Shown piece after piece: positions 1-64,000 of a stretch of DNA of 64,000 nt. Each line of letters opens with the position of its first letter. Position 1 is the stretch's first letter. The position numbers and the translations under genes were made by a program. The stretch comes from Paraspadella gotoi (Eukaryota; Animalia; Chaetognatha), in NCBI GenBank assembly GCA_051294375.1, contig CM119264.1, forward strand, positions 24,034,002 through 24,098,001. Reading direction: 5' to 3'. The notes under the pieces are model-generated. The model saw only the letters and a list, made by a program, of their open reading frames with translations, had not been told where the DNA came from and did no database searches.

Positions 1-792
1 TTCACGTCATCTTCAACGTCTTAAACTCCACCGTCAATTTTCTAGTACTAATTTCTGTCGGAAAGTCATTCAGGTACTTATGCCATAGGTTATGGAGGCT
101 AATGTCGAATGAAAATTTTCTTTGATACCATGTAATTTTTCTTCGGTCTGATTAACTGCTAGGATTTTGAAAAGATTTTGATTAAGATTTTCATTCTAAT
201 TTACGGTCCTTTGAAATTGAAGCCAATTTTTTTCCCCTTGCTCATATTTTATTCTCCCTCTGCCCGTCATCTCCACTCTCCTTGTGACAGGGAAACCTTT
301 CGCGAGATGCTCTGCGCCCTCCTGAGTCGCGTCTACTGCTTTTTCCTACGCCCCTCTGCCGAAAGTGGCGCCGGTCTCGGCGGCGTCATCTCTCGGGGCG
401 CCGATGGCGCCGTCGCCTGCTCCGTCAGGGGATCTTCGGTCCGAATCGATTTGAAGACGGAGACCAGGATGACGACGACGGAGGCGGGGAGGTCGGTGGA
501 GGAAGATAGGAAAGAAGAAAGGATCGAAAAAGAAAGGAGAAAAGGAGAGAGAGAGGAGGAAAGGGAAAAGAACTCGGACGGAGGATGCGAAATCTCCGAG
601 GAAACTACGAAACCCGCCACGATAGAAGAAGAAGATGAGGAAGAGGAAAAGGCGGGAAGAGCCAAAGAAAAGGGAAAAATTGAGGAGGAAGACTCGGCGC
701 CGGAAAATACGATCGAGCCGACGACGAAATCGGGAGACAAAGTCGTGACTTCCATCATCGTCGTAGAAACGACGGAGGCGACTACTGTTTGA
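1..792 (+). CDS. 3' end of a rhodopsin-family (peptide-receptor-like) GPCR; last two exons (<1-73, 291-792)
   Basis: Exon 1-73 reads HVIFNVLNSTVNFLVLISVGKSF(R) and ends at AG|GTAC; acceptor tgacag at 290 continues in phase as ETFREMLC..., giving TM7 NSxVNF plus helix 8 FR, then a charged tail to the stop at 792. Confidence 0.7.
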
Positions 793-1453
793 CTGCTCGT
801 TGGAGGCGTTTGATGAAACAAAAATACCCCGAACCTTAAAAGAGTGAGAAAATGAGAAACAAAATTATCGATCCTTGACTTTAATATTTAATAATAACTA
901 ATGTATTATGCAATCAATCACTTACCGATGCTTCCACGTATCTCTAGCTGACATCGGTTGACACATAGAAAAGGAAATCCTGGTTATCAGTGACATTGCG
1001 CCTCACAGTTTTTATCGCGCCAGGAGACGGTCCCAAGTCCCTTGCGTGTTTGTACTTCAGTAATCGGTATAAATTTGTAGCCTGAGACAATTGTTGTGGC
1101 ATCAAGGCGAAAAGGTTTTTTCCCCTAATCCTCACTTGTACAGATCATCATGTTTTTCCCAGTTTTCAAATCAATTACGTGTAACGCGTGGTGGTTAACC
1201 AACTGTCAGCTTACATATGTATGTTCGTGAAGTGATTTTGTTTTGGAATCATGATCGACATAATTGAAATGTCCTTTGTTTTGTTTATCTTTGTGATTCT
1301 ATTTTACATACTAAAGAATAATAAAGCGTACTTCTCGTCTTACGACTTATTCTATTTCAGATCTTAATATCCAGAGGCGGGATACAGATTTCGAAATTAC
1401 ACAAAGTATTGGAGCAAACTGAATTAAGAAGAATAATTCACTAAATTGGGAAA

Positions 1454-1623
1454 GGGGTTACTTTTACTTTAGCCGACCGGGGATAGGGAGGGTTAGGGTT
1501 AAGGGTGATTTAGGGGTTGTTTTGGGTTAGGGGTGGTTATGGTTAGGGTAATTTGCTAATATTTTTTTGAAATTTTTTTCAAAAAAACCGACTTAACCGC
1601 GGTCGGCGAAAGTAAAATTTAGT
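1454..1623. mobile_element. Short non-autonomous element with subterminal inverted repeats and degenerate GGTTAG repeats (Helentron/HINE-like), copy 1
   Basis: TTTTACTTTAGCCGACC (1462-1478) / GGTCGGCGAAAGTAAAA (1601-1617); same architecture at 5601-5808. Confidence 0.65.
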
Positions 1624-2336
1624 TTGGGAAAGATTAGTAAACAAAATAATCAGCGATCCAGCGCCGGTGACATTGAGAGAAAAAAATTAGTATACTGTAC
1701 TATCGAGTAGTTGACTAGAGAAGAAAAAAAACCATGAATAGGATAGGAGAGCAGCATCCCGGGGAAAAAACAATCATGACCAGAGAAATGGATTTGCATG
1801 GAAGACGAAAGCGAAAATGTATCACTCTTATGACTAATTGAAACCAAGTATAAATTATCTGGTATAGTGAAAGAAATATGCGGATCATATTAGGAAAGCA
1901 CTAAACTATCAAGAGTAAATCTATTCAGTTCTAATATACTGAATTACTTTATTTCAGCAACCTCCTCGTAAAAAATTATATAACACACTGAGTAAATTCG
2001 TACGTCACCTCCCACCCACAAACACGCTCTCAAAATACCACTAAAATTATAATTTGCAGTTTTCGACCCCTTCAACCCGAAGAAAAAGCTCTTGGAACTC
2101 GCGTTCCGATAATGTGGAAAAAAAAAACAACCAAGGGGTTTATTTAACATTCAGTCTTTTACGCGCAAAATAACATTAAGTGATTGACAAGCTCTTCGCA
2201 ATATTCGAAAGTGTCCCAGATCTTTATCTCCCGAGATTTTAAACCGACGTCATCTATGACATTAGCACCGCGACCGCGACGCCTGCCATCCCCAATTGCG
2301 CTGCTCCACGTTCAAACTCTTGCGCCACCTTTCCCT

Positions 2337-4685
2337 TCATTGGCGGTCTAATTCGGCGGCGAGAGCGAGAGCGGCACGCGTTCGCTCGTCCATGTAGAAT
2401 CGGCCTCCATCGGCGTCGCGGATGACGAACTCCGTGTAATCTTCGGGAAGGAGGCCGACGGGATCGTCGCCCGACTCCGCCTCGTCCTTCACTACCTCCT
2501 CTTCGTCTGGGGGGAAAAGAGAGATCTCATCTTTCGGAAGTGAAATCGAGTTTAACCATAACTCAAAAACCATCGAAAGAATTCAATTAAGCAATCTGAA
2601 TAAATTCCTTACGAATTATTCATCCAATAAGCCTACCCTCGCCCAAAGGCGGTTGCACGCTGGCTTTGAGTGGCGCGCTGTTGTCAGAATCGATGACGCG
2701 AAACATGCTCCATGACCAATGAGGATATCCGCTACGAGACAAATGAGAAGAATAGAATGGCCGAATGTTTTAATAACAAAAAAGTCAAAGGTATACCTGC
2801 TCCAGCACTGCATGGTGGGGTCCTCGATGTCTCCGTCGACCCAGTACATCATGTAGAAATTGCACATTTCGTCGTCTCCGGTTCCCCTGAATAGAAAAAT
2901 GAGGATTACACTATAAGTAACTTTTGACGCAACCAAGAATAATCATTAATCAATCTCATTTGCATCGTACAAGATTAAGCTTTTTTTTTTTTAAACCAAG
3001 CATCACCAAAAAAAAAGGTAATCAAAAATAGAATTAGAATTATTAAAGCCAATTCGATTTTTGTGTAATCGCCATCTTGACCTGGAAAAAAACCTCTTTC
3101 TTTCTCCTCACCCGATCCACACGTCTCTGTTGTGTCGATTGTACATCGTGCATCGCGCGGCCAGGTGATCTCCGTTTTGCAGGGCCAACTTCTCAGGCGC
3201 CGCCGAAACGTTGTAAAACATCTGAGGGCGCCTCGGGTTGCCGCGCCCGATCTCGGTCCATTCGGCGCCGCGAACGCGGTACCCGGCAACCACGCGTCCA
3301 TGCTTATGGGTGTGCGTGCGAAATGCAAACGGGTACATCTGGAAAAGTACCAAAAATTGATCATTGACCACGGACCTCCAACAATTGAGAAAGGGAGACG
3401 AGACGGGAGAATGGGTGCAATACCGATACCTTTTTCTTGGTTTTGACCTCGCAAGCCGTTTCCAAGTATGTGACCCTGTATTTGGGGACCTGTCCTCCGG
3501 TTCCAGCCAGGTAGACCGCAGCCGACTTCGGAAGAGGCTTGGGACTCGTTAAAAGTTGAACGCCTGAATCGTCCGTCTCGTTGCTGCAAATCGAGATTGC
3601 AATTTGCGCGCTCTTTATTTAACAAATTTAGACGTGCGCTTGTTTTAGGGGTCACAAAGTTTAGGGAGAAAAAAAATGTCTATTAATTTTGATTATCCTC
3701 ATTCTTACATGATAAATGAACATTTAACAAGAAAAGACACAAGGCCCACTCTTTAACTAAAACACAATTTTTTACTAAGTAGATTACGTAAATCATTAAA
3801 ATCCTCGCCCAACGAACACATCCAGACACAAAAAGACCTGTCGACGAATTTGGAGATGTCGTTGTAGTGAACTTGCAGCACTAGTGTGTCGCCGGAGGGG
3901 ATCTTGAAAGCGACATCGGGCGGAAGATGCAGCGAGGGCGCGTTCATCGCCCACGCGTAGATGAGTTTAGTGCCAGAGGCGCAGATGCCACCCGAAGGAA
4001 GGTCGCCCGCTGCTGTAGGACGTAATTGGGTTTAAATTAGGTCATAACTGGCGAATATTGAGAATGTTAACGAACGAAAAAGCAAACTCCGAATTAAACT
4101 AATCAGAAAATTAACCAAATAGCGACTGCTTTAGAGAGACATGGAAAGAAAATGCGAACAGACTCGCTTCTATCTCATTGAATTAGTCAAAGCAGATTGA
4201 GACGAAGATGTTGACATTTCTCAGAGCGAGTTTAACGCTCAAATTCTCACTAAAAAAGCTTTGAATCCACGCGACGACCCTGGCGAGCCACCAGGGCAGA
4301 AAGACGAGAAATCCTGAATCATCACCGCGTTAAAATCGTCATTAAAGTTATTTAACATTTAAAAAGACGTCAGGAACTCACCTCCGTTGCCGCTCATCTC
4401 TCCGCAGTTCCAAGCGGGAAGGGTGAGTGCGGATTCGGTGCAAGAGTAGAGAAGCATGTGGTGGGCCGTGTTCATCTTGGCCAAGGGCTCGTAGCCGATG
4501 ACTTGAAGGGCCTTGGCCGGCAGCGGGTGTCTCGCGCAAAGGTAAGTGTCGCGCCGAGTGGGTTTGACCCCTGGCATGCGGACGGTGACGGAGTCGTCGG
4601 CGTTGTGGGTCGTCGCATCGCTGGGAGATAGGACGCCGCAAATAAAAAGGGCGAAGAGAGACGCCGCAAACGGAGAGATTCGCAT
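2337..4685 (-). CDS. PHM: Monofunctional peptidylglycine alpha-hydroxylating monooxygenase (multi-exon)
   Basis: Signal peptide; AHHMLLY, LQVHY, RTHTHKHG and DEMCNFYMMYW copper-ligand motifs; spliced frame ends ...AELDRQ* at 2337 with no PAL domain. Confidence 0.93.
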
Positions 4686-5600
4686 CTCAGTATAATTGTC
4701 GAAAAGATCGTTCTATTATTTTTTTTTTTTGGCTAATATGCTCAGCCAGAAACAATAGAGTCTTTTATTTGCCTTCTGATTAGAATAACGACGACGGTGA
4801 CACGTGAGAGGCAAACATATGGCGGCTTCTCTCTTTCTCTCTCTCCCTTTTGTGCAACAGACTGTCTTCTCTCGCTCGTTCCGCGCGCGCGAGAACCAAG
4901 TCCCGCGACTTATCACATCTTTTTTCTTTCGCTATTCGAAGAGAATTTCGGTAGAAAGAATTTTAATGGGGTTAAGTTCACCGTGAAGTTAATTCACCCG
5001 CAGGAACGAAAAGAAAGACGTGTATCAGTAATTTTATCACGTCCTCAAAAATATCTGGTAATAAAGAAAAATTGATTTGTATGTACATTTCAAAGCCTGG
5101 CATTTTGTTCACTTTTAAAAATAGAATCAAGCCTGAACCGTGTTCTATGACCGGGGCAATATAGCTCTTTTATTAAATGAATGGATAATTTTATATTGAT
5201 TGTACCAATTTCATAAAAATATCAAGATCTTAGATAGATTGACACCACAATTCACAATTAAGCAAAGAGTTTCGCATAAAAATCTATCAGTCCATACTCC
5301 ATAAATCAGAATTGAAAAGGATATAGTTTTAAATGTAAAATAGAACAAGATAAAATCCGTTTGTCTTTTATTCGAAAATAAAAATCAGCATGTGTTAATT
5401 CATTTGACAGAGCCCGAGTGAAGGGAGTTTTGTAACAGGAGGAGAAGTAAACAAGAGAAAACGTATCAGGAGAGTAAAAGGATGAAAAGAGCCGAGATTC
5501 GAAGGTGATCATTGTAATGGTAGAGAGACACTTGTAAATTTATTAATAATTTACAGTGCATATACTTCAGATGTTGTACTACAATACATATAAGTAAATT

Positions 5601-5808
5601 GGGTTACTTTTACTTTCGCCGACCAAGGTTAAGGGTTAATGTTTAGCCTTAGGGGTAATTTAAAATTAGAAGTGATTAAGGTGATTAAGGATTTAAAGTT
5701 AGGTTAATTAAATAATAATAATTTGGATTAATTTTTTTTTAAATAAATATTTTTAAATAATTTTTAAAAAGACCTCAAAACTACGGTCGGCGAAAGTAAA
5801 ATTTAGCC
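5601..5808. mobile_element. Copy 2 of the subterminal-IR / GGTTAG-repeat element
   Basis: TTTTACTTTCGCCGACC (5608-5624) / GGTCGGCGAAAGTAAAA (5785-5801), a perfect 17-bp inverted repeat. Confidence 0.65.
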
Positions 5809-6611
5809 AGTAAATTTTTATTTTTTTCGGAAATTATAATTTTAAGGAGTATAGGGAGTCAGCCAAAAACGTTGACGAAAAAATCTGAAACTTTGCTATC
5901 TGAACGTCCTTATCCAGTCTGACAACTGTTTCAATTTTCAACTTCCTACCTAAACGCATAATGTTTATATATAAACCCAATTTTTAGTCATATAACCACT
6001 TATAGCCCTGGATTGCTTTCTCTCAAAAAGTTAAAACTCTCACATAAACTCCCTCAGGCCGGTTCAAAAGTATTAAAGTAACATTTAAAAAAAAAAAAAT
6101 TTCACATAGTTTTTATATAGTGTTAAAGTTTTCACTGCTATACGAAGTAAAACAATTCCGATTGAAAGATGTATTCTATAAAGTAACTCCTCTTCGTTAC
6201 GAATCAAGCATTACTGTAATGTTTAATTTAGGTCTCGAGATATAAGCTTGAAAAGATTTTACTGCTAATGACTGTAAAGAAAACAGTAAAGTTATCCAGT
6301 AAAATATTAAAATATTCTCTGTCTTTACATAAACTAAAACTCATAATCTGAAAAGATCTTTAAAAATGTTTTGAAAAATCTTTCTTTATGTTGTTAAGTC
6401 ACCAATATATCAGAAAAAAATATTTATCTGACACTAGTAAGTAAAAAAATTGCTGTTTGAAATTGTGTTGGAGCGGAATTCGCATCAACGGACATTTAAA
6501 AAGTTATTGATCAACATCATTAGCATCACCCAACAGTTGCATATCTGATGCAGAAGGTAATTGGAATAATAAAAGAAGTCTTTCCTATTTATTTGATTTA
6601 TATGTTTATTC

Positions 6612-6973
6612 ATTAGAAGAAGTTTGAATTATTTCAATAACGATTTTATATTTCAGAAAAAAACGTACATGTTTCGGCTTTTGTTCAAGCCTTCATCAGC
6701 GTTAATTTGATATGTGAAAAAGTTAAACAAATCTGTGCAAAAGAAGGAGAGAAAGAGAGAGAGAAAAATAGAGAGAGGGCAAAGTATTGATAAAGAACAG
6801 TGGTCAAATGGTGGAAGAGGCTAAAGGTGAGGACAGATTGAGTTAGTTTTGAAAAGAAGTGAAAATGGTAAGACAAATCAAATTAACGCTGATGAAGGCT
6901 TGAACGAAAGCCATGTACGTTTTTCTCTAAAAAAATAAAATCTATGTTGAAATAATTTCAAACTTCTTCTAAT
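6612..6973. mobile_element. Inverted pair of Penelope-like pseudo-LTR fragments carrying hammerhead motifs
   Basis: ~100-bp arms 6612-6716 and 6872-6973 are reverse complements; a third diverged copy lies at 19941-20120. Confidence 0.65.
6662..6703 (-). ncRNA. Minimal type I hammerhead ribozyme
   Basis: Minus strand AACG-CUGAUGA-A-GGCUU(GAACAA)AAGCC-GAAA-CAUG-UA^CGUU: stem I AACG/CGUU, 5-bp stem II, palindromic ACAUGU stem III. Confidence 0.8.
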
Positions 6974-8141
6974 TCTACAACACAATGAAAGAAAAGGATT
7001 ATAACACATGTTTATTCATGTACATTCATATTCATATTCATGATCAATTCTAAAATAAAAGGGTAAATCGGGTATATATAAAAATTTAACATATTTTTAT
7101 TTTTAAGTGGTCCACTATTAAAGAGTCACGTGATCAAATACATCCAGAAAAAGCAACACCTTGAGCTTGCAGGTTCTTGATTCATTTGGTAGTAGATTTA
7201 ATATTTTCTTTTCAGTGCGAACAGAGTGAAAGAGTATATTTGTGCCTGCAATGAAAGTCTGGTCTCAAACATGCAGAAAAAAATATACAATTTGACTAAT
7301 GGAATTAAGGTATTGAAATACTTGGAATAATCTAAAATGAGAATTATGTTTATTGACAAAATCTTTATTTTATCAGGAGCAAAAATCATGTTAGTTATAC
7401 TTACTGGAAGATAATAGACTTGCAGACCAAGTTTTTTGTGGAGAGATAGAGAATATGCTGGCAGCTGTAACTTTTATGTTATCAAAATATCCTAATCTCT
7501 CTCAAGAGGAATTTTCAAAAAAACAATCAATTAATATTGTTAGCAAATCCAGAAATTATTGTTTTTAAAATGTAATTATTTCTTAAGTAATAAAACTTTT
7601 GTGATTTTTGTATGCTTCTCCAATCTCGGCAGCATAAAATTAAATGATATTACTCATTTGACTTACATAAAATTTTTGAGGCCTGAGGAGTATATGCAGG
7701 ATGAGCGCTAATTTTTTAAAAATCTGATGAAAAAAATTCTCTGTAAAGAAAAAAAAACTTTTTTGAAGGTCTCAAGTTTTTAATCGTATTTTCTTAGCTT
7801 ACCGTCTAAAAAAATAAAGATGACCTGATCCAAAGTCTAAAAGTTATTATTCCGAAATTTGATCATTGACCTATAACGTTCTCGTCGAAAAAATACTATA
7901 AATACTTAAAACAGATTTTTTTTAGAGCATTGTCTATGGCTGACTCCCTATAGCACTGATAACAGACGTTAACGAAATATTTTCCATTTAACTGGGATCA
8001 TCTTTCATTTTTTTCTGTAACAAAGAAACTACGTAAATTTAATAACTAATTTTATTCAAATAATCAACGGCATCACAGACAGAGGTCGTAAAACATTGAG
8101 GAAACTAAGGAAAACAAATTGTCACTTTGATTCTTCTCTTT

Positions 8142-9662
<1,521 letters not shown>

Positions 9663-10625
9663 CTCGAGATGATTGCCTCTTTTTTTCTTCTCTGCTCAAT
9701 CGATTCTGTCAAGCCGTAGATGTTTTTGTTTGTCAGGCTTTCGAAATCATCTCCTGTCCCATGGAGTGAGGGAAGGGATTCTGTAAAGAAACGAGGCGAG
9801 AACCCGAAACACGTTGGGTTAACTAGAAACGATGGTTGGAAAAAAAGTGAAACTATCGCAAGGTGATAACTTAAATTAATAAAAGAGGATTGATCGATGA
9901 AAAACATTTAGGGCAAATTTGCTTGATTATTTATATTTAAGAATCTAAATATCGATTTTTTATTAAATACCGTGAATAATTACAGTATCGTTTAAAAAAG
10001 CCTTAATAAGCCACTTGCTATCAGTATGCAAAAACTCGCTACCACAAATATTTTTCCCCGTTCCAAATTAACATGCGTCGATTGGTTCAGTAATAACCGA
10101 CATAGATTTTACATGTTTTTTAAACAAAAGCTTTCACGAAAATTATTTAGCTAATTAAACCAGCTAAATATTTAATAATTCAATTTGATTCGATCATTCC
10201 TCTCGAAGAAAACCAAAAAAAAGACGAAATTTAATTCGGGAAAATCCAACCGAGCTGAGTCAAAAGTGAATTAGGTAAATTGAAGTGTTTTTGGTGTCGT
10301 TCTCCCCTTTTTATATTTGCGTCATAAAGGCGTCACTTTTGTGTCAAAGTTGTATTGATTGTTGTCTCTTCGTAATTTTTGAGTCAAATGCGTCGTTTTC
10401 GAATCGTTGACGTTTGTCGGTGACGTTCCTCCAAGACCCAAGACTGTCCCGTCAATCGTCGTTGCGAGCAGCCGGACCAAACCGTCGTTGAAGTTGTTGC
10501 GTTCTGTTTATTTTTATGTACAAAATTCCAGTTCTCGCTCTATATTTATTCAATTTTTATCCGAATCTTCTCGTTCGCTCGTTCTCTGTTGTTCTCTCGT
10601 CGTTCACCGGTCGTTCATCAGTCGT

Positions 10626-13600
10626 TCATGTGCGGCGGCGTTTAGCAGCGCCGCCGCTGCCGGCGTCTCTGTCTTCCTCTGCGTCAACGACCTAAGATTT
10701 AGCGAAAAATCGAGATGATGTATTTTTTAATGTTCATGTATGATCGACTGAGTAAATATTTAAACCGTCATAGATTTTTGCTTTGTTAAATCCGAAAAAA
10801 AAACGAAATTAATTATGCAGTAAGTTCATTATTGAAGCAAGTAACCTTCCGCATCTTTCGCTCTCAAGTCCTGTTGTCATTCCAACTCCTCAATCCTCAC
10901 CTTGATGTTGCAACCAGCAATGTTGGCCTGATTGAGAGTTTTCTTGCAAACGTCGGCCGACTCCGCCGAAGCGAACTTGGCGTAGCCGTAGTTCTTGCCC
11001 GGAAGAGTGTAGACGTCAATGAGGTCGCCGAAACGGCAGAAGGCGTTGGTGAGTACGTGGGTGGCGAGAGCGCGAGGGTGGCAGACGATAAAGAGGCGGG
11101 CGGCGTAGCCAGTCTCCGTATCTGAGACGAAGATTAAGAAAAAGCTACCAATGAATATTATTATGCTACAAAAAAAATAAAATATTAAATTTAATACGTT
11201 ATATTACATGGAGATTTGATTATGCTTCAAATATGATTAAAAATTAAAAAGTACAATAAATTTACAAATCGACCTTAACTCACTTAGTCGGTTGACGATC
11301 GGCTTAATAGACGGCAGCGGAATTTCGCATGGATAGAAAGGCGGATCTTCCCCTTGTTGCGCAGACGGCGTCGGAGGCTGCAGCGCACTTGGAAAATTGG
11401 CGCCCATGGCAAAGGGCTCTGCGCCGGCGGCGTTTCTTGAGGGAGGATCGCCCATGAACTTAACGAGGAGGCGACTGGTCGGAGGATATTCCAACCCGCT
11501 CAGCTTTTCGAAGGCATATTGCGACCATCCCACAGTGGTAAAGGTGGCTTGAAAGGATCCCGCCGAAATCATATCGCATCTGGAGGAGGAAGAAATATAT
11601 ATATATATTATATAATATATATATATATGTATATCTCTCTCTCTCTGTCTTACCTCTTAAATCCGGGTATCAAATCGCAGAGGAGCGAAAGTTGTCGCTC
11701 GTCGACGCTTTTGTCACAGAGAATTTTCAGAGTGTTTGTGGAATCGGATTTTATAACGGGATTGGAGTACTAGAGACGGGGGTGGGTGTGTGAAGGAAGG
11801 GAAAAGCTTTCGATTATTGCGAATTAACTCAAAAACGTATGGAAAAAACCCTGATTTATTTATCACTTAAAACACTGGATTCCGGAATCATCGAACCTGG
11901 TCCGGCAAGGGCATGAGGGGGGAAGTAACTGGGGGAGGACCCGGCACGAACTCTGGCCCGCCTCCCATCATGGCCGGCTGAGGAGGGACGGATGAGGGAG
12001 GAGGTGGGGGTGGACCTTTGGGTAAAGGGGGGCGGGCCTCGGCGAAGATGGCCTTATAATGAGCGTCGCACTCTTCTACGGCGAGCGCAGCATCGTAGAA
12101 ACGGAAATACTGAAATTGAACGAATTTAATTAATTAAATTTAATTAAAGAAATAAAGAGATAGAAAATGAGAAAAAACGATGGAAAGGGGAAAAAGCAAA
12201 ATAAAAAGTAGTTTTAACATGGTAAAATGATAAAATGACTTCGACGATTAACGTCATGAGTTCGATCCTGATAACTTTTATTTTAATAAAAAAATAAAGA
12301 AAAAGAGAGTAAAGGAAAGAAGGAAAGAAAGAAAGAGAGAAGGAAGTACAGTCGCTGCAGAGCTCAACTCGTTTTTAGACGAATCTGAAAAGGCAGCGAC
12401 TCAGAAAAAGAGAGAGAGCGACATATAATAAAAAAAAATTAAAAAAATTTCCTATACTATATACTAATTTGCATATTGAAGTTAGTTATAATGTGAAGGA
12501 AATTAAACCCCCCCAAAAAAATCTTCATGGTGAAAATTAATATCTAATTTTTTTATATCTTGCAAATACACTCTTTTATAATATCCAATAGTAAAAAAGC
12601 GTGACGACGCCAACGTCACTAAGAAGCAAGCCCGTCTGGCGAGATAAAAATTACCTTAACATAACCGAATCCTCTGGCTTTCGCCGTGCATTTGTCTTTC
12701 GGAATGTTGAAATATTCCACCGTTCCGAACACTAATGGCGAAACGGAAAAAAAGTTTTGTTGAATGGCTAATAATTGTATTTATTATTTTTTTTTCTTAT
12801 TTAATTTTTATTTATTTATTTATTTAATTTATAACAACGTTCTGCTTCAATCTAAGATTAGGCTTGTAAAATCAATTATTGATCATTTTCTAAACAAAAT
12901 CTTACTAACTGGAAAAGTGGTCTTTGACATCAGTGTCGGAGATACCGGGCGGTACTTTAATGAACAACCGTAGCCTCTCCTCCTCGGAGACTTCCTCCGA
13001 CCGATGCTCATTGACGGCGACGAGGATCTTGAGGGGCTTGGGGGATCCGGGGATAGGCTGGGGATTGGGGAGGTATTAAGAAAGGGAAGGAAGAAGAGCG
13101 GAGGAGTTAGAGATAAAATTGAAAAAGGCTGACGTCAATGAATGCAATCATTTGAGAAAAACTCATTAAAATTCGAACCCGACGTTTCTCGCTCAACATG
13201 CACGAACCTTTCCGTGAAGATCCTCGATAGCTTTGGCTGCCTCAGAGGCTTTGGCGAACTTAACAAAAGAGGCGCCGGTGGAGATGAGGTGCCTGGTCTC
13301 GTGGTCTTTCTTTTTCAGCATGTTGATGTCCTGAGTAGAGGAATCATTGAAGTCGAAGAAAAATGCCATCAATTCGTTCATCGGAAAACAACTAAAAATA
13401 ATAACCTGCAATTCGCCGAAGCGTCCGAAGGCGGATCGGAGGTCGGATTCGACGGTGCCCTTTCCGTGGACGACGAATAGGCGTGAGTGGACAGGAAGAT
13501 CCTTCGGATTTTTAGGTCGAGACTCGGCTTTGCGAGATATGTAATAATAAATAATTATTATCATGGAATAACATGACTAGAAAATAAACCACTATAGCGG

Positions 13601-14196
13601 GTCCAATGACAAAAGTCAGGGACAAGATAGTATGGTGGACTAAAATCCACCAACCGTTCATCAGCGGCCATTGGTGTAGGAGGCAAGTCATTCGCCTTCC
13701 AACCTAAAGGTCCGGGGTTCTAGCCCGGTGGTCGCCTAGCAGTTAAGAGGGACGGGGCGCTTACCCCGCCTGTAACACGGTGTTACAGCCTGATCCGAAG
13801 CTCAGGGACTGCTTATATTGAACGGTTCTGTCACTAAATCATAACTATTACTGTCTCTTCAATAGCTTCTATGATATTTATTGAATGAACGGATAAATTT
13901 CATTCAAGAATAAAATAAAAACTGAACTAACCGGGAGCGTAGAATTGATTAAAGTATGATTCGCTTCCAGCGGTTATGTTCGATGGACCCGAAATAAATG
14001 GAATGTTACTTCCTCCTCCACCACCGCTCCCGCCACTAAAGTAATAGTCGTCACGTCCGCCGCCAGCCCAACCCGAAGCGGAGGAGGTGCCGTAGCCTTC
14101 GTAGGCGTTGCCATTTCCCGAATAGGCCTCGCGACTGTCGTAGACGCCACCGCGCTCAAAACGGGCGTAATCGGTGCCGTAACCAGCGTACGACAT
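10626..14196 (-). CDS. RBM45: RNA-binding protein 45-like, paralogue A (multi-exon)
   Basis: DLPVHSRLFVV RRM1, GASFVKFAKASEAAKAIE, GLEYPPTSRLLVKF (HOA region), last RRM YGYAKF, C-terminal NLS-like AAKRRRT*. Confidence 0.88.
12595..12650 (+). mobile_element. Truncated copy of a Helitron/Helentron-like 3'-hairpin element
   Basis: GACGACG...AAGAAGCAA...CCCGTCTGGCGAGATAAAAA shared with copies at 20390-20485 and 55440-55546. Confidence 0.5.
13633..13862 (+). mobile_element. tRNA-derived SINE-like element, copy 1 (RBM45-A intron)
   Basis: 72-nt tRNA-like unit 13664-13735 (acceptor GCGGCCA/TGGTCGC, A-box-like TGGTGTAGGAGG, B-box-like GGTTCTAGCC, TCC in the anticodon loop); homologue at 56587-56819. 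Confidence 0.75.
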
Positions 14197-15034
14197 GGCG
14201 TTGTTAAGTGTCACAAATGGATCGTTCAAAATCGATTCGGGTTAAGAATGGGCATTTTTTATCTTTGTATAAAAACAAGTGTTAACAAAGCAACGTAATA
14301 AATAATTATAAAAATATAAATATAAGTTACAAACGACTTGGTGGTTCCTTTGTAAACCAAAAGGAAGGGTTTTAAGTTCATAAAGATGTTGGAATAAGTT
14401 AGGGTCTTTTGTTTTTTTTTATAAGGCACAATCATTTCTCAAGCCGCCGGCGGAATCGGATCCATCCACGACGAACGCTCCTAGCGGGGAGAAAAAGAAA
14501 CTGTAAAAAACAAAAATGAGAGCGTATTAAATAGGATTTAAAAAAAAAATGTTTTGCCGTTTAATTTTATTGGTCTCAAGTCAATTTAAGTAAAAATCGT
14601 CACAATTTACAGAGTCGAAAACACTAAGTACAATTAAATTCAATGTTGTTGTCCGAAACCGAGATATATTACGTCCTATGTACAATTATCAATGTCAACT
14701 GAATACAAGTTAATGGAGGGTTATATATTGAAATTTAATACCGGTATCGTTTTAAAAGTGTCGAATATGTATAATTGCATGAAGATGTTAAAATCGGTCA
14801 AGAAATTATCTTGTGCAAAAGTTTGACGTCAAAGAGATACAAACATATAGCGAAAAAACTCCTGAAAACGCATGCTGGAGTCTAAAAACAAATATCTATC
14901 GAAGAGAACATTTCTCAAAAGTTTTTTTGTTTTTATCTAAAAAAAATCGTAGTCTAGTGACGTCAGCGGTTGAGAATCGAGTGACGTCAAAGCGGTCCGT
15001 GACGAGTCAATTCTCGTGTCGCGTCGTCCGGGCG

Positions 15035-18000
15035 TCAATCTCTGTCCATCGTGGTCCGCGGTCTTTTGTGGTCGGATTCGCCGGAGTGACCTTCTTCCGC
15101 TTCGATAACCTGCGTCGAGGAAACTAGCGTCACCATCGTCACTTGGCAACGGACGCACAGGGTAACATCTCTCTCAGCAATCTTTATTCCTTCGCAACAT
15201 TGCTCCAATTCCATGATCATGCCATTGCATACAAAGTTACGAACACATCGGAATGAAAGGTGAGAGATAAATTTAATTTGGTTAAATTTTTTCGTCATGC
15301 GTAATAAAAGATAATGTCAAAAACAAGTCTGTTGGCAACTTTGGTACAAGTTTCCCAAAACTACACCAGAGTGAAACAATAGCTTCATATTATAATATGA
15401 CCAGAACACGTTCCGAGACAACACTACTGGACCAAATTTTTTTAAATTTGGTAAGAACGATCCCTATGTGAATACAAATAGAACTATCGAGGCGAATTTC
15501 AATATTTGACCCCTGAGCCGATATACGGGCCCCCTGGGGGGGTCACCTATTGGGGCAAAAAATGGTCAAAAATATATTTTTTTTTTTCATCATTTATGCA
15601 TCTTCAAACCATGCTTAATTATTGAAAGTTTATCAATTTTAGTTTTAAATGTTTTAAATATTTAAATGTTTCTTTTATATTTAAAACGTCAATGCACCTG
15701 ATGATATTAAAAAATTCTACAAAATAAAAATAAAAATTTTAGCTTTTTATGGACCCCCAGGGGTCCACCCCCAAGGCCCTGTATCTCTTGTCAGGGGTTG
15801 AATATCAAAATTCGCCGCGATAGTTCCATTTATATTGTCTTTGAACTCTAAAGGTAAAATTTCATGAAATTCGATCGGGTAGTTTGGTGGGAACATTCTG
15901 GTCACAAAAAAGGGGTACCTCATTTTATAATATGAAGCCTTCTGTATACAAACAAAAATTCAAATATTAGCTTCCACCCTTTTTTCTACAAACTAAACCC
16001 ACTCCCCAGAAACAAGCCCAAAATCTACCTCTTACGTCCATTACCGACTTTGCCCCTCGGGCGACTTCCCACCTTAATCCTGATTCCGGCGATCTCCGCC
16101 CCGTGCAGGGTCTTCCGGCAATCGTCGGCCGCTTTCACGTCGTTGAACTTGGCGTAGCCGTAGTTTTTCCCTGGCAGCGTGAACACGCTGATGAGGTTTC
16201 CGAATCGACAAAAGGCGTCGGTCAATATCGCTTGTGGCAGGGGACGCGGTACGCAGACTATGAATACTCGCGCGGCGTAGTCGCGGCGCGTCACTGTAGG
16301 GATAAACGGAGGAGAATTTTAAGTGGAGGTGGGGGAAAAGAGTGGAAGATAAGTAGGTCAAAAAGGAGCGGCGTCATAAGAGAGGGTTGTGGGCGAAACC
16401 GTCATATACAGGTCGGATTAAGAGAAATGGGATCGGGGTGTATTTTTATAGGCAATAACTGTAAAATGGATATTTGCTCGAGGCCGCGGGCGACAAAGGC
16501 GAAAAGAATTAAGGGTCGATGACGCGGGAAAGAGTTCCGTTCGCTCTCGCTGCTTTTTCAACCTCTATTTTATCCTTTTTCTTTCTTTCTAATATTAGAC
16601 CAGCCCGGTTAATAGGGGAGAACCATCGATTTTGCAACGTCAACGAAAATGAGAAATAGCGAGAGGAGAATGATGATGGAGTCGCCGACGAGGATAATAG
16701 GAAAAGACTGGAAACCTACGACAACCAATCTATTCACTGCAACAAAACAAATTTAGAAAAGACGACGACGACGTAAAAGACGACTGTTGAAGACGACGCT
16801 CACCAGGATCCATCGAAGTGCCTGGGACGATCGGCTGCTTGGGCGGCAGCGGGCAGTTGCAGGGATAAAATGGCGCATCGGAGCCCACACCGCCGCTGAC
16901 GTCCATGAGCTGCTGCTGCTGCGATTCGGGGACGAACTTGGTGACGAGCCGACTTCCTGGGGGATACTCGAACCCGTTGAGCTTATCTTTGGCGTAAGCG
17001 GCCCATTGCAGTGAGGTGAAAGTGGCGTTGGCCGACCCGGCCGAGATCATGTCACAACTTATAGAAATGATGGGAGGCGGGGAGAAGTGAGAGAAATAAT
17101 AAATACCTAAAGTTGCCAGAAAAAATTCAGATTTTAATTTTTTTTTAAATTGGAAATAAAATTGTTTCCAAATAACCTTCATTTGAAGAAGTAACCAAAT
17201 AGAGATCTCACCGATAGAAGGCGGGAAAGAGGTCGCAGAGGAGCGTCAACTGTCGTTCGTCGACCTCTTTCGGGCAGAGGATCCGTATGCAGGTCGACGC
17301 ATCGGGCGGGGTCTGTCGGAAAAACAAATCAAGACAATTTTAATCGATTTTTGCGATCCAATATTCCGATATTTCACGCATTTTCTCCTCAGGGATTTTC
17401 AACTTTGTCGCGATTGAACGTTTAACTGTTACCAATTCAGATTTTAGATTTTATCGATAGCTAACGATATAAATATTATAAGGGCAACTTTAACAATCCA
17501 TTTATACGTATTTGTAGTATTTCTATCTTTACAATTTTTATCTGTCTCAATTTCTTTCGACTATTCCCGGAGAGTTGGCGCAATTCCGACAGTTTTTTTT
17601 TTCCTCTTTCCGGTTTTAAGGAGAGAAAACCATATAAGCAACGTAAAGAACAAGCCGAGATCGTAGAAAACCACTTTAAATAATTTTAATTTTGTTAATT
17701 TTAACCAATTAAAACATTGTATTATTTTACCTTAATTCTACTATATATTTTATATCCATAACGCCTATTATAAAATAACAATTATTATTTTATTCAAATT
17801 TTCAAAAATAATAAAAAAACTGACCGACCGACTAATATCTTATTCGTGCCATGCGAATGGAAGAAAAAAAAAGATCAGTTGAAAAAGTAGGTCGCGTTGA
17901 AAAGTCGCGCAAGGATGAAGACTGAAAAGCGTAACGTCGTCGTATTTTGACGAGAAATTCTCCACAATGAAATCGACTTCATAAATATTAATGAAAACGA

Positions 18001-19045
18001 CTACTGTGGCGGTATATTCACACCGACTCACGTCCCCAATCGTTCAGCCAATACCATTGGCTCAGAGGGGGAACGTGCCATCCCAGGCGTTGCGTTCCAT
18101 CCAGTCCTAACGACTTCCCTCTGCATTGTCAAAGCGAGACCGTCCTAGTGTAACCGCGCCAGTGACTGGAGGCGTCACTGAGGGTTGGAAGCGCCCAAAG
18201 CCAACAGTGAGATGCCCCATCCCAATGGGCATCACAGGCAACCCGGCCATACTACAGCACTTTAATTACTATGGCGACAGGAAAATAATGGCAGGGTCGC
18301 TTTACCTTCGCAATTGGGATGTAATTTTATTCCACCACCAATCCTGAACTTGTACGGTAGTATCAGTGTTTTTTTTTCACCTAGCTGCATCTCCATCAGT
18401 CCTAATGACCTTCTATTTACCCACCTGGATCATCGGCATCTGCGGCTGCTGCATTCCCGCCCCAAATTGGGAGCCCATGTTAGTCCAGGGGCCCGAGCCG
18501 CCGCTGGCCATTAGACCCGTATTTCCGAAGGAATAGTCGTTGGGAGCGTGATTAGAGCCGCCTGGAGGAGCCGCGCTTGGGGAACGACTAGGTTTGGAGG
18601 CGAAGACCGGCTTGAAGGAGGGTTCGCACTCTTCCAAGGCGCGTGCAGCCTCGTAGAATCTGAGTACAGAGGTAGCAGAAAGGAGCATCGCTTTTTTCGC
18701 TGTTGCTTACTAGTAAAACTTATGGCTTATGAAAATGACTAGGAGTAGTTTCATCAGCTTCACTTTTTAAACAAAGCAACTGACTTTCCGAAACCAACGA
18801 AAGTTTAAAAGGTTTCTCCGTTTTATTTATGCTGGACACAAAAGCTTCGACCGCCGTTGAATTATTCATTAACTCCGATTTTTTTCCCCTCCTTCTCCGA
18901 ACCCATCACCTTAGAAAATCCGTAAATAACTTGGAGGTCGAAAAAACAAACGAACCATTTTAAGAGTTACCTAACGAAAAAATAAATTAAGCCTAATAAT
19001 AACCAAAAAGAGGGGCACGACGTTTGACTATATACCCCTCTTTTT

Positions 19046-19101
<56 letters not shown>

Positions 19102-20920
19102 CTGAAAAACTTGACAAACGCGACGCCCTTGGACTTGTTGGTCGCCTTGTCACGAATGATGGTCACGTACTCGACGGGACCGAACTTAGCGAAGTGCTCC
19201 TTGATTTCATCCTACAGTTGAAGGGGAAAATAAGAGGAAGAGGCGGGTGTAAAAAGCTAAGGGATTGAGAGTGAGCTGCCAGACATTGCAATGACGCCAA
19301 CGAACCTGCGAGTATTCAGGTGGGGTCTTTATGTACAGCCTGACAAGCTCTTCGTGGGTGATCTCCTCTTTGTTGCCGCCGACCTGAGTGGCGACCATCA
19401 CCTTCAGGGGCGACGACCCGCTGGCTATCATCTGAAAATGGGGGCGGGGGAAAGAGCTTTTTTTTGGAAGGAACTCGATCATCTTGATTAGTGTCATTCG
19501 TTTCGGAAACATTTTTTAAAAAACCTCGTAAACCTGCCGATGAAGGGCAGATAATTTTCTTTTTAAAAGCGAGTAAAAAACTACCCTCCCCACTGTTACG
19601 AACAGCCCACCTTCCCGTTGAGCTCCTCGATGGCCTTGGCCGCCTGTGATGCCTTGGAGTACTTGACGTAAGAAACGCCGGAGTGAGAGTCGCGCTTGTT
19701 CGGCGTCACGTAGACGTCCTCAACGACGCCGTGAGGTGCAAAAGCCTGGCGGAGATCCTCCTGGCCGAGGTCCCGCCCGTGGATGACGAAGAGGCGGCTG
19801 TGCATGGGCAGGTCGCGAGAGGTCCGTTTAGGACCACGTTCTGCACAGGAGGAAGTGTACACGACGAAAAAAGGAACGCATTAGGAAAATTATGAAAACA
19901 ATCTTTAAATTTAGATTATAATAAATTTAAAAATCTTTATTGAAATTAATTTCAACAACGATTTTATTTTCATGGAGAAAAAACGAACATGTTTCGGCTT
20001 TTAATGCAATCCTTCATCAACATCAATTTGATTTGTGAAATATCAGACAAAATTTGTGCAAAGGAAGGGTGGAGGGGGAGAGAGAGGGGGAGAGAGATAG
20101 AGAGAGAGAGAGGGCAAAGTTTCTCGCCAAACAGAAAAAAAAAAAAAAAAAAAAACTATCACAAAAAATTAATTAAAATGATCCATCGCTCATTATGACA
20201 TGTAATGAATTGAATGATATGAATCTAATGAAATGAATAAAATGAAATTAATTGAATGAATGAATGAAAAAAAATTTAATGAATTGATGTAGGAGAGATA
20301 AAGAGATAGAAAATGAAAGAAATCAATGATTTAAATTTTTAACATCTTTTGATTGTACGCTTTTACAAGAATCAATCGTAATTCGCAAAAAAAAGCGTCA
20401 AGACGACGACGACGACGATTAAGAAGCAATAGTAAACAATTATCCCGCCCAAGATGGGCCTCAACCCGTCTGGCGAAATTAAAAAATGTCATCAATCCAA
20501 ATTTTAAAAAAATTAAAGAGTTGAATTATAATTACAGGGACTTCAATCTGGACTGATACGAAAAAACTTGTAATATAATTGAAATGAAAAGCATTCAGGT
20601 TATAAATTGTTTTATAATAATTGAAAAAATATTTGACTTTTTCCCCAATTCATAACATTCTAACATTTTCCTCAGAGGGTAAATTTCTGAAGAAGCATTT
20701 TTTACTTTAAATTTCAGCTTGGGGGATGACTTTGTTGATAAATAATCGTTATCATAATAAATAAGTTTTCCAATTAATAAATATTATAAAAATAATATAC
20801 ATTAAAAGAATTACGAGTTTAATCAAATATTTTCGTATCGCTCCAGATTGAAGTCCCTGTATAAATGGAAACGAACCCAGAGGTCCTTGAGACTGATAAA
20901 AGCTTTCGCTTCCGCCACCT

Positions 20921-20954
<34 letters not shown>

Positions 20955-21063
20955 GATAATAACTGTCGGCCCCATTGCCCATGCCGAACCCCCCGCCACC
21001 ACCGCCGTAAGATCCGTAATCCGGCTCTGGAGATCCGTGGTAACCTCGAGACAAGTAAGACAT
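15035..21063 (-). CDS. RBM45: RNA-binding protein 45-like, paralogue B (multi-exon)
   Basis: DLPMHSRLFVI, GVSYVKYSKASQAAKAIEE, LRFYEAARALEEC, GFEYPPGSRLVTKF, RFGNLISVFTLPGKNYGYAKF, ends DHKRPRTTMDRD*. Confidence 0.9.
15377..15944. mobile_element. MITE (fold-back DNA element), copy 1
   Basis: GCTTCATATTATAA / TTATAATATGAAGC termini plus long internal inverted arms; homologous to 41104-41606. Confidence 0.7.
18005..18251 (+). mobile_element. Solo LTR of the twister-bearing element (RBM45-B intron)
   Basis: TGTGGC...GCCATA flanked by 4-bp TSD CTAC (18001-18004 / 18252-18255); colinear with the LTRs at 45617 and 46106. Confidence 0.88.
18125..18205 (+). ncRNA. Diverged twister-ribozyme-like motif in the solo LTR
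   Basis: GCGAGACCG-TCCTAGTG-T^AACCGCGCC-AGTGAC/GTCACT-GAGGGTTGGAAGCGCCC; substitutions in P1, P4 and P5; T1 kept through a G.U pair. Confidence 0.55.
19941..20120 (-). mobile_element. Diverged Penelope-like pLTR fragment with decayed hammerhead
   Basis: Aligns with 6625-6785; core reads UUGAUGA...AAGCCGAAACAUGUU. Confidence 0.6.
20390..20485 (+). mobile_element. Helitron/Helentron-like 3'-hairpin element
   Basis: (GAC)n, AAGAAGCAATA, hairpin CGCCCAAGATGGGCCTCAACCCGTCTGGCG, then an A-rich end. Confidence 0.55.
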
Positions 21064-23848
21064 GATAGCTGCGTTTGGTATCTTGTCGTCAGTTAATTCT
21101 ACACAGTTGATTCTCGGCAGTTGATCAGAGTTTTCACACAAAATTTGTTTACTTTCGTCGAAATATAAGGGAATGAGATCTGCGATTAAATTGTTAGAAT
21201 ATCAAGTAGATGACAAGGAACAAGTAAAGCTAGAGCTTTAATCTAGAGATACAAATTGAGAGAATAATTTTTTTTCATATATATATAATTTTTTTTGGAG
21301 AAACGTAACATTTTCAATAAATAAGTGCGTTTCACAGTAACACTCATATGAAAAAATTTAAAAAAGTCGAATGTCCAGGTTAAGAATGACACCCATCAGC
21401 ATACATCAATGACTAATTCTCGATTGAAAATAAAAAAGAAGGAAAAAACGATTAGCACGATGATTAGGGATGTTCACAATTTAAATCAAGACAACTGAAA
21501 TAATAAGGCCAACATAGAGAAGGCGAAAAGTTAGATTCAAAGATTCTGTCAGCCTAATTCCTAAATAAAACTGACAGACGGAGAATTTATCATACTTGAC
21601 ACAACGTTTACCGTATAATTTTTTTTACGTAATCTAAAAATAGGTTCAACGGAACAAAATTGTTTGAAAATAAAGATTGATGTACGCTTCACTAATCTAA
21701 CTTTATTTAAATAAATTACACTGATGAAGTCATATTATTAGAATTTTATGAATTTTTAAAATTTCCGTTCTTTTAAATTTTAAAATTTTGAAATATTTAA
21801 CGTAAAATTGACAAAAAGAAAATATATATCCCAGTGGTGCATAGTTGTTTCAACATGACCTATCAATGTAATCTGGTCCACGCCTGTGTTCAGACTTATG
21901 ACACAGACCATAATTATTATGTTATCAAGGAACTTAGTTAGCACAAATTCAATCATTAAATCGATATCACATTGTCACAAGATAATGCTTTATTCACGAT
22001 TGTTCACGATAATAGATATTAACAAAAGCACCAAATACAAAATTAGAATTACTGTTAGTGTTTACTGGCTCCTTAAGAACAACTTGACTCGGTCAACCGA
22101 GGAAAAAAATAATGACAAATTTTATAAATATATTATTATTATCACTAATAACATTAAATATATTTAATTTGAATAAATCTAATAAAATCTTAGGTAATAA
22201 CCAAAATTTGTGTATTTAGGTAAAATATTATTAAAGGGGAAGCTTGAATATGTTATAAACCTAACTTTAAAAAATACCGTAAGAATCGTAATAAAATCCA
22301 GTAATGTTCTATTACAGAAATAAGGAAATGAGAGAATATTATTTACCATTTTATGATAGTACGAGTTACAGAGGCGCAAATTATTCGTCTTAATTCATTG
22401 TGCTTGCTTTTCTTTATCTTGCAATTTTAAATAATGAATAGAGATTAATAAATTATAGATTATGAAACTGTTACGGCGAGAATCTCACTGTCAACTTGTG
22501 CTTGAAGAACGATATTAATAAAGAAAACCACGTTATGGCTATTATAAACAGAGATTAGACAATATTTGTTCCGTATAAATAATATTCAGAGACCAAGGTG
22601 TGTAAAAAGTAAAAAATAAATATTACCAAAAATAAATAATTTGTGTGTCTAAATTGTAGAGCAAGGAAGGACCGATAAATCCCAGGAACCGTTCTCTTTT
22701 ATTGTAAATCAAAAGCAGAGTGAATTTCCTCGCGAAACCATCTTAGTTAAAAGGGGATTTTCCTTTCGCGACATTTGTAAAGAAAATTACTTTTTCCCCC
22801 ATACCATTAATTTCCAGCCTCACGATAATGTATAAAAGTTAGAATAGGCTGAAACACGAAAGATCAAAATTCTCTTTTAAATAATAATCCATTCCTTACT
22901 CATTGGCAAAGGATATGCGGCGAACACGAAATAAATAGGTCACAGTCGTAGTAAAATAAACGTAAATATTTAGTTAAAATATAAAAGTTTAAAATTAAAA
23001 AAAAAAGCTGATATTAGAAAATAAAATATAAAAGAAAAGAAATTGAGATCAATATGCATACGACGGAAAATGCGGCTTCCGCGAGTTTCGCGCCTGAAGA
23101 CTAGTTGAGTGAGGGTGGCGTCTGTAAATATCAAATGCCGTAATGCCGCGCTGAAGTGGCTTCTTCACAAAGAACGCCGTTTCTTTACTGCGTAATACAG
23201 TCGATACATCCTTGCGTAACTTATTTGTATTACGAGTAAAAATTCCTTGGTTGTTGTGCAAAGGAACGCCTACTAATAGTCACCGGAGGATAAATTTTAA
23301 AAATAATTTTTTTTAATTTATTATTATTTTGTGAAATTGAGCAAAGTATAATTAAACCTATACAAATAAATCTCACTCGGTTTATGACTGATCAGAAATT
23401 GAAGGGCCGGGGGATACTAAGAAAACTGCATAGTGGAGGAGTGAATTCAATTTTTTCGGGTTTTGTTTGTATGAAAATATATCAGGTTTAAATTCATTAC
23501 TACGAATTAACAATGGGATCGTATACAAAAATTGTGAGATCGAACTAAGAGGGAATGGCTTTTTATAAGAGTAAAACGTTACTAAAATCTTTATGAACAA
23601 AAAAACAAAACAAAAAATTCTACCTGAAATGGTGGGTATAAGGGAGGGCGGTGAAATTTCGAAAAAACTTATATAAACGGTTGTACTACAAAAATTATAT
23701 AAAAAACTACCATAAATAATCTATGACAAGCCACATAATCAAAATGAAAAACCCAACCATGATATATTCATTACCCCCCCTTCCATTATATAACCCCAAC
23801 CCAAATCGAGCCACCCTTTTCCAAGACTATACCGCCTTCTCCCCCGAA

Positions 23849-25239
23849 TTAAGAGGCGTCCCTGATGAGTGAGACGCGATAAAAGTAATTCCTCCAAAAC
23901 TCTTCCTCTTTGATTCTGGCCGGGACTAACTTGAACCGGACGTCCCTCAGCCGCTGGTCCGCCTCCAGCGTCGCCATGGCGACCGGGTGTGTGGCATCGT
24001 AGTCGAAGGCGAACGCGGCACCGCCGGGTGGAGGGCGGAGAAAGTTCTTTTCGTCAGCGGAAAGCGCAAGGATCTGTTCCTTGACGCGGGTCTCGTTGGC
24101 GGCGCCGGCCCAGGGGAGGGCGGCGCCCTGAGTCGTCCCAGCGTCCTCGCCGCTTCCGGCGGGCGGGACGATGGGGTCGGGAATTTCTTCGTCCTCGGTT
24201 CCGTCCCTTCGGCCGACTTTTGACTCGACCGTTTTCTTGATCTTGGTGGCGCCGGCCGTCACCGCGCCGGCCGCGCTAGCCGCACCGGCACCGACTGCAC
24301 CGGCAGCGGCGCTGGCTGCACCGGCGGCGCTCGCGGCTCCCGAACTCACCTTCGACGTGACGCCCTTCACGCCGCCGAATAAGAAGCTACCCCACTCTTT
24401 CGCCTTCGTTCCAACCTTGGGGCCGAAGGGAAAATAAAATTTCAGTCACCAGGTTCTTCCAATAGTCAACTATTTCTTCACCAATTATTTCATATTATGG
24501 TCCTCGATCAATCCCTTCCATGTCGCTTTCCCTCCGCCTCACCTCGGCGATCTTCTCCCTTCCGGCCGCGGCGGCGCCGCCGCTCGAATTTCCTGCCGAG
24601 GGACTGACGGGACTAACTGGCGCGGCGCCGTTGGCCGTGGCATTGGGGGCGCCATTGGCGCCTCCTCCGCTTCCTGGCGCAGACGCGGCGTCGATCGCTT
24701 CCTTTAGACTCGCCGTCTCTGAGACAGGGGAATCCGCGCCGCTGGTGGCTCCACTGCTGGCCACCGATGCTCTGGAAAGCAAGGAGAGGTGGAGGGTTAA
24801 CTTTCTGTGTTATTAGTTCTTAGTTATTATGATTGCTGTTAGGACCTTGCCGCATTGGCCATAAAACAATGGGAGGGGTTTGTTAAAATTTTACAATTTT
24901 AAACTATATTGATATAATCACACCGCCTCGAAGTGATACTGATATTCTTTGAAAAAGACACAAAATCAAAGTACTGCATGTCAATTTCTGGAGGCCGCCA
25001 AATTTCACTGCTCCCCAAAAGAACAACCTATCATCCTCGTCGTCGCCCTTTGATGGCGGCGGGGGTCTAGGAGGGTTTTTGGCGTTGGCCGCCGCCTCCA
25101 GGGCGTCGAGCTCGTCGTCCTCGTCCTTGGCCCCGCCCACGCCTCCCATGGGATTAGGAATGGTGGGCATGGTATCCTTGGCCGCCTTGACCCCGGCCCC
25201 GATGAACCCCGTCACGCCCGTGGAAAGCGCGTTGAACAT
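23849..25239 (-). CDS. SYAP1: BSD-domain protein, synapse-associated protein 1 / Sap47-like (multi-exon)
   Basis: LPWAG...VKEQILALSADEKNFLRPPP...DQRLRDVRFKLVPARIKEEEFWRNYFYRVSLI. Confidence 0.88.
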
Positions 25240-27872
25240 GATCTCTCCTAGTTTGCGTAGGGCGCAGAGAGAGAGGCGTTTGAAGGCGCAGAAAGGGCGC
25301 GGGGGTGGTTGAAAATTTTTGGGGGCACGCTCTGTTAAAGCGAGTTTTGAATTTTGATGCGAACGTTCTTACAATTGGCGGCTGTAGCCGCGGCGGGACG
25401 AGCGAAGGAGTCGCGTTAGTCAGAGGTTATAATTATTATTTAATATTTTTTTTTTCTATTTTATGCGGTTAAACGGTAGTTGCTCTTTAAATTCGCGGAT
25501 AGACTGAAGGATGTGTTTCGGGCGACACTTGGAAGATCCGATTTTTTTCTCCGATTCCTTGTCTAAATTACGCGGCGTAAGGGCAACACTGAGCGAGAGG
25601 CCAATTTACTTTCTATTTTTTTCATATACTAGTAATAAACGGCCCCGAGGAGGTTAATAGGTTATTTCGTAGCTATTTTAAGTTTTGAAAAAGAACAAAA
25701 ATGTTAGAACGTCCGACGAGTTTTATTCTTCGTGTTTTTTCTGCTTTAGTAGTTTTATTTTTTTAATTACTTATTGGTCTTTTATGTTAAACACTTATCA
25801 CTGTTTACGATGAAAAGTCGGCCGGTAGGGACTAGATGTGTGAAAGACGGTTTCGGTGAGACACACACTTTTTATACTTTAAACGTTTTGTCAAGCTGGC
25901 ACTCCACGAGAGATAAAGAATCGACGGTTAATAAATCGATCCTTTTTAATGCTCGTGACCACGTTTTCATTCCTTTAACGCGGCAAGCAAATTTATACTC
26001 TTTAGAATTGATATATATTTAAATTTTCTCTTGATATTCAAATGATTTAAATTAACGGCAACGATTCGGGTTGTGGGGGGGACGAGTTGGTTGCTCTGTT
26101 TTTCCGTCCGACGTTGAAGCTGTTATCTCGATATTTTTATATGCAAACTGTTCTTTTATTAATTTTAAAGTCACAAGCCAAAATCTGAGAAATTCAAAAG
26201 AAGGGGAAAAGGGGAGCAGCAATGAGCACTCATAATCTAAAATCAAGATCGTGCAAAGATAGCAATGATAACATGACGTCAAAAACGTTTTCCCACGTCG
26301 ACGTTTGATGGGACTAAAGAGCGTCCCTTGATGAGGCACGGAGACGATGCCCGCAAAAAAAAAATCTCCAAGGGTTAAAACGAGAGTCGATTATGAGGGC
26401 GCGTCAACATATTTCCGCCGGACGGAGACTGCGCGTGCGGGGATCTGCGCTCGCGAGACCGCGCGCGTGATCCGCGTGCGCCGGCGAGCGAGAAAGATTT
26501 TTTAAAAAATATATATATAAAGCATCTTCTTTTATTCACGATGCGAAAGTTGTTTTTTATTTTATTAAATACGAGGACGCCCCCGACAAGACGCACGTGC
26601 GAAGATATGGTAATCCCCCACCCCGCCTCCCAAACGCGTTGACCTTGCGCCAAGAGGAAACCGGGGGAACCGAAAAAAAAAGGGGGAAAAGACGCAAGAA
26701 CGAGAGAGCGAAAGCGAGAGTTACCATATTGCCGCGGTCGGTTTCGAAGGGGATGCCAAAAACATGCGCGAGGACGTTACGACACCAAAGGCGGTCGACC
26801 CGTTTGTTCGATTTCACGAGCGGGGGAGGGACAGGGGCCGAGCGAGTGGGCAAGGAGAGAACGTCGCGGAGAGATTTCTAGGGATTTCGCCGTTTCCGAT
26901 CGCGCACGAAAGCCACGGTGAATTTCCCCTTGAGGCAATCGACTTTTTTTTTCTGTAGGGGTTGGGTGTGGGGAGGGGGACCTGAGTTTGCGCCTGAAGG
27001 GAATGGTATACTAGGAAATGGGGAGGCAATAGAGAGAAGGCGAAGATATAAAAAGGACCGCGAGAATGATGCAGCAGCAGAGTGAGCAGTAGCCGGGAAG
27101 CCGCTCTTTCGGCGCAGCAGAGAAAATAGTGCTCGCTTGGCAGCTGAAGATAGAGATAATGTGTGCACACACTCTGGAGACTGATAGACAGATTTCGGGA
27201 ACTGCAAACAAAAGTCTCCCGCACAGGAATCACGAAGGCTTATATCTACTTTATCTTTGTCTTAATAATTGTTGTTTAATACTAACTAAAATTACGCGTG
27301 ATTTTAGTATTGTTTAACTTTACAGTTAGTCTTGCGTACAACTAAATAACTTTGAATTTTTGAGAGAGCGCTAAATTGTCTATAAACAATACAGAATGGC
27401 AGAAAGTTTTAACACAGACTTCGGATTTCTAGAGCTTTATTTCTAAGACGTGTGCCAACGAATTTGGCTTAAGAGATGAACCTTAAAATATAAATATAAA
27501 ATATAAAACCTCAATACGAACATATTTAAAATGTAAATTAAGAATGACTAGTGATTAAGTTATTCGTAAAAGGCAGGGCGAATTCCAGGAGCGAAAAGTA
27601 ATTTTTTATTTACTTTTTTTTATTAACGAACGTTGTTATTTTGGTTAATATTTCTTAATAATTGCAATAAAAATAAATGCAATTAGCATTCTTTAAATCA
27701 CAATTTTCCCATAGTTCGCATATAGTCAAAGCGATCACCAAATTCATTCACCAAGGCACAAAGAAATAAATTGGTACGCAAAACACAATTACACATACAC
27801 TCATATAATTTTCACACGTGGAACACTTCAGCCGGACCGGTCCCACGACCATGACCACACACTTGGCAACCT

Positions 27873-30800
27873 TTAAGGCTGCGGGGCCGATGAGTCCCGA
27901 ATGGACGGCGCGGGCGCGGAGGGGAAGCCCTGGCCGCCAACAAGGCCGTGCGCCGTATTGAAGAGATTGATGGGAGAAGTTCCGTCGGTGATGAGGGTCG
28001 TGTGAAGGCCGAGCGATTGAAGCAGTTTGACCTGAAAGAGATGGGAGGAAAAGGCGTTGACGACTGGCTGCAGAGTACGTAATCGACAATCATAAACATT
28101 AGTAAACGAACATACCAAAACTCGATACAGTAATAAAACCAAGAATTTTTCTACCCTATTCATCCGCACCTGCATATCAGGTCCGGCCTGCGCCATGGCT
28201 TGGATGGTGCTGGAGCCGATAGCATCGACCATCCGCTTGAACTTGTCAGTCTCGATGTCCGAGGATCTCTGCGACTTTTCGATCTCCACGGAATTCTGAA
28301 ATGAAAATGAAAATTTAAAAGAATGCGTTGTAGGGCAGGGGCATTAAGACATATTTCCAAATCCCGCACACCTGCTCTTTGATAAAAGCGAGCTCGGCCT
28401 CCCTGGCGGCGGTGAGTCGCTGCAACTCTGCGTCGGACTCGATCTTGGCCGCCTCGGCTCGCAGCTTTGCTTGATCAACGGCGGCTTGACCTTCGATGAG
28501 GGAAGACTCGGCTCGCGACTGAGCTTCCGCTTTCGCTTGACCTGGACACGGGCAAGAGGGATCGAAGGAGGGAAAAGGAAGTCGATAGTAATCAAATCGG
28601 TCAATTCGAACAAGGCAATAAAAATAGACTAATTAAACGAACCGGTGCTCTCGATGGCGGCCGAGAGAGCTTGGAGTTGCAAGAGCTTCTCCTTGGATTT
28701 CTCTGCCTCCGCTTCGTCCTCGATCTTCTGTCGCTCCAGTCGGCCTCGGGCTTCTTGTTCCAGCCGCTCTGCTTCGTGGCGGGCGGCCGCTTCTTGGCTG
28801 CCGAGAGAAATACGAAGATTAGTCACCTTCAAAATCGCCCTCCAAACCACCCAGCCTTTCACCCACCTATTGGTGGTGATTTCGATGGCGAGTTGGACCG
28901 ACTTCATGAGCGAGTCGCGCGTGCGCTGATCGACGGGTTCGACCGATTGAATATCGATATTTGTCACCGTCAAAGTGTTTTGGGGAAAAGTAAGTTTCTC
29001 GCGGACTTTTTGTTGCTCGTCCATCCCAAAGACAGCTTGACGAATTATCTTGGCCGAATGCCTGTTGAAGAGAAGATTAAAGACTAACCTCAATGAATAG
29101 GTTAAGTTTCTTCCGGACAAAATGACATAGCAGGAAGCTACAAGGAGATCCACTAAAACCGACCAAAAGATATTGTCATGATATAGTTTTTATTAGTAAG
29201 AAACGTATTAAAAAAATTTTTGTGCCCGTCTTATAAAACATGACAGTCACAGTCATAGTGCAAAAAATTGAAATTTTTCGGCGGGAAAGAATCTTGATTT
29301 TTTTTCTTTTGAACAAAACTAATTAGACTAATTACCCTATTAAAGTTTCTTGACTAATTTTCATGCCACCGACCATGCCACCAATGGTCGACCTGCTACA
29401 AAACTAAAAGCCCCTGACTTTGTCCGGCTCATAAAAAAAATTACAATAGACTAGACCTGCATTAAAGAGCAGAAAAGCAGAACGTTTTGGAAGCTCAAAT
29501 GATTTGAACAAAGACGATGACGACGACGAAGAATACAACGACGAGGTCTTTGTACTTTGTGATCCGTAGTATTGTAGTGGTCAATAAGAATGACCTGTTC
29601 TTACCCGAACATAAATGACCTTGTTATGGCTGACCTTTTTCAGCCAATGTAAATACTAGTTATTTTTATCGTTTTTGCTTTTTACTCAGTTTTTGATAAT
29701 GAATTTGATAATGAATTTTCAAAGAATTTGAAAATCAGAAAACTTGAAAAAGCGATCTGACTTGCTAGGGGGGGCAAACACCTTGATTTTGCAATAGGAT
29801 GAGGGTACTCCAAAAAACTTTCATGACTTGTGATTGTTTTGCCATGTTAATGAAGTTGTATTCAAATTGGCTACTGAGCTATTAAAATTCTTTTGATCTC
29901 GTGTAAATATTTGGATGTGATTTGAAGGGGGAAAAATCCACAATTCCTTCCTTCCTCCCAATAGACCGACCTGTGAAAGTCGTCAAATCTGCACTGAGCT
30001 ACGGCGCCCCGAACCCGAGAAGCGATGGCCTTGCAGAGATCCCCGACAAAATCAGGAACGGCGAAAATCTTGTGATCGTCTTCGCCTGGCGATACCTAGT
30101 CGGAATAAGAAGGATTCTTGTTGATTGCCATTTATTTTCAATTTGAAAATTTAGCGGTAGATCTCAAATATTGTGGTCAAGTGGTTTTATTAGCTAGATC
30201 TATAGAGCCAATTTTTGGAAGAACGGAAAGCGAGGGAGGGAAGTGAACTAATTTCAAACTAACTGCAATATATACACCATTAATTTCCAGAAAGCCCTCA
30301 ACACCACACTTCACGCCACAAAGGGGCAACTTACCAAAGGTGCCTACCCCGAAAAATAAAGTTTTAAATTTCAGTTATAAGCAAGGCGCGACTTTCGTCC
30401 TTCAATACAATGGTTAAATAATGCACCTGAAAATGCCAATTGTAGGAAAGCTGAAGCTGCAGCCTGGCGTGGTCGGACGTTTCGACGACGACGATGTCGG
30501 TGCAAAAGTCGGGACCCAACATTAAGCACAGTGCCTGACACAATGAAAATAAAAAGTCTAAACGGTTATAAAATTTAATTAAAATCGCTCCGAGAACTTC
30601 TTATTCACAACTTTACCTGAATTTGTCCTGGCTTCTTGGGTTTTCCGCCGGATAGGCTGAGACGAGTGAACTGCTCGTCGGGTCCGAGCATGACCAGTTC
30701 TGGGCCATAGACAACCCGGGACCGCTTCTCTTTGTAATCGTAAATCTGGAAAAAGATGGATCGATTGAGACGAGCGTGTGCGGGGGAACTTGGATCCGGA

Positions 30801-33800
30801 AAATGCGGGACAAATTGATTTTATGTTGGAGCTCGTCGTTGTCGCACCTGCACCGCAGCGTTGTGTGGGACCCGGTAGGTGACGACCTTCGTCTTGTCTC
30901 GCGCCACCATCGGCATCTTGGCTCCGTGGTGGAGGCGGTCGGCAATTGGGTCTTTCGCCGAACTGAGGAGGCCTTGGGAGAGGAGATAAGGAGGAAGATG
31001 TTATGACCGGAGAAAGACTAGGTTGAGGCGGTGAATAGTTAAGGGCCACGAGGTTAAATTAAAATGGCAAGAGGAAGAATCAAAAATTAATTCGCGTTTA
31101 ATAAACTAAACTAGACTTTCGTCCGAACTTCTGCAACGGAGAATAAAAAACGGTGAAGTGAGTTAAAATTAACGTTAAATTTATTCAACTACAATTTTGA
31201 ACTCCGAAGCTCTGAGGGACGAAGCTCTGCATGGGCATTCGGTCGGCGGCGGGGACAGGAACGGCAACACGACCTTCGACTTCGTCGGGAAGTTCTTTCT
31301 CCCACAGTTCCTCCGTCTCCTTTAACATGTACGTCTGCCCGATGATCGCGCGGACCTGAAATGGAGGGTGGCGGTGGAGGGTGAGGCAGATCGAATCACG
31401 AAGAATTCTCGAGATTAAAAAACTGACCTGGCCCGTCTTGATGTCCCTGACGTAGATTCCCTCGTTCTCGTCGAGGGGGACCGCTCGTCTCTTGGCCAGA
31501 ACCTCCACCTCTACCGGTGGGGTATACTCGACGGGTCCGCGGATCATCCAACGGTCACCAGGCTGATGATCCTTGAAGGGCTCGATGCATCTTGAAGGCG
31601 AAAATGGAATAGCTTTGAAAAGATATTAGGAAAAGAGAATAGAGGAGAAATGAACTCTCAACCTGATCACAAGTCCGTCTTCTTCGCTGAGGACAAAGAC
31701 GTTTTGAATTCCCTTCTCCAACTTTTCGCCGGGCCTAAGCGCAAACAAATAGGTCAAAATGAAATTTATGTTAAGTTGTTGCCGGCATCAACTTTTTGAA
31801 GACTCTTTCGCTCACATCAAAAAGAAATTGGCGGGACCAGAGATCATCTTCTTTTTGCCGAGTTGGTTCCTTCCTGTCCCTTCGTCCACCGGGTCGAGGA
31901 TGACGCAGTACTGGCGAGAGTTTAGCGTCGTGATTCGGACCTGGGAGAAAATACAAGTGGTTCCAGTAGGAGGAATAGGTCCAGAATGGTAAGGGTGTAA
32001 GAGAAGAGATTCTTAGAATATTACTAAATGAGATCGAGTTCATCAAGTATATAGTAGTAAATATTTTTAAGTACCATTATGTTCTGTTTTATTATTAAGC
32101 ATATTTTCGGTTTTACAGTGCCTTTCTATGTTGTTTAGTAGTTTAATTGGGTCATAGATGATTTTGTGATATTTTAAGAGAATAATTAGGACATTTACGA
32201 TTGAGAGTTTATCTGTAACCTTGTATTATTCCGAGGTGAAATCAATGATCAGCTTGGATCAAGGGATTCACTCTCAAGTCCTTGTTCAATGTATACATTA
32301 AGTATTAAAAGATAAATAATGCTTATATTTAAATTCAATTATTTAGCTATATAGCTAGGTAAATATATAATATATATATATTTATATAATTATATATTAT
32401 TTGTTACTTCTTCCTATTTGAAGAAAATCTGAGCCCCACTCCTATCGTTGTGCATCGGGTTGTGGAAAATAAAGATCCCAGAAAGCCGTATTATATTTAA
32501 TATATATATTAATATTTTCAGTACTCACCTCTCCGACGACCTCTTCGTAAATGTTGGGAATGTGCGTTTCGGAGTCGGTCATTTTTATGAGCCACTCGTC
32601 GCCGCACTTGCGCTCTTTGCCGAAATCATCGTTAAAAGTTCTTAAAACGAAAATAACGATAACTATTTTATGAATTACGGACATTCTGTTATATATTTTG
32701 GTCCATCTTTGAAATGAGCCTAATAAAAATCATTACATCTCTAGAGACCCCGAACCCCTTTTTACCTAATGGCCCTCATGTGCAAGGCCTTTTTTTCGGT
32801 GAGCACATAGGCGTTGACGATCTCAAGGAACTCTTCATAAGGGCCGGGCATGTAGGCGCCCGTCCTTTTGTGCAACCACTCCTCCCCTGTAACCCGAGCG
32901 TTTCCATCGCGGTCTACGGTCTCTTTGCGGGCGCGCAGGCGGATCGCCTGATTAGCATGGCAGGTGACCGCCTGTTCAATAGGGAGGGAGAAAAAAAAAG
33001 CAATGGTAAGTACTAAGAGTTTTTCAATACCGGTGGTGATTCATTTACCAGAGTAGGAAGAACAGACTGAAGGGAGAAGGGGTTTATCTCCATTGACAGG
33101 AGTTTAAAAGCTAAAAGTTAAAGAAAGATAAAAAAAAAGGTTTAAATAAAAAAATCGTAACGCTTGACAAGATAAAGGGCATCTCAACGAGTGGAGATGA
33201 CAAGAATTTAAAAAAAGGCAGCTCATTGCACGCTCTTCACCTTGGAATAAAACGATTAAAAGAAAACTCGACTTGAAGGTGGAATATTAATTAATTATAC
33301 CTTACCCACTAAAAGATACCGAGAAATAAGGTCGAGAGAAAATTTACAACAATAACAAAGTCAAAAGGAAGGAAATTCGAACAAAACTAAACATTCACGA
33401 CGCATACTCTCTCCAACAATGCGCTAAAATGGTAAACGTGAGGAGAATGAATCGGCGAACCAATTTTATGGGAGGAGATTGAAAAGACGGTGAAAATATC
33501 TCAAGCGAGATATTTTCCTCTCAGACAGAAAACGTGAATAGAAAGATAAACGGAATCGTTACGATTCTCAAGAAAACTAAGAATAGGCGATTTGCAAGTT
33601 TGCTCTCTTTGGACACTCATTCCAACACGCCCGTCCGTCCCCGACCCACTCGGATGTCCTCGAGCACTTTCTCCTCCTTCCGAGGGATGTAAGTGCCTGG
33701 GCCTTCGAAGAGCCACTCGTCTCCCGCGATTCGCTGGCGTCGCGTTTTCTTGGCTTTCCCGTCCGTCCCTCGCTCTTCCACGTCGTGCTCGAAGTCGAGC

Positions 33801-34624
33801 ACCGCCTGGATTAAAAGAGGGCGATCAATGGTAAAACTAAAAAGCTCAAGATTTAAATCAAACAGTGATAGAAAGTAACCTAATATGTCTTACTCTAATA
33901 TACGCGATAAACGCTGGAATTCGATTTGAATCAGGTATTCACCAATCTCCAATTAATGCCGTAATTGCTAACTCATTCTACGTATGTAGATTCTAGAACC
34001 TACATATGTTGTCTAACGGAGGGGCATCCTATATTATTATTTATTGTTGACCTTATGTTTAGTGGTAGAATGCTCGCATTGTTCTTTTTGCTGTTCTACT
34101 TGATAATGTTTATGAATTAATATAAAGAGAAGCAATAGTGGTCAATTACATTATTTATTGTATTATCAACTTAACATTATTATTATTATTACACAAGATA
34201 CATAATGGTTATTATATTATAAGTGGTAAGCTAAGAAAAGGGCATAGTGGTTCAAACCGACCCTGAAATCCTAGCTGATTAATAGCTAGGCCTTTGACAA
34301 TAACAATCTTCTATCAAACATGAGCCAGTCTCCCAGAACAAGAAAAATACTTCCATTTATAAAGCGACAATACTACTATGAAATATTTGAATAATAATTG
34401 GAAAACTAAAACATTATTAAAACCTATTAAAACTATTGCCAAAACCGTAAAATAAGACTATTATGAAAACTGTATCAAAAGATATGAGAAATGGTCCAAA
34501 CTACTACAATATGTAAATGAGATTGAAGAACTCAATCTCATTTGAAATGAACCACAAATTATTCTGCTACAGTTGGACTCATACCTAATAATAATTCGGC
34601 GGTCAGAATACAAATTTCTTTCTC

Positions 34625-34670
<46 letters not shown>

Positions 34671-35613
34671 TCTCTCTCTCTCCCTCTCTCAGCGCAGTGA
34701 CAGTAATAGCAAACTTTTTCAGTCCCTCAACTTAGTTTTCGCGGGTCAAAATCGGTTTTTCAACGAAGAACTCGCAATTTTCCCTCGACCAAAATTCTGG
34801 TGAGGCATTTGTTCGCGTGCATCGTTCGATCTTCTAATTTCTAACGAACCCAGAGTCATCTCTACCACGTTTTCACTCACCATGAGCCTGACGGCGCTGT
34901 TGGCAGGCACGACTCGAAGGGCGGAGACAGACATTTTGATGGATTCGCCCGGGTAGAGAGGGAACGGCTCCTGCGCCAACCGAATATCAGTGTCGCCATG
35001 ACGGAGCTTCACCTGGCCTGAAAGAACCGGGGAAAAATGAGCGATCAAAACTCAAATTGCTCCTTGCAGTTTTCGTAGGAATTTAGAGCGCGACTTCTTC
35101 GTCGATAAAGTTAACATTCTAAATGAAAAAGCCTTTGGCATTTTTTTTTCATCAGAAGCCCTTCGAAATCTCCCCCTCATCTTTCAACTGAAAAAAAGGA
35201 TTTAAAGGAGTTAAAATTCTATTGCATTTGTTGATTTTAAATGAGAACAACTCTGATGTCCAGAGTTCGGATCCAAAACTTAGATTTTAAATAGATTGGC
35301 GAAATTATTTTAAATTTATAATAATAATAAGTTTTGATAAAAAAAGTTTAGTTTTAACCTGTTAAATAACGAAATATCTGTAAAGTAATGTCCGATGAAC
35401 AGTGAATAACCTTTGATCACAGTTCTTTCATTTGCAAACCAATCAGGACAAATTGATCGAATGCCTCCGTTAATCCAATTTCGCCCGGCTCGTCTCGAAG
35501 GACTAAACCTTTTCTCTCCTTAACCTCTCAATCTTCAACTTCGTCGTGTTATTCGAGGAAGAGCGAAGTGCAGTGGCCGAAAAAAAGGATTTTTATTTTT
35601 AAACTAACCCCCA

Positions 35614-35664
<51 letters not shown>

Positions 35665-38600
35665 GAATTATCAACAACTTAGAATTTCAAAAACATCCTC
35701 GATCTCCGAAATTTTACAAAAAAGCGACAGCATCGCAGTTCGCCCTGGCTTAAATGTCTTAAATTCACTACAATTAATTCTGTTTAGCGTCTCCTTCCGA
35801 TCGATCTCAGGTCTAATTGTTTGGCGTTTTTCCGCACCATCCTACTTTGAAAACAGAACAAGCTCTTTCGTCTTGCTTCGTCTCTCTTGTCTCACTCCCC
35901 AAAGTCCTTCATTTTCCGAAAAACGCCGAGGCTTTTTCGCTTCAATCGCAAAAAGAGGGGTGGACAACCACATTTTTTGCCTTCTCTCTTTTCATCCAAA
36001 ACCAAAACCGAGAAGTTGCGAAATAAAGAGAAGACCTCCCCCGAAAAAAAATAGGAAAATCGACTCGACTTTAAAAATGAAAATTTTTTTTATCTCGTCA
36101 TAAACTGAGAAATTAGCTAAAAAAACATTGAATATTTAATCATGGATTCTCATGTATCAGTTCACGACATTGATGTCAGAGTAAGTAATATTTTGAACAA
36201 TACGATATTTTGGTATTACTTAGTATTCTTTAAAAATAGATTATTGACTATTTAAAGGTCACCTAGTCAATTCATTAAGTGAAAATAATGCTTATTACAA
36301 TATTTATCACACACGAGTTTGTAATTTCTCCGCCAAATCGTTTTGACTCAGGCCGACATTTCACCAGAAAGGGTTTCGCAAGAATTGGACGAAGTCATTC
36401 ACTCTTACGAGTCGATGCCGCCGTCGCCTTCGCCTCCGCCAAGTGGGGCCGTCTCCTACGCAAACGCTTCTTTTGAGGACGACGACAAAATCAAAAACGG
36501 ATCGATTAACGAGAATAACAACAACAGGAGAAAGAAGCGGGGGAAAGACATGAAAAAGGGTCAGTGATAGAGCGAAACGACACCCGAGTTAAAAATTTTC
36601 CAATATACGAGTTAAACCGCCTTTTCTCATGAAATGACAGCCCATTTCTCATTTTCCAACAGCATGTACCTTCGATTCTCCATCGGCCAAGGACTCACAA
36701 AATTATTTTTTCAATTATACAGAAATGGAAAACCTGGTACGAGAGCAAGAGCGGGCGACGGAAATCGCACCTAAAAGCCCCGGGAGAAGGAGAAACGCTA
36801 AGGATTATCTTAAAATCGTTGTCATTGCGGTCACAATCTTAGTTTTCGTCCTTAACGTAGGACCTTTCAACCGATTCGAAGGCAATGATTAAAAGATTTT
36901 TGCCCAAAACAGCTAAGACAGTTTTGCTTTTAGCCCCATCAACTTTGCAGGAAACCCTCTGTTTAACCAAACAAGAGGTCAAGCGTCGCGAAAGTACAAA
37001 CTGGCTCTCACTCCTGTTCCTATTGTGTTCCGCATCATCTGGCCAGTTATCTACGTATTCCAAGGTCTTTGGATGGGGCTTTGCATCGTCGCTATCTTCA
37101 CAAAAACCAAGAAGTTTGCCTTCATAGGTATATTTTGTCTTAGAAAAATCCGTACGTCTAATTACGTAGAACATTTTAATATTCACTACTACATATTACA
37201 TACTACATAGTAGCAAAGATTTAAAAACATGGATCCTCCCTTAAAAAATTAACTAAAACACAGCGTATTTTTTTCTCAAGAATACCGCGTTCACTATTTC
37301 AGACGGCACGAGACACAGCCACTTGACATATCTTCATCTATATCCAGACGTCTTCCCCGTCACAGCTTTAATCAGTTACATTCTCGGACAGTTGGGGATA
37401 ACAGCGTACAAAGTTTGTCTCTGTTTGCGTTATAAAAATTTTCACATAGTTCATTCAATATTTGCTAACGTCCTAATATCTGAAAACAGTTCGTTCACGA
37501 CAAAGAGGAGCTGCTTTTCAGCTTCGTCTGCCTCATTATTTCCTCCGTCTTTTTTCACTTTTCCCTTATCTTCGCCGTTAGAGGTAAATGGTCGTCTACA
37601 TAAATTCTAAAACTTATGAGTGATGAAGTAAAATCAAAAGTAAGCCAACTTTGTTTACACAATTTTTTTTTTAAGCCGTACATCGATCACGCCAATTCAT
37701 GGTTCCGGAAATCGTAGAAGCGCCGCACGCAACGCTATTGCGTTGCTTCGTTTGGGCCCTGTATTTGTTCTACATCAATGGTATCGCCATTCTAGCCACC
37801 TGGCAGCTCGTCGCTTCCGCGTTCAGTAAGATGGAAATGACAAAAATGGCGATTTATACATATAATAAACATTTTATTATCACAGGCCTTGACAAATATC
37901 TCCTCTACTCTCTGTTGTGGAAACCGGAAGTGGCGACGACGATCGCAGTTTGCGTCGTTGACTTTTACGTCGTAGTTTATTTCGTCATTGATGTGTTCGC
38001 CGTAGGTCTGGCGTCGCGAACCCTGTTCGCTTCATACCTGGCGCTATTGGCCGGTGCGTTTGGGACTAATAATAAGCGTTGTTATCTTGGCCAGAATAAA
38101 ACTTATTGATTTGAAGGACAGAAATTGCTTAAGGTCAAAAATATCTTAAATTCGTTGACGGTTGTTGACAAATGACTCGGTAAATCTTGCTCCCCCTTTT
38201 TCTCTAGCATCGATCGGCACCGTGATGAAGCTTTACGTCCCCGGTCTGTGGCGAAACCCCAGCGACGTGACCCGAATCCAAGCCGTCTTTGTCGTCGTCG
38301 TCGCGACCGTGGCCATCTTGGCCAAAATAGTCGTCCTTGTCGCCTCTGGGACCGTCAAGAAATGCCGAGGACGCCAACGACGTCAATCCGAACAAGATTC
38401 CGCTTCCAACGGAATCACAAATTTGTAAAGATTATATTTTTTAAGCCGATTCTATTAACGCGCGACGGATTACAACGTCCTAACAAAGTGATGACAATTT
38501 CGTTCGTCACCGAATAAAACCGTTTATATACTAACACTTTGAAAACAGAATATTAATATTAAAAAAAAAACTTTTCAACTGAATCTAGCGAGATTATCCC

Positions 38601-39752
38601 TTCCCGATCCCCTCCGCCCACCCGCTCCCAATCAGTTCACCGTGCTTGTCGAGAGTGACTTTCCCTTCGGCATCTTTTTCGCAGGGATTCTCTATGACGC
38701 AGTAGTGACGAGGGGGGATGATAACCATCTTTACGGGGCCATCTACGATGCGTTCGTGGTCCTGAATAGGAATAAGAATAAAAATAAGGATGCGGCCTGG
38801 AATTGAGCGACAATACTACTAGGCGAAAGGATTATTAGACTCTTATGAGAATTTGGCAAAATTTGCAGGAACCTGTCTGACGAAGGTCGAAGGGCCAGTG
38901 ACGACTCGAGTCACGTTAGAGTTTTGGTCGAGGACGTGAATGTAGTTATTAGGCAAAATCCTAATCACTGGCGTGTCTGCGTCACCCGATCCTTTAATGA
39001 GAAGAATTAATAGGATTATTTTTTAATACACCGAGTATATTACCTAAGACTAAAAACTAAAAATCAAGAAAGAGTAGACCACAATTTAATTTTCAAGGAA
39101 TATAGTCGGAGAAGTCTGAAAAAAGATTGTTAACTTACATAATTTTTTTAGGTCGGGTAACAAGGGGATAACAAACATGAAATGCAATAAATTTGCTTTT
39201 TGAGTTAACACATTCTTAACATTTTTATATCTACTAGGTGTTCGGTAATCAATATTAGGATCCTAGAAATAGGACGGACAGGACATCAGGAGCAACCGTC
39301 AAACCATTTCTTCTCTCTTGTATAATTGTTTATTATGCCGATAACACATGGGGTATACATTGTTAGTTTCATGCAACTAATTATTTAAAACGGATAATTA
39401 TTTTAATCGTGACAAAAAAGATTTTGCCCCCCATTGAAAAAGACTAAAAAAACTTGAAAGTGTGGTACATATATGATTAATTGATTATTCATAAATGATC
39501 ATAAATGTACTAAAGCGAAATAACCACATCAAAAAATTGAAAAATGGTTTACTTCTTAATTTTTTGCTGAGAGGAGAAACGGAGCGACTTTTGCTGCCCG
39601 CGTCGTAGGAGGGAGAACGAGAGCGCGAACGCCTCCATCGATCTGAGCGGGACGAGCGACACAACCGTGACAAACGTGCGACTGTCCGTGTCAATTGCCA
39701 TCATCGTAAGGAAGTACTTACCGCCACCTCCTCTGCCTGGATGCTTGCTCAT
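27873..39752 (-). CDS. MVP: Major vault protein (multi-exon)
   Basis: [101 protein letters not shown]; first exon [10 protein letters not shown]| splices in phase to the 38993 acceptor. Confidence 0.96.
36142..38428 (+). CDS. Multi-pass membrane protein (TspO-like uncharacterised family) nested antisense in an MVP intron
   Basis: In-phase spliced exons give [13 protein letters not shown]|ADISPE...|[42 protein letters not shown] and further hydrophobic exons to the stop at 38428. Confidence 0.7.
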
Positions 39753-41103
39753 GTTTCTGTGGGCGTGGCTCCGACTTTGTTTTTTGACGATTTCAAGATT
39801 CTGAACAAAGTTTTTTTTTGTCGTGTTTCTCTAAAAAGTAAACGAAAGAAAAATTATTTTCCAAAAAAAAAAAATTAAAATTAAACTTTTCGACCGAAAA
39901 GATTGTTATCGTTCCCTTTCTTAAAGATTTCGTCGACGCCCGCAATCGAGCGAAACAGTGTCAGGGATCCGGTTTTTACACAGAATTAAATGCAGTCGAT
40001 ATTTTTTTGTTTCCCTCCGATTCAATTAAAAATCGAGTTTTGTCTCTCCCGGCATTTCTTTTTTCTCCATGTTCTTTCCCGACTTTAGTAAAAATATTAT
40101 TTAATCATTAAATCCTAATAAAATAACTCAAAAGCCGATAGAACAGAACAGAACACTATCGCACATTATTACACCGTAGCCACACCTTACCTCGTATTGC
40201 GCAATCCGGATCTGCCTTAACTGCGTCGCGATTTCGAAATCTCGAAGGCCCAGACGCCGGTTCGAATTAAGGGCTCGGAGAGATCGTAATCGAGATCAAT
40301 CAATCGATCTTTCGATTATTATCCGGGCGAATCGCGAATCACGGTCGTAGAGTCGAATAGGAAGATCGAGTCCCTGGAATTTGCGTTCGTGTATGAAAGA
40401 AGTTTATCGCGTGACGAACCTCTTAGGTTTCCGACTCTACCTTTCCTTATTTTAAAATTCAAATATAATTATTAACAGTCCAACTGGGACAACTTAAGCA
40501 AGAATACGTATAGGACTTAGATGAACAATAAAAGGGTATTTATAGATCTGTGATTCATAAACGTGAACGTTGCGAGGGTGTAATAGCTCAACGGTGTGAA
40601 TTCTTGCGGATCTTTTGTTTGAAAAAGTCGGCAAAGGCTAAGATCATTAAACTTAATAGAAATTTTGCCTCGAGCGGGAAAACCAAGAAACGAAAAGGCG
40701 CTGTTAAAATTTAACTTAATTTAACTTGAAGTCAATTTAGAAAATGTAACAAGTGACAAGTTGAAAAATTTATTTCATTGGGTCCATTTTCATCAGCGCT
40801 GACGGTCGAATTCCTAGAAAACAAATCGTCTCGAAGGAAAAAGTTGGATGAAATGAAAACAAAAGAACATACGGATAAGAGTTTCTTTATAATTTCGTTA
40901 AAAATGCTCCTTTTATCCGGCTTGGGTCCACAACAGATTACAGAAGTCGTCGATAACACAGTCAAAATTCCATAGTCACAAAGTCACTAGGTTTAAGAGT
41001 TTAACAATAAAGTTTCCGTTCTTTAAGTTTCACGAGCCATCTCAAAGTTTCAAAACGAAATTCTGTCAACAACGAATCGACCAATTCAATAAACTAATAT
41101 TTA

Positions 41104-41606
41104 CAGAAGGCATCATATTAGAAAATGATACGCCGTTTTTTCGAGCGGAGAATCGGTTCCGGAATAACTACAGGACCAAATATGTTGAAATTTTTTATAT
41201 ATGATCCTTAAGGGAATATAAATAGAACTATCGATGTAGAAATATTGTCGTTGTTCAAGGCGAATTTTAATATTTGACCCCGAAGCCGAGATATGGGTCC
41301 CCATGGGGGTTACACACAGGGGTGAAAAAAGGTCAAAATTTTTTATTTTAATTTTTTGATTTTTTTTAGTTTTGAACAGTGGCATAGACGTTTATTTATC
41401 CTGAAAAACGTATTTACATGCAACTAAAGAACTAGTTAACCTTAATTTCTCCTCTCAGGGGTTGAATATAAAAATTCCCCTCGATTCCCCTAATTTGTAT
41501 AGCCAAAGTCTACCTTCATGCCAAATTTGATCAAATTTGATAGTTTGTGCGGAACAGATTCTCGCTCGAAAAAACGGCGTATCATTTTTTAATATGAAGC
41601 ATTCTG
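41104..41606. mobile_element. MITE, copy 2
   Basis: CAGAAGGCATCATATT / AATATGAAGCATTCTG termini; internal similarity to 15377-15944. Confidence 0.7.
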
Positions 41607-41734
41607 CATTATCGTTTTCATTTCGTGTGCCAGCATTAAGTAATGTTTGCGGCCGGACGCCGTCGCAAGGGCGTGGTCGAGTAACACACATCGAGTTATT
41701 ACACTATTTCGGCTCTTCCTTTTTCTTCGCGACG

Positions 41735-42001
41735 TCATTCGTTCTTGACGACGCCGACTTTGGCGGCTCTCAGAGTCCGTTCGTTGAGCGAAAACCCTTT
41801 CTGGGTGACGGTGGCGACGGTGTTGTTCTCCTTGTCAGGCGCCGGGAGTTGGAAGAGCGCCTCGTGAAGGTTGGGGTCGAACTTGTCGCCGACGGAGGGG
41901 GAGATGGGGACGAGGCCGTGGCGGGCGAAGACTGGGAAAACATCGGGGTAGTTTTTTTCTTTACATTTTTTTATTTTGAAAAAAAAAAATCGTCGCTTGT
42001 T

Positions 42002-42041
<40 letters not shown>

Positions 42042-42950
42042 CTTTTTCTTCTTTTCAATTCAAGAAAAGCCCCGTTTTTTCTTCACCTCATCCCTTCTCA
42101 CCGGCCAAAATTTGGGTCTCCGTCATCGCGAGGCCATCGTAAAGATTCTTCAAATCATTGTTGCCTCTAAGCTTCTCTTTGGGCGTAGTCTCTACCGCCT
42201 TCTCCAGAACGTCGGCCACTTCGAGGAGATCCTTGCAGAAGCCTTGGATCCCGAAAACTTTGGCGTCGGATATTTGCTTCTGCAATCGATTCCGGACGTT
42301 CTCCATCTCGGCTAGGAGTTAAAATGTTAACGAAAGCAAAATTGCAAAACCAGGATTAGTTGTCTTCTCACTTCTCACCCAAGCTCCTTTTGTATTTGTC
42401 TTTGTATTCTTCCAGGGATTCGCTCAACTGTTTATTCTCCGCTTGCAACTCCTCGATGACCTCCTGCGACCTCTGCAGCATCTCCGTCGCCTCCTCCGGC
42501 GTTGTCGGCGTCGATCCTTCATTCGTGGGCGACGTCGAGGAAGCGGCGCCGGACGTCGACGGGGGAGCCTCGGACTTCTGCGCCTGATAATTCGAGTGCT
42601 CTTAACCGACTAACCATTTACCAAATAGGAATGTCAAAGGGATTTTATTGAGGTCGCGAGAATCTCGCTAGATGATCCCGGATTTGGTCATTATTTCGTT
42701 TTTGTTATTAAATTAGCATTATCTTTTGTGCATCTCTCTTGCTCAACATAACAGACAGGACCTGTGTGAAGAGTCCATAAAATCTCGAGGCTCTTAACGC
42801 CGGGTTGGTGCCGACGCCGTCGACGAATGACGGGCGAAAATTTGAAGCGATCAGCGGCGCCGGGCGGGAGGACGCCGCCGATTCAGCGTGGCGGAGCATC
42901 GACGCCGCTGAACGCGATGCCCTCAGGCAGTGATGCGCGACAGAGGCCAT
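41735..42950 (-). CDS. GRPEL1: Mitochondrial GrpE nucleotide exchange factor (multi-exon)
   Basis: Arg/Ser/Ala-rich presequence; AEMENVRNR, FGIQGFCKDLLEVAD, FDPNLHEALF, GFSLNERTLRAAKVGV. Confidence 0.94.
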
Positions 42951-43351
42951 TTGCACGAGTTTAAGGAACTATTATTTTAGTCCAAGATTATTATAACATG
43001 TAAGATTAATGAAAGAGTTATTTTAATTATTCTCTTATTCTTTAACTCAATCGAACTTGGTCTAAACTAATAAAAAAAACCCGATAAATTACAATGAAAA
43101 TCATCGTTAAAATATGACACATTTAAGATAAAAAAAATCACTTTTATAGAGGTTTTAAAAATGAAAGAATCTCCGCATAGGATCAACAACGAAAAAAAGT
43201 AGCGCAGGTATATACTGGTATATAGTTATGAGGTTGTAGGGCAAAAAAAAAGAGCAATAAAAGACGCGTAAAATTAATTGACGACGACGTTATTTCAATC
43301 TTCCATTTCAATCTTCCATATCGTCTCTTCCCCAGTCCAGTAAAAGATTAA

Positions 43352-46300
43352 TTAACCGCAAGCGGACGTCCTGAAACTCGTGACCCCATGAAACTCCTTC
43401 ATCCGCTTCTCAATCTCTGGGCGGAAGTGGCGAATGAGGCCCTGCACCGGCCAGGCCGCGGCGTCGCCGAGAGCGCAGATGGTGTGGCCTTCGATCTGCT
43501 TAGTCAACTCCCACAGGGAATCGATCTCGTCCGGGTGGCCGTCACCGATCACAAAGCGGTCTAGCACTTTGAGGAGCCAGCCGCAACCCTCTCTGCGTCA
43601 AAAAGAAAAAAAACCAGACCAAGTTTTTAAGTGAACCATAGTCACGGTATTATTTATTTCTTTTTATAACTGAACATTTTCTTTAAATTAATATAAACAA
43701 ATAACAACAGACCCACAGACCGAAAAGTGTCTAAAAAAACAGTTTTTCTTGCATTAGAATAAGACAAAAGCGCTGGTGGAACCTGCAAGGAGTGCACTGG
43801 CCGCAGGACTCGTGGGCGTAAAAGACCGCCAGTCTCGCGATGGCTTTTATGATGTCGGTTCTTTTGTCCATCACGATCACAGCGGCTGTGCCTGCAAATA
43901 CGAGGAAGTAAAAATATGTACCATGTATATGCATATTATTATATTCAATATGCAATATTTTTAAATTTATTTTCGTTTAATTAATAATTGATTTAACTAA
44001 TCAAGTCATGCTCTCGCTGTGCCCCCTACCCAATCCCGATTCGACTTCGACAAGCCCGTCGAAATCCATGATGGCACTCTCGCAGATGTGCTTGGGGATG
44101 ACAGGAACGGAGGACCCGCCCGGAATGATCCCCAACAGGTTGTCCCAGCCGCCGCGGATGCCGCCGCAATGGCGTTCTAGCATCTCGCGAAGCGGCATGG
44201 ACATCTCCTCCTCGAAGGTACAGGGTTTGTTAACATGGCCGGAGACGCAAAAGAGTTTTGTTCCGTTGTTTCTTTAAATATAAGGTAAGAAATGTATGTA
44301 ATTAAAAACACAAGGACCGAAAAAAAATCCACAACTACCGGCGCCCTCACCTGGGTCTGCCCAAGCTCCCGAACCAATCGCCGCCCCGCCGACAGATTGA
44401 TGGTGCGACTGCGACGGTTTCCACGTTGGCGACGGTGGTCGGGCAGCCGAAGACGCCGATGTCGGCAGGAAACGGAGGCTTCAGACGAGGTTTCCCCTGT
44501 TTGCCTTCGATAGACTCGATAAGGGCAGTTTCCTGAAAGTCATTTTCTTTTTTTTTTTCCACTTATTTCCAAGCAGTTTGTATCTAGATCGACTTCATTC
44601 AATTTCACCAAAACTCTTAAAACCTTACCTCCCCACAGATGTACGCGCCTGCTCCGCGATGGAGATAAACGTCAAAGTCGTACCCGCTGCCGCATGCATT
44701 TTTTCCAATGAGTCCGGCGCGGTAGGCTTCGGCGATGGCAACTTGGAGGTTGGTGCCCTCGTGGTAAAACTCGCCTGATGGAATCAATTTACAATAACAC
44801 TTCTTTAATCTCATTTGCATATAACGGGAACGTGATTATGGATTACTCAGTACCCCCAGAAAAAAATATTTTGCTCGCCTCGAATGTAAATGTAGGCGGC
44901 GCGGGCGTTCATAGATCTTCCAGCGATGAGGCACCCTTCCACGAGTGTGTGCGGGTCGTGCCTCATGATTTCGCGGTCCTTACAGGTTCCGGGCTCGCCC
45001 TCGTCCGCGTTAACGACGAGATATTTTGGCCGACCGTCTCCTGGCTTGTTCATGAAGGACCACTTGAGTCCAGAGGGAAAGCCGGCTCCGCCGCGGCCGC
45101 GAAGTCCCGACTTCTTGACCTCCTCAAGAATCCATTCGTGACCTTTGAGGACGATCTCTTTGGTCTTGTACCAATTGCCACGCTGAGTGGTAGGAAACGA
45201 TTAAAAAACGTATAGAATGGGATCATGATGAAATTATATTATCTTCACAGGTCATGTTCGACAGGGAGTACCGAGACGGCGCACTCAGAGACGTTTGGGT
45301 AGAACCTTCGAGACTTTTTTCTTTATTCTCTCTTAGTCAAAGAGAAGCGCGAAAAGCAGACTTCTCTTCATAATTGATTTGAGCGAGATAACAACAATAA
45401 CAGTCCTCCAACACTACCTTCAACGCCCCCTTGAGGCGCCAATCGTGTCGGCCATAGACGTTGGTGAAGATGCGGTCCTCGTCTTTGAGATTTCCGTAGC
45501 AGATGAGACGAACACAGGAAAGAGAAGGCAGAGAGAAACGACGAAGGGCTGGGGAAATTAAAAAGACGGTCGCCGGTCAGTCGCGATTTATCAGTAAGGC
45601 CTTGAAAAACAACCATTATGGCAACAGCCGGGTTGCCTGTGATGCCCATTGGGATGGGGCATCTCACTGTTGGCTTTGGGGGCTTCCGACCCTCAGTGAC
45701 GCCTCCAGTCACTGGCGCGGTTACCCTAGGACGGTCTCGCTTTGCCAACGCAGAGGGAAGTCATTAGGACTGTGGATGGAACACTACGCCTGGGATGGTG
45801 TGTTCCCCCTCTGAGCCAATGGATTTGGCTGACGGATGGTGGACGTGAGGCGGTGTGAATATACCGCCACAGGATCCCCGGGCCAAGACATCACTCAGGT
45901 TCCTCAAGCCTGAGAGGTGTCTGACAAGACTGTTACCATAGTGGGAGAGAGAGAGAGAGCGCGAGTTGTGGGGCATAGGCGTTTGTCGTAGCGTACCCCA
46001 GGGGCATAGGCGTTTTGTCGTAGCGTACCCGAAGTCGGCAGGGCATAGGCGTTTGTCGTAGCGTACCCTGAGAAGGTTGCGTGTTCGATAGTAGGGCTCA
46101 CCACTTATGGCAACAGCCGGGTTGCCTGTGATGCCCATTGGGATGGGGCATCTCACTGTTGGCTTTGGGGGCTTCCGACCCTCAGTGACGCCTCCAGTCA
46201 CTGGCGCGGTTACCCTAGGACGGTCTCGCTTTGCCAACGCAGAGGGAAGTCATTAGGACTGTGGATGGAACACTACGCCTGGGATGGTGTGTTCCCCCTC

Positions 46301-46496
46301 TGAGCCAATGGATTTGGCTGACGGATGGTGGACGTGAGGCGGTGTGAATATACCGCCACACCATCCTATTTTTTACGAAATGGGCGAGGGGGGGAGCTAA
46401 TTATAACTTACGCCACCGCAGATATTAAAACGAAACTCATTATTCACCCGCACGTCTTGCGCCATCGAAAAGGAGACGACGAGCCGCGACGTCCAT
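43352..46496 (-). CDS. NDUFV1: NADH dehydrogenase flavoprotein 1 (complex I 51-kDa subunit; multi-exon)
   Basis: [66 protein letters not shown]; first exon [16 protein letters not shown]. Confidence 0.97.
45669..45749 (-). ncRNA. Putative type-P5 twister ribozyme in the 3' LTR
   Basis: GUUGGC-AAA-GCGA-GA-CCG-UCCUAGGG-U^AA-CCGC-GCC-AGUGAC(UGGAGGC)GUCACU-GAGGG-UCGGAAGC-CCCC-AAA-GCCAAC; predicted cut 45723/45722. Confidence 0.75.
45969..46069. repeat. Three ~28-bp tandem repeats inside the LTR element
   Basis: GGGCATAGGCGTTT(T)GTCGTAGCGTACCC x3 with short linkers. Confidence 0.9.
46158..46238 (-). ncRNA. Putative type-P5 twister ribozyme in the 5' LTR
   Basis: Identical to 45669-45749; predicted cut 46212/46211. 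Confidence 0.75.
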
Positions 46497-46840
46497 TCCG
46501 ATGAGGATCTACGCCTAAAATATTATTTCAAAGATACTCTGAAAAAATAAAAGTTTCATATAAATGTTTATGCCGGTGGAGAGATTTTTTTTGTTTGATA
46601 AATTCGTTTAACGATAAAAAATTTTCAACGATAACGACAACAAAATTTTTATTAAACATAACAGGAAAGTCGTAAAAAAAGTTGGAATATCAAAGATAAA
46701 CTTTAAAAAAATATATAACTCGGACGAAAAAACCCAACGATAAAGAGAAACTGGTTTCGCTTGGTGTCTTGGAGTAAAAAGATGTTATGACTGTCTCTTT
46801 TGTTTGCGCAGAAAAAAGAAGTATTTCTAGTGCTACATCC

Positions 46841-51891
<5,051 letters not shown>

Positions 51892-52060
51892 CGTTTGTTG
51901 TTCAATAGGGACCCAGGGGTGGATAGAAAACTAAAAAACAACTGCGCTGAAAAGTCAAATATAAATTTATCGAGAAAGATAAAAGGTGAGTGAGGGCGAT
52001 GGGATAACGATAAACCAAGGCAAAATCAACGTAAAAATGTGTGTTTTAAGTATATTTCTG

Positions 52061-54044
<1,984 letters not shown>

Positions 54045-54093
54045 TTTTTCGGTTTTGTTTTAAAGATTGCGTATTGCGTAATTAAATTTTTAA

Positions 54094-54671
54094 TCAGACT
54101 TTATGCAATTTGTTGGCCGCGCGTCGTTCGAACTCTTCCAGTTCGTCCTGCAAAAAAAAAAAAATGGTTAACCGTAAAAATTTTCTCTCTTCTTATTTCG
54201 ATTTCTTTACCCACCGAAGGAACTAATTTATCAGAGTTGATGGGTTGCGTCTCTTTGTCGTGCTTCGTTCCTTCCATCAACATTCGCGAAATCATTGCCT
54301 GGCGAATCAGCTGGAGTTCACGTTCCTATTAAAATAACCCTCGACAATGGTTGGTTAGTTGTTCTAAAAAAATTAGTTAAAACTGAAGTCCCCGACCAGG
54401 CAAATTCGGTCAGAGAATCGAACCCCACCTGTTGTCGCCTTGCGAACTTGCAGCGAAGAAATTCAACATTGAGGAGCGTCACCCCAGAAAAGAATCCGAC
54501 ATCGACGCTTCGCTTTCCTCGCGAAGTGAAGACGAAGAATCCGGCCCCGAGAAGGAATCCGCCGGCAATGGCGGCGATGAGCGAGTCGCGGAGGCAAGGG
54601 ATAGAGGCGATCTTTCGCCCGATCATAGAGGAAAAACCAGCGTCGTCGTCGTCGCCGGAAGCAGTCGACAT
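54094..54671 (-). CDS. COX20: Cytochrome c oxidase assembly factor COX20-like (3 exons)
   Basis: IPCLRDSLIAAIAGGFLLG...FFSGVTLLNVEFLRCKFARRQQ (Cys-flanked two-TM pattern), |AMISRMLMEGT, ends ...KLHKV*. Confidence 0.75.
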
Positions 54672-54979
54672 TGCGCTATAAAGTGAACAGAATAAAAGAA
54701 AATTAAAAAGGATGAGAAAAAATAAATGAAAGTAAAATTGGCACAGTGGCTCGACTTGACACATGACATGACAATTCACCTCGGGAGTGGAAGATTTTCA
54801 GCCCCTTCTCCATTTATAGTTTCTGCGAGAAATGAACGTGTCAAAGCAGCAGGAGTGAAGTGTTGGGTAATGAAAAACAAACATCGATGGTATAGTTAAG
54901 TTAAGTTGAAGAACGTGAAAAATGACGACGATATAAATTATATATATATCACAAAACGCAGGGAAAAAAAATGAAGAGT

Positions 54980-57208
54980 TTAAAATCTTTTCAGTCTCTG
55001 CTGCGCCTTAAGGCGATTGATGAGATCCGAGGGGAATTGTTTGAGATAAGAAAAGACGGCGCGCGAGGGACGATCAGGGTGAGGCGTTGGATCCGTCTCC
55101 TCCGGTCGAACGCGTCCGTTCTCCGACGTTCTGTTCGGTCGCGTCAAATGGACGGTCTTTTTTGTCAACTCCACGTTGCGGACGCCGCCAAAGAATTCCG
55201 TCACCTTAACCTGGTCGACGGAAATACAAATTACTTGTTCAAGTACTTCTTTTTGAATCGCTAAATACGAGACCATCCCTGGTCCTTGAAAAGAATTTTG
55301 GAATATTCCTTCAAAACAAATGACCCATAAGCCAACCAAAGGACCGCGCCCCTGCAAACCACCGACCTTCTTAGTATTCTTCGGGTAAAGATCCTTGCGA
55401 ACCCCCACCGTAGAGATGCACTTTTGTTTAGGGCAACACTGAAAAGAACAAAATGCATGATGACAACGACGACGATACAAAGAAGCAATACTAAATGGTT
55501 ATCTACGCCCAAGACGGGCTTAAGTCCGTCTGGCGAGATAAAAAACGTTGCTCTTCCGGTCATTCTTCCTTTTCATCTTGGTCCTACAACCAACCTTGAA
55601 GAGCTCAGCCATAGAGGTGGCGCTGTTGGGAGAGACCTTCTCGAGAAAGTCAAGGAGGTAGTAAGTGAATCTGTCGATAATGTAGACGCCAATGTTGGGG
55701 TCCACATGGTGGGAGAGGCTATCCTCGCCGACCTGCAGGAAAAAAACAATAGGTCGTTAACAGCACAAAGTCCAGAAGCGATGTACTCGCCTGACTCGAG
55801 CCGATGGCAATGATGTTGGGCGAATAAAACTCGTGGTACAACGAAACGGCTTGGCAAGTGTCCACTATGAAGAGGAGCTCGTGGTAGCGCCGCTTCTGCC
55901 ACATCTGCGTAAAAGATGCATAAATTCTAGGTTAGCGATGATTATCACGTATCTTCATAAATTTTCAAACAGAGATGGAGCAAGATTGCTGAATACTGCT
56001 GTATATCACTTTCTACATAAACAGTATACTCTACCGAACCTGTTCAAAGGCGTCCGCGAGTTCGGTATTGACGACCTCCTCCGCGTCCTGGAATTTGAGA
56101 AATCCCTCGCCGCCGTGACCGGTCAAGTAGACGAGTACGTTGCTCCTGAAGGCCAAGTGAGGGGGAAATCTAAGAAAAAGGTCGTCGCGGATCTCAAGAT
56201 AATTGAAGACTCGCCTGTCGTCTGACAACAGGCGCTTGGATCTGGTGACGCTGGGATCCAGCCTCCCGGTTAGGACGCGAATGAAGTTTTCCACGGTCAC
56301 CTACGATCGACGAAATTGAAAGGTTCAGCAAATTCTGCCACTCTCTTCAACGTCAATTATATTTCTTCGTCGCACCTCGTATCCTCGGTAGTCGACTTCG
56401 ACGTCGTCGCCATAGACATTGATATGTTGGTGGGCGTTGTTGTAGACGGTGGCGGGTTTGACGTTACGGGCGTTGCAAGCCATGTCGTCCGCCAACATCA
56501 GGATGATGTGGGAGTCCGGGATTCCTAGGCGTTTGATGCTGGAAGATAGAGAAGGGCGATTCAGGGTCACAATGTAAATCACAGGGTTGAAGAGACAGTT
56601 ATTTTTGTTATGGGATAGTGACAGAACCGTTCAATATAAGCAGTCCCTGAGCTTCGGATCAGGCTGTAACACCATGTTACAGGCGGGTTAAGCGCCCCGT
56701 CCCTCTTCACTGCTAGGCGACCACCGGGCTAGAACCCCAGACCTTTGGGTTGGGAGGCAAATGACTAGCCTCTGGCACCAATGGCCGCTGATGAACGGTT
56801 GGTGGATTTTAGTCCACCAGAGGGTTGGCAATTTTTTACCTGCGGTAAACGGAGAGCGCATTGGCGACGTGTCTATAATTGAACCAGAACCTGAAAATAT
56901 GAAAATGCTAACGCTATTTAATCTTAAAACAATTTTACTAAAGTACGTAAGAAAGCGGCAATTCTTGTATTTTTTTGTAGGTCGGGTGTTTAACAAAAGC
57001 AACTTAAACATCAAACAGTAAAATTATTAATCAGCACTCATGCGATTTCGCACCTGGACGTGTCGACGATGACGGCCCAATTGTTTGTGTGGCCGCTGCT
57101 GAAAAACTCTTCTGCTTTCTTAGAGGCCGATGACGACGTCGAACTGACAAAAACAGATGTCGTCGACGCAACAAGAAATAGAAACGTTCGCCAATTTCCG
57201 AGACTCAT
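54980..57208 (-). CDS. PIGK: GPI-anchor transamidase catalytic subunit GPI8 (multi-exon)
   Basis: [13 protein letters not shown]|[42 protein letters not shown] (catalytic His), DTCQA (catalytic Cys). Confidence 0.96.
55440..55546 (+). mobile_element. Helitron/Helentron-like 3'-hairpin element (PIGK intron)
   Basis: GACGACGA, AAGAAGCAATA, hairpin CGCCCAAGACGGGCTTAAGTCCGTCTGGCG followed by AGATAAAAA. Confidence 0.55.
56587..56819 (-). mobile_element. tRNA-derived SINE-like element, copy 2 (PIGK intron)
   Basis: Reverse-complement homologue of 13633-13862 over its full length. Confidence 0.75.
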
Positions 57209-57407
57209 GATTACAAACTCAAATTTATTTTCTGGAAAATTATGTAAATAAAAGGAAAAACAGATCGTAGAATAATAGAAATATACTGTGTATAAAAAAC
57301 CAACTCGTGAAAAAATATCACAGCCCATAATTTTATACATAACGAGAAAATCTCAGTAAAAAGAAGAGCATTTCTAAAATTCGTTTTCAAAATATTTAGG
57401 ATAATTC

Positions 57408-57646
57408 TGTCAAACACGTCCATCATCGTTAAGCCAATCCCATTGGCTCAGAGGGGGAACACACCATCCCAGGCGTTGTGTTCCATCCACAGTCCTTATG
57501 ACTTTCCTCTGCTTTGGCAAAGCGAGACCGTCCTCGGGTAACCGCGCCAGTGACTGGAGGCGTCACTGAGGGTCGGAAGCCCCCAAAGCCAACAGTGAGA
57601 TGCCCCCATCGCAATGGGCAACACAGGCAACCCGGCTGTTGCCATA
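57408..57646 (+). mobile_element. Solo LTR of the twister-bearing element (RhoGAP-PIGK spacer)
   Basis: TGT...GCCATA flanked by TSD ATTC (57404-57407 / 57647-57650); short deletion near the 5' end. Confidence 0.85.
57513..57593 (+). ncRNA. Putative type-P5 twister ribozyme in the solo LTR
   Basis: Core matches the 45669 copy except the P1 loop (UCCUCGGG) and the first P5 base; predicted cut 57539/57540. Confidence 0.7.
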
Positions 57647-57857
57647 ATTCAATGTTAATATCCTCGGAGATGACACGGCCACTTTTAATCATAATTACAC
57701 AAAGAAAATCAGCAAATTGACCATGTCTTAGAAATAGGTCATGCAGCAAAAAGCACCAAGGTTGGAGAAGCAATAGAACAGAGTATTCGTTTTGTCACAG
57801 AAATAATAGAAACATGTCAGAATATATAAATAAATAATATAGAAAGATAAATATATT

Positions 57858-59507
57858 TCATTTTCGATTCTGGTTTGAAGCTTTAAATGAGGTTGATCTG
57901 GAAACTCCAGTATTCCCAATTGGCTGACCAACTGGCTGACTGGCAGGCTGACAAACAGACTGACCAGCAATCTGACAAACAGGCAAACCGACAGGGAGCC
58001 CAACAGACTGCCCGAGTTCCGCATCTCCATTGAATTTTTGCGCCTCGACCGGCGTCTTCGTATAGGGTGGAAGAGCATCACCGGACGGCGGTGGCGGAGG
58101 CGGCAAAATCTGAGGACGAGCGGGTGCAGCAGAATGCGTCTTTTTTGGAACAGAGGTTGACGAAAGACTGGATTTCTGATTTTGGCTATTGCTTGTGAGG
58201 GTGTCACAAGACACGGATATTTCCAAGGGATCTTGGTTGGTCAAGGTGGGTTTTGGACTTATCACGGGTTTCTAATTGAGGAAAAACTATTAATGGTCAA
58301 TAGGATTATCATTATACTGTTTATTCTTACGAAGTTATCTCAAACCTGCGGTTTCTCCTCGACTGGATCGTCTATATCCTCGTAGTCATCGTCGAAACCT
58401 TCCATTATCGGCGTCGTAATCGTTGTCTCCGTCAAAGTCACCACTGGCGTCATAGTTCCCTTCGAACTCAATAGCGTCGACATGTAAGGCTCGTCCTTCG
58501 TCGGCGTCGTCGTTGTAGACATCTTCACGTCCTCCTCGTCACTGGACGAGGTTTTGCTCCGAGACTTTGATTTAACCGGCAGTGTTGGCGGCGGCGGCGA
58601 CCAAGTCGGCATCGGCGGCGCAAAACCGGTAGGCGGCGTCTTGGCCCGTGAGCTAGTGGGCGGTGGGGGCGGCGCATTGCGAGGGGATGCACGAAGAGTC
58701 CGACGCTCGGCGGAACGAGAGACGGGATTACAGAAAGCCGGAACCTAGAAGAAATTATAGTATTTCTATATTTTTTAAAGTGAACTAACTTACACGCCAA
58801 ATTCGTCGCAGACCTCGTCATCTTCCTTCTCGTCGATAGCGTCCAGACTGTCATTGGAAGACCAATACTTCGAAGAAGGAATGATTTCGACAGGGGCGGC
58901 GGCTGCGTAGGCGGCGGCCGGTGGGGGAGCGAGAACGGGCGGTGACGCTGAGGCGGCGTCAGTGACGGAGAGATAACGCAGCAGCTGACGCGGATGAAAC
59001 TTAAAGCCGTCGAAGAGCTTCACGTGGTTCGAGATGAGCGTTTCCACGAGAACGTTCTTGGCGTGGGCGTCTTGCAAAGCGGAGGTGTCCGGGCGCTCCG
59101 GCCTGAGGGGGATGGGAGGATTTGGAAATGATATTAGAGAATAGGGGGAAGGTTAGCCAAAAGTCATTAATCTGTCAATCAAAAAAGTGATGAAAATAAG
59201 GCTAATTATTACCACAACAAATTGGCCCCCATGACGATGCCGACGTTGGCCGGGGTCATCTTGCTGACAGCACTGTGCCGCGTCATCTCGTGGAAAAAAG
59301 AGATGAGGTAGCGAAGGTTGACGTAGTTCTCTTCCGGAAGGCGTTCGAGGAGGTGGAGGAGGCGGTCGAGTGGCGGTGGCGACTTTCGAGATTTGGAGGT
59401 GGACTGTGAAGAGAGATCCTTCGCCGCCATGATCCAAAGGTCGTAGAGCTGAGATTGTAAAAGAAGAAAGCGATAGGACCTCTTTCTTTTGTTTTCTTTC
59501 TCTCTCT

Positions 59508-59558
<51 letters not shown>

Positions 59559-59658
59559 AAAGGTCGTATAGGCCGCGGAGTGTGTGCCCATGACCGTATC
59601 CGTGTATTCATTCATTCATTCATTCATTCATTCATTCATTCACACACTCTCGTCGTCT

Positions 59659-59701
<43 letters not shown>

Positions 59702-61209
59702 ACCGGAAAAGTGAGCAGGGGTTCGGGCAAGTCTCGAAGATATTGCTTCATCGCACCCGCGATGCTGTGAACGTCGTGGGAGAAATAATCCCAGTCGACT
59801 TGGCCGGGAAAGTTAAGGGCGGCGATTATGCGCTTTATTTTGCCTATTCGATAATTAAAATAAAATTAATTTAACTACAACGTGAACATTAATGAAAATA
59901 AATTACCCGAACTGCCTGGAATCCTTAGGAGACCCTCCTCTTCGATCCCGACCTGGGCGATGACCGAGCAGCACTCTTCGATTGGGACGGCGACGTCGCG
60001 TCCAGTGACACGAAGGTGCTCGTCCAGAGAGACTCCGAACATCGGCTTGTGGGGAAACCGTCTCTCTTTCTCCACAAGGAGGGGGAGGATTTCTTAATGG
60101 GAAACGGTAATCCGTAATTTAAAATAGCAAACTTAATTAATCAAGAGAAAAGCAAAATAAAAATCAAAGTCGAGCAAACTTACCTTTTATCGTGCCTGCG
60201 CAACGATCGTGATATCTAAGCTGCGCCTCGAGAAGACTGAGCACAATGCGCGTGAGATCTTGTTCCTTGACAACGAAGGTCAACAGACTAGTCGCCACGG
60301 CGTCCTTCATCTGCTCCAGGTTGTTGCTGGCCATCTCCAGTTCGTCCTCCGCTTGACGTAGCTTATTACTGGCGTCCTTGGTTCGCTCTAACCAAGCCGC
60401 CTCCTCGTGCACGCGTGGAGTGGACCGCTCAACCCGCGAGGACCGATCCTGAGCCTCTTTGAGCTTTAACTTAGCGACGTCAACCTTCAATGCTAACTCC
60501 TGTTAGGGGAAAGAGTAGGGCGTTAACTCTTGCCACTGAAAATCGCCTAATATACGATTTACTCATAAAATGCTTAAACTTTCTCAGCGAACCTTCATGT
60601 GATTGGAATTTTTCTGCATGGCTTTGTAATCGTCGAGGGTGAGATTTTCCAAAGGAGAGAGGACGGTTGAATTGAGAGCGGCGGCAAACTCCACTTTGGA
60701 GGCGGCGAGGTTGTGCTCCACCTTGGAGGATTCCAACACCACGTCGCCCAAGAGAGTCGTGCCAGGGAATTCGTCGGCGAGCTCGCAGCCTTAAATGGGA
60801 AGGGATGTAATAGGTACATGATTATCTTTAATGAACTAACAAACTAACAAAATAACAACGCCCCTAACCTTTCTCCTTCAAAATCACGGACAAGTTTTCC
60901 TCGGGCAGCTTTTTAATCGCCTTTTCGGGCTCCTTATGTTTTAGAATATCGGGACAGATGTGTTCTAAACGCTTGAAGGTCTGAATCGTTAGTTGATGGA
61001 TGTGTTCGACACGCCCGTTCAGACGCTGGAAAGAGAGCAAAACGTTTTTGAAAATACAGCTGTCTATTTAACGAACAGTTGAACACCAAAGAGGTAACTG
61101 CGACAATAACCTGCAACTCAGCGGTGACCTCGTCGACTGTTCTGTCGGCTCCCAAGATTGCATTTAAAGCCTGACGGGGATTTTTTCGAATCGACGTAAA
61201 ATGATTCAT
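57858..61209 (-). CDS. N-BAR plus RhoGAP protein with Pro-rich tail, ARHGAP17/ARHGAP44/SH3BP1 family (multi-exon)
   Basis: BAR-like helical exons, KPMFGVSLDEHL...PIEECC...EEGLLRIPG, NYVNLRYLISFF, KMTPANVGIVMGANLLW, Pro-rich C-terminus; start codon inferred. Confidence 0.87.
59560..59642 (+). repeat. (TTCA)n tail with short unique head between (CT)n tracts; possible truncated retroposon 3' end
   Basis: About 9 TTCA units at 59607-59642. Confidence 0.4.
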
Positions 61210-61675
61210 TTTTTTCCGTTCCAACATAAAATGATCGAGTGGAAAAAGAGTCTTGGAGATCACTTTTTTACCCTCACAGTGAAGAGTAGTAACAAAATCC
61301 GAATTATCCGGCCCTTATTCTCGTTTATTATTTTTTTTCAAATAGACTCCTCTGGTTTTTTTCCCACGTTTTTTATTCGAGAAATCCGCCCGTCTCATCC
61401 CTCGAAAATGAGACCCGCATTTGTAGAGTGGGGGTCGAAACAATGTTCGAGCCAAACCCAGGCTCGAGACGAAACCCGCCCGCAACGGCGCAAACAGTGT
61501 TACTCTCCACTGCATTAAGTAAATACTAATATAAATGACCCTGAAAAGAAAAACGAGAATTTGGGGAAAAAATGGAAAAACGAGAGAAAAGAACAGTTTG
61601 AGAAACAAAGGGATGGTGTGAATCAGGTTGAGAGGGGATGGATGAGTGAAAAAGTTCCAAGACGCGATGATAAGT

Positions 61676-62285
<610 letters not shown>

Positions 62286-63006
62286 TTATGTTCTTTAGAA
62301 AATGTGAAATTCGGGTGTGCGAGTCATTAAACATGGACAACAAATCATAGTTATGTATGTACTTAAAAACAATCTACCATTCAAAAACGTTTGTAGATTT
62401 TAACACTAAAAAAAATTTCTTAGCCAAAACTTACGTACACGTTTTATGTAGAAATATCATATCATTCGGTTCAATTTTTCTCTGACAGTGAGGCGGAAAA
62501 GATGGAGTGGAATATTACACTTTTTAAATGGGTTTTTTTTCTTTCATTTTTAGTACCATTTAAAATAAATTTTATTTGAGAAGTAGTAATGACATTTATA
62601 TCAGGGCTCTCTTTTGGCACCATTATTAATATAAATTACTTAAATTATTATAGCAAAGCCGAGCCATGAACTCCGACCTTCTTAATCAGAAATAAAGAGA
62701 AATTTAGCTTCCGAAGTTTAAATTCATCCTTCTTCAATCATTACGAAGGCAAAACATAATTGAACAGTATGAAATTTATACAGAAAAAACGTGAATGTTT
62801 TAGCCATTTAAAAATCTCTACGCGTTTTCGATTGGCAAATTCTTTTTAGCGGTGGGTTTTAAATTGTCACCATGTACATCGTACGCGCTAATAAATTAAA
62901 GTGCGAGGACAAAATAAAATTCAAGAATTTTATATTTTTTGGCAAACGATTGATTTGAAAATGGGAATAACGATGAATTGCAAACAATGTCACATAACAT
63001 GATGGC

Positions 63007-63428
63007 TTAAGAGGCGTCGCCGTTGTCGCTGACTCCACCGCTGCCGCTAACTGCGTCACCAACGGGAAGTGAACTAGTGAGTCGCGCGAGTTGCTCATCA
63101 AAGGATCGCATTTGCTCTGCGGTGTCGCAAGATTCACTAGAAATCAAAATAAATTTTAACAAAGCAATACTATTGTCACTTGTGAAAACTAAAGTTTACG
63201 GTCAACTATCAGTCCATCCATTTCACCTTCCATCGCGCGGGTCGCCGATTCCGGTATGCAACTGATTCAAGGCGGCGGCAAGATTTGCCATCTCCCGCTG
63301 CAGCGTAGCGGCGGCGTCTCGCTGCGCGGCCTCCAACTCAAGCGCCTCTCGCCGCAGCTCGGCGAATTCCGTCTTGATCGTTTGGAGACTTTCCGCCATG
63401 CGAACGGGGTTAGGAGGCGTGCCGCTCT
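63007..63428 (-). CDS. Last two exons of an unidentified coiled-coil protein
   Basis: Acceptor ttttccag at 63429, heptad-like MAESLQTIKTEFAELRREALELE, in-phase splice to SESCDTAEQMRSF...GDAS* (stop 63007). Confidence 0.6.
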
Positions 63429-63577
63429 GGAAAATAAATCGTGTATATAGACTGACTGACTTTCCCTGTTTACCATTCAACCAAATCATCTTTCGTCATA
63501 AACCAACTCCGATCTCATGAAATTGGTATACGTGGCGTATCATAAATTCGTCTCCCGTATAGCTTAGTGAAACTCAG

Positions 63578-63792
63578 CATGTCCTTTTGGCTTGGACAGC
63601 TAAGCACTCGTTCACCCACCGTGAGTTCCGGGTTCAATCCCCTCAGGGTCACGATGGTAAAGTGTGATGGTGGCGGCATAAACACACCAGTGACACTGAG
63701 CGCCAGCTGTCGGGGAGATGCCTCACACCCCGGGCATCATACATGTCTCCCCGTTGTCATATATAGTCAATATAAAATCATCCATTCATTCA
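63578..63792 (+). mobile_element. tRNA-derived SINE-like element with (CATT)n tail
   Basis: A-box-like TGGCTTGGACAG, B box GGTTCAATCC, GC-rich hairpin body, TCATCCATTCATTCA tail. Confidence 0.55.
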
Positions 63793-64000
63793 CTAAATAT
63801 TAAATAAGCCACCTTGTCGTCCTTGCCCCTGGCTTTGGACATTAAGACCTCCATCCCGTTTACAAGATAGCAGGACCCTGCAAGCTTTTAATCAATCTAC
63901 TTTATTCACCCTTTGTCTTACCTATTAAGGAAATGATACAATGTTTTAAAAAAGTTTCAAATGTATAAAAAGACCACCCCCTTTAGTAGAGCCAAACTTC

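What the first reader, a model, noticed from the sequence alone, without database searches (positions are those of the whole stretch)
45617..46360. Candidate twister-ribozyme LTR retrozyme in an animal genome
Seen: a 744-bp non-coding element with two identical 255-bp LTRs, a 4-bp TSD (CCAT) and a PBS-like TGG motif. Each LTR holds an 81-nt motif with the twister landmarks in permuted (type P5) order: closing stem GUUGGC/GCCAAC, GA+CCG able to form pseudoknot T1 with CGG in loop UCGGAAGC, U^AA cleavage site, P2 CGC/GCG, GCC, a P3 hairpin and P4 GGG/CCC. Known: plant LTR retrozymes share this layout (small, non-coding, one ribozyme per LTR, PBS, 4-bp TSD, circular RNA intermediates) but use hammerheads, and the animal retrozymes I know of are non-LTR hammerhead repeats. 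Inference: this is an LTR retrozyme built on twister, mobilised in trans by a Ty3/gypsy-type element; I do not know of a described example. Caveats: C.A mismatches at the ends of P2 and P4, and a weak polypurine tract.
Basis: partly seen in the sequence, partly recalled or inferred. Interest (0 to 1): 0.95.

Follow-up and report, generated by a model that had tools for sequence, protein, structure and literature searches.

The report
Twister-ribozyme LTR retroelement in an animal
A tiny, very young, much-repeated jumping gene in an invertebrate genome carries in both of its end repeats an RNA fold with the hallmarks of a twister self-cutting RNA, which is predicted to work when the two ends pair and would likely release a small RNA circle for copying, a design so far described only in plants and with a different ribozyme.

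Summary
Observation confirmed and extended. The 744-bp element has identical 255-bp LTRs, a 4-bp TSD, TGT…ATA ends and a tRNA-Trp-type PBS: the CsRn1 Ty3/gypsy signature, with no helper genes in the window. Each LTR holds a P5-order twister core. Rfam and my own model do not call it significant, but a pseudoknot-aware descriptor finds it with 0 hits in 300 shuffled windows. Common family variants spare its stems and core, and its odd pairs are tolerated in a published mutational scan. A second, divergent solo-LTR family in the same window keeps the core while every helix changes with pairing kept. In both families P1 is a short palindrome, not a hairpin, and a strand-swapped double twister between the two LTRs is predicted 6.8 kcal/mol better than two separate ones. 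Cleavage, circles and the helper are untested; a strong competing fold and a sense insertion in an essential gene's intron argue for slow or gated cutting. Best reading (0.62): a retrozyme-like element built on twister. My searches found none in print; this scan earlier noted P5 twisters in Naiad Penelope tails, not in LTR elements.

The parts
45617..46360 (-). Full-length non-autonomous LTR element (family 1), 744 bp
46361..46364 (.). Target-site duplication CCAT (element 5' side)
45613..45616 (.). Target-site duplication CCAT (element 3' side)
46106..46360 (-). 5' LTR, 255 nt, ends TGT...ATA
   Evidence: termini match CsRn1-like elements in PMC2582038 section 6
45617..45871 (-). 3' LTR, identical to the 5' LTR
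46158..46238 (-). P5-order twister-like motif in 5' LTR; predicted cut between 46212 and 46211
   Evidence: cut site inferred from twister consensus
45669..45749 (-). P5-order twister-like motif in 3' LTR; predicted cut between 45723 and 45722
46213..46220 (-). 8-nt self-complementary P1 segment (5' LTR), predicted to pair with its twin
45724..45731 (-). 8-nt self-complementary P1 segment (3' LTR)
45723..46211 (-). Predicted 489-nt cut-to-cut monomer (candidate circular RNA)
   Evidence: inferred; fold z -2.16 linear, -2.44 circular
46092..46103 (-). Primer-binding site, 11 of 12 letters as the tRNA-Trp PBS of CsRn1-like elements
45875..45879 (-). Weak polypurine tract (four G and A), 3 nt before the 3' LTR
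45971..46068 (-). Three copies of a 28-nt internal repeat, each predicted to form a small hairpin
45549..46447 (-). Host intron 1 of an NDUFV1-like gene (complex I 51-kDa subunit) holding the element in sense; 151 nt without it
18005..18251 (+). Family-1 solo LTR with 4-bp TSD CTAC; motif decayed (5 changes incl. L4, P4, P1)
57415..57646 (+). Family-1 LTR, 5'-truncated; core intact, palindrome broken
56588..56821 (-). Family-2 solo LTR (234 nt, TSD ACCC) with twister-like motif 56713->56640 and 6-nt palindromic P1
13631..13861 (+). Family-2 solo LTR (231 nt, TSD ATAG) with twister-like motif 13739-13812; UAC in place of UAA

Best explanation
This is a young, much-repeated, non-autonomous LTR retroelement with the CsRn1-type Ty3/gypsy ends and primer site, and each LTR holds a conserved twister fold that likely cuts the transcript, most likely as a paired double ribozyme, to release a 489-nt RNA that would be circularised and copied by a helper's enzymes. 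Shown: LTRs, TSD, PBS, many insertion sites, twister core, conservation and between-family covariation, palindromic P1. Inferred steps: (1) a transcript that spans both motifs is made from the 5' LTR or by host read-in; (2) the two palindromes pair, swapping strands so each core is built from one half of each LTR, and both U^A sites are cut; (3) a host ligase of the RtcB type joins the 5'-OH and cyclic-phosphate ends, which the fold already holds together; (4) tRNA-Trp primes at the PBS, and a CsRn1-type reverse transcriptase runs round the circle, giving LTR-internal-LTR DNA without a first strand transfer; (5) the helper's integrase inserts it with a 4-bp duplication. Solo LTRs, lacking a partner, would be nearly silent.
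For: CsRn1 signature: TGT...ATA, PBS TGGTGAG/CCCCGT/A, 4-bp TSD (PMC2582038 s6); solo LTRs with 4-bp TSDs. Mobile family: 10,166 contigs of DNA run X3 lie on it; 93, 66, 69 and 17 unlike flanks end at 45617-45614 in X3. Descriptor 0/300 shuffled windows; relaxed form adds the family-2 copy, 3 hits in 1000 shuffles, and finds 20 of 24 Rfam-called P5 loci. Family 2 changes T1 (one pair flipped), P2, P3, P4 and P5 yet keeps pairing and UAA/GC/AAGC/GA. X3 variants at 5% or more: 13 of 122 positions upstream of the motif, 0 of 70 in its stems and core, 2 in the P3 loop (p 0.0025). A biofilm-metagenome copy has 19 substitutions, none in the motif, and replaces exactly the 7-nt P3 loop by 3 letters. 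Oddities tolerated in rice twister (PMC5113685 supplement): C.A at P2 end RA 0.97, A.C at P4 end 0.90, T1 flips 0.86 and 0.74. T1 flip is natural (8 of 10 loci pass Rfam P5). P1 segments of 8 and 6 nt are fully self-complementary, versus 12-30 nt and 0 of 105 in references; double twister -264.5 vs -257.7 kcal/mol. Dimeric hammerheads with a palindromic loop are a precedent (PMC7229834 passages). RNA run X9 splices the host gene and holds 622 contigs of the family.
Against: No significant covariance-model score: Rfam and model R1 (6.7-7.4 bits, E 2.8-4). Monomer twister fold is 9.1 (family 1) and 7.8 (family 2) kcal/mol above the best fold, worse than all 103 references (max 7.0); the dimer still lies 11.4 above for two cores. 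C.A at the P2 end had 0 phage hits against at least 123 for U-A, and no variant at 1% or more changes it. Mutational-scan values saturate (2-h assay), and one related double mutant is poor (G44A+G35C 0.25; G44A+C20A 0.75). The last 52 nt of the LTR are as invariant as the motif (0 of 52), so constraint is not specific to it. Family 2 has only 3 nt on the 5' side of P2 and one copy reads UAC. Given a two-pair P1, the extra palindrome pairs have a joint chance of about 0.04, and the idea was formed after seeing the data. The element lies in sense in an intron of an essential gene in three DNA runs. No helper gene among 271 window ORFs of 75 aa or more. Contigs cannot show strand, ends, level or circularity.
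Confidence: 0.62

Rival explanations
1. The twister is active but only sets the 5' end of a linear RNA (freeing it from host read-through), and the element replicates by ordinary LTR strand transfer with no circle.
For: Twisters at the 5' end of RTE/Perere-3 elements are reported to do this (PMC8501958 abstract and sections 3, 17; PMC7761336 passage). Many copies sit in introns. No circle was seen.
Against: The two LTR motifs are identical, so one cut without the other needs an extra rule; the predicted dimer cuts both and leaves no terminal repeat for strand transfer (inference).
Confidence: 0.2
2. The fold descends from a twister and is kept as a structural signal (for example RNA pairing or packaging through the palindrome), but cuts slowly or not at all; the element is an ordinary TRIM in mechanism.
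For: Strong competing fold; failed model scores; fixed C.A; sense insertion in an essential gene's intron; self-complementary dimer signals are usual in retroelement RNA (recalled).
Against: The unpaired catalytic letters (U^AA, GA, AAGC, GC) show no variant at 1% or more and are kept across two families whose helices differ, with T1 covarying; a purely structural role would not need them.
Confidence: 0.13
3. The twister likeness is chance in a GC-rich, hairpin-rich LTR of an ordinary TRIM.
Against: 0 of 300 and 3 in 1000 shuffled windows; an independent second family at the same LTR position; variant pattern.
Confidence: 0.05

Closest known systems
Plant LTR retrozymes (Cervera et al. 2016, PMC4918200; passages read)
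   Same: Small, no helper genes, one self-cleaving motif per LTR, 4-bp TSD, PBS, solo LTRs, Ty3/gypsy helper inferred from ends
   Different: They use type III hammerheads and tRNA-Met, are 1-1.5 kb with 600-1000-nt monomers, and circles are shown; here twister, tRNA-Trp type, 744 bp, 489-nt monomer, animal host, circles untested
Type-P5 twister ribozymes (Rfam RF02684; Roth et al. 2014 not held)
   Same: Strand order and core letters; T1 and T2 possible; P3 and 4-bp P4 as in P3-bearing phage examples
   Different: P1 segment 6-8 nt and palindromic (references 12-30 nt); C.A at P2 end; below Rfam threshold; sits in an LTR
CsRn1-clade Ty3/gypsy elements (PMC2582038; section 6 and passages read)
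   Same: TGT...ATA ends, tRNA-Trp PBS, 4-bp TSD
   Different: No gag/pol; no ribozyme reported for the clade (0 papers with both terms)
Animal TRIMs incl. Helenus (PMC10886601; parts 1-4 of 6 read)
   Same: Under 1 kb, two LTRs, PBS, 4-bp TSD, Gypsy-mobilised, can reach thousands of copies
   Different: No tRNA-derived promoter shown in these LTRs; a ribozyme motif instead
Animal non-LTR retrozymes (PMC7229834; passages read)
   Same: Small animal repeats with a self-cleaving motif; axolotl ones have a palindromic loop and cut better as dimers
   Different: They are tandem hammerhead repeats without LTR, PBS or 4-bp TSD
Twister variants of Schistosoma Perere-3 (PMC8501958; abstract, sections 3 and 17 read)
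   Same: Twister in an animal retroelement, weak or variable P1
   Different: Non-LTR, autonomous, type-P1 order, single 5' ribozyme

Membership tests
Twister ribozyme | Conserved core letters U^AA, GC, AAGC, GA in a known order | tested here: met
   no variant at 1% or more at these letters
Twister ribozyme | Pseudoknots T1 and T2 can pair | tested here: met
   T1 3 of 3 Watson-Crick in both families with one pair flipped between them
Twister ribozyme | Stems P2 and P4 | tested here: met
   3 of 4 pairs each in family 1; end mismatches tolerated in PMC5113685; outer P4 pair non-standard in 6 of 104 references
Twister ribozyme | Stem P1 | tested here: inconclusive
   No hairpin predicted; full 8-bp or 6-bp duplex between two copies, -10.0 and -8.3 kcal/mol
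Twister ribozyme | Rfam twister model at gathering score | tested here: not met
   the models hold no pseudoknots and expect a long P1, so this lowers membership in the Rfam family more than the fold
Twister ribozyme | Site-specific self-cleavage | not testable with these tools
   only contigs were available
Plant LTR retrozyme | Ribozyme motif inside both LTRs, 4-bp TSD, PBS, no coding | tested here: met
Plant LTR retrozyme | Type III hammerhead | tested here: not met
   no hammerhead hit; motif is twister-like
Plant LTR retrozyme | tRNA-Met PBS | tested here: not met
   PBS fits the tRNA-Trp type
Plant LTR retrozyme | Clear polypurine tract | tested here: inconclusive
   five purines, 3 nt before the LTR
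Plant LTR retrozyme | Abundant circular RNA | not testable with these tools
   RNA run X9 holds the family but as contigs
CsRn1-clade Ty3/gypsy | TGT...ATA or AAA ends, tRNA-Trp PBS, 4-bp TSD | tested here: met
CsRn1-clade Ty3/gypsy | CHCC Gag and Pol phylogeny | not testable with these tools
TRIM | Under 1 kb, two LTRs, PBS, no mobility proteins | tested here: met
   definition in PMC10886601
Helenus | tRNA-derived A/B boxes in the LTR | tested here: not met
   no tRNA hit; box pairs matched by 29-211 of 1000 shuffles, and the best family-1 match falls inside the twister motif
Animal non-LTR retrozyme | Tandem hammerhead units without LTR or PBS | tested here: not met

The most novel reading that the evidence does not exclude
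A radiation of animal LTR retrozymes built on an obligate double twister: the two LTRs of one transcript pair through a palindrome and cut each other, so only full-length copies make RNA circles, solo LTRs stay silent in host introns, and a CsRn1-type Gypsy copies the circles. This would be the first LTR retrozyme in animals, the first on twister and the first natural dimeric twister in the papers I could search.
Probability: 0.4. Interest if true: 0.93.

Novelty: new variant of a known kind. Interest (0 to 1): 0.82.

Why it matters
It would show that the retrozyme way of life (LTR plus self-cutting RNA plus circle) arose again in animals with another ribozyme class and another Gypsy clade, giving twister a concrete biological job. 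A dimer-dependent twister would be a new natural architecture, explain how thousands of ribozyme-bearing LTRs are tolerated in genes, and show that Rfam-based surveys miss such elements. It also bears on where one-ribozyme twister circles in metatranscriptomes come from (PMC11721086 passage raises unknown retrozyme families). Every step can be tested with in vitro transcription and one RNA sample.

Tried and rejected
No whole genome was held, so no genome-wide alignment or helper search. Rfam: no twister at E<=10 on 2 kb, none at gathering on 64 kb, none for family 2. Custom model R1 from 22 P3-bearing phage twisters: motif found at its exact bounds but E 2.8-4 among 15 hits; the set was biased by my search pattern and only P2 and P4 were modelled. 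Collection scans for relatives gave chance matches or nothing: viral contigs (checked in 35, 36, 47, 117; 19 of the 24 loci were sent to Rfam), metagenome contigs (4 hits, none real), prokaryote genomes. No listed run is on record as RNA; X9 was shown to be RNA by splicing. Summed depths (X9 36,000-91,000 on the LTR 3' half vs 360 on host exons; DNA runs thousands-fold over flank) are not used as expression level or copy number: the tool says they are neither, and read-through of many copies could give the RNA signal. The 506-nt biofilm contig that runs once round the unit fits a collapsed repeat as well as a circle. Pol III promoter (Helenus) idea rejected. Coding role for the 124-aa ORF rejected. 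Penelope pseudo-LTR rejected: PBS, 4-bp TSDs and solo LTRs. Homology of the two families by plain alignment is only suggestive (global score reached by 9 of 1000 shuffles, local by 88 of 1000). Whether minority changes in the palindrome (2-3% in X3) occur together could not be read from the table. The second sequence search of earlier findings and the place search were empty.
Full report
Observation. The element is as described: LTRs 45617-45871 and 46106-46360, 255 nt and identical, CCAT on both sides, 234 nt between them, read on the minus strand. The motif 45749->45669 has the twister core in P5 order; the predicted cuts lie 489 nt apart. The internal part holds three 28-nt repeats and a short (GA)n run. 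A 124-aa sense ORF has no Pfam or database relative, and 212 of 2000 shuffles give one as long.

Host and site. The window is gene-dense animal DNA. An MCM2 exon's best named relatives are a brachiopod (71%), molluscs, annelids and nemerteans (about 66-68%), with four unnamed proteins at 87-89%: an invertebrate, probably spiralian. The element lies in sense in intron 1 (46447-45549) of an NDUFV1-like gene. Run X9 skips three introns of that gene and joins exon 2 to exon 1 letters, so it is RNA and confirms the gene model; whether X9's strain has this insertion is unknown. In DNA runs X2, X3 and X6 the flank contig runs into the LTR with no empty-site end among those listed (525 loose ends hidden).

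What kind of element. PMC2582038 (section 6) gives CsRn1-like Ty3/gypsy elements ends of TGT...AAA or TGT...ATA, a tRNA-Trp PBS TGGTGAG/CCCCGT/A and 4-bp TSDs. This element has TGT...ATA, 11 of those 12 PBS letters and a 4-bp TSD. A solo LTR with TSD CTAC (18005-18251) and a truncated LTR (57415-57646) lie in the same window. X3 lays 10,166 contigs on the element and shows 93, 66, 69 and 17 unlike flanks at 45617-45614: a large, recently active family. None of 271 window ORFs of 75 aa or more matches a retroelement domain. It is a TRIM by the definition in PMC10886601; the CsRn1-type helper is inferred.

Is it a twister? Against: Rfam gives no twister at E<=10 on 2 kb or at gathering on the window, and only 15.2 bits (E 1.9) on 331 nt; my model R1 finds the exact bounds at E 2.8-4. 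For calibration I collected phage-contig twisters (Rfam called twister in 19 of 20 loci sent). A descriptor requiring the core, T1, T2, P2 and P4 hits three window copies and none of 300 shuffled windows or 20,000 shuffled LTRs. The odd features are individually tolerated in the rice twister scan (PMC5113685, main text and supplement parts 10-11 and passages): C.A at the P2 end RA 0.97, A.C at the P4 end 0.90, T1 flips 0.86 and 0.74; related doubles give 0.75 and 0.25; the assay saturates. The T1 flip occurs in nature (8 of 10 loci pass Rfam P5) and the outer P4 pair is non-standard in 6 of 104 references, but C.A at P2 had 0 phage hits.

Selection. In X3, variants at 5% or more fall at 13 of 122 positions upstream of the motif (11 table rows hidden), at 0 of 70 stem and core positions and at 2 P3-loop positions (p 0.0025). 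The largest stem variant (4%) gives a standard pair at the P4 end; the rest are 1-2.4% transitions, mostly at CpG; the catalytic letters show none at 1%. The LTR's last 52 nt are equally fixed, so constraint is not specific to the motif. A copy in biofilm run X11 has 19 substitutions, 12 upstream of the motif, 7 internal, none in it, and swaps exactly the 7-nt P3 loop for 3 letters. Organism B (X10) holds a 276-nt piece with 2 changes, both upstream of the motif.

Second family. R1's third hit led to two solo LTRs (13631-13861, TSD ATAG; 56588-56821, TSD ACCC) unlike family 1 by blastn. They carry the same core at the same place in the LTR with different helices: one T1 pair flipped, P3, P4 and P5 rewritten with all pairs kept. 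A relaxed descriptor finds the 56-kb copy, 3 hits in 1000 shuffled windows, and 20 of 24 Rfam-called loci. Caveats: P2's 5' strand is 3 nt, and the 13-kb copy reads UAC. This is covariation between only two families.

Dimer. As monomers both motifs fold poorly: 9.1 and 7.8 kcal/mol above the best fold, beyond all 103 references (median 1.8, max 7.0). The cause is P1: 8 and 6 nt, against 12-30 nt in 105 references, and fully self-complementary in both families (0 of 105 references; duplexes -10.0 and -8.3 kcal/mol). Pairing the palindromes of the two LTRs gives a nested, strand-swapped double twister at -264.5 against -257.7 for two separate ones and -275.9 for the best fold, pseudoknots not counted. 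Both decayed family-1 copies have broken palindromes. Axolotl hammerheads with a palindromic tetraloop cut better as dimers (PMC7229834 passages). I had seen an earlier scan note on paired twisters in Naiad elements before noticing this. The chance of the extra pairs, given a two-pair P1, is about 0.04.

Mechanism. Shown: anatomy, mobility, conservation, presence in an RNA run (622 contigs in X9, one bridging internal part and 3' LTR). Inferred by analogy with plant retrozymes (PMC4918200 and PMC7761336 passages): double cleavage, ligation by an RtcB-type ligase, tRNA-Trp-primed reverse transcription round the circle, integration by a CsRn1-type integrase. Cutting both identical LTRs removes the terminal repeat needed for strand transfer, which is why a circle is the likeliest template. 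The dimer requirement would keep solo LTRs quiet; the sense insertion in an essential intron, with the second cut 174 nt before the acceptor, suggests slow or gated cleavage.

Known or new. Searches returned no twister-bearing LTR element and no animal LTR retrozyme. Passages read in PMC7761336, PMC5680766, PMC7229834, PMC6765202, PMC11722881, PMC11721086, PMC10085705 and bioRxiv 2022.07.19.500677 describe LTR retrozymes as plant hammerhead elements, animal ones as non-LTR, and twisters in RTE elements or in unassigned circular RNAs. PMC7761336 mentions insect elements with type III hammerheads as in preparation. The library lacks most subscription papers; Roth 2014 and Lunse 2017 were not held, and Repbase was not searched. 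Verdict: a TRIM with CsRn1 signature and a provisional, probably dimeric twister; works like a retrozyme, not a member of the hammerhead-defined family; new variant of a known kind; interest 0.82.

Noticed in passing
window 46071-46103: On the plus strand the stretch beyond the PBS reads like the 3' half of a tRNA (T-loop-like letters at 46083-46089; likeness recalled, no Rfam or ARAGORN hit), so primer complementarity may run about 33 nt. Runs X9, X10 and X11 show relatives with another continuation before 46075.
   Followed up: partly
run X11 loose ends behind 46114: Contigs share the PBS and the last 9 letters of the LTR but continue differently: probably a third LTR family with the same primer site.
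   Followed up: no
window 18071-18100 vs 46267-46295: A hairpin in the LTR's 5' half shows a two-sided change (A-U to G-C) in the 18-kb copy, hinting that the RNA outside the ribozyme is also under structural constraint.
   Followed up: no
window 56588-56821: The family-2 solo LTR lies on the same strand as flanking peptidase C13 (GPI8-like) exons, a second sense intronic ribozyme motif.
   Followed up: partly
window 6612-6973 and 19940-20120; 15423-15947 and 41104-41609: Other interspersed repeats with inverted arms, probably MITE-like DNA elements.
   Followed up: no
window 10935-11108 and 16107-16280: Duplicated RRM-coding exon, 71% alike.
   Followed up: no
L056, L086, L115, L121, L044: Phage contigs with 2-5 type-P5 twisters spaced about 400-600 nt apart.
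   Followed up: no
PMC10886601 supplement, Helenus-3_NVit-I: The internal part of this wasp TRIM shows a short run like the twister cleavage-site context; I could not parse a full twister by eye and did not test it.
   Followed up: no
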